Source: Microthyrium microscopicum (lineage: Eukaryota). Taken from it: a stretch of DNA of 64,000 nt. Of this stretch, positions 1 through 64,000 are shown piece by piece. Every line of letters starts with the position of its first letter. Position 1 is the stretch's first letter. Made by a program: the position numbers and the translations under genes. Where the stretch lies: contig MU004231.1 in assembly GCA_010405405.1 (NCBI GenBank), positions 4,266,884-4,330,883 on the forward strand, written 5' to 3'. A model generated the notes under the pieces. That model did not search any database. It was not told the origin of the DNA and saw only the letters and a list, made by a program, of their open reading frames with translations.

Positions 1-796
1 TTCAGCCACGTTGATACTGATTCCATTATGGCACACTGGCCCTGGAGTACTTTAGAATAAGCTTTTATAGTTTGCCTTGTGCCAGTATCTGGCGCCTGGA
101 TGGATTTCCTGGGTTGCGGTTCAATGTAATCCCCTTTAGCAGCGCTTTCTGGCAGATCAATCCAGCATTAACGTTAGCACATTATAAGTCTAAGTAGTAG
201 CCATGATCAGTCAGCATTACGGAGTATATGCTGATGCAGTTCTTCCGCTCAGAACCGCACCAGATTGTTAGTCGCCTTAGCCTCAAACCCGCTAGCTGCA
301 CTTCTGGCACTTCTGCATGCAACCTTTGTTCTCGTCCATCTGTTTCAACACCATCTACAATTAATGAAACGACTCCAGAGGTGCAGGCCGTGGTTGGTTA
401 ACTACAATCTGTTACCCGTGAAACCCTGCTCGTACCAGCCACAAGCTTCGACGACATTGGTGTCGCCTCTTTCAAATCCCAATTGAGTATCGAACCCTGG
501 AAAGCTCCATACATAAACCTACTACTTCCTGTATAGTGGAGTTTTTGATTCTCTTGGCTTTGCAAGCTTTGCATTGATCTTTTCTCCGCCCAAAGCCTAG
601 AGCCTGCTCTGATCCCTTCAATACCGTCGCCAATATGGCCTGCTGGTGGTGAGCTTCGAACAATCGTGTTGGCGCATTATAAGTGCAATACTCTAATTTT
701 CAATGAGATATCGAACCACCTTGATTATCTAGTGCCTATTAGATCAGTTGATAATCCCTTCGTATCACCAAGCTTCTGTGTTGGATCAAAACGACA

Positions 797-3178
797 ATGG
801 AAAACAGATCAACCGAGAATCCCAGCGTTTTGGGTACGACTTCACAGCACGATCAGATCGATCGGACAGACAATGCGCCTTCAAACGCCGACGCTCAACC
901 ACCAGTCCCAGGAACACAAAATGAACCGTCTCTAGGATCTACTCCGTCCAGAGCGCCTAGGCCGATCTCTCCCGCCAATCCTGCAATATCTGGCTCTTCC
1001 GCCATCCCCGCCTCATCATCCAGAGCTCCGTCCACGCCTACACAACTCACACCACCAAGCATAGAAACAACAAGGCCCACATCTCCACGGAGATCGCCGC
1101 CTGGACTGGGTCGCAAACGGACAAATAGTCCACCACAAGATGCAGGTAGTAGTCGCCCAAGTTTGCGAGCGAGCGGACGGCAATCAAGCATTCGCATCCG
1201 TAGGTCTGCGCAGAACGTGCCTACCATTGGCGCAACACAAACGGGGCCATCGACAGGCACGGCCTTGAATTCTGTGCAGGAGCCTTCGGAGGACACGACT
1301 GGGAGGAGAAGGAGTACGTCGGATCCATCGCGAGGAGATCCTTCGCGGGGAGGACTTTTGCCTGGGTCTTCACCATTGCGAATGAGTAGATCAAGTGCTG
1401 TGCTAGATTCCAGAATGCCAGCGGTACAGGAAGAATTATCTGCACAGGGATCTCGTTCGGCGCGTCAGGATGGGCCGGAGTATGAGGGGATGACACGAAC
1501 TGATATACACGACTTTGAGGGCAGTGGCTCAGGCAGCATGCCGTCGGATCTAGGGGATGAGTATCGATCCGATCTGGTTGATGTTCTGGATACCATTGGT
1601 ATTTGGGTTCTTATCCGTAAAGAAAAGCCGTTGCTAACTTGGTGCTCGTAGATCCTGAAGTTTCTACGCTCACGACCCTTACGAACCTCCAGAATTCGCT
1701 ATTTGTTCCTGATTTAGGACGATTTCTCTCGCGCCGGCCTGTATATACGTTGACACCGACACCCACAAGAACGTCGACGTTTCCTGCACCTGCAAAACCA
1801 TCTCCTCCTATAGCGGAAGCTCCTACAGACATTGAGCCTGAGCCTGAGGACAGACGGACTCTTCAGCGCACTTCAACGATCGATTCGACGCTGAGCGAAT
1901 CTCGATATGCTGTGTTACCGCATGGGAGAGATTTGGCTGGCTGGTCGCGAATAGAAAAAGACGAAGTTAATGACCACGTCAGACACATGCTACACTCAAG
2001 ACGCAGTAAATTCAAACGAGGCATGAGGGGTTTTGGACAATATGTAAAAAAGCGTGAGCAAATTGCCCAAGTATAACTCTCTAGAGACAATCGGACTGAC
2101 TTTAGTAGCCCTCGGATTCTTCGTCACTTTGTACGCAGTATTAATTACACTTTTTGGTCTGGCTTGGGTATTGTTCTTGATCGGTACGTCTCACACTCAC
2201 ATTATGCCACCTTCTCGCGCCGTCACGTATTAATGTCCCCCAGGCTGGGTCAACGTCGGTGGGAAACAACTTTACGTGATCAATATCATTGACAACATCC
2301 TTGTCGCCCTCTTCGCTATAATGGGCGATGGCCTCGCCCCCTTTCGCGCTTGGGATACCTACAATATGATTCCCATCGTGCACTACCACCGCAAAACATG
2401 GAAACTGCGCAAAAAGGCCGCCCTTCCAAAACTCAGCAACAAAAACGACCTGCCTGAACTTCGCGAAGAAGAAGTCGGCTATGAAGAGAAGAAAACTGGC
2501 GACTTTGTCGTCCTCTCTGACGCTGAACAAGCGACACTCACTAAACATCAAGATCGCTTTTCGAGGTCCCATACCTTTTATATCCCGCACGAAACGGAGA
2601 CACATTTTGCGTTTCCTATCAGCTTTACAATTGCTATCCAGGTACTACTGGATTGTCACTCCCTGCTCCAGATTGCGCTGGGTACCTGTACATGGGCAAT
2701 AAACTACCATGTGCGCCCCTTTGCGCTGACAACAGTCATCCTGTGCTGTAGTATTACGTGTAATATTACCGCAGGCATAATGATCAGTATTGGAGATCAC
2801 AAGACACGCAAGAAGGACGTATTGGAGCGCATGGACCGCCAGGAGTTGACGGATAAGGCGATCCAAAAAGTTGAGAGGAGACGCGAACGCGAAAGACTGC
2901 AGCAGGAAGAGCTCGATGAGGCGGTCAGAGCGGCCGCGAGAGGCGAGAGCGGGTCACAGATCCAGTTGCATGATGTGAGGAAGTCGGAAAGTCAGACGAG
3001 CAGGATTTTTGGTTCGTTGAAGTTGAGTCGGAGTCGCGGGAGTGATCGGTCGGGCGGTAGGACGCCGCGGCAGAGTCTGCAGATCAAGCGTGAGGAGGGT
3101 CAAGCGACGGAATCTGTGCCTAAAGAGAGAACGGACGACGGAGAGGCGGCGAGGGTAGCTGTTGGCGGCTCGCGGTGA
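797..3178 (+). CDS. DUF2985-like integral membrane protein with long S/P/R-rich N-terminus (4 exons)
   Basis: ORFs join through GT-AG introns 1599-1651, 2054-2108 and 2184-2243. The joins give ...LDTIDPEVSTLTTLTNLQNSLFVP..., ...HVRHMLHSRRSKFKR..., PLGFFVTLYAVLITLFGLAWVLFLIGW and DNILVALFAIMGDGLAPFRAWDTY, which I recognise as a conserved fungal membrane protein family. Confidence 0.75.
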
Positions 3179-3905
3179 TGGAAAAATGATATGTGCTGCC
3201 TTGAGAGTAAGAGGTAAGAAGAGCAAGTTGTCAAATGAGTGTTGACATTTAGCGTTCATAGTTTTTTCTCTGGATACCCCCTTGTCTATCGCTTAATCCA
3301 TAACTCTAAATTATGACTTATATACTTGTTTCCAGAACAGCATCCAATTGATACTTGAGATTTGAAGTTGAGACTCGAGAGAAGGAAGTGTCTTCAACCA
3401 TCCGACTGGGCGAAGGAAAGGACGGACGAGATTTTTCCTCCTATTATTGTGTAGAAATTTTCAAGAAAACGCATACTCCAGTTTCCAAGACAGTATCACA
3501 GTATCAACGCGTGTCTGGAATATTCAATGTCTACATCATTGCGCAGAAAATTACCATCATGATGCACTGCCTGACTAGCACTGCTACTCCTTGCCTCCCA
3601 AGCTACTCTTCCCCCAAACCACGACATCTTCAGCTTCAAGACTAAAAGTTGCTAAGTTTCCCCTTCTCTCAAGTAAGCCTTGTCTCGGAAATCTTCTTAG
3701 TTTTCGTATTTATTGTTTTTTTGCACAAGAGGCGCTAAAGAATGTGACAGCAATTGGCATGTGCTTGTCTCGCAGCTAGCCCGAGAACTTCCGGCGCTGG
3801 ATGTCATCACTGCCCTTACAGAACCACTGCGGAGCCGGCCGGGATTTCATATAAGAGCTTGGGATGGTCGCGTGAATTTATACCGAAACTATTTGATGAA
3901 ATACG

Positions 3906-5728
3906 ATGAGTGTCGTTGCAGCGAAACGGCCTTTGGCTGTGTCAATGTGTGGCGGCTTGCTGGGAAATGCTCGAGCGACGTCACAGCGCGAGATAGTGAG
4001 ATCAGCCAGAAACTTTTCTGGTGGAGAAGTAAATTCACAAAAAGACGGTATGTTGAATTTGAGGAAAAGAGTGATTATCACAACAAGCTAATATCTCCAA
4101 ATAGATCGCGAAAAGGTAGTAGTTCTAGGATCTGGTAAGTGCCCCTTTCATCGCGCTATCCGCCATAAGGCTGAAACAGACGACAAGGCTGGGCTGGCTA
4201 CACCTTCGCCCGCCGTCTCAACCCGAAAAAATACAACGCCGTCATTGTCTCTCCGCGCTCCTACTTTGTCTTCACTCCACTGCTAGCATCCACCAGTGTC
4301 GGCACACTCGAATTCCGCACCGCCCTCGAACCTATCCGCAACAAACGAACCCACGCCGACTTCATTCAAGGATGGGCTGACAGCGTCGATTTTTTCAACA
4401 AGCGCATCTCCATCGAGGAAGCCGTCGATGATCCGCGTCTCGGCCTCGCGCCTACTGGTCGCCGACACGTTGAGTTGTCGACAGGCGAGCATGTGACGCG
4501 AAGAAAGGGCAAGACGTTCAACCTTGATTACGACAAGCTTATCATTACCGTTGGCTGCTACAGCCAGACGTTCAGCATCCCTGGTGTGCGCGAGCACGCC
4601 CTCTTCCTTAAAGACGTTGGTGATGCGCGTCGGATCCGCAAGCGTATTCTGGCATGTTTTGAGAACGCCGCGTTGCCGACGACAAGCGATGCAATGAAGA
4701 AACATTTCCTCAATTTTGCGGTCGTTGGTGGTGGACCGACGGGAATTGAGTTTGCGGCAGAGTTGCACGACTTTATCACAGAAGATCTGGCGAAGGTGTA
4801 TAAGAATGAGGTCGGATTTGCGAAGATCACGGTTTATGATGTGGCGCCGACGGTGTTGCCGATGTTTGATGAGGAGTTGGGCAAGTATGCGATGAAACAG
4901 TTTGCGAGAGAGGGCATTGAGATTAAGACGTCGCATCATATCAAGAGTTTGAGGAAGGGATTGCCTGACTCGGAGAATTCGCAGTTTGATCCGAAAGATG
5001 AGCAGTATTGTATGACGCTGGATGTCCAGGAGGAGGGGCAGATTGGTGCGGGTATGGTGGTTTGGAGTACGGGATTGATGGAGAATCCCTTTGTCAAGAA
5101 TGGGCTTGGAAGCTCTCAGTTGATCAAAACTACGGATGCGCGGCTGCAGAACATTAGTGAGGATCAGGCCGTTGACTCGGATTGGATTGCCAGGAGGGAC
5201 AAAAAGACTGGCAGCTTAATCACAGACAGCCATCTACGACTGGTCATGGAGCCTAAAGAGCAAGGAGATAAGGGGATCACGGCCACTTTGACAGTAAGGC
5301 ACAGACTATCAATGTGTTTCTTGTTTGCTAATGGTTTATAGGATGTTTTCGCGCTGGGTGACTGTGCAATCATCAAAGACACCGCCTATCCAGCAACGGC
5401 ACAAGTCGCTTCTCAAAAGGCAGACTGGCTCGCCAAAGAGCTCAACAAAGGAATCAACGGTCAAGGATTCCGCTTCAACAATCTGGGTGTCATGGCGTAT
5501 CTGGGTAACTGGAATGCGATTGTGCAATTGGAAACTGGCAAAGTCTCTGGTCGAACCGCATGGTTTCTATGGCGCGGAGCATACCTTACGAAATCAGTCA
5601 GCTGGAGGAACAAGGTAGGCTATGCCCTCGGCCTGTTCATTATCATGTTTTAACACGTTTTCTAGATTTTGATACCTATGTATTGGTTCATAAACTGGGC
5701 TTTTGGTCGAGATGTTTCACGATTCTGA
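3906..5728 (+). CDS. Type II (alternative) NADH:ubiquinone oxidoreductase / pyridine nucleotide-disulfide oxidoreductase, mitochondrial
   Basis: The spliced product has an R/S-rich presequence, VVVLGSGWAG (FAD), FTPLLASTSVGTLEFR, VVGGGPTGIEFAAE (NAD), DVFALGDC, PATAQVA and C-terminal FGRDVSRF. Introns are near 4048-4104, 4135-4187, 5294-5341 and 5615-5665. Confidence 0.88.
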
Positions 5729-6239
5729 GTTTCTTCTGAGACCACTCGACTGAGAATACTAGTCGAGCATTAGGAGAGAGACTGGTTAACTGAGAGTTTC
5801 CCAAAACCATGCTTCTGAAAAACCTTTCAGCATCCAAGTCTTTTCGAATCAAGCGGAGATAGTTGACAACATCCTCGGATGGTACTTACGTGTCTTCCTT
5901 TTTTCGGGCGCCTTCTCGTCCAAATTTGGTCTCGATATAAGCCAACTCCAGATACAAATTTAATTCTAGGGGCATGGAGCAGTAATTCAAAAGATCCCGG
6001 AAGCAACACTTCATCCTACGTAATATTTGTGTATGTATGAGTGGAATGCCTCCAACGACGCAGTACTGCATAGTTTCTGATGATCACATATTTTGAAACA
6101 CGATGTATTGGAGACGGCAAGTAAAGATGAAAAACTGTGCATTTCATCTAGTAATACACGGGCCACAGCTAGCTATTATACTCAGATAATCCGAATATCA
6201 AATGCTTCTCAGTCGTTTCGCTGGATCTTGGGTGGCTCC

Positions 6240-7895
6240 TTAGATCGCCGTTGCGAAACCTGTGATCTTGTGAATGCCATCAAATCGCTTCGATCCGCAG
6301 CTTTCTTGCTCCAGATGTTCGAACAGCGAGGGTATAGTTTGGAAACTTTCAGTGCAGGTCTGCTTGGGACAATGGTGCAACTCTTTACTGTGGGTTGCTG
6401 AATTGAGATGCTTTCCGAGCAAGTATGGTGTCTTGAAGGGCCAGTGGCACAGGAAGCATTGCCATGTATATCCATTCCAAGAACGATTAGGTAGTTCATA
6501 CAGTGCCGGATGAGTTGGACTTTCAGTCGTTTCGTTGTGACTCTTTTGCTGACAATTATCCTTTAGCAGCTCCAGATCAATCGCAGACACTGCTGCGAGT
6601 TCTGTTTGTACAGATTTTGGCGCATCAACTGGGCTTTCAAGCGTGACAACGACCTCAGCTGCCTCCGTGGCCACGACAGAAGCAGTGGTCTCATTGTCGC
6701 AAGAAACAAATTCGTCTTCGCTTGATTCTGTTTCTAAGAATTTGTCCTCAATACTTTCCTCCTCATGAGACTTGCTACATGTTGCTAAGAGAGCAGTCGC
6801 TGGAGGCGAATGAACTTCATCCTTCCCATCGACTTCGGTGAGACTCGCGAGTCGAGCATAGTCGGCCAGCCGAGGCTCATCGTCTGATACTTTGTTGTGG
6901 GATGGGCTCGTGGTTATTGCATTGCATGCCTCCTCAACACTAGAAGCATCGGGTGCCTTCTGCTTGAAAAAAGGCATTGATTGCCATCCGTTGCTGCTCA
7001 TCGGCTTGGTGTTTCGTGAGTAGTCGGCCAAGCGCAACTCTTCGGTTGATAGTCTTTTATGGCGCTCAATGGCGATGATGTTGTACATCATATCCATGCA
7101 GTCAATCAAACCCGGTACTTTCTCCTTGAGAGAGTCCAGTAGCTCTGCTGTGCTAGCAGTAGTTGGCGTACAGCCTCTTGCATAATCAGCGAGTCGGAGC
7201 TCCTCTAATGACTGCGTGTTGTAATGCGTATTTGAGGTGATTGTACAGAGAAGTTCCTCTGAGGACGTGAATCCCGTTACATCTGGCCCGAAGAAATCTT
7301 TCTTTAGTTCTGCCTGGTCTTTGGTTTGTTGTCCGGGAAGAATATGAGCAAGTGGTGTTCTTCCCTTGTTGCCTGTCGCAGGAGCTACGATGAGACCAAG
7401 CGACTCCTGGGATCCTCCATGGTTCGTATCGATGTGTGTTTGACACTTGTAAGTCGGAGTGCGGTGGCCCAAGGCGTCCATGTGCTGATTCCGTCCAGTC
7501 TCTGTGGTAAAGAACCTAGGGCAAGTTTCGCATCCGAAAGTCGGCTTGTGATGATATAACGCATCCATGTGCTGAACACAGCCTTGCATAGTTGTAAATT
7601 TGCGATCACATAGGTCGCATTCGAATTGAGGTTCTCGGTGCCCAAACTGATCCATATGCTCTTCGCACGAGCTCTCCTTGGAATAGGTCTTAATACACGT
7701 ATCACAGTCGTATCCTTCGTCCCAGTGGCCAAGGGACTCCATATGGTCATTGCATGACTGTTGAGTAGCAAAGACTTTGTTGCAAAAATCGCATTCGTAC
7801 TCTGGATCCCAGTGATCCAGAGCATTCATGTGCTGTGCACTGGCTTGATAAGAGCCAAATGTTCTGTCGCAGGAATCGCAGTTAAAGTAAGCCAT
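6240..7895 (-). CDS. Multi-C2H2 zinc-finger protein with central GLEBS-like tandem repeats
   Basis: Intronless 551-aa ORF with five N-terminal CxxC..F...HM...H fingers and two C-terminal fingers (CFLC...HLNSATH, HCPKQTC...HLEQESCG). The centre carries three (S/D)xEE(L/P)RLADY-type repeats. Confidence 0.8.
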   Translation of the reverse strand: MAYFNCDSCDRTFGSYQASAQHMNALDHWDPEYECDFCNKVFATQQSCNDHMESLGHWDEGYDCDTCIKTYSKESSCEEHMDQFGHREPQFECDLCDRKFTTMQGCVQHMDALYHHKPTFGCETCPRFFTTETGRNQHMDALGHRTPTYKCQTHIDTNHGGSQESLGLIVAPATGNKGRTPLAHILPGQQTKDQAELKKDFFGPDVTGFTSSEELLCTITSNTHYNTQSLEELRLADYARGCTPTTASTAELLDSLKEKVPGLIDCMDMMYNIIAIERHKRLSTEELRLADYSRNTKPMSSNGWQSMPFFKQKAPDASSVEEACNAITTSPSHNKVSDDEPRLADYARLASLTEVDGKDEVHSPPATALLATCSKSHEEESIEDKFLETESSEDEFVSCDNETTASVVATEAAEVVVTLESPVDAPKSVQTELAAVSAIDLELLKDNCQQKSHNETTESPTHPALYELPNRSWNGYTWQCFLCHWPFKTPYLLGKHLNSATHSKELHHCPKQTCTESFQTIPSLFEHLEQESCGSKRFDGIHKITGFATAI

Positions 7896-8689
7896 ATTGA
7901 AAGCCTTATAGAAGTTGAAGCAGCGAAATGTTTAGAGAGGTCTCGAGTATTGCATGTAACGAACGTTGGACGATAAGCAAGATCGCTTTGGTGTAGAAGT
8001 TGAGAGAGAAGAGTGGATGAGATGGGAAGAGAGAAACAATTTTCCACTCGCACTCTAGTCCCTGAAGTTTCGTGTGATCTCGTCCTAGGCAGCAACTGTA
8101 AGAAAGGCAGGCACGTTCAGTGCACGAGGCAGCTACATTGCATTTTTTTGGGTGGGTCGCTCTTTCCAATTCCTTGACTACATGTAGAGTAAGTGCAAAC
8201 AACATGAACGAAGTCGGAATCAAGCCCGATGCTGTCAAGGCTGTTTACCGTTGAGATGCAACGAAAGACTACCTAAATAAGTCATACCTATCAAATAGCA
8301 TTGTCCTGTTCGCGAAGGCTGATACCCAGTCTATAATCCACAATTCAATAGCATAGGTAGCCACAGCACTTGATAGCATTCAGAGCACTAGATGGTAGCT
8401 AGAGCACTCGATGGCAGCCAGAACACTCGTTGGCATCGGCCATAAGGTCTGCGGTAGTCATCCTCATTTCGCACTACGCTCACTATGACACAGACCTTCG
8501 CATCTGATCTTTTCTGGTCTTTCCATCTTGTAAGATGACTCTTGCAGCAGCCAGTTTGATGACAGGTGTTCTGTGTATTGCAATCACACCGGGCGGGTGC
8601 AGTAATGAAAGGCTTACCAATCGTATAACACATAATTCGTTGATGTTCAAACCAGGCATTTGACGTGACATTTATGTGCTACCATACTG

Positions 8690-10172
8690 TTATTGGGCCT
8701 TGGCAGTCGCCTTGCCGGCGTACATATGGTTGAAAGTTCTGCCTATAATGACTCTTCGAATCTCACTCGTCCCTGCTCCTATCTCATATAGCTTTGCATC
8801 TCGAAGTAAACGGCCTGCTGCAACTTCGTTGACGTAGCCTGTGCCTCCTAGGCATTGTATGGCATCTAATGCACACTTCGTCGCATTCTCCGCTGCATAT
8901 AATATGGCGGCAGCACAATCTTGGCTCTTGACCGATGGATCTCTGGAGTCAGACTCGAGGTTTTCTGCCGTAGGAAATAAGGAGTGCGGTGTCAAGAAGT
9001 GAGCTGGTGTTCCGTTGTCAACGGCGGCAGCAATAGTATACGTCAACGAGGATGCAGTGAGGTATGCCGTATACATATCAGCGAGCTTGCCCTGAAGCAA
9101 CTGATTGAAAGCGATTGGTGTGCCAAATTGCTTTCGGGTGTGAGTGTATGGTAGCGAGATGTCCATACAGGCGCGCATTATGCCTAGCGGTCCAGCGCTA
9201 AGGACAAGTCGTTCGAGATCAAGACCAGACATTAACACTTTGACGCCACGATTTAGCTGTCCTAGTACATTTTCTTTCGGGACAAACACGTTGTCGAAGA
9301 CTAGCTCTCCAGTGTTGCTGCCTCGCATGCCTAGCTTGTCCAGTTTTTGGGCCACGGAAAATCCTTTGGCTACTTTTCCAGAGTCGTCTTTAGTTTCAAC
9401 AATGAAGGCGGTCATACCCTTGGAACCCGCTTTCGGGTCTGTTTTGGCGTATACCACGATGTAGTTGGCATCAGGTCCGTTTGTGATCCACATCTTTGAT
9501 CCATTCAGAATATAGCCACCGTCTACCTCTTTTGCTGTAGTTGTCATGCTTACGACGTCTGATCCAGCTCCGTGCTCAGACATTGCTAGTGCCCCAACAG
9601 CGGTGCCGCTCACCAGACCTGGTAAATATTTCTCAGTTTGTTGCGTTGTCCCATGAAGTCGTATTTGGTTGACGCAAAGTTGTGAATGAGCAGCATATGA
9701 CAATGCGATTGAGGCTGTGGAGTGTCAGCAGCGAACCGAGATTGATGTCCATTTACCTACCAGATGCTCGACTGAGTTCTTCCATGACCACGCAGTGAGC
9801 TTGATATCCCATGGCAAGTCCACCATGATCTTCTTCCACCGTTATACCAAGGAATCCTGCCTCTCCCAGCTTCTGCCACATCTCTGGTGGAAACTCATTC
9901 TCGCGATCAACTTTGGCGGCAAATTCTTCAGTTATTTCTCTTCCTGAATAAGTTTAGTGAGATCACAACAGCAAACTCAGAAAGTGCCTACGTGTAAACT
10001 CTTGAACTCTGTCCCTCAATTCTGTCAGATCTTCCTGCGTTGGAGGGACAAAGCCATTTGGATGCTTCGACGATGCGGCTCGGACAATCGTTCTAGGTCC
10101 GAATGAAGCGCGTTGTCGACCCAGTTGCCGTGACGCCCGAACTGCTATACGCGACAAAACAGGGGACACCAT
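8690..10172 (-). CDS. ivdA: Isovaleryl-CoA dehydrogenase, mitochondrial
   Basis: Acyl-CoA dehydrogenase motifs [43 protein letters not shown] and [19 protein letters not shown], plus an R-rich presequence. Introns are near 9944-9991 and 9715-9760. Confidence 0.93.
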
Positions 10173-10402
10173 GATGCTAGAAGAGGAATCGCAGAAATAA
10201 TGAAGCAAAATACAATTGGAAAGCAGGATGGTGCTGTGATGCTGTTGGGAGGCCAATGTCGCAATGTGACACCAGCCTTCGGTTATTCGCGGCTCACGAT
10301 CAATGCCTCCTTGCGACGTCAGCGGTACATCGACCACGACTTCCCACGAGTCTCTGTTCTTCTAGCTTTTGTTCTTCTTTGATTCCGACCACAGTTTGAG
10401 CA
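10173..10402. promoter_or_regulatory. Probable bidirectional promoter shared by ivdA and mccB
   Basis: Only 230 bp separate the divergent start codons of two consecutive leucine-catabolism enzymes. Confidence 0.6.
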
Positions 10403-12176
10403 ATGGAGTTATCGAGATCTTTGTTTGCGAGTTCGATAACACGGGCTGCGTGGAGGCGCGGCTGGCGAACGCGACACTTCCGTGGAATCGCGACACATAC
10501 ACACTCATTCCACGCGAACCAGATCTCAGTAATACGGTCAAAAGCGGATCCATCCTCGGCAGAGTTTAAAGAAAATGTGCAGCAAATGAACGAGGTTCTG
10601 GAGAGAATAAGAGATCTGCAGGCAAGAGCTAGACAAGGTGGAAATGCGAAGGCGAGAGAGAAGCACGTAGCCAGGGGGAAGATGCTACCACGAGAGTATG
10701 ATTTGCTATTGCACACGTTCAATCCCTTGACTGACGCGTCTTCTCTCTTTTAGCCGCATAACAGCCTTAATAGACCCTTCAACCTCTTTTCTCGAGCTCT
10801 CCTCTCTAGCTGGCCACGAGCTCTATGGCGAAGACATTCCATCAGGCGGCATAATCACAGGAGTTGGCACTGTATCAGGCGTGACATGTGTGATTGTTGC
10901 CAACGACGCGACTGTCAAAGGTGGAACTTACTATCCCATAACCGTCAAGAAACATCTTCGAGCACAAGAAATCGCACAACAAAATCGACTTCCATGTATA
11001 TACCTGGTGGACTCTGGCGGTGCCAATCTGCCACACCAGAAGGATGTCTTCCCAGGTAGAGACCATTTCGGCCGCATATTCTACAACCAGGCTCGCATGA
11101 GTGGTGCAGGCATACCTCAAATAAGTGTTGTTATGGGTCCCTGTACGGCCGGCGGTGCATATGTGCCTAGTATGAGCGACGAAAGTATCATCGTCAATGA
11201 GCAAGGCCATATCTTTTTGGCCGGGCCACCACTTGTCAAAGCTGCCACTGGTGAAGAAGTGACTGCGGAAGAGCTTGGAGGAGGCAAAATGCATTCGACT
11301 GAATCAGGTGTCACCGACTACCTTGCTGTTGACGACGCGCATGCTCTTGTTCTTGCACGGCGGTGTATAAGTAATCTCAACTGGCCCCAAGCACAAGCGG
11401 TTGGATATCCGTCAGGAGTCTCAATATCTGAACAAAGCAAACCCTGGCAAGATCCACTATATGATCCGGCGGAACTCAATGGCATCGTAGGCACCAACCT
11501 ACGGAAGCAAGTCGATGCCCATGAGATTATTGCCCGTATCGTCGATGGCAGCGAATTCGCAGAGTTCAAGCCCGAATTCGGTCCAACACTAGTCACTGGC
11601 TTCGCTCGTGTATTTGGTCAACAAGTTGGAATTTTAGCGTCCAACGGTATTCTTCTTAGCCCTGCGGCGCTGAAAGGCGCTCACTTCATCGAGCTCTGTA
11701 CGAAGAGACATGTGCCACTCCTCTTCTTGCAAAACATATCCGGTTTCATGGTCGGTCGTGATGCAGAAGCAGGCGGTATAGCCAAAAATGGTGCCAAACT
11801 AGTGACAGCTGTTGCATGCGCTGCTGTGCCAAAATTGACCGTCGTTTTTGGCGCGTCTTATGGCGCAGGGAACTACGGCATGTGTGGCAGAGCATACTCC
11901 CCACGATTTCTTTGGACGTGGCCCAACGCAAAGACTGGTGTAATGGGTGCTGAGCAGCTTGCTGGCGTTATGGCCGCGGTTGGCAAGGGATCCGATGATG
12001 GATTGAAAGAGAGGATAGAGAAAGAAACCGATTCTGTCTTTGGTAGCGCTAGGTTATGGGACGATGGCATTATTGAGCCGGCTTTGACAAGAGATTATGT
12101 TGGCCTTGGGCTTCGAGCTGCGTTGGGAGGCTGGACAGAGAAGGAGGACACGACCTTCGGTGTCTTTAGGATGTAA
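10403..12176 (+). CDS. mccB: 3-methylcrotonyl-CoA carboxylase beta (carboxyltransferase) subunit
   Basis: Motifs [13 protein letters not shown] (across intron 10697-10753), [57 protein letters not shown] and C-terminal FGVFRM. Confidence 0.93.
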
Positions 12177-12722
12177 AGCAGTCGATAGATGATGTGAGAT
12201 ATATCAGATCACGGCAATTTTCTTCCTCATTGAATCCGTTAAGCTTATACTTCTTACAGTCCCGATATATGTCAGTGCGTTGTGAAATAACACTTCAATG
12301 TAGAAGGTTGGCCGTCCTCTACACTGGTCACTGCCGCGTTGCATACGGCAGCAAGAGATTGACAACAAGAATTCGCATCAAGTATGTATCGTATTCAATT
12401 TTTGAACATCCTAATAGTACTTTCGCCAGTTATGTACAAATGGAGCGAATGAATCATTGCACTCTAGGATCGGCACGTACTCCGCCCAAGGAAATATCAA
12501 AATCAACGGCACGCGTCCACCAACTGCGTCGGGCCTCCTAACGATACTAAAGACTATCGCATTAGACATAAGGTCCGCAAAGTAACATACTCGCTGGGAA
12601 ACACAACACTGGAAAGTAGAACGCAGCATGTGGAAGCCAGTGATGCTGATGGCAGCGCGCCGTCTATTTCATCGCTCCGTCTTTGTCCGCCCTGAAATCT
12701 ATCCTTGTGTCAAGATTAATGG

Positions 12723-15258
12723 CTATACCGAACCATTTTCTTTTGTCTCATCTTTGTTTTCGAACTGCTGAAACGTTGGACTTTTGTTGATCTCCTCAAA
12801 ATCGTCGTCATTTCCGCTCTTCTTGTCGTTGTCTTTCTCGCCAGACTCTTCGACTGGAGCTGTGGTTTCGGGACCTGATTCCGCTAGGCTCTTTGCCATG
12901 GAAAGTTTGTTCACCTTCGTTTCAAGCATTTCAGCGGCCCATTCGCGGACCTCCTTGACGGCTTTCCACGGATCTTTGCGAGGAATGAGGAAATTTTGGA
13001 CTTCTGCTGGAGAGAAAGTATCCTCCTTGACTTCTTCGACAAATTGCTCGGCCAAGTCACGAAGCTCATCCTTGCTGAAATGAGTATGTTTTTTGGTCAA
13101 CAGCGGCTTCAATAACTCTTTTGTCTCTTGATCGATCGCCCGCTTTCCGCCAAATCCTGTGAGCTTAGAAATAGGATTGCCATTTGGCTCGTTGGCTTTC
13201 GGAATATGCCCGTTGCCATCGACATCACCGTTTGCTTTCTTGGACTCTTTGGCTTCGTTGTCGTACATGCGGACGAATATTTCTCTGATCTGGTGCTTTG
13301 TAGCCAAGGTGAATCGTATCTGCATATCTACTCGACCTGGACGAATCAAAGCATCGTCTAATCTCTCAGGGAAGTTTGTCGTCATTACTAGCACACGACC
13401 TTCATGGCTCCTATTGAACTATTAGTCATCACTCAGCGATGTCTAGAAAGAGAACCTACGCTACGCCATCAATGGCATTGAGCAGTCCTGAGAGCGAGAT
13501 ACCATTAGAAGCTGGAGGCTCTTCAGGTCCGCTTGTCTTTCCCCTTCGTGGACGAATCATTTTATCTGCCGGAGCACCTGGTCTCTTCAGTCCGGCAGAA
13601 TCAATATCTTCGAGCAGGACCTGTGAAAGGAAAGTTAGCCAACAAACTACCTGAAGATTTCCAAGAACTTACGATGCATCTTCGAGGTAGACTGTTAAAC
13701 AGTGCGGTCAAGTCGGTTTCAGTCAAGTTGGGATCCAACAAGCTGATGAGATAGACCTCCAGGCCAAATAATCCAGCCAAAGCAAAGCTGAGACTAGACT
13801 TCCCTGTGCCGGGTGGGCCATGAAATAGGTAGCCTCTACGATATGGTATCCCTCGTCGAGCATACCATCGTCTTGTAGTAGGCAGTAGATACTCGTGTAC
13901 ATCTGCAATGAGCTCTGCTTTTCGGTTATCTGCAAGTACCACTGTCTCTACAGGCCGGCTTGGACGCTCAAGTGCTCGAGCCCAAGCCCCTTGTCGAGCT
14001 CGTTCTCGTTGTGCTGGACGACGGATAACCGTCAACAAGGTTTGATTTTCAGCTGCCCATTCTTTGATCTCGCTAAGAAGATCTTTGATGGGTTGTGTCT
14101 TCCATCCGATTGTCTTGAAGGTGACATGCTCCTCCTCGGTTTGCCTATCCCATGGAGAGCTGCATTAGTTAGTTTGGATGATGACATATGAGAAATAGAC
14201 GTACCGTGCGCCTCGTTCGCGACGACCGCGTTCGAAGACGTAAAGTCGCCAATTGCGGACAAAATAGTAGGTGCCATAGTAAGGCTCGTAGTTCGGTGGT
14301 AATTTTGTCATACGGCCTGTGTGAAAAAGCTCTTGAGTGAAAAGATTCTCGTCCAATTGATCTTCGTCGTCATCACCAAGGGCTTTAGATTTGGCTTTCA
14401 GAGTTCGTGCACTGCAACGTGATTGTCAGTAAAGAGGATAAAACATATGGCTTCATCTGTGTATCTCGTAACCGTCGACAAGAATGAATGGCGCGCTCCA
14501 ATCAGCTCTTTGGCCAATGACCGCTACCTGTTGTTATTCGATACTTTACTTTCCATCGGATACGTAGATGTAGCTGTGAAATATCGAGCACGATGGAAAG
14601 TAGAGTGTATGCTCTATATAAGGAGCGGTGGTAGACATTACACTCGATGAGAGCGTGCCATTCATTTCGTCGACCCGTTGTCTCGTAGTTGAGCATGAAA
14701 GTATGACCTACGTTCTCCCTACTTGTTCTTTGGAGATCCACTTCAGGATATCTTCAAACATGTCATCATATTCCAGAATGTGAATCGATGAGATGCCATA
14801 ATCCTGAACCAATGACCAGAAACGCCGGCCTAGGAATCGGACTGCCGTTGCAAAAGTCACCAGAATGAAGCCAGCAGAGACGAAGATGCCTATATCGAAG
14901 CCAAATGCCTGAAGAATGAATCTTGATATGACACTATATCCTGGAATGAAAGCCTCCAGCATGTTGGGGGCTAGAATTCGTCAGTATAACATTACGATCA
15001 GAATTGTAACGCTTGGAAAAGACCATTTGGCCTTTTTGCGGTGCAATCATAAACCACTTCATGGAAACCATAGCACCCGATCAGTAACGCATGCTATGGC
15101 AGCCATCGAATGTGCCGAAAGTCGCTAGAGTCTGGAGCATTTCAAATGGTAGGCTTACCAAAGTCCAATGGTGCCTGTCCTGCTCCATCATTGCCCAGTG
15201 TTCTAGCAGTATCTAGCAGAGGTGACTGCTGACCCCGAAAACGGAATTTACCACTCAT
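12723..15258 (-). CDS. BCS1-like mitochondrial AAA ATPase
   Basis: N-terminal TM (LEAFIPGYS...GFDIG), BCS1_N region, WYARRGIPYRRGYLFHGPPGTGKSS (Walker A), VLLEDID (Walker B), ISLSGLLNAIDGVA and MTTNFPERLDDALIRPGRVD. Introns are about 14972-15158, 14413-14711, 13622-13671 and 13411-13459. Exon 1 is inferred from splice phase. Confidence 0.88.
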
Positions 15259-17746
15259 GTTGTCCAAACTGGCGAAATGACAGGTCTCGTTTTCTAAGAT
15301 TCTGTGGGTTAGCAAAGCTTTTATACAGATCGTCTCCATTTTGTGAAGGGCGTAAAGTTTGCTTGTAAACCGGGCATTTGCGCCAGCAAAGAGTAAGAGC
15401 AATGCCACGCATTATCAACAAACAGCTCCGAAGCTAAGATTGAGCCGCATCTTTCGTTTGCACTCATGGCGTGGAGGCTGTACTGCGTAAGAAAACTTTG
15501 ATACATACCGTGACAGGGACAGCCTAACAAAAGTTCCCGCGTCAGGCTGAGCAGAGAGACTTGGAAGTGGATTGGTCAATTAACTTTCAGAGCAATGTAG
15601 AGCAAAGCGGAGCCTCAGCCTGATGTGATTTCCGGCCGTTCGGTTGAAGCAAATCTGGGGTTGTCCACCAATGATCCTTGATTGACTCGCAGTGTACCTG
15701 GTTTTTGCAGATGGCCAACAACACAATGATCGCGATAATCCAGCCGGTCAGCTCGGTTATGACCGGGCTCGGATAGAGCAATGTTTTCTTTTCTGGTGAT
15801 GTTGAGGCTCTTCAGAGACGGTAGATGCAAACTTGGCAAAAGGTATGGTACAGCAGAGTCTATCTGGTGAATGGCAAGAACAACCGTTGTCGCAACTGCT
15901 ATCGTTTTGCATCAAGCACAGCACTTGCCACTATCGTTGCCTGCTGCTAGTTGTCCATGTCCTTCGTTATAAGTACACACCTCTTTGTTGCTCTGATATT
16001 TCTGCCTGCTTTCTGGGCGGACTTTTACCAATCAAGCGTTGGTGAAAATCCAATGGTGGCAAATTCCTCGGTGCTCGCTCTTAGCAGTTTCTTTGATCTA
16101 CTAACTGGAAGTAGCTGGGATAACCCGAGGTAGTTGTTGATTTCCAAGACCGGAATTGTGAATGTTTTTGTGACCTGGCTTGCTTTTTAGGTGATTGTTC
16201 AGAAATGATTTCCGTGAAAGTGCCGTCATGTTAAAAATGCCTGTCGTCTACAAAAGCTCAAGCTCATAGCAGAAATCATGTGGTGATTAGATGGGTCAAC
16301 ATGAGTTTGCTGCATGCATGGTTAGCCACGGCTAGTTGCATGAATGACATGGAATAATATTCTTGATGTAACTAATAGGTAGGACGACAAAATAAATGGC
16401 ATGCTGCCATCAAGCATAATGGTGGCCATCTGCTACAAAGTATCATTGAAAACATCACTCTTATTGATTGTAAGAAGCTCCTTTCCGACAGGAAACCGAA
16501 ACTCGCTTTAGGAAAATACGATACTAGAGTAGAAGATGTCTTTATCGATGGGAGCTCCATTTACGTTGTCAAGTGGTTTGTACACAAACCTTGAAACCCT
16601 CATCTGGAAGTCCTAGTTCAAGCAATGAAGTCAGTCATGACTCACCAATCGTCCATAAAAACTCGCTGGCAGCCATTCCTTTTCTTTTGTTCAGTACATT
16701 TCTCCAAAAGGTCAAGTATGAGCTTGGGTAGAATTGATAAGAATGTTGGAAACACTGGAACATTTGAAACTGGCAAAACCGTAACTATACTGTTTATCGA
16801 AGATTGATATTGATCAGAGCGTATTGGGCGACTTGGTATGGCAATGAGTACCTAGCCGGCTAATCCTTCTACTTTGGTGTTCAGGAAATCAGAACTAAGT
16901 GGTATAATATATTGCTGGTGACTGGTGTTCAGGTCTGACTCCTGCGCCTCACAGAGATATCGCAAATAACACAGTAGGTATAGATTTGCGTAGCAACTTT
17001 GACTGGAAATCTGGGCTTTCCTGCCATGGAACTACAAGTGCGGTACGCTGAGATCGGAAGCCCAAAGATCGAGAGTACCAGAATATCGTCAATCCCCCTA
17101 GAAGCCATTGAACCATGGTTGATGGCCGAAGTATCCATGGATACATCAACACTTCGCTATGGAGGAACAGCGACCATATATAAGCCTTAGCAAATTCTCT
17201 TCCTCAATTTTGCGATTCATCACTCGTTGCCAGGCTCTTCCTCTTGCTTCGCGAATTCCTTAAAAATCAACCCGAACTCTTCAGTTTTGAAGCAGCAACA
17301 CTCATCTTGCTTCTAACACCAAGGAAGGTAGACAGTTCTATGCCCTCATAAATGGCAGGCATTATCTGCCTGTGAACCTTCCTTTGTAGTCCTTATGTTG
17401 CGGAAGTCCAAGCAGTGGCCATCCAACAGCTGCAACTATTACCCTTCGTCAGTAAGGTCTTGTTGAGCCAACACTCCTGGAGCTCCGAGTAGGCGAATGC
17501 GCCTTCCGACTGCTCTGGACATCAAAAGCAGTATGGAGAGGAACTGAGTCGAATCATTTCCTTCTGACACTTGGAACTACCACCTTTGTCAGGAACGTCT
17601 CCTACAGCCAGCGCTCCTGCAGTTCGAGTACATGAAAGTGCCTCCTGCCATCTAGACATCAAAAGCAGCCCGATCAACAACAAAACCGAGAACAAACCCT
17701 CAACTGAGAAACATTCCAACACCAAGGTCATCCCCAAACCACAACC

Positions 17747-18697
17747 ATGGCCTCCCCAACCTCTGAACCCACCTACATCCTCCACTACAAAGACCAACTC
17801 CTAACCCCCTACCTCCACAGTGAAATCTTCATGCACCGCCCCTGGCCCCTTCCCGCCACCGCACCACCAACCTTCGACGACAACCTTCCCCCCACAGAAA
17901 CCATCCAGCCCATCGACATTCTCCACTTCGCCAAAACCGTCAGAAAACTCCACCTCATCGGTCACCACTGGCTATTCACCTGCCTCAAACGTACAGACGG
18001 CTGTGGATGTGCGGATACGGATTTCTGCAACTATCGGATTATTCGTAATACGTTTCCGAAACTTACGCATTTGGAGTGGCGGTATGCGCATCCGGAGGAT
18101 GGGTTGCGTAGTATTGGGTTGGTGGTTGTTACTACTGATTTCTCGAATACGCAGCGGCGTGGGATTGAGAAGGTGGCTTGTTGTGTTGACCGCCGGAATG
18201 AGTCGTGGGTGCAGTGTAGGGCGGCTAGGAATAGTAGGTATGAGGACCATCCGCTGGTGAATGGCTCGCTAGGTAAAGCCTATGCGTATTGGACCAACCA
18301 GCGGTACGCAACATTGCTGGATCTGGAAAGAGCGAAGCGCATCAGTGATGGATATACGCATGAGATTTGCGTCGACGCTTGTCCGGGCGGTGATGGCACT
18401 GGATGTGATATGGATACGCCGGTGAGTGCTGAGAGAATTGCGGCGTTTGAGGCAGTGGAGGAGGCGAAGATTCAGGAGGCGCGGGAAAGTGTTGGTTGCG
18501 TGATGAATCAGATGATGCTTAGTGTCATGCCGAATGAGGAGACGCGGAGAGGGTTCGACGAGGAGCTGGTGAGACAGTTTAAGGAGCTGCAGAGGTACTT
18601 GGACCGTAATGGGCAGTGGGGTCTGCGGAGGTATAGGACTCCTTCGGGTCGAGAGGTGCAGGAGATGATCTATCGTGGTTACTATCATTGGCGATGA
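17747..18697 (+). CDS. Hypothetical protein (316 aa, no family recognised)
   Basis: Long ORF with good start context (ACAACCATGG) and the codon pattern of neighbouring genes. Confidence 0.65.
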   Translation: MASPTSEPTYILHYKDQLLTPYLHSEIFMHRPWPLPATAPPTFDDNLPPTETIQPIDILHFAKTVRKLHLIGHHWLFTCLKRTDGCGCADTDFCNYRIIRNTFPKLTHLEWRYAHPEDGLRSIGLVVVTTDFSNTQRRGIEKVACCVDRRNESWVQCRAARNSRYEDHPLVNGSLGKAYAYWTNQRYATLLDLERAKRISDGYTHEICVDACPGGDGTGCDMDTPVSAERIAAFEAVEEAKIQEARESVGCVMNQMMLSVMPNEETRRGFDEELVRQFKELQRYLDRNGQWGLRRYRTPSGREVQEMIYRGYYHWR

Positions 18698-19245
18698 TGG
18701 ATGATTGTTGGGACTTGGTGATACTGGAAGGAGTAGAGTTGTATATCTGTTGGCGTTCAATTGCATAGCAATGATCCAGTACTATAGTAGATACATCAGC
18801 GTTCATGATTTAGAGTATAGCGACTGAATACCATATATATCAAACCATATAAGCTCTCGCCGCGCTGTGTGACCTAGCTGGCATATTTGTCGATGGCGTA
18901 TTTGACACGCTGCTTATAATGTCATGTAGTATATAATGCTTCGTCTATATGAGTCTAAGCAGTCGTTCATTTTTTCATACCTACCCAGAGCTCATGTCTA
19001 ATCATCATTCATACCCCGTACACATCTTCCTGGGAGTGATCGAGACATCCTCCCGGGCCCAAAAAGCCCCGTTAGAGAGGAGCATTTGACTTCTCAATAG
19101 TCGGGAACTGCGCCACAAGTATTGGCGCACCTTATCGGTTCAGAGGCATCGATGGTATATTCCAAGCTGACGGCCATCTTCAACGAGAGGTTGGCATGAC
19201 ACCTTTTCGGGAATTTCTCCAGCGGCGATGGTACTCTTTGATTTC

Positions 19246-20608
19246 CTAACCCTCAGAGTCCGAATCGTCTTCGCCAAATTCCGTAACCTAGCATTATTAG
19301 CATAACCCGCAGCACACGTAAGACCCAGACAACATACCATATCAACTCTCTTCTCACCCTTCTCATCTACCCATCCTTTGCCCACCGTCTCGAATTGATA
19401 CTGCTCAAAAAAGGCCTCCAACGCCTCCGGCGCCGCGACAGCTATCTTTCGATACGCCTTTACGCTCTTGACCATGGATACAAAGCTCTTGATCAGAATG
19501 CCGCCTGCATGACGCGCGCGCATCTGCGGCAGCACGGCAAAGTTGACGATCGCTACTGTCTTGCCCTCTAGCTTATTTCCAAGCGTTGGCTGCGCACGGG
19601 AAGTCGCAACGTTCCAGTCGGAGGGAAGAGTTTCGTCGTCAGAGGTGACAGTGGAGTTGGTAGTGGTCGTGGCGAGCAGATGAGCTAGTAGTACGATGCG
19701 CCGTGGAGAGTTGCCTTCGGCGCTAGGCGCGCTTGCGTAGGTGGGCAAGGAGGTCTCCTCATCGTCTGGATGGACGGTTGTGAAGAGGCCGATGCTAAGA
19801 CCGGACCCTTTGGCTAACCGATAGGCAATCTGGATGGAATTAGCGATTGAAATTAATTAGGCTGACTGGATGGGATAGGAAGGAAATGCACGAGTGTTGC
19901 AAGAGGTATGGCAAGGACATCATTATTCAGTGTCTGGTGGCACAAAATATAATTCCATCATTTCGTTAAACGAGTTGAAAAGAAGCTTGAGGGTTATGGG
20001 TGAAAATTATGCAAAAGATGATTATCATTCGATATCTCTTCAAGCGCGAAGGCAGGGATTATCGACTTGATCATTAAACATACCGCGTTGGCGTCGACTG
20101 TAGTACCAGGAAAGCAAACTTGCTCCAGCATCACACAGCTGTCTAGGTTTTTTGGCGTCAAGGCGCACTTGTAGAGACTCATGGTCGTTTCGCGCTTTGT
20201 TTCGCGAGTTTGTCTTTGAAGCCCACGAGAGCGATTGATAAGACCTAATAAACTTCGACCTGGTGAATCGTCTTCGTCTTCGTCGTCGTCGTCGTCCCCA
20301 AGAAGCTGGCGAAATATTTGCTGAGTGTTTGGATTAAAGGTTGATTCTGATGGTCCGTGCGATTCTATATCATCTTCTTCAGTCTCTGTTGACCAGGCTG
20401 AGTCATCATCTCCTTCTGCTGGTGTTAAAGCTGTGGACGAACCTTCTGCGCCTAGAGAGCCGGGTAGTGGAGCACCAAAACTGTGGCCTGGAGGTGCTGG
20501 TGACATTTTGGCTGGTGTTTCCGTAAGAGGTGGGAACCTGGTCACGTCGTTTGGATTCTCTTCAGGTGGAGAAACCGACGGTGACAGCGAATGGTGTTGC
20601 TCAGCCAT
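19246..20608 (-). CDS. GNAT acetyltransferase, fungal PAA1/AANAT-like, with acidic N-terminal extension (divergent)
   Basis: The spliced product reads LDSCVMLEQVCFP|IAYRL...LSIGLF...LLAHLLAT...G.KLEGKTVAIVNFAVLP...DM|VTEF. Introns are about 19830-20083 and 19289-19337. Confidence 0.75.
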
Positions 20609-22912
20609 TGTGTGGTGCTACTAGTGCAGACGTAAAGCTAACGGGTTTGTCAGTCAGTAATGACATCGACGATGAGTGTAACAGCAATATCCCAAATGCG
20701 CAGCTCTTGAGTATCTAGCCGAGTACGCAGCAGCTTGACTGGCTAGAGGTGAAGAGAGATTGCAAACCAGTCGTAAGAAACGCTCGAGGAAATTCAAAGA
20801 GCTGTACACGCTGATTGGGTAACAGGGTACAGGAATAAATGCAGTGGAATGGTAAGTCTTACAAGGGAGGAGGGAATAAGAGCTAGGACACAGATATCTC
20901 CAATGTTAGTTGAAAACTTAGCACTTGCTAATAGAAAAATCGCATAAAACAACGCTGTGTTTGTTTCGTGTAAGCTCGAAATATTTCAATAAAGAGGAGC
21001 AAATGAGAAGTATGTACGAACGACAAAATAACTGACCTACTCCCATCAAAAGCTCAACCCCCAACAATGCGATCTTCGGCAGGACTTTGAACCTCATCAC
21101 ATGTTAGCCCGGTTCGATTTTGAACAAAATTCCCCGCGTCTACTAGGGACTTGGACGTAAATGGAAGTAACATTTGCGGGAGGTTGAGCATTCAATGAAC
21201 AGCACCATTGGTAGCTATTTTGATCTTCCGTCCCCTGAAAACGCGCAAGTAGGGCCAGATGGGCGGTGAATGGGACAAGCCAAGGGCAGACAGTCACGAG
21301 TATCAAAGGGCGTCAACATACGAGAGAGTACAAAGATGGACGGGAATTGGCTGGATGTAGATGTTGAAAGATGGAGTTGATCTCGTCCACTCAAAGGGTC
21401 ATTGTCAAGTGCCAAGCGGCGGAAAGTGGAGCAAGCAGGAGTAGCCGAACTTGATATCCTGTGAAAGGCAGCCGGAGAATTTTGCTACAGATCCGCACAA
21501 AATAGAAGGAGCACAGTTTCGCCAGGCACCATTCAGGGATTGGTCTCTTGGAGAATTTGCCTATTTTCAATGCGTGACACCAGGCATTTGTGTGACTCTA
21601 GGCCTCGTAAAACTGCTGAATGGCGTCATGATACTGACCACATCAAGCACACCAAGCCGAAAAGGGCGCGGTTATTACCATGGGATGGCGTAGGCGAAAC
21701 TGCGTTACCGATGCACAGTTTTGTGGTTTCCGACTGGTCATACTGAAGCAGCACATGTGTTGGTACGACGAGGGCAAGGCTGATATGCATCACGGTAGGA
21801 CATAAAGCTCAAAGTAGCAATAGCAGGCTGGTAAACCGAACGGGAGTATCCGCGATTTTCCCTGTTTCGGCCCGGCCAACAGCAGCGGGCGGGATTTGTG
21901 TTCAGCCTGATGTTGTAGAGAACAATTAGGGACATATAGTGGAGCTGTCAGTGGTATATACAGCCTGATGCAGGGTGGTCCAGACCCAGGAGCGGCTGTG
22001 AACCCGATGGAAGTCGGAAGAGCAAACATAGGGATCAGGAAGACGTGATGCTTCTAGTATTCACGATATGGATACGTGGCTTTGGGGTCGGATCCAAACG
22101 GAGAGGTGCTGGGATCGCGGTCAGGGAGTTATGCTTTGATACATTAGTAGATGAAGTAGAGAATTCGTAAGGGCGGTTGCCTTGAGATGGACTGGATATT
22201 GGGTTGGTGTTGTGACCCCTCCAAGAGTCCAAAGCTCCTTCTCAAACAATGCGAAATGATGAATTGAAGGAAGCTGCACTCCACCAGCCAGCCAACAGCT
22301 CTTTCCCCAAGTGTTTCAAGCATCAGTTGCTCTTTCCAGCTTGAGAACTCCAGGTCTTCCCATCCTGCAACTCCTCCGCAGTATCCAGATTAGGAAAGGT
22401 CCACACATTCAACGCCTCAACACTCAACACTCAACCATAACCTTGGATCACTCAACATTCATTTGGTCGCTACTTCAACACCTACCACCATTTCCACCAC
22501 TTTAATCTTTTTCTCGACTTCTCATCCTTCGCCGCTCTCCTTCATCTTCCACCTACTTCGCACTATTCACACGCCTTGCCTGTGCATCATTCCACCGCTT
22601 TCTATACCACTCTGCGTCTGCTATCCCTCCCCCCGACATTATCCGCCTCCTACCCTACCTCAGGTCCAGCCTGTCGTCCGTCGTTGCTTGGTCCCCTACA
22701 CTTAAGTCTCTCAAGTCCCACTGCCATCTATCTCGTCGTTCCGCCAAACTCTCAGTGTGCTACCGCTACCTCCCTCGACTTGCCAAAAGCAGTTTTTCCT
22801 GCATAAATCGCACTTCCCGTGAACCCGTCAACCTCCTTCAACATTCCTCCGTAGCCACTCCTCCAATACCTTACCAACGCGGGCCAGCCGTTGCTGCCGA
22901 TTAGTCTGAATA

Positions 22913-24475
22913 ATGTGCGTGTGTCTCGTTCAACGGCCTTGTTGCCTGCTTTGATAAGGCAATACAGCAGCATTGGGTGCCAGTGTTGTTGTGTTACTGG
23001 TTCATGCAATGCTATTGGCACATATATCATGTTTCTGAAATTTGATCGCTAACATGTGTTATGATATCACAGGGCTCGCCTTACAATTACCGTTAACGCT
23101 GAGGGCGAAGAGAATGATCAGGACTTTGTCACCATGGACGTACCACTCAGCCTTACGGTCGCCGAATTCAAGCAGTTGATTGAAGCCGAAACTAAATTTC
23201 CAGCCGCCGTACAACATCTCTTCTACGATGGACAAGCTCTCCGAGATGATTCGGCGACGTTGGAGGCTTTAAGTCTCAAGGATGGAGAGATGTTGGCCAT
23301 GATGGTTAACCGACCAAGTCGACAAGAGCGACAATCTGGTCGAAGTCGCAACCAGCAACAACAACCTGCTGAAAATGACTCGGCTCGCATAGAACAAATT
23401 CGTCAACAGGTTTTGGCCAGCCCAGAACAACTAGGAAGCCTCCTACAATCTAGTCCAGAACTTGCTGCGGTCATCAACGACCCTCAACAGTTTCGACGTG
23501 TGTGGCAGCTAATGATCGATGAGAGAACACGTCGTCAACAAGAGCGAGAACGGGAGATTATGATGCTGAATGAAGATCCATTCAACTTTGAGAATCAAAA
23601 GAAGATTGAAGAAATCATTCGTCGAGAGAAGATAGAAGAAAACCTTCAATACGCTTACGAACACAATCCTGCAGGTATGGGTGTATTCACTTAATTTCAT
23701 TTTCGGAGCTAATCTGTATTTAGTATTCGTACAAGTCACAATGCTTTATGTACCTCTCCTAGTCAATGGACACCCCGTCAAAGCATTTGTTGACTCTGGT
23801 GCTCAGAGCACGATCATGTCCCCTGATTGTGCAGAAGCCTGTGGTATCAGTCACTTGATTGATGATCGCTATAGTGGTATGGCTCATGGAGTTGGTACGG
23901 CCAAAATCATTGGCAAAATCCATCAAGCAAAAATTCAAGTCGGTGATGCGGAACTGGACTGTGCTTTCACAGTCATGGAAGGCAAATCGGTCGATTTACT
24001 GTTTGGACTAGACATGCTCAAACGTCATCAAGCATGTATAGACCTCAATGACAACAAGCTCAAGTTTCGCCATACAGAAGTTCAATTCCTAGGCGAAGGG
24101 GAAATTCCTCGAAAAGACCAAGCAGCTATGCTTGACGAGCCTACCGTTCAAGGACCAAATGGCACAGAAATAGGTGCCAAGACAGGAACTGTTCGACCTG
24201 CCGGTGTTGCTGAAGCTGCTCATAACGATCTTGAGAAAATAAAAAGCTCAAGCAGCCAAAACCCAGCTCCTGCGAAATCTGCAGCCAATCCGTCCTCCAG
24301 CACGGCGCCAGCGGCCTCCGCCCAAACTTCAGCAACCACAGGCTCTACTTCAAGATATCCCGATGCCACAGTTTCACAATTGGAGGCTCTTGGATTCTCG
24401 CGAGAGGAAGCTATCAATGCTCTCGATGCAACCGGCGGCAATGTCGAATATGCTGCTGGACTACTGTTCAGATAA
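22913..24475 (+). CDS. DDI1: DNA damage-inducible protein 1 (UBL - retroviral-type aspartyl protease - UBA)
   Basis: UBL domain, FVQVTMLYV...KAFVDSGAQSTIMS catalytic motif, DLLFGLDMLKRHQACIDL and C-terminal UBA (LEALGFSREEAINALDATGGNVEYAAGLLF). Introns 22915-23072 and 23675-23723. Confidence 0.93.
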
Positions 24476-25005
24476 CCGAACCAGTCATATCATATTAATA
24501 CCCAAGGACGCTTTCCTAGAAGCAACTCAACTATTCACGGCCTCATGCATCAGTCTCATCCTTGCAGCATTTTGGAATTGGGATCTGAATGTTTTATTAT
24601 CAGCATCTGGGTATGTAGAATTGATCTACAACCCACCACAGGTGGCCTTCTGAATCGAGGACTATGTGCTTTTGCATTTGACAGGAGTTTAATGTAACAA
24701 GTAAAGTAAACCAGCGAATCAGATTTCTTTGCCTTATTATTTCATCCTCTATTTGGAGCGACAAAATTATGTATCAATGAACGCGATTACTTCGACGATC
24801 CTAGAGTTAAGTTTGGAACGATCAATTGTCATTTAATCAGTCAGATATCAAGCAGCTGCTAACCCGAAAGAGGAGACTGATCGAGCAAGATCTTCCATTG
24901 CGTCCAAATGATTGTAAGTTTCCTCATTTCAACTTTCAGTCTGATCCACTACATACGCTGACCAAAGCTCCTCAACTTCCTCCAGTCCAACCCATACAAA
25001 ACAAC

Positions 25006-25788
25006 TCAAGTATACGAACAAGTAACCGAGCTCCCACCAGCCGAACAGTCCGTCAACACCTGATTATTCTGTCGAATATCCACAATCGTCGACCCATCAA
25101 CATCAACCGTCTGCCCATTCGACACCGCCGACGCCCCCGTAAACGTCACCGCATCAAAATCCGCGAACGGCACCAACGAATCCCCACTGCTAAAATCCTC
25201 CACTATCCACTCCGCATTCGTATTGCACAACGCCCCTTGCTGGCCCGTAAACGTGTGCGTCACCGTCTTCCCCGTCCCATGGTTCGTTATCACTGCACTG
25301 CCTCCTGATGTGCCTGCAGACGTTACGGTCATGCTGATACTGTCGCCGGCATTTACTGCGAAGCCGTCGAATGTATAGCTGTAGTCGGGATACCATTCAT
25401 ACCACGCGTCGTAGCTGGTTTTGCCGTTTTGCACGTAGAAATCTACGCCGGTTTGTAGGATTGCTGATTGGCATGTATCGCCGTCAATGCCGACCCAGGC
25501 GGACGCGCTGTATTCCGTGTTGCGTGAACCGCCTGATGGGGCGGACGGCACGGGCACGGTGATGGTGCCGGTCACGGAGGTGTAGCCGCTGCCGATTAGG
25601 ACGGCGCCGGCCCAGTTGGAGTCGTAGTCGATGTTGCTGCCGTCGGTGCTTTGGATCATGGTGGCATTTTGCCGGGGGAGGGAGCGGCGGGTTCGTTGGG
25701 CGTCGCGGCGGGCGCGGCGGTGGGAGGTGAAGGGGGCGGCGAGGGCGGTGGTGGCGAGGAGGGTTGTTAGGATTGTGGAGGTCTTCAT
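25006..25788 (-). CDS. Secreted glutamic peptidase, family G1 (aspergilloglutamic/scytalidoglutamic peptidase-like)
   Basis: Signal peptide, R-rich propeptide, SNWAGAV, SAWVGIDG, ILQTG (catalytic Gln), AWYEWYP and NAEWIVEDF (catalytic Glu). Confidence 0.93.
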   Translation of the reverse strand: MKTSTILTTLLATTALAAPFTSHRRARRDAQRTRRSLPRQNATMIQSTDGSNIDYDSNWAGAVLIGSGYTSVTGTITVPVPSAPSGGSRNTEYSASAWVGIDGDTCQSAILQTGVDFYVQNGKTSYDAWYEWYPDYSYTFDGFAVNAGDSISMTVTSAGTSGGSAVITNHGTGKTVTHTFTGQQGALCNTNAEWIVEDFSSGDSLVPFADFDAVTFTGASAVSNGQTVDVDGSTIVDIRQNNQVLTDCSAGGSSVTCSYT

Positions 25789-27525
25789 GGTGGGCTATGG
25801 GTGGCACTGGGGTGGAGAGTTGATGGGATGAAGTGTGGGATTGTTTGATTGATATCTAGTGTTTAAGACACGGTTGATGGGTGTTTATATTCTTGATCTG
25901 GTCGCTATGTTTGTCTGCTTGCGCGCTCGCTGTATTGCCACTTTCTGAATCGTGTCGTTTCTTGGGATTTCCTTATCGCAAGATATTCTCTTAGCTGAGC
26001 TCTAAGCTTCCTTCAAGGCGTCCTCACTACCTGGCTGGATACCACCTTGGACGGCTCGATTCCTGGTCATATGCCAGGCTCAAGCAGCCGTGGGGAAGCA
26101 TTGAGCCGGTAAAGGCAGAACATTGGCCTCCATGTCTGGCATCATGAGCGCGTGGCTAGAACATCCTCTTGCTGCTTCTATACACCTCCCCAGCTAGGAA
26201 TCGGCAGGCCCCGTGGTATTTGAGCATCAAGGATCGCTCCCGTCGGGATCAGAACTGGGGAGCTCTACACCATCAGCAAGGTAGATGCACTTATCATTTC
26301 AATTGACGTGCATCTAGCGGTAGTTAGCTACATGTTTAGTTGTAGTTAAGCCATGTCAACAGTCGAGTAATGGGTGTTGATCCAAGCTTCGAATGCCAGG
26401 GACGATTCCTGGTGTAGATCATAGGTGCGACCTCTAGTGATTTCAACTGCCTAATTGATCAATAATGGCTTTGCTTCGGCAATGAAATAGTTGTGGTCCG
26501 AAGTTGTATTTGGGAGCCATCACCTTGGTCATTTGATACGAAGGGCGATTCTGAGTCGGCAGTGTTTGAGAATATAGAATCCATCGTAGGGTTCCAACTC
26601 CAGTTAAGAGGAGGCATTTGCCACTCAGTGGGCCTAGTGAAATATTGCTCTGACTTCTCATGCTAAGAATAAGGGTTGAGAATTGATTCGCAATCAGAGA
26701 AAGCTGACAGAATTGCCTATCTGTGGTGCTATGTAGCAGATGGAGTTGGAGTGTCATATATCCGCACATAATCCAAATCTCTCAAGTATTATGAATAGCA
26801 CATATCTTGTTGTGGGGTTCTAAGGACATGATTGACAAGATCAAGTCGTGACTACGATGTCGAATCAATTATCATATAATATAGCATTCTAGCACACTGG
26901 TTTTACTAGAGCGAAAAAGTTGAACATTTATGAGGGATGTAGTACATGAAATGTTCCATTCGGACCACATACAAAAGAGACATCAGAATCATATATTGCA
27001 AATAATGTCTGATCTTCAATCTTTGAAGCCACTTGTAGTACTTTCTGAAGCTTGTAGTTGTCCAGTGCTATCAATTTTAGTTTGCTCTAGCAAAATCCTC
27101 ATCAACATGATACAAGAGTGGTTCGACTTGGTCGATTGTTAGCAGCAATAACAGTACAATGTACATAAATCGTCAAGCTGCCACGCATGGAGGAATTTTC
27201 TCACACAAAGAAGTGAGAACAGATCAAGATCTAGAAGTCGTCGGCCATCATATTGTATTCAGTACGTCCAATAGGGTGAGATCAATATATACATATTACC
27301 CTATCACTGGTTGACGGTCCGAACCTCTTCTCTACGGATAATCCGTAACCGATTTTAGCAAACCCCGGACGAGCCGCGTAAATGTATGAAAATATATTAT
27401 TACAAGCCCATGGGCAATATTGGCCCGAGTATATAACAAAGACGTGTTTCGACAGTGTCTAAATTCTGACAACTCTGGATATCTCAGAATCCTTTGTAGA
27501 AGTACAGCATCCATACGATTGGGAA

Positions 27526-28410
27526 ATGCGGTTCTACTCTACTGTAGCCATTGGGCTTTCTTCTGCGGTTTCTGTTGTTTCAGCGCAAGATGGTTGCTCG
27601 GCATTACATTTGATATTCGGTATGTTGTTGATCGAATACCGGATTGTGCTCTTACTAAGTCAAGATTAGCTCGAGGAACTGGAGAAACAAAAGGCTTGGG
27701 ACTTGCGGGAACTTCTCTAGCGACAGAATTGAAGAAGCTCGTTCCTGGAGTTACTACATCGCCTGATGATTATCCTGTAAGCAACAGCTCTAGGGATGTT
27801 CGCATAAGGTTAAAATGCTAATCAAGAGTAACAGGCCGACTTCACTGGCTGCGCATCAGAGAGCAAAGGAATCGACGATTTAGTCAAACAACTCACGACA
27901 AGATCCAAAGCATGCCCGAAACAAAAGTATGCGTTAGGAGGTCATTCACAAGGCGCTGTAGTCACTACCCGTGCCATCCCAAAGATGCCCAAGGACATAT
28001 TACCGAGGATTTTGACCGTTACCAACTTTGGTTCTCCACCTTGTCTTCCAGAAGTCAAAGACAGATGCAAGAGTTACTGTAACAAGGGGGATGATATTTG
28101 TGATGGAAGCAAAAACTCGAAATCTCTGGGCCGCTGTGTCACTAGCAGAAGACTCATGGCGCGATCTTGGATGACTGGAGAAGGAGATGACGAATTTGTC
28201 AGACAGCTGAACATGGAAAGCGCAAAATCGCTAAATTTGACCTCAGAGTCCACCGAGGACGTCAACGTCGAGCAAGTGACTTGCACTGGCGCGGATACTC
28301 CAGAGAAAGGACATCCAGTGTCGGGTTTCACCAAGTTTTATCATGCCGATGCGTTCTATACCAAGGCTGCTGCGTGTTATATTGCCACAAAGTTCCAGGC
28401 GAGTTCGTAG
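27526..28410 (+). CDS. Secreted cutinase/CE5 esterase-like protein
   Basis: Signal peptide MRFYSTVAIGLSSAVSVVSA, then C..LHLIFARGTGE, DYPA, CPKQKYALGGHSQGA, FGSP and CNKGDDIC. Introns are about 27620-27669 and 27777-27833. Confidence 0.82.
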
Positions 28411-28745
28411 ATTCGATAGAATAGAACATCAACCCTTCGAAGGCGCCCTAATGTTCTTTGTGCTGTTCTTGTGTGAGTATCCAAGCAGAGGCAGATAACT
28501 CCAGAAGCTGTCGGATTGAACGATAATCGTGAAACTCATGCAACATGCGACAGGAATTTTCCATCTTCTTTGATTACTTCTTTTATGGGAATTGTTTCTT
28601 GAGGAAGATCATTCATTATAACACAGCGTTCTGGCCGTCCAGTGCAGCCCAGCCTGATAATACATCCCAGCCGCTTATGCAAGATATGTGTAAGCAAAAT
28701 GGTGTACATAATATACACATCGTCCCAACCCAAGCTTCAAACACC

Positions 28746-29445
28746 TCAATATGACCAGTATTTGAACTTCTTGAAATCCTCCAGTCGTTCTTGCTTCCGC
28801 ATGTTTCTAGAGTGGCTGACCATAGGATCTGGGTATACGCGCTTCTTTTCCGGTAATTCGCTCGGTGTACTCATGTTTTGGAACCGTTCTACCAATCCTT
28901 GTAGTTCTGCGGCGCCATTCTCTCGAAATTGTGTCACTTTCTTCACGTTGAGTTTGGTAAGGTCATTCAGCGGCAGACGCTTTTTCATGCGATATGCTAG
29001 TGTTTTGGCGGTAAGATGGAACTTCATATCGCGTGGGCCGTCGACGAGTTCGAGGATGGCGGAGGGTGCTTGATCTTCTTTTTCAGGTTCGATGCGCATT
29101 ACGCGTGTGTAGCCGCGAGCTCGAGTGGAGTAGCGTTTGGCCAAAGGGCCGAAAATCTTGGGGAGGAGGAGGAAAGGTCGCTGAAGAGCAATTAGCGGTC
29201 GTAAATAAATGGTTCCTTTGGCCCCGTACGTATAATAAGGATTTTGCTTTGCGCTTGTCATCATCAGTGCCTCTGATGCCCATCGTTATGACTTTCTCGG
29301 CGAGTTTTTGCGCTTCTTTGGCTTTGGGCCATGTTGTTGTTATGTGTTCTCGTTCGAACAGCTTATCTATTAGATTCCGAAGGAGTGCTTGTCTATGGGC
29401 GGAATTGCGACTGAGATGACGGTATTTGGGTTTGGCTCCTGCCAT
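28746..29445 (-). CDS. MRPL8: Mitochondrial ribosomal protein bL17m
   Basis: Motifs KYRHLSRNSAHRQALLRNL, HITTTWPKAKEAQ, GYTRVMRIEP and DQAPSAILELVDGPRDM. Intron about 29182-29230. Confidence 0.92.
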
Positions 29446-29849
29446 TGCGGCGAACGAAGCGGGAGAGAGTCAGGGTCGACAGAGCTAGGTTGCGAAAGTT
29501 CGACGTAGTAAATTCGGGAATGGTGACAGGAGGATTCTCTTTAGCTGATGACAGGAGGTAATTGATTTATGGTGATGGTCTTGTTGTGGAGTTTGAGTAC
29601 GCCCAAGTCCTGTTAGAAATTTTGTTGAAGTTAGACAGGCAGGAAAGTTCTCGGCCGAGCTTCGGGATCGCCAACAACACCATCAATCAACATCATTCCT
29701 TTCACCGATTGTCTCAACCCTCAATCACGTCCAAATCCTCTCCGGAGGTTTGTTCAATCCACTCAATTGGCCACGAAGACTCTACAGGACGAATTTCGAA
29801 TCGATCAAGCTTCTCCAAGTACACCAAAGCCCAACATTGAGCTCCAATC

Positions 29850-30309
29850 ATGGGCTTCGTGAATGGCTTCGTATGCTCCTCCATTCTACTACTACACTCA
29901 TTCTAACAGCTCCCAGCTCGGCGGTGTGACCCTCACGTCATCAATCCTATATCTCACAATCACAATCCACCGCCAGAACCGAATACAACAAGCCGCCTTA
30001 CTACGTCAACAAGATACTGTTCTGCGCTCGCTCATTGAGCCCAATCCCCCTGCGCCGCTCCCGAGAGCTCGTGAGGTTCAAGCCGGACTAGTGGAACAAG
30101 GGAAAGATGCCTGGAATGCAGAAATCGAGGCTATAGTGCGGAGAGTCAACAATACTGACTGGAACGCGGTGCGAGCGAATTTGGAGGGCAGAATTCGACG
30201 ATTGGCTGGCAAGGCTGCGCAAAAGGTGGAGGAGAGTAAAGTTGCTGAAAGAGTAGCAAATGCTACAGGATTGGCGGTGGACAAAGCTACGAGTAGAAGG
30301 GAGGGATAA
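29850..30309 (+). CDS. MIC12: MICOS complex subunit Mic12 (Aim5)-like
   Basis: Spliced N-terminus MGFVNGF|LGGVTLTSSILYLTITIHRQNR and downstream KDAWNAEIE..VRRV..TDW. Intron about 29871-29916. Confidence 0.75.
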
Positions 30310-30466
30310 CTTGAGATTTTGTTTGGAATGATACCCAGGACACGATGCGAAATAGACCGACAAAACGTGGATAATTTAGCGACAGCGACAGGTTGCGCAG
30401 ATATGCGCTCAGGAAAATGGAAAATATACAAGGTAGTCGAAGACCGATAATTCATATCTGATGACA

Positions 30467-32714
30467 TTACACTTTGCGCTTGACGAGGCCCCTGAAAAAG
30501 TCGAAGCTATTGCTATCACTTTGGAGTGTTACGGTATGGCCAGTAGGACGATCCTCCCATCCTAGCTCTTCGGCGACCAGCAAACCCCAATCTCTACTAA
30601 TTCCCTTGATCTTCGCTTTCGACCCTCCTTCCGATTCCAGTGTGACTATCTGATCACTACACGACATGTAAGCATATTTGAAAACCACGGCAGGAAAATG
30701 ACATACCTGTGCAACCACATATCATAATACGCCTTTTCCAACTGACTTCCCCAGCCCTCAGCACAAAACGTGCTATACAATTCATCAAAGGTTGTCAGGA
30801 TCCTAGCCAGGAGTCTCTCTGTCTCAAAGGCTGCCAACCCTTGCTTCTTCGCAAGCATATCAAGTCCAGTGGTGGGCGCCGCATTGGCAACGTTGACACC
30901 AACTCCTACCACCAGCCCATACTTCTCCCCAGCAAACGTTGAGTTCACAAGGATCCCACCAACCTTGACGAATTTGCCCGGAGATTCTGGATCGGCCGCA
31001 TACACATCGTTCGGCCACTTCAAGCGCAGCGGTATCTTGTCATAGCCACGTGCATATGTTTTGGCACCACGTACAACAGCCATGGCAGCAAGGTATTGGA
31101 CGAATACAACAGGAGCAGAATACTGAATGGCAATGGGATGCCAGATGACAGTGCTGAACATGAGGGAGCCAGGAGGTGAGATCCAGACATTGGAACCACG
31201 GCCTCGGCCGGAGACTTGGGTTGAGGCGGTGGCGGTGAAGCCGGTGGGAAGTGTTTTGAGGAGGTTGTGATTTCTAACAAGTGGTTAGGAGGGGAAAATG
31301 CTCGCAATGGGGCGCATACTTCTCTAGGAGCGTTGAAGTGCTTGTAACGACTTCACCGTATAGAAGATGTTTACCGAAGCTGGATCGGTGGAGACGAGTG
31401 CCCATGTAATGCTTGAGATGGGAATAGAATTGATCATGGTTGAACTTTGGGGTTTCGCGAGTAATTGGGAGGTTATCGGGAGATATGATAATGTTCTTCA
31501 CAACCTTATCATAATCGACTATCCTGTCGCTGCCAGAGTCATTCTTAGCTTCTGGTTCTGATATTTGAAGGGCTGAGAATTGGCTCTCAATAGATTCGAT
31601 ATCTTCAGTTTTGGTGAGTACCAGTTCCTTTGGAAAGTTGCGTATTCTGAACATATCAAGGTCTCCTTTAATAAAGACCTCACCGTCTTTCAAAGAGGCA
31701 ATGATGTCTGTCCATTTCTTCAACAACATAGGAACAGCGGCTTCGGCGAGTGCTGTGAGGTATAAAGGAGAAAGGGATGGTACCATCTGTGAGGACTGAT
31801 TCACATCCAGTCCAATCTTTTGAAGACAAGCCTTGAGAAAAGCTTTGCGATCATCTTCAAACTTGTCAAGAGATTCCACAACAGCTTTGAATTCCTCATC
31901 GTGTCTGTTCTTGTCGAGATTTGGAACGGCGAATCTGCAAAAATAAACATCGAGTCTCATGACGAGCTCTATATGAAAGACTCACTCGGGATGAGGCCCT
32001 GTAAGCAACACCGCCCCTTCACCAATTTTCCTACATATCACTGCGGCTGCTCCATCTCCAGGGTCGCAATTCAAAGTATCCGTGTAGCTTGCAAGTATCT
32101 CTACACCTTGATCTGCATATCTAAGAGCATCAACAAATACCCCTCCACCGTTGTAATACGTCTCAAATTCATCTGGCAGTTCGACTTTGATATCCTTGAA
32201 AGCAGAATCATTGAGGCTCAACTTAGCAGCTCTTGCACCAGCTTCGCTCTGATATTTGAACCCTGGGAAGGCCAATCCGCGACATGTACCAGGATAGAAT
32301 TGAAGCTCCCGGTCGCCAATTACTTCCATCGTCTTATGTCCTTCCATAAATTCGCAGCGGCTTGAGCCATAATAGCCACCAGCACAGAGTCCAATATAAC
32401 GTCCGCCATTCTGCACGAATTGCTTTATTTTGCGGTTACCGTCGCCGTTTAGCATACGACAATACGGAAGATCCGCTCCACCAGGCATTATGAGTGCTGC
32501 ACAGGTGCTTTGCCATGGCTCCGTAAGTAAGGCTTTTGATGAAAGTGGAAGGACGACGTAGGTAGGCGAGAGAAGATAGCGGAAGGTGAAGAAGACATGC
32601 TGCAGCGAAGTAGAAGTTGTTCCCTCGCCTAGATGATATCAGCCATCTATTATTTCAATCGAAACATCAATTACCGCTGTAGACCAGAATATTGATGCGC
32701 TTGTTGGTGGCCAT
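30467..32714 (-). CDS. BPL1: Biotin--protein ligase (holocarboxylase synthetase)
   Basis: N-terminal BPL_N (NILVYSGEGT, MPGGADLPYC, GLCAGGYYGS, LTGPHPE) and C-terminal catalytic domain (VTSTSTLLEKN, QVSGRGRGSNVW, LKWPNDVY, KVGGILVN, LQSDSNSFDFFRGL). Several GT-AG introns. Confidence 0.93.
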
Positions 32715-32831
32715 GGTCAGATTTGGTCTCGGACCTTTGCGGCGTTTTCCCAACTTCACCTCATCAACGACTGTTGCGACTCTTTGACTCTACAAAGCTC
32801 AACAATTTCGAGTCCAGAAAGATTCAATTCA

Positions 32832-33243
32832 ATGGCCGACGCAAACGTAAATCAGATCAGCACCAAACTTGACGATGATGAACCTGATGATTGGTATGTT
32901 GACCCCGCTCAACTCCACAGCTCATTGCTGGCTAAGAACTTAGAAGAGAGATTTTGGCTGACATGATCATGCAGGGATAAACGCATAAACAACACTGGAT
33001 GTGCTGGTACATCTCAACATTTTCTCAAAATGAATAGATCTAATCATGCTCAGCCGAAAATTTGAAATTGACAGATTGCTACTACGAGAAGAAAGATTGG
33101 CGCCAGTGTAAAGACGAGGTTCGTCATCTACAAATCTACCTCGCGGACTTTAGGTATATGCTAAAGATTTGTAGATGAAGATTTTCCAAGCCTGTTGGAA
33201 GAAGTATGGCAACGCCCAAAGAACTGCTATGACAGACAAATAG
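32832..33243 (+). CDS. COA4: Cytochrome c oxidase assembly factor 4 (twin CX9C)
   Basis: Four small exons (introns 32894-32974, 33007-33053, 33119-33174) give ...DEPDDWDKRINNTGCAAENLKLTDCYYEKKDWRQCKDEMKIFQACWKKYGNAQRT... Confidence 0.85.
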
Positions 33244-33916
33244 CATGCTTCACTGCTACTACGCATAATCAAGCTCAACGAGCAGTAACCGAATGCCTCC
33301 ATTGAATGGTGACCATCCAAAAACTCCGTAGCAGACGTTGACACAGCACAATGCATCAATTGCTGTTTACGTCAAGTAGAGAGTCTCTGCCTTGACCCTT
33401 GCGGTGCTCATGTACTGCTTTCATTTCGCGTCCGGTTGTTGTGCCTCCAGTGCACTGCTCACTGGAGAGTAGTCAAGGGAAGTATAAGATAGCGAAGCAT
33501 GTACAATGAACTTTCGATGCTTTATTATTGACAATTTTCTTTCAAATTACGCTCTATAACACCAAGTCAAGAAGTCCCCACTGTGCCCGGAATATGCCTT
33601 GAACAACAGATGGGATGCACGAATCAAGGGAGAATGCGCCTCATAGATAACACATCACTTGTTAGAAAATCAGGAATGGGGCAAAGAAGTTCCAAGAACC
33701 TACAATATCAGGATTCTGAAAGCATAAATATCTTCAGGTCGATGGAAGAGAAAAATCATGGACTGACTGACTGCCGAGTCTTGCTTCCAAGCAATGATCC
33801 AGAGATCGGTTGAAGTATCAAAAACGACAGACTATCATCAAGCTTACCCCATAGGTGATCGTCAATTCAGAATAATCATCTTCTGACAATGCATGCAGCC
33901 TGCAATAGAGCTCAAA

Positions 33917-34288
33917 ATGAGCGCAAATCCTCCTCCTTATCCCGATTCTTCTCACCAACAACACCATCATCACCATTTTAACACCAATATTACTTGGGGT
34001 ATCGATGGGACTGAATTGAACGCATCTGAACGTTACTTTGGTTGCTACACTCCTCAGGACAGCGGGCAATGTAAGATTGTACGAGAATCAAGTTGCTGTC
34101 CTTGTAGGGTTTGTCACCATCCAGTGGAACATGACCATAAGCCATCAAGGTTAGCAGGGTTTTCTGCGACGCTCTTTGTCATAGCATGGATTGCCCCTTT
34201 CGTCTACGCGATTAAGGAAATGTCTGCTGGATGCCGACTTGGAGAGTTGAAGACACGTCAGGGTTGTGTGTGGGTGACATCGACCTGA
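33917..34288 (+). CDS. Possible small His/Cys-rich membrane protein
   Basis: ORF with a PPPY motif, an H5 tract, a CCPCxxC cluster and one hydrophobic segment. No family recognised. Confidence 0.3.
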   Translation: MSANPPPYPDSSHQQHHHHHFNTNITWGIDGTELNASERYFGCYTPQDSGQCKIVRESSCCPCRVCHHPVEHDHKPSRLAGFSATLFVIAWIAPFVYAIKEMSAGCRLGELKTRQGCVWVTST

Positions 34289-34596
34289 TATGTCTATTGT
34301 GTCCAATATGTAGACAGCGGAGCGATTTTAATATCATACCTAGCATTAAGGCGAGTTGTTTAGGTGACCACATCAATATGTTGATGAACCAGGAAAAGTG
34401 AAGTTGACATCAAAAATACTTCAATTATCGTCGCGGCTTTTGATTGGACCATGGTACTGTCACGTGGTACGGTACTGCCTTCCAAAAATAAATCTTGTGA
34501 TCCGAACCTCAACTGCATTTAGCCACCCTCTCTTCCTGAAGCGTAGAACCTCCACACCGCTCTCCGCCACAATTTTCAGCGCAAAGCAAGGACAAG

Positions 34597-35519
34597 ATGT
34601 CGTCCAAAAAGCGCGCCCAAACAGCAGAGCCGTCAGAAACGCCCGCTGAACCCTCGGCGCCAGAAACCACCACCAACGAACCAACCCAAGAAAACAACGA
34701 GGAATCCTCAGCGCCAGCGACGACAGAAAGCGCCTCAGACCGTCTGGCACGCTTCAAAGCCCTCAAAGCACGACACAACTCCTCCAAGAAAGAGAACCTC
34801 CAGGAATCACAACATGAAGCGCAACGCATGGCCACCAACCCCAACCTTCTCAACGCCCTCAACCGCAAACACGCTATCGCCTCACATAAACTTCTCAAAG
34901 CCGAAACAACAGCTGACGGCGATGACTTTGAGCGCAAGCGTGCATGGGATTGGACTGCTGAGGAGAGCGAGAAATGGGATAAGCGCGTGAATAAAAAGGG
35001 CAGACATAAGGAGGATGTTGCGTTCCAGGATTATACGCAGGACTCGCGCAAGGTTTACAAGCGGCAGATGCGTGACTTCAAGGTGGATTTGGAGGCGTAT
35101 CAAAAGGGGAAGATGGAGGCGATTGAGAAGGCGGTGGAGATGGGTGGGCTGGATATCGTGGAGACGGAGGATGGGGAGCTTATTGCGGTGGATCGCGATG
35201 GGAGTTTCTATTCGACTGCGGATACGTCTAATATGCAGAAGAAGCCTGATAAGGAAGCGATTGATCGGTTGGTGAATGATCTGGAGAAGGCGGAAGCACA
35301 ACGACTCAAGAAGCGACGAGAGCGATTAAAGAAGGACGACGATGGTGGAGATGTGACGTACATCAACATCAAGGTAAGCTTTACATCTCTGAGCCTGCCA
35401 CTGGGTGTGTTACTAACTGGTGGTTCCAGAACAAGCAGTTTAACGAAAAGCTTAAGCGCTTCTACGACAAATACACCTCCGATATCAGAGACAGCTTCGA
35501 GAGAGGTACAGCAGTTTAA
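34597..35519 (+). CDS. SYF2: Pre-mRNA splicing factor SYF2
   Basis: Motifs DFERKRAWDWTAEESEKW, DYTQDSRKVYKR and, across intron 35374-35429, DVTYINIK|NKQFNEKLKRFYDKYTSDIRDSFERGTAV. Confidence 0.92.
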
Positions 35520-35575
35520 GCGTTATGATGAAAGAAGGACAAATCTATTCTTTACAACAAGTCTAATCTATATGC

Positions 35576-36976
35576 TTATATCTTGGTTATACCTCCGACA
35601 AATCCCCCATTACATACAGCTTCCATGAGTTGATGTGCGATAGCAGTCCTTGGTGGAAGCTTTAGTTTGACTCCTTTTGGAGCCTCTCCAACAGGATCAC
35701 TAGCTCCAATTCCTTTCTCGGACCATTCTGCGCCCTTCAAAGCAGTCCTTACATCCTCGAGACTGAACCAATCAGCATGTTCTAGTTCAGCATCATTTCC
35801 TAGATCTGGCGCTTTGCTATCTTCACCGGGAGCCGCTTGCCCAATCGCACCAACCATTATGTTTGCTGGATAAGGCCATGGCTGAGTACTGTGCAATACC
35901 ACCCGGTTGAGAGTGACACCGGCTTCTTCCCATACCTCTCGCCGCGTAGCCTCCTCAATTGTCTCCCCTGGCTCCAGAAATCCCGCCAATGTGCTATACA
36001 TGCTTGGTGGAAAGCGATGTGATCGCCCAAGCAGCATTTTCTGGCCGTCGGCTGATACGATTGCGACAATGATAACGGCATCTGTTCTCGGAAATGATAG
36101 ATTCGACACGCCTTTTCTCGTAGCGCAAGCTGGTCGGTCTGTATCAAAAGCAACATCTGTCGGTGGACATGTTCGTTTCCAGCCAGCATGCGTACTCAAC
36201 GTCCGATTACCGCACTGCGCGCAGAATGGATTTCGCTGATTCCAATCCATCGTATGTCTCGCAGCAGCATATATAGCCGCCTCTTCCGGCACAAGATTCA
36301 AAAACATGCGATTGACAACAAACTCTCCACCCATGTCTGTATATTTCTTCACCAACGCATCAGCCGCTTCTTTCGCCGGACTCGACGCCGCCTTCGGATC
36401 AAGCGTTGATGGACCTGAGAGGTCGACCGCAAACACAGGCGTCCCTCGATATCGGTCCTTGTATGAAAATGCATTCTCATCCGCCGTCCTCCGATCGAGG
36501 CCTAGAAACAATATCTGTGGCACCCATGCTCGCGAATCGTACTCCTTGATCACCTCTTCCTCTGTCTTGCCATATGGTCCACCATTTCCCGAGTCAATGA
36601 CCGATCCTACGTCCGCCCAGTCAACATAGCGCAGATTCTCCTCGCCTTGCGTCAACGGTCCGAGATCTTTGAGTAGTAGGAAGCGTGCGGAAGGGTGTCG
36701 AAGCGCCGCATCGAGAAATGTATGATCGGGTCGCAGGAACGATACGCGATTCAGCGGACTGCCGCCAAAGTAGTTTGTGACTTCGGGACCGAATTTGCGG
36801 GACAGCATGGAGGGCTCGCCAGATTCGATCAGAGGCTTGGGTAGCGAGGCGGGCGGCATGGTGGAGCGTAGGCGGTGGGTGATGCTTGGGTGCAGGTAGC
36901 GGGAGCGATTTACTGTTGCCGAGAGTAAAGTGCCGGTGCAGATGTATTTAGCAAATCGAGGGGTGCCACGGTGCAT
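35576..36976 (-). CDS. NPY1: NADH pyrophosphatase (NudC/NUDT12-type Nudix hydrolase)
   Basis: Motifs NYFGGSPLNRVSFLR, DWNQRNPFCAQCG, FPRTD, Nudix box LAGFLEPGETIEEATRREVWEEAG, STQPWPYP and LPPRTAIAHQL. Confidence 0.92.
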   Translation of the reverse strand: MHRGTPRFAKYICTGTLLSATVNRSRYLHPSITHRLRSTMPPASLPKPLIESGEPSMLSRKFGPEVTNYFGGSPLNRVSFLRPDHTFLDAALRHPSARFLLLKDLGPLTQGEENLRYVDWADVGSVIDSGNGGPYGKTEEEVIKEYDSRAWVPQILFLGLDRRTADENAFSYKDRYRGTPVFAVDLSGPSTLDPKAASSPAKEAADALVKKYTDMGGEFVVNRMFLNLVPEEAAIYAAARHTMDWNQRNPFCAQCGNRTLSTHAGWKRTCPPTDVAFDTDRPACATRKGVSNLSFPRTDAVIIVAIVSADGQKMLLGRSHRFPPSMYSTLAGFLEPGETIEEATRREVWEEAGVTLNRVVLHSTQPWPYPANIMVGAIGQAAPGEDSKAPDLGNDAELEHADWFSLEDVRTALKGAEWSEKGIGASDPVGEAPKGVKLKLPPRTAIAHQLMEAVCNGGFVGGITKI

Positions 36977-37242
36977 TCAGTAATCATCAAGGTCCCCTGG
37001 ATATTGGAGTGCTTGGAGCTTCGAGGTTGGTTGGTGGGGGAGAAGGAAAAGGAGCTCCTGCCTCGGTCGACGACTGAGTTGATGCTGCATCTTGCTCCAT
37101 GAATCATTACAAATGCTCTTTTTAGCCTTGTGTTATTCCGCTAGTCCGGTGGAGGCGAGATGTTTGTTTATCTATTCTTCGATACTACCTATACTTCTAC
37201 AACAGCTGTTGTTACAGCGCCCAAGAATAGTGCTCTTTCACT

Positions 37243-37772
37243 TCATCCACTGCGCAGTTGCGCTGTTCCCTTCGCGGCGCCTCGCCACAGAAGAGACAAG
37301 CAACTCAGATTGCCTATCCACCAGAAGAGTCCTCTAAACTGTGACCATCTATCGTCAGAAACGAATACATATACCACCCCATATGCCAGTCTGGCCAGCG
37401 TATAGATAGCGCATGTACCGTTGATAACTCCCATTGGCACCCTGGAGTGCATCGCGAAAATAACTGGTTATTCCATCAGCTCTCAACTCTCCTTGTATCT
37501 CAATTGCTTATACCTGATCCAAAGAACAGCGTGTATCCTTCCACGCTATTCGCAGAGGCACCTTCGCATCGTTGAATCATGTCGACTTGCTCGCGCGTGA
37601 GCTTGCCTTCACGAATAGCTGCGTCCGCATATTTGTTAAGATCTTGGCGGGGCGAGGCGTTGTGGTCGATGCCATAGATTTGTTTGATTGTGCGGCTGCT
37701 GAGAATGCCGTATGCGTAGAACCAGTTCCATGTTAGAAAACCTGCGGTTATGTAATATGGCGAGAGAGGCAT
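37243..37772 (-). CDS. MAPEG-family membrane protein
   Basis: Motifs GIDHNASPRQDL, RCEGASANSVEGY and YTLARLAYGVVYV...SQFRGLFWW, with three or four TM segments and one intron at about 37466-37513. Confidence 0.78.
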
Positions 37773-38289
37773 TGAGAATTTGAGATGTAGTGTGATGTGC
37801 TTTGCGATGATTTGAAGGATCACGATAGCATGAAGATCTTACCCTCGACAGCTGAATTGATGTAACGAAGGTAGTGTTCGTTGGTTGTATAAATGTACTT
37901 CGGTCGAAGTCATAAATCGGATGTTTCGGAGATACAAATGCGCCGATATTGCGAGAAGACCTTTGTCGACCGCAAGTACTCTTCCATGCTTCGTCCTATC
38001 GTGCAGAAATTCCATAATTGTTTCGCGTGCCTGAAAGGCCTTTGACGCGCCTTTATTCTCTAACTTCTCGGATTCTCAAAATCACATCGTGCGGTCACGT
38101 TATGACGCGAAACTTATATAGGTTGACTTTCCATTAATTCACAACATAAACTTGACATCAGCCCCTTTCTATCCTACATGATGACCCTTCCACATCAATA
38201 ACATCAGCAAGCAGTATTCTATCACTTCAATACTTCCGGCCGACCGCGGGATCTAGTCCTACGGGTCATCCTAACATCTTACTCAGGAG

Positions 38290-39779
38290 TCAAGAGTCTT
38301 TCAAGCGCCTTGCCCAAGACGCGACCGAGTACTTCTCACGAGTCTTCCATCGCCCAGTTTCGTCATCCCAGCGGTATGCGCGGCTTCCTTTGATAGCCGC
38401 ATGGTGCTCATCTCCGCGTACCATGTCCAGTAGGGTACGAGCCGTAGGATGCTGATCCACGTACGCAGCGAACTTGAGAGCCGGTGGAATCGAGGCTTCA
38501 ACTTGCTTTTCAAGGCGCAAAGCAAATCGGATGTACTGCTCTGAATCTTCGGGTCCCATTTCTGACATGAGCTGCTTCTCCGCGTCGGTTTTCTCCTGGA
38601 TGGTTCTAACATGCCGTGCCTTTGTATGGGAGAGCTTGGTTTGGTGATCTTTCAGATTGAGAGGATCCAACATGTGGCTGACATTTTCGTCATAGGACTG
38701 CATCTTTTCACACTGGTCGAGAGTTATTCGCTCTATGTTACGGCGAATGTACCAGTCTGAGATGCGCTTCAGAGGGCCGGTTAGGCGTGGTGGCTAAAGT
38801 TGTCAGTGTCAAGTCACAATGACTGATTTAGGAGAGATCTGTTACTTTGCATGTTCCTTTGTTCCAGATGCCTTCAATCGTCATAGATGGCTTGCTGAGT
38901 ATGAACTTTGAAGAACTAGAAGCCTTGAAATTGACTTGATAGAAATCATAGACTTCGGTTGTATCACTCGATGTGGACTCACGGAAGCTTGAGCACCAGA
39001 CTCCTTGCAGATGAGGGCACCACCGCTCCAAGACGCAGAGAAGGTTGGATAGTGCGTGATGTGAAGGTTCTCCAGCAACACATTGGCCGTCCTCTCGTAC
39101 TTCACAGACTTGATGGCTGATGTAGTCGGCTGGAGTTTGGGGCCACCAGCCAAGACCCCGGATAGAGAGGTATCGAACTCGAGACATGAAGTCAAGATTG
39201 CACGTTGGCAGCTGATAGAAAACCATATCCATAAGGCGATCGGTATACTGTGGCAACAACTGGCGCCATGTTCCAAGGGGATGGTACTCATACTTCAGAG
39301 GATCATTGTTCGTCATTTGCAGTAGTTTAGGATCGAAATGATGGTCAAGATCGATCTCGAACACTCGGTTGTTAAGCATGTAGTCGTTGACGTATCGACG
39401 AACATCCCAGTGAGTGAGCTTCAGACCATATAGCATGATCGTGTCGCAGTGATCCAAGATGAGGTCCTTGACTTCATCTGAGAGCGCCTGAAATCTTTAG
39501 CATGGACTTTTTTCAGAAGTCTAAGGTCGAGATAGGGACTGTGTGGTGCGATACAAGTCATCTGATAGGATGACAATCCAATTTCATCAACAGATGGCTG
39601 AGGGTGTGTTTACTTGGGTTGTTCTTACCATGAATCGAAATGGGCGAGCGGTACTTTGTCGTTTGTTGGCCAGCGTCAAGTCGGCAGCGTCCGCCGTCGG
39701 CGCTCAGACTGAATTTGCGCTTAAAATATTAGCTAGCATCCAATTAGATGACAAAGGTTAGGTATACCTCGAGCGACAT
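38290..39779 (-). CDS. Hypothetical protein with F-box-like N-terminal motif (5' structure uncertain)
   Basis: Splicing GTAAGA (~39629) to TTCAG (~39488) gives PFRFM|ALSDEVKDLILDH. The ORFs 38828-39457 and 38290-38703 are joined by a short intron near 38.8 kb. I could not resolve the first exon in frame. Confidence 0.5.
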
Positions 39780-40882
39780 TGTTGGAGGTTGAATTGTGGG
39801 ATGGAACTGAAAGAAGAGAGTAAGCGAAGTTGTGTTAAGCTTGAAAGTTGACAATGTGGAGGATGGAGTGAGAGCAGGGTTAATTAGTTGGAGAGCGGTA
39901 ATGTTCTGAAGATACAAGTGCCTGAAATCCGACCAAGTCGCTGCTCAATATGGACCAGTGACTGGAGAGTGGCTTGAAATTTGAGGTGACCAGGATGCAA
40001 CCATCGAGGTGATTGACAAGTGACATTCGACCTCGAGAGCGCACTTACAAGCTGTTCGATCGAGATTTCAACTATCAGACAAGTAGTAACGTGGCGGATG
40101 ACAATGATGTCGTAAATCAAGCCTCCTACGGATTGCGATATAACATGCTCTAGATTCAATGTATTATATACTGAAGTGATCCGAATGTGTTCGCACTCCA
40201 GGGCAAACAAAGACACGGAAGCAGGAAATGGATGACAGCTACGAACATAATCATAAAAACACCAGCTATCGTGTCTCTCGCTCGGTCGTTGTAAAATTCA
40301 TGGAGCGAAATGGTATGTTGGTAGGTCTCAAGTAGAAGAAGAATCAACAAGTTTAAGAGAGCGGGTGGTAAAACGATTGCTTCGCTCCGCAATTTTCATG
40401 CGTCTCTTGTTAGTGAGCAATCAAGTACATAATGAGATAATGTTACAAACTTCACTGTTCTCGCGGGCCTATGTCTCCTCTGCTCTAATACTCTACCGAT
40501 CAACAAGGTCTCTGGCTATGAATGTCAGAACCTGCTCCATAATCCATGTCTCGACTCTCGGGCACTATTAGCCTCAGCAATCTTGGAAGATCTGGACCAG
40601 CGTAAAGGAATCATAAACCCAAAAGTTGGTGGGTAAGATTCAGAACCTGAGCAAATCTCACATTTCTAGTTTATGAGGTCTTATGTTATCGCAACTTTCA
40701 CCAAGAGTTCACATCAAACATCAAGCCACAAGTTAGTTTTGGAAGAGATTCATTATCTTTCTATTGCTTCAAACAAATATGAAGATCAAAGGTCTAACTT
40801 GACTGGACCTACCAGGCTACCACCGAAGCAAACTTGACACATCTTCAACGTCAAGCTGTCTTTCACGAACCTGTCCCAAGAC

Positions 40883-41441
40883 TTAGACCCAGTGAGATGC
40901 GACATGCACGACAATGGTATTGTCGCCGCGAGTTGCTCCAGTGGAGCCGCCACGATTGCCACACTGAACTGCAATCGAATTGACTGCGCCGGCGACTAGA
41001 CCACAGTCGACCCGGTCGACGTTGCCGTTACCCCATTTGCGACCAGAAACGCTGGAGACTTGTCAGTATAAAGTTATTTTAGCACATACGCTGTTAGCCA
41101 CAATTTGTTAATTTACTGAGACCTCATTCTGCGGCATTTCAACAGAGCAATGATTCAGGGCATTAGGGAAGGCACCCTGAGTATAATTTTATACCAAAAA
41201 CTTACTGGACATTGCCGACTTGAGCAAAGTGAGCCGAGTCGACGATAACAATGCACTCAACTCCCGGGTACAAGTTGTTGGCAGCCTTGAACATGTCTTG
41301 CTGGCTCAAGTTTTCGTTGTTGCAGGTTCCGGGATAATCGAGAGTCGCAGTAACGTTGCGAGCCACGAGATCGGAAGTGGGAAGGGCCATGACAGAGCCA
41401 ATGGCAGCAAGGACAACGAAGAGAGAGGTAAAGAGCTTCAT
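40883..41441 (-). CDS. Small secreted Cys-containing protein (candidate effector, ~134 aa)
   Basis: Signal peptide MKLFTSLFVVLAAIGSVMA and propeptide ending LVAR. Removing intron 41052-41205 gives ...VGNVHVSGRKWGNGNVDRVDCGLVAGAVNSIAVQCGNRGGSTG...VVHVASHWV*. Four Cys. Confidence 0.75.
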
Positions 41442-42403
41442 GATTGTGGTTTGGGGAGGATAGTAGTTTGAGTTGTGTTGTGTTGGCTGAGATAGAAGGC
41501 TTGATTGTTCTCAGTGTTAAAAGCGGCGGATGATGGTAGAGAAATATGTTGAAGAAGCCGAGATACATGTGTATTTAAGGATCGTAGTTCTCGCAAAGTT
41601 CACTCAGGAAGACCGGGCAGTGACCTGGTGCTCTCAAGAGCTGAGGTTATGTCACTATCATTTCATGATGGAGATCTCCAGAACGGTAGGAGCATCAAGC
41701 CTCAAATTGTCACTCAGGCATGTCAGCTACCTCAGTGAACATTCCTACTGCTTGCTCTGGTGATATTGCTTCATGTAGTACCTGTTAGCAACAGCTGGTA
41801 GGCACCAATCCTCAATTTGCTAGCGCATCTTCGTTGAGAATCACAGTCACAAATATTCCATATGGGCCATAGCCTTATATATCGAGGGAGGCGACAAAAT
41901 GATAGTTCATTGTGAACTTAGTCCGGCTGGTACTATCTGAGAATATATCTTGAAAAGTTGGTAAGGCACAAACGACCTCAAATAGGAAAGCTAAGTGGCA
42001 GTGTAAGTTCGGTTAATCAAACTCTGTAGACCTCGTTCAGGTCAGATCCAGAATGATATCTTATTTACTGAGCATGATGGCCACAAGTCGCGGCAGATCA
42101 ATGGAACAAGGCCATAGAAAATTACAAGACAACCTGGGAAGTTGACACAGAGGCGACTCCCGAGACTACTAGGCTGAGACGAGTGGGCTGCCACTTCTTA
42201 CATGTAATGCTGCTCACCTTCCAAAGCTCTTTCCATTTGATGGACCCAGCCTGTATCTTCCGAGTGATAGGATTCACCTGCATTTGATGTTATGGTTCAC
42301 TTCAGACACACCATCCACGAGACGATATCATCAATTTGGTAAAGCTATCGATACGAAACTATAAATTTAAAGTATTACCAATCGACCGGATGAACTAACT
42401 CCC

Positions 42404-43119
42404 ATGCCCACGATGTCGACATCATACTCCCCGGTGACCGTCTAGCAGACAATCCAAGGCGAACCCTGGCTCAAAGCCGTATTCATCCTCACATGTATCG
42501 TTCTCGGTTTGGCGACTTTATTCGCCATCAGCACTACCCTCTGGCTCATCTACCTTATAATCAGAAATTGTCGACGTCGCCGCACAAAGAAACTTCTACT
42601 CAATGACAGAGAAGCTGCCCGCCCACCCCGTAACTTGCCTTCAGATTCTGCACAACTGCATATCACTAATGTGAACCTTTAAAAGGCCCTCCGCGGCCAT
42701 CAGCCGCCGCAGAACGTCTTTCCTTCGCCTGCGTCGGCGAAAACGTGTCCTCCCACAAAGACGACTCCATCGAGTTGACGTCCTTTCCCTGTGTTCCACC
42801 CATCAGCCACCCTCTGAACACCAGTCCGCTTCCACCAGCTCGACCATTTCGCCGTATGACACCAAATTTCTTCGGTTCGAGCCAGCAGCGACGGCATGTC
42901 TCGCGTGGGCCAACTTTCCTTGGTGGTGATGAATCGCAGCGAATTGGTATGGCAGTGCCACTGGACGCGCGCAGTAGCCATTATCCGGAAGACGAGATTG
43001 ATCACGTAGATGGCAGAGAGTCTGGGAATACTCAACGTTCGGTTGAGACTACGAAGACGGATGACACTCTGGTGTCGGACAGACTTGGACGCAGTACGAT
43101 TTCGGTGCAAGCCATTTGA
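42404..43119 (+). CDS. Single-pass membrane protein; in-frame TAG near the start (pseudogene or unresolved first exon)
   Basis: TM segment AVFILTCIVLGLATLFAISTTLWLIYLII followed by RNCRRRR. An intron at about 42630-42685 leads into ORF 42745-43119. TAG at 42443-42445 is in frame with ATG 42404. Confidence 0.5.
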
Positions 43120-43484
43120 GGATGGGGATCAATTTGGATATCGTGCAGTGGTATCTCGGAACGGGACTTGGGGAGCGGGATAGATGGCAGGTGGTTTGGA
43201 GATGAGCCTCCACTGGGTATTGAAGTTGTTCAAAGACCGTTGCATTGACACGTGTGTTGCAACGTCTGACTGGTGGTAGATGAACTACTACTACGATATT
43301 CTTTCATTGTTTAGGATGTCAGTTTGTATAGAATGGAGATCGTTTTAAAGGAATGAAGATTCATTAATGAATTTAACTGAAGATTATTATACTGCTGTGT
43401 CTCACCATAAAGAAAGTGTCTAAATCAACGTCAATCATACATTATCGTAACAACTGATTCGAGTAGCCATTTCAAAGTTGCAAA

Positions 43485-44281
43485 CTAGTTAGGGACCATT
43501 GGTCCAGCTCCCATGCCAGTGCCTGGAACCTTTGGTGACTTTGGAATCTGCGAAGCCTTGGGCTTAGGAGGCTGTGAAGCCTTTGGGCTCTTGGGCTTTG
43601 GTGACTGAGTAGTAGTACCATTGTTTGGTCCATTTGGTGGCCCGTTCTGTACACTTCCAAGGTTGTTCTAGAAGATGTGTTAGCATTTGTTGTTTCAAGT
43701 TTCAGCTTGGCGATTGAAACATACCTGAAGCCCTTTGTTGGTTGAAATGTCAGCCTGGAAAGCTTTCTGCAGGCTTTGAAGAACTGCGCCATCTTTGGTA
43801 GCATCACCAGTCAGCTTGCTTGTTAGGCCAACTTCTTTGGCTTGTGAAGCTTCGATGTTAGATAGACCGCGGAGAAGCTGGGGGTTGTTCTTTGCTAGAG
43901 CCATGTTGTTTTGTCTGATGGCGATTCCGGCGTTGACAAATGCCATTAGGTTTTTCTGCAATAGGATGTTAGCTTGGAATATGGAAGAAGATTTGTACTT
44001 TTTACCTTGCCTGCAGCGTATACTGCTGGATCGGCGGTTTTGCCCTGTTGAACTGCATTCATCAGATCCTGAGTAGCAGCCAGCTCGCCTTGAGCTGCCA
44101 TTACGTTGAGGTCAATTCCATCAGAGATCGCTTTGGTGACAGCCGCAGCTGCGGTTGTGACTGTAGAGTTCGCAGCCTTTTGAGCAATAACTTTGCTGCG
44201 GAACCATGGAGAATTAGTTTGAATGGCGGCAGCATAAGCCATCGAGGCGAATGGGATGGCGAGGAGAATGCTGGACTTCAT
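43485..44281 (-). CDS. Secreted, Cys-free helical protein with P/K/S-rich C-terminal tail
   Basis: Signal peptide MKSSILLAIPFASMAYA. Three exons give LMAFVNAGIAIRQNN...GLSNIEASQAKE...D..VLQSLQKAFQADI, then SPKPKSPKASQPPKPKASQIPKSPKVP. Confidence 0.75.
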
Positions 44282-45492
44282 GTTTGGTGATCTGAATGAT
44301 TGAGGTAATTAATTAGTGATTGACTTGGGAAGTAAGGAGCAGTCGATGGATCCTGTGTAAGAGAGAGTCTAATTGGATACGTTGCTGAAGAGAATGAATG
44401 GTGAAAAGCAGTGTTAATTCCTAACGAGTCGTGATGCAAACGAGCGATGCTTCATGTGAAATCCATCGACAGTTGACCTTATATATTTCGATTTGGGCAA
44501 AACCTAAACAGCATAGACCGCAGATATTTTGACATTTGGGAAACAACTGTCATCGTATACTTGAAAGTTTCACGGGCACTCTGCGGAACATCAGACCCGG
44601 ATGTGAATAGATGGAAGATCATGCGTATCAGTAGGCCTAGGCTCCAAGTGAAGAAGCAGCATACAGCTGAGATATACCTTTGATCCAATGGTTGTTGATA
44701 GACATGGGGTCTTTTGTTTTACAGCCTCGTGATAAGTTCCAGCCCTATAGGCGGTTCGAAAGACTCAAAGACGACCCAGTCAGACCGAATGGCATACAGA
44801 GAGCAGCCTGCAATATGATAGAAGCGCAATAGAGGAATACCAGTAGACGTTAGATTAATTCAGGGCGTTGGAAGTTGAAACAGAAACAGTCATCGGGTGA
44901 ATCTTGAAGACGCCGTTTCGAGGTCAACACCACACATGATGAGAGATATAGAAGGCCAAGAAACGGATTTGAGAAGATGGCTTGCGCTTGGACTTGGGGC
45001 TGTTGCTGCGTCTGTGGCGAGTAGACCATTTCTGCGTGATCGAGTGACGATATGAGAGGTTTGGACACTGTTTGAGAATCAGATCAATGCAATGCCCTTT
45101 GGCATGAAACGGTACCTGCAGATCATCCCAGGTCTGCATGCGCTGATCGCCACGACAAGATCAAATAATCTTTGAGCCTCAAAACTGGCTAGAATATTGG
45201 AAGAAAATAGTACAAAAACCAGGTTTTGATCCTAGAGCTTGTCAACCAAAGATTCACTGATGAAAAAAGATCTGCGATACGCTGTGTCTTGAGCTTGGGC
45301 AAGGAGTTATATGTACAGTATTATAAGGCGATAATCTCAAGAATGCCCGGGATATCTAGAATCTAGACTCACTTAGCTCCAAGTCGCGGAACGCCGACCC
45401 GGTTTTGCTGCAAGCGTTGTAGATGCTTGTGTGTTCACCGTTGAGGAAGTCCGATACCTCCTAGCATTGTCCGACGCTTCATTAAGCAACAT

Positions 45493-46514
45493 CTAGAAGC
45501 AAAAGACTTGATCCTCGAGCTTGCTAACAGCTCTAGCCTTCTCGTAGTCAAGGCTGACCAGTGCCTTCTTCATGGCACTAACCATGGGTGGTGGCCCGCA
45601 GACAAGTATTTTGACGTCGCTTGCCGGAGCTGGAAATCGCTCCTAGAGCTCACAGTTAGTTGTTTGGATATATAGAGCAAGACGAGGCAGCTAACCTTCA
45701 TCATCTCCGCAGTCACAAATCCGACACCGCCAGTCCATCCCTCTGGTGGGTTGTTCAACACGTAGTAAATCCTGAAACCAGGATCTTCCTTTACAAGAGA
45801 GTCGAGATCTTCCTTCAGCAGGATATCCTCGGGGTTGACGTTCGCAAAGATGAGATCAACCTCAGTCTTGTCTCCAAGAGCGCGACCACGAACAATTGCG
45901 CGAATGATTTGAAGCATTGGGGTAATACCAGTACCACCAGCGATCATACCAAAACGTCTAACCATGTTTGGTGTGTAGACCATAGCACCCTTGGGTCCTT
46001 TGACTTTCATGGTCTGCCCAACGCGAAGTCCAGCAACATGCTTGGAAATATTTCCAGTTGGGTAAGACTTGATGAGTAGGTCAAAGTGGCCAGGATTGAC
46101 ATCTGATGATATAGGAGTATAGGATCTGAGGACATCTTTTCCATCAATGGCCGCTCCAAGGGAAATGTGTTGGCCGATAGGAAGGCCGAGAACATCGGTA
46201 GGTCTGGGGAGAGCGAATCGATAGATGGCGGTATTGTGTGAGAGGATGGTCTTTTCCTTAAGCTCAAAGTCCTGGAACTTGTCTGGTTTGAGGATCTTCC
46301 GCTCAACTGCAAGGTGAATTAGCGAAGGTCAACTAATTAAATGGCTAGAAGTCTTACGATTGTTGAATATCTTGTATCCACCGAGCACAAGAGCTAATCC
46401 GAAAGCATATGGGAGCCAGTCAGACTTCATGATGTATGTGCCAACTATCAGCAAAGCTGATGGGATGTACACGCCATGGACATAACCCGGAGAAGTGAGC
46501 GAAGACGAAGACAT
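45493..46514 (-). CDS. CBR1: NADH-cytochrome b5 reductase 1
   Basis: N-terminal [46 protein letters not shown] and C-terminal EDQVFCF. Two introns. Confidence 0.93.
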
Positions 46515-46853
46515 GATGTCAATTGGGTCGGTGGTGATAAGAGGTAGCTATTAGGAGAAAGGAGAGAGGTCACGCCGATCTTCTAGTTTGTCGAAGTCCA
46601 CAATTGAGGGTTTGTGACATATAAAAGAGTTCCAAGGATACAGATGGCAATGGACTGAGCCGCAGGGAAATTTCTCCCGGTCATCTTATCTTATCTGTAC
46701 ACTAGCGTGGTAGCGATCCTTGTCATCGCGTGGCGCTTCAACGTCCTATCTTCAATCCAGAACTCACGACATCTCCGTATTCTATACCTGCTCAGCACAA
46801 ACCTGTCACGTTCGCACAAGCATCAAGAAGTGCCATTTCCCATCGTTGGTACT

Positions 46854-47535
46854 ATGGGTGATCCCCCAGCTCAGCCATTTCATCTCACAGCCCGGGATCA
46901 TGGCGTTTTGGCAACCAAGGATGAGGACTATGTTCTCCTGACGTGGGATCATATCAAAGAAGTTATTGGTAACATCGATCAACGACACACTGGAACGAGG
47001 GCTAACAGCTACATCCGTAGCTTCCGCCGACTATGAAGGTCTCACTCGACAACCATCGCAACTCCGTGCCTATATGGCATGGTCATCGCAAGTTCGCGAG
47101 GAATACGGCAGCACGACCAATTTTCTTTTGCAGAAACGCCTTCGCTGGACCCCTCTAACCAGCGTTGATGAAGATCCTGCACTTCGTTTCGCAATGAAGA
47201 ATCCTGTTCCATTTGCCGCTCGATCAGACTACCGGATTCTGCTCAATGACTGGCCATATGGAAACGAACCTGGAATAACTCATATCTGCGTCTGGCTGAA
47301 AACGCCGTTGCCAGTTGATTCTGTGAAGGGCGCGCTCACAGCTGAAGGCACAGCTATGGTCAACGCCTTTATCAAGAATGAAATTGAGCAACCATTGAAG
47401 GTTGAGGATCAAGATAAGGTTTTGTGGTTCAAAAACTATACAAGTTTGCAAAGTATTAGGACTATCGACCATGTCCACGTACTCATTAGAGGTCTTGACC
47501 TGTCCAAAATAGATAAAATCCTAGAGAAGCCATGA
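46854..47535 (+). CDS. DUF3605 / GIG1-like (GlcNAc-induced) HIT-like protein
   Basis: Motifs PFHLTARD, TWDHIKEVI, ILLNDWPYG, HICVWLK and WFKNYTSLQSIRTIDHVHVL. Intron about 46969-47020. Confidence 0.82.
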
Positions 47536-47774
47536 CTGTAGTCTTGCGAAAAATCCCAGTCTTGCAGTCTCAGGATCAGATCGTGTTTTCGGTATTGCGC
47601 AATGAAATGGCGGGTTGATGTTTGTCAGGGTTGAGGCGCATATGGAGAGGCATATTATATATTAATGATAGATTTAGACACGCCCATGACATTACTTTTG
47701 CATCGGAAACAATTTATTCTTCCTTCGTGTGGAGCTCATCAAAATCTCGACTCATCGACCCCATCCTTCTGAAA

Positions 47775-48167
47775 TTAATCCTCATCATCGTCCACAACGC
47801 TCTCCGCAGTCACCTTCTTGCTTTTCCGGTCATTGTTGTTGCCATCCGCATCGTCATCATCTGGCCGCCCGTCATTTTTGTTGTTGTGGTTGTTGTGCTG
47901 GCGTTGATCTGATTTCTCAGTGTCTGAGATTTTAGGCATAGCTCGCAGGCCGGCGAGCACCCCAAGAGTCAGCATGAATTTCTGTTCTTTTCGTTCCTTT
48001 TCGTTGCCGGTGAATTTGACAGGCGGGGCGGGCTTGTAGAGGCGAGGTGCTGTCTTGAGCTTGCGTCGTTGAGTAATGGTCAGCTCAATTTTGGATGTTG
48101 TAGTCGATTCGGGGCGTGGGTCGGAGTCTTTGCGGCTTTTGAGAAGGGCGGCGATGAACGAAGACAT
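47775..48167 (-). CDS. Possible small basic/acidic hypothetical protein
   Basis: 130-aa ORF with ATG in good context; low complexity and no family recognised. Confidence 0.35.
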   Translation of the reverse strand: MSSFIAALLKSRKDSDPRPESTTTSKIELTITQRRKLKTAPRLYKPAPPVKFTGNEKERKEQKFMLTLGVLAGLRAMPKISDTEKSDQRQHNNHNNKNDGRPDDDDADGNNNDRKSKKVTAESVVDDDED

Positions 48168-48428
48168 TCCTTTTTGTGGGTTTTGTTGCTTAATCGGGTG
48201 GGTTTGTGATGCGAGTCGGTAATACTATTTTTGCTTGGATTGGTGATTGCAGGAGGTTAGGTTGAAACATTGGTATGTAAAAGAATTCTGAAAGTTGAGG
48301 ACTATTGTTGTGGCTACCTGAAGTATTGAGGTTCTGTGCGGCAAACACTCCAAACACTCCACAGGCGAGTTGAGGTGTATTTGACAGACTGGTTGTGAAA
48401 TCCGTCAATTCCAGTTGAACATATTGCT

Positions 48429-49934
48429 CTAGCGGCATTTATAAACAGCTTGAGAAATACAGTGCAGTGCTTTGGCCATTTCTGGTCCCTCATAGCTGAC
48501 ATCATAAATCAGCACATCCTGAGGCTCCATGAACTCCTTATCAATTGTGGCTGAGGTTTTAAGTGGGAGTGCTCGAACTGCCTCGTAGAAAGTGAGATCG
48601 TACTCCAGGCGCCATGGATCGTCTTCATCAAATGGAAAATCATTCGGGGGGCTGGGCGGTGGCCCATCCATAGCGACCAAAGGGTTGCATAGGCCAGGGA
48701 ACATAAATGCGCCTTGATTCAACATGCCGACATCGACAAAGGTCAATTTCTGCAAGATCTGGGATGCGGTATTGAAAAATTGTGCCCAGCTGGGTGGATA
48801 TATGCTAATGCCGGAGAGTTTGAGGCTCGTCAATGTCTGCTTTTGAGCCTTGATGAGGCCGTCTAGTACAGCATAGTCGACAGCCACACTCCCCAAGGAA
48901 AGTGAGCGTAGACGGCTTGGCGCGTTATGATTACAAAGGGCCTGGAGCCAGCTTATAGCAAGATATCCATCATCGTAAAAGTTGGTGACTGTCAACGATG
49001 TGAGATTGGTTGCCGTTTGGAGAATCCAAAGCATGTCTTCTTCTTCGCAGCCTTGTAGAACGTATAAATCCACGGAAAGCTCGGTCATGTTCCCCCAAAA
49101 GCTCTTTGAATAAACCGTGTCGAAGATGACAACCTCGGGAATCATGCAGCATGAAGTGGATCGATAACTGTCTGGCGGGGGAAGGTGAAGCCTGTTGATT
49201 TTCTTCTCCGCAGTTGCTGCAATGAAATATACCATGCTCAATACATCTGCACCTGTAGGAGGGCTAGTTCTCGCGAACTCGATATCCGAGTGCAGATTTG
49301 CCTCATAGCCAGGAAAGAGGCAAACAGAGTTACAGTTCGGTAGACAATCGACTAGGAGCTTGTACAGAAGGTTGTATCCTAGTAACTATTAGCACAAGCG
49401 TATATTTTGATACAGAGCAGACGGCAGAAATGAAGCTTCTTGCACTGCGCAAATATGCATCAGCCGTATCTGTACGTAGGCAGTATCAAATACTTTCAAC
49501 CCGTGTTGGACCATTTTGCTGCCGCCGCACAAGACACCCAAGATTAGGTGGTCAAATCAGGTCTCCAGCATGACTACGTTCGAAATTGATGATGAGATGT
49601 CCTTACCTGCATTCTTTTCATCAAGAATATCGTGGCCATTCCGGCGCCATTTGAGGCCATGGCCCAGTCTCCGCTTCATATCTCCTTCTGCATACTCATC
49701 GCCTTTTATCGTCAGAGATCGGCAATATTTCAAGTATTGGAAATGCTCGAAGAACTCGTGAAAACTTGAGCGAGATAGATCTGTAACAAGTGACTCGAAT
49801 ATCTGAATCCAGCTTCGATATGCTTTCTGGTGGATCTCCTTGCATACGAGACGAAAGTGTCGTTGATCAGGGCCCAGATCTGCAGAGATCATTTCAATGA
49901 TCTCAGTAGGTAACGTAGAAAGGTTGCGCGCCAT
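48429..49934 (-). CDS. F-box protein with LRR-like C-terminal region
   Basis: N-terminal LSTLPTEIIEMISADL...FRLVCKEI, then LTSLTV, LRSLSL and LTSLKL repeats. Intron 49379-49606 joins the two ORFs in frame. Confidence 0.75.
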
Positions 49935-51659
49935 TTTGAGTGGCTTTTATGAAGAGTTCTGTTAATAACAATGGTGTAGTCTAAATGTTGTCAATGTTTG
50001 ACTCGCTCAGGACACAACGGACTTGATTTCGTACCGGATTGAGGATTGATGTTCCTAGTTCTTTTATCAATACCATAAGTTTGAATATACGAACAGGACG
50101 AGAAATTGTAAAGATGAGCAAAAAGTCGGTGAACGCGTAAGAAGTGAACAGAAATTCTAGAAACGACGTGTCGAGACTCGGGAGTCTTGCCGTAGTGTGC
50201 GCCATTTCGGTCCGTGCCCAAGCTTGATACAATATTTTGTACTTCAGGTCCCCCAGAAATATGTCGTTAGAGAAAATTTTGGAGACGAGGTGCGGAAATG
50301 GTTTTAGAAGTTCGAATTGTTGTTGTTTTGGGACTCGGACATGCTAGGCTGTAGAGGTGGTGAATTTCTACTACTAGATATAATGGCATCGGCTGTATTT
50401 TTTAAGGATTTGACATTGCCCATTGAAGTATCATTAATTGGAGATACCTATGATTTGATGGACAGATCTAATATTGTCGTATGCCTGTTCTATGGCCATT
50501 GACGAATTGATATGTTTTGTGGTAAATTGAATTTTGAGAGTCCATTTGCAGTATATATTCAAAAAATTGTGAAATGTCCTCAGCAATCAAATTACCAAGT
50601 GACAACATATCATAGTCCATTTATCACACCTGCCATTGTGCACTAGTGATAAAATACACACCTGCCTCAGTGCACTAGTGTAAATGATATAGCCTTGCTG
50701 TGGCTGTGAAGTCTACCTCTGAGAAGCCGCCCGGGAGCCCGGTGTACTCAGAGTCAATTGCTTCCTTCCATATGCGTGTGCAGGTGTCTTTCCCCATCCC
50801 TTCTGCGGTATTACTCTTAATGATTGGAGTTGACGCCGCGGTCGGGCGCTCGCAAGCGTTGTCACTTGGTACTACTAACATGAATAGATCGGGGCAAAAT
50901 CCCTTCAATGGGATTTTCATAGGGCCCATTTCCTGTTTCCTTAGGGAGATGGGCCTGAACTTTTGCTTCCCCAGGCCAGAGTAACTTATGTGGCGCAGTA
51001 GCATAAAAGGGGAAGGCTCCAAGGTCAATTCCCGTGAGGGCCCAAAAATCTTTTTATGTCACTGAGCTATATTTCATCCTCCGAGTTTGTATCAAGTCAA
51101 CTCTTGATATCTAAATTGTTTTTATGCGAGTTCGATTTTATGCCCTTGGTCTGGGAGCAGCAATGGCATATCTTAGAGATAGTTAAGGTATTATTAGTAT
51201 TTGACGAATCCAATCAAAGTAGTACCCTTCGATTAAAGTAGGAATCAAACCTAGTCGCGAAGTCTGAGCATGAATAGGAAGATACTAAAGAATAGTAAGA
51301 GCAGAACATTCTAGTGAAAACAAAGGTTTAGAAGTCGCTAGAATTTAACCGTAGAACTGGCGCGTCGTTAGTCGTAGTCAGGGCCATTACTTTCTATCCA
51401 TTTCGAGGCCTAATCAGAGTTTTTATGTTGTGTATTTCCCCTGACTTCTTTCATGCTACTTTAAGGATTAAGGATAGAAGATGTGGATTACACTGTGAAA
51501 GTTTAGCGGTTGTTTGCAATTACTCTACTGAGCGAGCCGACGACAGACAACCTTGGAAGTTTCGACATGACTTTATCCTCGACGTCAATGTCAGCAAGTT
51601 TCGAAATTTGAGCGTCGCGATTCGCAATCAGAATTGAACAGCACAGTAATTCTATATCT

Positions 51660-52725
51660 CTAGTCTCTAACACACAGTTCTAACATTGCCGTGTGGCTGG
51701 GTTGTGGTTGTAATCAAATCCTTTTAATAGTCCTTGGTAATGTAGAGCCGCACCAATCACAGCAAAAATATGGAAGATTTGATGCGATGCACCCCAGATA
51801 TCAAATGTCCCTGGCATCCATCTTTCAGGAATTCGAAACTAGAATCATATTAGCATGAGTTCTTCTTCATTGTGGCCTCACTTACTGCATATATGACTGC
51901 TCCACCGGCATAACTCAGACCTTCAAAAAACCACAAATTCCAACCGATGATTTCATTGGCCTTAGGGCGTCCCCATTTCTGGGCCATATGGGTCATTGGG
52001 ATGGCTCCATACCAGCCAATGGCTACAAAGAGCAATGCCCGGAACTTCTTCCACTTTGGACCTCTGAAACTGGAATTGGTGCAAAAGATTGCACATGAAA
52101 AGGTGATGATAAAAATCTACCATATCAGTTAGTACACAAGGTGGACATGAATAGATGTAGTGATCAATACCCCGGCTGAGTAGACTTTCCACCAGAACTT
52201 CTCACAATAGAAGCCATAATAAGTACCAGAATAAACAGTCGCTATGATCAATGCAAATATGCCGTAAAGGTCCAGAAGTAGCCATGTTTGATAAACTTTT
52301 AATGAATGATTTCCAAAAATGTGGAATGTGGCACTAAGGCCAAAACAAATGAACGCGCCAGCAAAGAAAACACCGAAAGCGAGAAAGTCGTCGAAATCCG
52401 AGGTTGGATACCGGGTCAAAATGTCGTTGTATGCTTGAAATGCCCAAGCCCCAAATAGAGCCGCGCCAATGATGTGGGTGTATGCATTGCAAGTCTGGTT
52501 GTGCAGATACCCCAGGCTTGCGAGGGAAGACTTGTATGAATTGGAGACCGTCCGGTAGTGGCCAAGAAGGTATTGATTCTCGTTCTGCCAGCTTTCAACT
52601 TCATGAATTGTGCAGATCACGGCATTCTTCCATGAGTGTGGAAGAGCAGATGCCAAAGTTGAGTGCTCAAATGTCGAACTGGTGCTGCTGTCAACTGACG
52701 ATGAGCGCGTTCGGCGAGTCGCCAT
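51660..52725 (-). CDS. PAQR / hemolysin-III family membrane protein (IZH/PHO36, adiponectin-receptor-like)
   Basis: Motifs WQNENQYLLGHYR, YLHNQTCNAYTH, SATFH, LDLYGI, YYGFYC and RIPERWMPGTFDIWGASHQIFHIFAV. Introns about 52119-52172 and 51840-51884. Confidence 0.9.
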
Positions 52726-55181
52726 CGTCAATAAAACACCACCGAGAAAAGAAGCAAGGCAAAAGGGGGCCGTCAGGCCGAGAAAGAAGTTGAGATGGAC
52801 GTTTGATATATGACCCAATTTTCCAAATGTTTAAGGTTTTCGTCCCATATTGGTATAGCGGCTATGCTGGAACTACCTCATACACAGGTACTCAAGCGAC
52901 AGAATGCATCCCTTCGTCTATTTGCACTATCAATCGACACTGCAGTAGTGCGCGGGCACCTTACTCAAGAAGGCAAGATTTTCAAGGTAAAATACGCCTC
53001 AGCCCCGAAAACACACCCAAAATCACCCCTTCACATACAAATTCTCTGGACGCTAGTGGCTGACAGCTTGCTTTGTCACTGGCTGTTGGTGCTTTTAACT
53101 CAAGACTAAAAGCCGCCACGGTGTCGAGAGTAGACGAAGGGATAGCCTCAGATGAAGCGAGAGAGAGTTCAATCTGAAAGAGAAGTATTTTAGGTTTGCG
53201 TTTGCGGCCTCCCGTTTGCCTCCATAAGAGTGAAATAAGATTGCGTTGCGGTATGAACCAGTAACTCCAAAAAAAGTTGGTTTCTCCCGAATTAAGACTA
53301 AACGCCAACGGTAGCACGGAATGACAATTGCTTTTTGGCCGAATATCGGTCAAAGCTTTTTGACGCGTTTTAAGCTCTTGAATCTTGACAAACATTAAGT
53401 TGTCTAAGGCCCAGATCGGGAAGGCATCCGGCAATGACAAGCATATCAGTTCTTAGCTCACTATTCAACCATTCAAGGAACAGTAAAAAAGCGAGTGCAT
53501 GCAGGACAGAATCGATAAAGCCAACCAAAGGAGCGCGTGTTGACTTGTTGTGAAAAACGCTGGAAACCAGGAACCCTGGGATCGAGCGAGGCAAACCCGG
53601 GCGAAATGTCGTTCAGGGGTGAAAAGGGGCTAGTTCAATTTCAACCTCATCCCTTAACCTATCCGCGCTACAAAGTAACAGTGTATTAGTGCGCGGGTTC
53701 CTTACCTAAAAGGGCTTAACGGGTAGAGTCGCGAGAGAATTATAAACTTTAAATTTAAGGCGTCTTTTAATTAGTTCTTAACCCCTAGTATCTTGCCCTA
53801 AATAAATTTATATTTATTAGATAGGCCTTATCTTATAGATGTTATATATAGAATATTAAATGTTTTAGATAAGTTTTAGTATTATAGTACTTTAGTAACT
53901 AAATCTACCTATTTTTTAGGATCTTAACCTTCTAGATCCTATTCTATAGCCTAGATCTTTCCTTTATACTTCTACTACTAGCTAATTATATTAGAAATAC
54001 TAAATCTTTTAGATATTATAGAAACTTAGGCTAAAGACTAATTAGAAGATAAAGACTTTAAGGTTATTACTTAAGATTAGGAGAATATAATAGATACCTT
54101 TTTAGATCCTAAAAAGGACGAATTAAATAAACTAGTAGTACTATTAGATAATGCTAATCTTAACTTCTTTTATACCTATAGGCCTAATTATAGGGATCCT
54201 AGATATTGCGACTTACTTAACGCGTACTATAAGGGTAACGATAAGTTAAAGGTAGTAATTTATGAATATCCTAGCGAGTACTATACTCTATTACTACTGC
54301 TAAATTATACTAAAATGTTAGTTAACTTACCTATAGACTTCTTTAATCTAATAGTAACTATCCCTTCTTAAGATATTATAGAATTAGGTACTAGATCTTA
54401 TAATATAGCACCTTTAGTTACGCGTTTAATACCTATTAGCCCTAATAACTATATAATAAGATTTAATATACTATTACTATTCTTTAGCCTATTTTAGAAA
54501 TAAGAGGACTTTAAAATTATCTATAAGAATACTCTTAATTATTAATTATATTACTATACTACGCCTAAAGAAGGGATTTCTATACTAATTGATATTAGTA
54601 AGATTAAGATATTCTATAGAATCTATATCTATTTAAGTACTTACGAAATAAGTAATATAGACAACCTATAGCTTTAAGATAAAGTTAATTTCTATAATTC
54701 TATTAGCTAGTTCTTATTATAGCGTAAGTTCTAGTATATTAAAAGATATCTTTATATATCTGCTATTCCTATTATAGATACTACTACTAAAGCTTTACTA
54801 ATATTATTATTGCCTATACTATTATAGACCTATTAAAAAGAGCCTATTTTTATTAAAATTAAGCCCTTATCCTCTACCCTATAAGTATACTTTAAGCTTT
54901 ATATTATCCTATTAATCTATATCTTAATTAATAAGATAATAGTAAAATATATAGGTAGATTAGGTAATATAATTTATATTAAGGGCAAACTAATCCTAAA
55001 AGGGTTTAAAATACTTGCTTTATATAATTATAGATACGTCTATAACCTACTTTATACTACACGTTCTAGATCTCCTTAATTAATTAGAGAGAATGTTAAT
55101 ATTTCTACTTATAGGTTAAGCTAGAGTCTACCTAGAGATATACTTATCTTCTTTACTAAATTAAGCCCTACAGCTTAGGTA

Positions 55182-55408
55182 TATAATAATTCCTCTTTAC
55201 AGGCTTTACAGCGGTATTATAAGAGAGATCTTGTTGCAAGATTACGTACTAGACCTAAAGAGGTTAGCGTGCCTAAGGATCTACTAAGCGAACTTATATC
55301 CCTTATAGATCTATAGCTCTTCTAGATCTTCTTCTCTCTCTTTCTCGTTCGTAGATTTTAGAATATAATCTAATTATCTACTTACTTTAAGTTCCGTAGC
55401 TCGTTATA
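55182..55408 (+). repeat. 5' LTR (227 bp)
   Basis: TATAAT...CGTTATA, the RIP-mutated form of TGTAAC...GTTACA; colinear with 62610-62836. Confidence 0.92.
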
Positions 55409-58400
55409 TAATTTATGAACTATTTAACTACCTATATACTTATACTACATACCCTAGAATTTATTTCTAAAAAAGTACCTATATAGATTAATATTCTATA
55501 CGCGTAGTCTTAAACCCTATTAAAGATCCTTTATAGATTTACTAAATCTATTAGCCCTACTAACCCCTTATCTAATTAGAGTATTAAGATTTCCTAATAC
55601 TCTTTAACCTATTAATAGTCTAAGTATTAATTGCCCCTTATCCTTAGTTCTATAAAATACTAAAAGTTTATCTTTTATACTACTACTAAATATCTATAAT
55701 TATACTTAATATACTTACTATTAAAATACGCTAAATAAATAAGCGTTCCCTCCTAGTATCTTTCTTTATTATTTATAACTATAGCTAATAAGGCTCCTAA
55801 CTAATAGACTTAAGTTAATAGCTATATAGCCTATTTGCCGTCTTTAATTACTTATACTTAGCCTAATAATTAGCGCTTATCCTTATCTCCTATATACTTA
55901 CGTTATTTATATTTATTACGTTGCCCCTTTGCTATATATACTAAGTATTAAAGCAGACTTAATACCTAGAATATAGTATAATTAGATACTATTTAGAAAG
56001 TAGTAGATTTAGTAGAGAGCGTCTTAGGACTATTAAAACTACTAAAACTAGACTTAAGAGCGTTATTAGAAGATAAAGATAAGTTAAAAGATAATTATCT
56101 ATTAAAATAAGGCTATAAAGGTAAAGAGACTAAAGCGTTAAAAGACGCCCCTTAAAATACTAGTTAAATAACTTTACTAAATTAAATAAATATAGGAGAT
56201 AACTAATTGCTAGCTCTTTTTTAATTTAATAATAATATTAGACTTTCTCTTAGAATATATAAATAGCTAATAGAACTACGTTAGTAAGCTAAAGGCCTTA
56301 GAGTACTACCTATATTAATATTTTACTACCCTATAGTAGTAAATCTTAATTAACTAGTTACTTTAATTATTAATAAGAATTCTTTAATCTTTTAAGCTAC
56401 TTAAGTACGAAAGATACCTAATAAAAAAGATAACGAGTTAAAAGATATAGAAGTATACCTTTATTATAAAGAAAAGTAATTAGACCTCTACTACTACTCT
56501 TACTATTTAATTAAATTAGGTATAGACCTAGAATATTTATTAAAAGGAGAGCTTATACTAGATAATTTAGTTATATAGCTTTACGCCTCTTTATTAGCCT
56601 CTTAAACTATAGCCTACCTTTTTAAAATTAAGTAGAATATAAATACTTATAATATAGACTTAATCTATACTCTCTAGGAAGAAGCTCTAAAAGCTTAGAA
56701 AGAAATATAGGACTTAGCTAAAACTAATAATAAATACGTAAAGTAGATTACTTACCTTAAAGCATAAATTTAAGATAATACTATTGCTCTTAAGGAAGTA
56801 GTAACTACCTACTAAAAGGCATAAGAACTATAATATAATAATAATTTACTTAAGGAAGTACTTACTACTTATATTAATAAGATTAGTAAATACTATAAAG
56901 CTTTATAGGAAAAGGTAGATAAAGCTACTATCCTTTAAGCCTAGGTTAACGCCCTTTAAAAGAAACCCTTAGCTACTAAGACGACTAATTCCTATTTTAA
57001 TTATAATAAGTTAGTAGATAATAACTTATTTTACTAGATCTCTTTAGCTTAAGATATAGACTAACCTAACTTAAATATACCTTTAAGGATACTAGACTTA
57101 TATTAAACTACTTTCTTCTTTAATCTTAACTTAGTTAGTAGCGCTTCTCTTTTTAAAGTATAGGGTAATAAGCCTTTACTCTTCTTAAAGAAGAATAAGT
57201 AAAAGTATTATACTTAGAAAGATAAGGTACTAAATTACCTAGATAATAATACTTAAGTCTATTTTACTAAAGCTTTTAAGATCTAAGTTATTTAAGGAAT
57301 AATAAAGAATTAGGCATTTAGTATTATTAATAAGCAAAGTAACTATAAGTTAACTAACCTATATTTATTTATTATAAAAATATAGTCTAATCTAGATTAT
57401 GAATATAGTATTAAGAATAGCTATATTATTACTAAAACCTAGCTTAAGAATTAAGAAGCTATAATAAAGCCTACTAAGAAACTTAAAGAGTTTCTAACTT
57501 GCTTCTTAAAAAATTTATATAAAGTTAAGCTAAGTAATTAAGATAAAATTATTAAAATATAATTCCTCTTACTTCTAAAATTTATAAAGAGAGTACTCTT
57601 TATAGAATTAAAGACCTTTACTAACTTCTTAGAAAGTCTATATATTATAGCTTATTATATTAAATACGTCTTTTCTATAAATCTATATAGCTATAATAAT
57701 AATAATTATTTAGTAGCTAAAGGTAGTAGATAAAAGCCTAAATATAATTGTCCTTTAGAAATTTATAATACATTAAAGGTAGATAACTACTATATAAAAT
57801 ATAGTAAAAAGGATTATAGTTACTAGTAAAATAAAGTACTATATAAAAATAGAGACGCCTTATTAAACGCTAAGATATAACTAAAGGTCATAGCTATTAT
57901 TATAAAGTTTGCTGCTATCTATAATTAAATTACTACTTAATCTTCTTAATCCCTAACTATAGAGGATAATTATAATAAGTATAATTATAATAATAATATA
58001 AAAAACTAAAAGCTCTTCTATAGAGACGCGTAAAGGAGCTAAATAAGTAAGAAGCGTATAATTAGCAATAAAAGAAAGATAAACTTAATTTTAAGTTAGT
58101 TCTCTCTAAAGAATAAATCTAATATAAGGTTAATAAAACTATCTAATGCCTAGAAGGTAATCTTTAATAAGTATTGTCCCTAGAGCCTATTATATTTAAT
58201 AATACTAAGCTAGTTATTATTAAAATATTCTTTACCTTTATAGTATATAATTTTTACTCTTAAGAAGTAGTCACTATATTTATAGTAAGTAATTAATAGA
58301 CTACTTATAATACTATATTTTCTCTAAAGTAAGGCTACTACTTAAAAATTAATATCCTTATAGATACTAAGAGTAAAGCGATAAGAATTATCTATCTTAA

Positions 58401-61400
58401 CTTTATTAAATAATATAAGATTCCTACTATTAATCTCTTTGCTCCTTAAATTATATAATTAGCTAATGATAAGGCTATTATAAAGATTAATAAAGCTACT
58501 ATAGTTAACGTCTATTTAGGAGGGTATATTAAATAAATCTACTACTTTATTATAAATATTACTAACTATAACCTTATTCTTAGTAATTTATAGATTAATC
58601 TTTATAAGGTTACTCTTAAAGAAGGAAAGAAGCAAATTCTTTTTAATTTAGACTACTACTTAGTATACTACTTATTAATTAGTTGTCTAATCTTAGTAGA
58701 TTATAAAAGCTACTTAGTTAACCTAACTAATCCTTACTTTAAGAATATTACTATAGTTAGTATTACTACCTTTATTAAGTTACTTAAATAAGGCTAGTAA
58801 TTTAGCAAAATCTAGCCTAACGACTTTAAAGATAAGAAGAATAAGAAACTTTTAGATTTAAACCCTATACTAAAAGAAGATATTATTATTAACTTAGGCA
58901 AAATCTTACCTAAGGACTTTAAGAAGTAGTAAGAGAAATATAATAAGCCTTTTCTCTTATAAGAAGAAATTCTTAAACGCCTACTAAAAGAATATTACTA
59001 TTATATAGACGTCTTTAATCTAAAGTTAGGTAATAAACTTATATTATATTATAGCGAATAGGATTACTTTATTAACATTATCCTAAATGCTACTATTTCT
59101 AAACGCTATTATAATAGCTTAGGTTACTAAGAATTCCTTATAATTAAATAATATATTAATTAGATACTTAGCTAAGACTAAGTTTAAGCTAGTAAATTAT
59201 ATTACGTTATACTAATATTATATATATATAAGCTAAGAAGAGGAATTTAAGTTTGTATTAATTACTATAGACTTAATAAGATTATGTAAAAGAATTATAA
59301 CGTTCCTTTATAGCTACTAAAAATACTTACCTATATCTATTACGTAAAATACTTTTTTAAATTTAATATTATTACTATCTTTATATATATTTATATTAAA
59401 CCTAGCGATAAATATAAAACTATATTTCTAACTTATTATAAGTTATATAAATTTAAAGTTATGCCCTTTAGCCTTACTAAAGCCTTAGAGACCTTTTAAG
59501 CTTATTTTAACTATATCTTAATTAATTACTTAGATAATTTCGTTATAAGCTATATAGATAATCTATTAGTCTTTAGTAATACTAAAGCTAGCTATACTGC
59601 TTATACTTACTTAGTCTTAGAAGTAATAAGTAAAGTAGGATTATACTTAGATATTTAGAAGTATAAATTTAATACTTAACGAGTTAAATACCTTAGCTTA
59701 ATTATTACTACTAAAGGTATTAAGATAGATTTAGAGAAGGTTTAAAGTATAGTTAACTAGTAACGTCTCTTTTTAGTAAAAGATATTTAAGCTTTCCTTA
59801 GCTTTACTAACTTTTATTACTAATTTATTCTTAAATATTTAAAGACTATAGCATCGCTAATAGTACTTATAAAGAAGAACGCTATAGTAATCTTTTCTTA
59901 GGACCTTAATAGGCTAAAGAAATATATATTTAAGAAGCTAAAGCAAGACTTTATATTTACTAAGATATTATATTACTTTAATTATATAAAAGAAATATAG
60001 CTAGAGATAGACGCCTTAGATTAGGTTTATACTATAGTCCTCTCTTAAAAAGGTAATAATAGGAAGCTTTATTTAGTTATATACCTTTTAAAGAAGATAA
60101 TTCTAGTAAAATATAATTATGATATTTATAATAAAGAGCTTTTAGCTATTATCTATATATTTAAAAAGTAGAAACTAAAGCTATTTAGCTTTATTAACCC
60201 TATTTAAGTATTCTCTAATTACTATAATCTTTAGACGTTTATAATAATAAAACGTCTCTCTTAATAATAAGCTAAATAGGCTAAGTTCCTCTCTTAGTTT
60301 TACTTTAAGATAAAGTACTACCTAGATATAGCTAATAAAAAGGTAGATACCCTTACTTATTAATTATAAGATATTCTATAAAGTAATAATAATCTTTACG
60401 TTTCTTAATAGGTTTAACCTTTACTATTCCTATATTAATTTAATATAGAATATATAGTAAAGCTAGCTATATTACTTATTAAACTTGCCTACCTTTTAAT
60501 ACTATATTTAGCTATTATTATTTAAGATAAGTTAGATATTTCTAATTCTATAGATAAGCTACTTAATTCTATAAAAGAGTCTCTTAGTAATAACGAGACG
60601 CCTAAGGGTAAGCTATTTAATTCCTTAAGAGATAATCTATTTCTAGATTTTAATAGCAACTAATTTTTATAGAATATTATAGACGTAGTAAAGTATAATA
60701 AAATAATAATTACTATTTGCTACGCTAAAGCTAACTACTAGCTTTTCTTACCCTTTAATACTTTAGAATAAGAGTAGATTAAGCTTAGAGACTATATAGT
60801 AACTACTAATAAAATAATCCTTTACTATAATTAAATCTTTATCCCTTAAGGTAAACTTTAGCGTTACGCTATATAGAGCACATATAGCTATAAAGCTATA
60901 GGTTATAGTAAAGTAGTAATAACTTACTATTACTTATAGGAAGATTATTAATAGCCTAAGATATTATAAGACGTTAAAAGCTTTATTAAAGGTTATAAAT
61001 ACGTATTTATTAAACTTATTTACTAAAAGAAGTAAGGCTTCCTACGTTAATTCTTTTTTTTTAAGTATATATAGTTTAATATTTCTATTAACTTTATTAT
61101 CTTACTACCTTATTATTTATACTAAGGTGTAATCTATTAATACGTTATAGTAGTTATTAACTAATATATATAGACCTAATGTTTTATTTTGTTACCTAAC
61201 CTATTTGTAAACTTAATAGTACTAGCCTTTATTAATTACGTATAGAAGCTTATTAGCTAGCTATTAATAATTCTTTTAGACTATAGTAGCTAATTTACTT
61301 CTATGTTTTAGAAATGCTTATATAAACGTATAGGTATAATACTTTATCTTAGTATAGTATTTTACCTTAAAATTAATAGTATAATAAAAATCTTAGTTAC

Positions 61401-62491
61401 TATACTTAAGTAGTTCTTACGTATATTTATTAATTAGAATTAAGATAACTAGGTAGCTCTTTTACTCTTTGCTAAATTTATAGTTAATTTTACTATAAAT
61501 ACTACTATAGGAGTTATACCTTTTAAAGCTTAAAATAGATTTAACCCTTATTTAGGCCTTAAGTCCTTATATTGCCTCTTAAAACTTATAAATGTCTTTA
61601 TAGCTACTAATAAAGAAGCTATTAATATAGATATAATATAGAAAGGTTGCGCTAAGATACATAATTATCTAATAAAGTAATTAATTTAGGCATAAGCTTA
61701 GTAAGTAGAATATGCTAACTACTATTACTACGTAGCTTTAGACTTATTACTAGGTAACTAGGTTTACTTAAATATATAGAACTACTCTACTTTATGTTTC
61801 TTAAAGACTTTAGATAATAAGAATATAGGTCCTTTCTATATAATTAAGAAAATTGATATTATTATTTATAAACTTAATCTCTCCTCTTTTATAAAGATAT
61901 ATAATGTCTTCTATGCCTAGGTTTTTTATTATATTATAGATAATACTAAGCTACTTAAGTATACTAATCTACTACTAATAGTTATTAAAGAAACTATAAA
62001 TAATAATAAATAGTTTATTAACGCTATTATTAATAGCTACTTTGTAGGTTAATATAAGAAGCTATAATATAAGATTAAGTATATTAATTATAACAAAGCT
62101 AAATAATATAATTAAATAGCTACTAAAAACGTACTAGAGCTTATTACTAAGTTTTATACTTAGTACTCTAATAAGCTAAGCCTATATTCTACCTAGATAC
62201 TACTAATACTAGAGCCTACTAGTAATAGTATTAATTATAACTCTAATAGCGTTTCTATTAATTAGAAGGAGTAAATAATTATACTACTAATTCCCTTATA
62301 CTAATAGGATTACTAACTACTAAACTATTAGGACTTAAGAACTAGAGTATTCTAAGGATATCTTAAGGTTTGTTAATACTTTTTAATAGTTACCTTAGTA
62401 GGCTAAAGGTTAAGATGCTCTAAACGATTAGTAAGGTTAGTATTATACTATAGAAGGATTAAAATATTATTTATTACTAAAAGTTTGTTAG

Positions 62492-62550
62492 ACTAAACTA
62501 GACTAAACTAAACTAGACTAAACTAGACTAAATAGGAATAGAATAGATTA
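62492..62550 (+). repeat. Pentamer microsatellite (ACTAA/ACTAG)n in the gypsy 3' UTR
   Basis: actaaactagactaaactaaactagactaaactagactaaa, decaying into ATAGG/ATAGA units. Confidence 0.8.
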
Positions 62551-62609
62551 GGAAAGTAGTTATAATTAGTAATCTATAGCCTAGAGAGCTATACTAAAGG
62601 AGAGAGTTA

Positions 62610-62836
62610 TATAATAATTCCTCTTTATAGGCTTTATAGCAGTATTATAAGAGAGATCTTATTATAAAATTATACACTAGACCTAAGAAGGTTAACGCGC
62701 CTAAGAATCTGCTAAGCAAACTTATATCCCTTATAGATTTGTAGCTCTTCTAGATCTTCTTCTCTCTCTCTCCCGTTTATAGATTCTAGAATATAATCTA
62801 ATTATCTACTTGCTCTGAGTTCCGTAGCTCGTTACA
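62610..62836 (+). repeat. 3' LTR (227 bp)
   Basis: Ends in canonical GTTACA and is preceded by the PPT AAAGGAGAGAG (~62596-62606). Confidence 0.92.
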
Positions 62837-64000
62837 AGGTAGTAATCTAATTATATTTATTTCTTCCTCTTTAGTAAAATAACTTTATTATCTTTTATAA
62901 TAACTTCTTTACTTCTATATATCTATTTAGCGCCTTATAGTAGTATAGAATTGCTATAGTAGGTACTACTTATACTAATTAGAAAAAATACCCTAAAGAG
63001 TACGCTTCTTTTAATAAGAAGAATAATAAATAGCCCTAGGAAGAGACTAATAAGTTAGTTATTTAAGATGTACTATCTCTAGTATAGTAAGATTATATTC
63101 TTATACGCTTTCTAACTACATCTTATAGTATTAGAATTATTAAAAAAGCTATTTAAACTAAACCTACGATCTTAAAGAAGATAATAAAGTATAAGAAAGA
63201 GAATATTAATTGTCTTTAGGGTTCTAAATCTTATAAATATCTTAAATAGCCTATAATAGCTATAGATTATAATTTCTATATAGGTAGAGTTAATATTACG
63301 GACTAGCATTAAGCTTACTATATAGTTTACTACTAGAGTAAGTAAACTAAAAACGCTATTAGAGTTTTTATAGACTTTAAATCTTAATATTATTTCTTAA
63401 AAATAGTACCGTTAGAAAGCTCTTAAAATTTTATACTAATATATTTTTATTTTAAGTAATAAAACGTAGTTTCCTTTATAGTTTTTTAACCTTAACGCTA
63501 TTATTAGTAATATATATATTATTACTTAGTAGGTAGAGCTTAAGATATAACTTAACTATACTAATACGTAAAATTAGTATTATAGATAATATCTATTAAA
63601 CGTAAGATAATTTTAAGTAATTCTAGCCTAGAATTTATATATATAAGGTCTAATTAAAGACTATAGTATTAAATTTAGTAAGAAATATATAGCTTTTAGT
63701 TACAAAATTAAAGTTAACTAGATAAGATAATACTAAAGTTAGGTTAACGTTTATCCTAGATCTAAATTGCCTATTATTTAACTTACTATAGGATAACATA
63801 CTCGCACTTCTATTAGTAGTAGTAGTAAAAGAGGAAGATACTTCTACTACCGTTAGAAATAAGCTAATAGTTATCTAAATAGGTATATTCCTATTATTAC
63901 TTAGCATTATACAAAATGTCTAGATATAGTTCTACTTTGTTGCTTTTATTTTAGGCCGTATTACGAGCATTGTAAGTATATAATTTATTTCTAGATTAGA

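Follow-up and report, generated by a model that had tools for sequence, protein, structure and literature searches.

The open reading frame at 6240-7895 of the window, by which we mean the whole 64,000-nucleotide stretch of DNA analysed, encodes a protein with zinc fingers towards both ends and, between them, three repeats which profile comparison identifies as homologues of the GLEBS motif of Nup98/Nup145N-type nucleoporins. Our reading of the whole, to which we give about an even chance, is that this is a soluble zinc-finger protein with three old, diverged GLEBS copies, proposed to serve as a Gle2/Rae1 adaptor. The initial annotation had placed three Nup98-like GLEBS motifs, 162 nt (54 aa) apart, in a non-nucleoporin zinc-finger protein free of FG/GLFG repeats, and the positions it gave for the three cores are exact (Table 1). 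Its view of the protein context is also borne out: the protein contains no GLFG and four FG dipeptides, and the GLFG-nucleoporin domains PF13634 and PF04096 gave no Pfam match at E-values up to 10. In contrast to the GLFG nucleoporins, therefore, it has neither FG/GLFG repeats nor an autopeptidase domain, and the Nup96 part is absent.

Table 1. Features of the protein encoded by the ORF at 6240-7895, with nucleotide positions in the window and residue numbers of the protein
Feature	Positions (nt)	Strand	Basis or remark
Whole ORF, 551 aa, single exon	6240..7895, stop codon included	(-)	RNA-derived contig unbroken across the ORF
N-terminal array of five C2H2 fingers (aa 6-28, 35-57, 64-86, 93-116, 122-144)	7464..7880	(-)	Pfam and finger patterns
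Central region, aa 147-476, predicted disordered; contains the three repeat units and the acidic tail	6468..7457	(-)	AF2 pLDDT mostly <50
Repeat unit 1, aa 204-257; GLEBS core aa 216-241 (7173-7250), ..SLEELRLADY..G	7125..7286	(-)	Best-preserved copy
Repeat unit 2, aa 258-311; GLEBS core aa 270-295 (7011-7088), ..STEELRLADY..	6963..7124	(-)	Nucleoporin-only profile
Repeat unit 3, aa 312-365; GLEBS core aa 324-349 (6849-6926), ..SDDEPRLADY..	6801..6962	(-)	Most decayed copy
C-terminal zinc module: C2H2 finger aa 480-502 and C2HC finger aa 509-533	6297..6458	(-)	Pfam, patterns and alignment

The Nup98-like character of the motif was recovered in both directions of search. A profile made exclusively from nucleoporins (74 unique GLEBS segments from 78 fungal Nup98-Nup96/Nup145/SonB FG nucleoporins) matches exactly three sites in the protein, scoring 21.5, 15.6 and 10.0 bits at repeats 1, 2 and 3, respectively, and 51.7 bits over the whole protein (E 3.3e-18 for one sequence). 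None of 2000 shuffled versions of the protein reached 10 bits, the maximum being 7.5, and scanning the entire 64 kb in six frames returned no sites besides these three repeats. Among other zinc-finger relatives, 3 of 149 attain 10 bits, and all three are GLEBS-bearing themselves. Reciprocally, a profile of the motif region retrieves 78 FG nucleoporins (Nup98-Nup96, Nup145, SONB) at E-values from 2e-12 to 3e-4, which possess PF04096, PF13634 and PF12110. The residues kept in the repeats are those most conserved in nucleoporin GLEBS: the core, ..S-x-EELRLADY.., recurs unchanged in the Nup98/Nup145N/Nup116/SonB motif of the 78 fungal nucleoporins, and the acidic pair is kept. According to an excerpt of PMC3783196, this EE pair (E201/E202 in Nup98, E154/E155 in Nup116) forms salt bridges with R172/R216 of Rae1.

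Recognition by the Pfam model Nup98_GLEBS (PF21240; curated cut-off 27 bits) was partial. Against it the whole protein scores 17.9 bits and repeat 1 alone 21.7 bits (E 2e-4), both below the cut-off, and repeats 2 and 3, each scanned alone, gave no match. The GLEBS assignment of the initial annotation is upheld at all three repeats by the nucleoporin-only profile, and with PF21240 it stays under 27 bits even at repeat 1. When ten true fungal Nup98-96 proteins were scored with the same model, nine gave 17.1-25.0 bits and one gave no match; since none of the ten reaches 27 bits, this cut-off fails to separate fungal members from non-members, and the score of repeat 1 falls within the range of true fungal nucleoporins.

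The protein is not alone in combining zinc fingers with GLEBS. At least 18 other fungal proteins with both are present in public databases, all uncharacterised and mainly from Aureobasidium, for example P0102 (XP_013432392.1, A. namibiae) and P0016 (KAH0001396.1, A. melanogenum). The Aureobasidium relatives are all named either hypothetical or C2H2-type domain-containing. Like our protein, they have the same kind of finger array (up to 48% identity), then a linker, GLEBS and, at the C terminus, a C2H2 plus C2HC module; their single GLEBS is near-perfect and nucleoporin-like, with PF21240 scores of up to 28.9 bits. Our protein (P0001) differs from them in its three eroded copies, an extra finger 3 and the lack of RanBP1. 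In alignment A4, which comprises 18 sequences including 17 relatives, the proteins are collinear from the finger array to the C-terminal module and share 23 invariant columns, among them the finger ligands and the S, E, L, R and D of GLEBS; repeat 1 lies in register with the one GLEBS that the relatives have. These comparisons place the protein in a fungal family, so far undescribed, in which zinc fingers are followed by GLEBS, optionally by RanBP1, and then by zinc fingers again. The Pfam RanBP1 domain (PF00638) is regarded as an optional feature because it is present in just 5 of the 19 family proteins, P0001 being counted among the 19; P0001 itself gave no PF00638 match at E-values up to 10. 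The place that RanBP1 holds in relatives, between GLEBS and the C-terminal module, is taken in P0001 by repeats 2 and 3 together with an acidic stretch. In those relatives, the domain is a second nuclear-transport signature.

Within these 19 proteins, three GLEBS copies occur in P0001 only, the other 18 having one each, which agrees with the earlier suggestion that the motif had been multiplied. No three-repeat orthologue was recovered, and the 90% cluster of the protein has one member. Furthermore, no full-length relative was found among 1.84 billion representatives, and a word-based homologue search with aa 150-400 recovered the query alone among 8000 scored candidates.

The three GLEBS cores are spaced by exactly 54 aa (162 nt), a period that a DNA repeat finder also gives (family D3, 6860/7022). 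The 54-aa units align without gaps and share nine invariant columns (I, S, E, R, L, A, D, Y, R), units 2 and 3 being 28% and 31% identical to unit 1. Compared with the one-copy motif of nucleoporins, the N-terminal arm is eroded: of a GLEBS of ~57 residues, this arm is poorly kept in copies 1-3, where only I/T-rich remnants align. Copies 1 and 2 have EE as the acidic pair; copy 3 has DE and, in addition, P where L is conserved. Repeat 3, with the lowest profile score of the three, has indeed decayed, as the initial annotation had judged from its letters. The repeats lie in a low-pLDDT stretch between folded fingers, a setting typical of short linear motifs. A PDB sequence search with the repeat region returned no matches at E-values up to 10, and in the ESM Atlas aa 196-365 found no usable feature match, all structure rows having a TM below 0.5.

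A comparison of residues with codons bears on whether these copies are still in use. In all three unit pairs the RLADY residues are identical at five of five positions, while the codons are identical at none, one and two of five. The unit flanks outside RLADY keep only 5-8 of 42 residues (12-19% identity), and synonymous change is near-saturated. As the residues are identical while at most two of five codons match, selection on each RLADY copy is indicated, and with it the maintenance of each GLEBS copy. It is conceivable, if unlikely, that the repeats are mere leftovers of a captured GLEBS and have lost the ability to bind a WD40 partner, in which case the protein would work only through its fingers, with the centre as a linker. 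Such a history would accord with the position of repeats 2 and 3 under Pfam detection, with the eroded arm, with the lack of an orthologue in which the triple arrangement is conserved, and with the absence of the RanBP1 domain known from relatives; however, a five-residue core identical three times over, between flanks of such low identity and despite near-saturated synonymous change, is difficult to explain without selection on each copy.

In principle, the core could be under selection for something else, for instance as a degron, as a docking site for some other peptide-binding partner or as helices pairing with one another, the likeness to GLEBS then reflecting descent only. Function can drift after capture, and AF2 places short helices at aa 230-239 and 263-292, covering the cores of units 1 and 2. 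These helices are, however, of low confidence (pLDDT 37-60), the conserved residues coincide with those most conserved in nucleoporins, and the relatives keep a near-perfect nucleoporin-like GLEBS beside a Ran-binding domain, so that we consider this explanation very unlikely.

The zinc fingers are the folded parts of the protein. The N-terminal array has a period of 29 aa (87 nt), visible in the DNA as the 87-nt repeat families D1/D2, and is matched in Pfam by zf-C2H2_4 (42.4 bits), zf-C2H2_2 (34.9), jaz (28.1) and zf-met (28.1). Its fingers have AF2 pLDDT values of 76-93, finger 3 excepted, and the C-terminal zinc module has values of 68-78. A search of solved structures with the fingers returned only generic C2H2 arrays (HIC2 at 5.8e-11, ZBTB20, Kaiso and TFIIIA), and the C-terminal module matched CTCF at 4.5e-5. 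The nearest solved relatives of the finger array are generic DNA-binding C2H2 proteins, and its jaz and zf-met matches in Pfam are of the RNA type. The acidic tail of the central region (aa 366-476) contains 21% D+E.

The gene sits in transcribed DNA. An RNA-derived contig spans 5664-9714 unbroken, including the ORF and two neighbouring genes, and carries neither strand nor level information; the contigs of this run (X1, whose RNA label is a guess, 'RNA?') lack six GT..AG/CT..AC introns of the neighbouring genes. An identical protein record is present in NCBI/UniRef. The gene is adjacent to an isovaleryl-CoA dehydrogenase / carboxyltransferase pair; in a comparison that covered fused or mis-modelled isovaleryl-CoA dehydrogenases, the highest fungal identities were 71% (Mytilinidion) and 65-69% (Pleosporales), which hints weakly at a Dothideomycete. 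That the frame might be a chance ORF or a decaying pseudogene is extremely improbable. No close orthologue was found and the contigs are strandless, as such an explanation would have it, but against this stand an open frame of 551 aa with seven intact zinc-binding patterns, the end-to-end collinearity with 17 relatives, the coverage by RNA-derived contigs and a base composition similar to that of the neighbours.

On this evidence the protein is most likely a multivalent Gle2/Rae1 binder, a putative role drawn from its sequence. Like the nucleoporin motif, each GLEBS copy would span the top face of a single Gle2/Rae1 WD40 propeller, and its acidic pair (EE, EE and DE) would make two salt bridges to conserved arginines of Gle2/Rae1. 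With one Gle2 propeller seated per copy, as many as three could be held by a single molecule, the grip being tightest at copy 1 and weakest at copy 3. The flanking fingers may tie such a Gle2 cluster to nucleic acid or to an RNP, in which case the protein would act as an adaptor in export or RNP handling; at high dose it may instead compete with the pore protein for Gle2. In a filamentous ascomycete, the Gle2-Nup145N GLEBS complex binds ssRNA, according to part of a preprint (10.1101/2021.10.26.465790). When the Nup98 GLEBS was overexpressed in HeLa cells, Rae1 was mislocalised and the export of poly(A) RNA was blocked (work cited in the excerpt of PMC3783196).

Because Rae1 also binds the GLEBS of Bub1, as stated in a section of the review PMC4695854, the sequence on its own leaves the partner unfixed. 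No gene for Gle2 or Bub3 lies within the 64-kb window. The repeats might bind Bub3 instead of Gle2, the protein then having a BuGZ-like, spindle-checkpoint propeller partner and possibly a transcriptional role like that of Neurospora BuGZ. Bub3 and Rae1 are related propellers whose GLEBS motifs partly cross-react, as the same section of PMC4695854 has it, and BuGZ/ZNF207 provides a precedent: it combines C2H2 fingers with a GLEBS in a disordered region, as does our protein, and binds Bub3 through an EE pair that is essential for binding, in N. crassa as well (excerpts of PMC9203020 and PMC11917139). The statement of the initial annotation that no protein of this architecture had been described must consequently be withdrawn for C2H2 fingers plus GLEBS, since BuGZ/ZNF207, known also from Neurospora, is such a protein (PMC9203020, in the excerpt).

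Several features nonetheless set our protein apart from BuGZ, taken here as described in the excerpt of PMC9203020. BuGZ has two N-terminal fingers and one Bub3-class GLEBS, whereas our protein has 5 + 2 fingers and a threefold GLEBS of the nucleoporin class, so that finger number and type both differ. The core EELRLADY does not differ from that of fungal Nup145N, and in the profile comparisons the motif matches nucleoporins. With the Bub3-binding GLEBS of Bub1/BubR1/Mad3 the repeats share the plan of a short acidic-pair motif on a WD40 propeller; unlike those proteins, ours belongs to no Mad3/BUB1 family by Pfam (E-values up to 10) and offers no kinase or TPR context. The ELM pattern LIG_GLEBS_BUB3_1, in the form given in part of PMC11917139, occurs nowhere in the protein, a poor discriminator because 24 of the 78 nucleoporins match it too. 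Taken together, we judge Bub3 a quite unlikely partner. In the openly available full-text literature, as far as excerpts of it extend, we found no report of a nucleoporin-type GLEBS in a zinc-finger/RanBP1 protein of fungi, nor of tandem GLEBS copies.

GLEBS was also found in other settings. The recipients include zinc-finger/RanBP1 proteins, a dynamin, an ankyrin NLR-like protein and a BTB protein, and other proteins carry the motif two or three times without any further domain. A wider and rather speculative view, which we hold to be on the unlikely side, is that the Nup98-type GLEBS is a portable module that has repeatedly been copied from the nucleoporin gene into soluble fungal proteins, our protein being a natural trivalent Gle2 scaffold. 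Such a scaffold would bring Gle2 and RNA together in clusters at a distance from the pore, on RNPs or chromatin bound by the fingers. If this is true, there would be a soluble, so far undescribed branch of the Gle2/Rae1 pathway.

The role of Gle2/Rae1 in RNA export is poorly defined, and most work treats it as a factor bound to the pore. Should the motifs not bind Gle2, the case would be no more than a curiosity, a relic within a lineage-specific zinc-finger protein. If the putative Gle2/Rae1 binding holds, a natural soluble protein with three nucleoporin-type motifs would be a direct handle on the work of Gle2 off the pore, and the sister family, with its additional Ran-binding domain, would be a second. 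Both types of protein would allow a test of whether cells tune export through competition for Gle2. The case also illustrates how a short linear motif may be copied from a nucleoporin and then multiplied.

The open frame at 6240-7895 runs from ATG to stop on the minus strand over 551 codons, and the identical 551-aa protein is already present in NCBI/UniRef, where it is the sole member of its 90% cluster. A single public run, catalogued as 'RNA? (a guess)', contains the stretch; its contigs lack six short introns (GT..AG or CT..AC ends) of neighbouring genes. One contig of 4606 nt, which gives neither strand nor level and also includes two neighbouring genes, spans 5664-9714 with no joint within the ORF, showing that RNA-derived sequence covers the unspliced frame. 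The neighbours include a divergent leucine-catabolism pair, with all three of its introns removed by splicing in the RNA contigs, and a BCS1-type gene interrupted by at least one intron.

Features of the zinc-finger protein (unit positions in amino acids) and of neighbouring genes (nucleotides of the window)
Feature	Position	Strand	Remarks
N-terminal five C2H2 fingers	aa 6-144	-	29-aa period
Finger 3 of N-terminal array	aa 64-86 (7638-7706)	-	pLDDT 42-56
Repeat unit 1	aa 204-257	-	motif stretch aa 216-241 (7173-7250)
Repeat unit 2	aa 258-311	-	motif stretch aa 270-295 (7011-7088)
Repeat unit 3	aa 312-365	-	motif stretch aa 324-349 (6849-6926)
Acidic tail	after the three repeats	-	21% D+E
C-terminal C2H2 finger and C2HC finger	aa 480-533	-	
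DUF2985 protein gene	2234-3178	+	
Pyridine-nucleotide-disulphide oxidoreductase, alternative NADH dehydrogenase-like	4175-5341	+	intron 5293-5342 spliced in RNA
Acyl-CoA (isovaleryl-CoA-type) dehydrogenase	8690-10210	-	two short introns, 9714-9761 and 9942-9991
Carboxyl-transferase, methylcrotonoyl-CoA carboxylase beta-like	10358-12176	+	PF01039 460.9 bits; intron 10695-10754
BCS1-type mitochondrial AAA chaperone	12723-14164	-	two adjacent frames: BCS1 N-terminal domain, BCS1-like AAA lid domain

The three motif stretches lie exactly where the initial annotation had placed them, and each forms the conserved end of a 54-aa unit. A gap-free alignment of the three units has nine invariant columns, and the 162-nt spacing was also recovered by a DNA repeat finder. 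Repeats 1 and 2 share the eight-residue core EELRLADY, which is the core of fungal nucleoporins; unit 3 carries D-E at the acidic pair and a proline in place of leucine, which makes it the weakest copy. Outside the core, 5-8 of 42 residues are common to any two units. The residues of RLADY are identical (five of five) in all three unit pairs despite sharing only 0, 1 and 2 of five codons, so the amino acids of each copy have been preserved through the drift of its codons. The repeat units are old.

The Pfam Nup98_GLEBS model (PF21240) matches the whole protein at aa 219-238 with 17.9 bits and repeat 1 alone with 21.7 bits (E 2e-4), while repeats 2 and 3, each taken alone, gave no match, and every score falls below the curated cut-off of 27 bits. 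For calibration, the model was run on ten genuine fungal nucleoporins of the Nup98-Nup96 type (P0175, P0177, P0178, P0185, P0188, P0190, P0197, P0203, P0224 and P0253), all of which have the autopeptidase, FG and Nup96 domains: nine score 17.1-25.0 bits and one has no match at E 0.1. Since none of the ten reaches 27 bits, this cut-off is uninformative for fungi, and the Pfam model under-calls fungal GLEBS. A motif-region profile of three relatives and the three repeats, run against the longer proteins of a 5.8-billion-protein collection, produced 168 matches at E up to 1, with at least 78 FG nucleoporins (Nup98-Nup96, Nup145, SONB; E 2e-12 to 3e-4) among the best 120. A nucleoporin-only profile, built from the 74 unique GLEBS segments that those 78 proteins contain, finds exactly three sites in the window's protein, at residues 218-241, 278-293 and 312-347 (21.5, 15.6 and 10.0 bits; total 51.7, E 3.3e-18 for one sequence). 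The best of 2000 shuffled versions of the protein scored 7.5 bits, short of the 10 bits that just three of 149 other zinc-finger relatives reached; all three are themselves GLEBS carriers, and a six-frame scan of the whole 64-kb window revealed no GLEBS site beyond the three. The total score and the nucleoporins retrieved by the reverse search bear out the earlier identification of the motif as a Nup98-type GLEBS homologue, and the lowest score of repeat 3, together with its substitutions, agrees with the suggestion that this copy is the most decayed. The expectation that a GLEBS profile would recognise the repeats thus held for all three with the nucleoporin-built profile, and with PF21240 for repeat 1 only, below the cut-off.

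Searched exhaustively with HMMER, 1.84 billion representatives yielded 15,557 matches at E up to 1e-3, with no full-length relative among the best 150: all but P0141, whose match extends past the fingers through repeat 1, match nothing beyond the finger array or C-terminal module. Those of the listed proteins that bear names are annotated as hypothetical and belong to Alternaria, Aspergillus and Apiospora. One GLEBS follows the fingers in three of the 149 other listed matches, namely P0016 (KAH0001396.1, Aureobasidium melanogenum; PF21240 27.0 bits), P0102 (XP_013432392.1, A. namibiae; 26.5 bits) and P0141 (17.5 bits), the first of which also has a RanBP1 domain (31.2 bits against a cut-off of 23.2). 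The matches listed for the motif profile include at least 38 further non-nucleoporin GLEBS carriers, which a Pfam scan divides as follows: 15 with C2H2 fingers (four of them also with a RanBP1 domain), three with RanBP1 only, 11 with GLEBS and nothing else, a dynamin, an ankyrin protein with a GPIID winged-helix domain, a BTB protein, and six without a family. Apparently, GLEBS has been copied from the nucleoporin into other proteins on several occasions. Named zinc-finger and GLEBS members come from Aureobasidium melanogenum, A. namibiae and A. mustum.

Eighteen finger-plus-GLEBS proteins align collinearly: fingers, a P/A/S-rich linker, GLEBS, in many a RanBP1-like region, and the C-terminal C2H2 and C2HC fingers. 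Repeat 1 of the window's protein lines up with the family GLEBS, and repeats 2 and 3 with the acidic tail occupy the position of the RanBP1 region. Each of the 18 relatives found carries a single GLEBS and the window's protein, with three, stands alone, in line with the proposed multiplication of the motif. Finger 3 has no counterpart in any of the 17 aligned relatives, which makes it an inserted finger unit of 29 aa. In an AlphaFold2 model built with the 18-sequence family alignment (mean pLDDT 50.4, pTM 0.22), the fingers other than finger 3 fold (block means 68-93), while most of aa 147-476 scores under 50 and shows just a few helices of low confidence, so the GLEBS repeats are placed within a probably disordered linker.

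Eight of the 38 carriers hold more than one GLEBS and lack fingers. Two or three copies in tandem occur in proteins that have no further domain, for instance P0152 from the chytrid Zopfochytrium (three copies, 62 bits) and P0154, an unnamed ENA protein (three full copies, 148.7 bits on PF21240). Unrelated fungal proteins (P0260, P0261, P0267 and P0251) likewise have a nucleoporin-type GLEBS at an end: it is C-terminal in a dynamin of Wilcoxina mikolae and in the ankyrin protein, which is NLR-like, and the others are the BTB protein and a protein named P-loop containing by UniRef.

Unlike nucleoporins, the window's protein has neither an FG domain (0 GLFG, four FG dipeptides) nor an autopeptidase and is not a nucleoporin. 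The initial annotation knew of no described protein with this architecture; however, BuGZ/ZNF207, as described in PMC9203020 and PMC11917139, already combines C2H2 fingers with a Bub3-binding GLEBS, Neurospora included. By that description, the window's protein has fingers of a different number and type from those of BuGZ, a motif of another, nucleoporin-like class, and three copies of it. The ELM Bub3 pattern, a weak test, has no match in it. The full-text literature, screened mostly through listings, yielded no account of fungal finger/RanBP1 proteins that carry a nucleoporin-type GLEBS, nor of tandem GLEBS copies. Of the original interpretation, a multiplied nucleoporin-type GLEBS in a non-nucleoporin therefore stands, and an architecture without precedent does not.

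PMC3783196 describes the nucleoporin GLEBS as a hairpin, ~57 residues long, that lies on the Rae1/Gle2 propeller's top face, where two glutamates (Nup98 E201/E202, Nup116 E154/E155) bridge to two arginines; work cited there reports that GLEBS overexpression in HeLa cells mislocalises Rae1 and leads to nuclear poly(A) RNA accumulation. A stable Gle2-Nup145N GLEBS pair of the ascomycete Chaetomium thermophilum binds ssRNA, according to a preprint (10.1101/2021.10.26.465790), and the Bub1 GLEBS is also a Rae1 ligand (PMC4695854). We give even chances to the window's protein being a Gle2 binder. From these nucleoporin findings, each repeat unit would hold one Gle2, copy 1 most strongly and copy 3 most weakly, and up to three Gle2 would be brought to whatever the fingers bind; at high dose, the protein would compete with Nup145N for Gle2. 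That sister proteins carry a RanBP1 domain is an independent sign of a family role in nucleocytoplasmic transport. What is new is the multivalent, non-nucleoporin setting of the GLEBS short linear motif.
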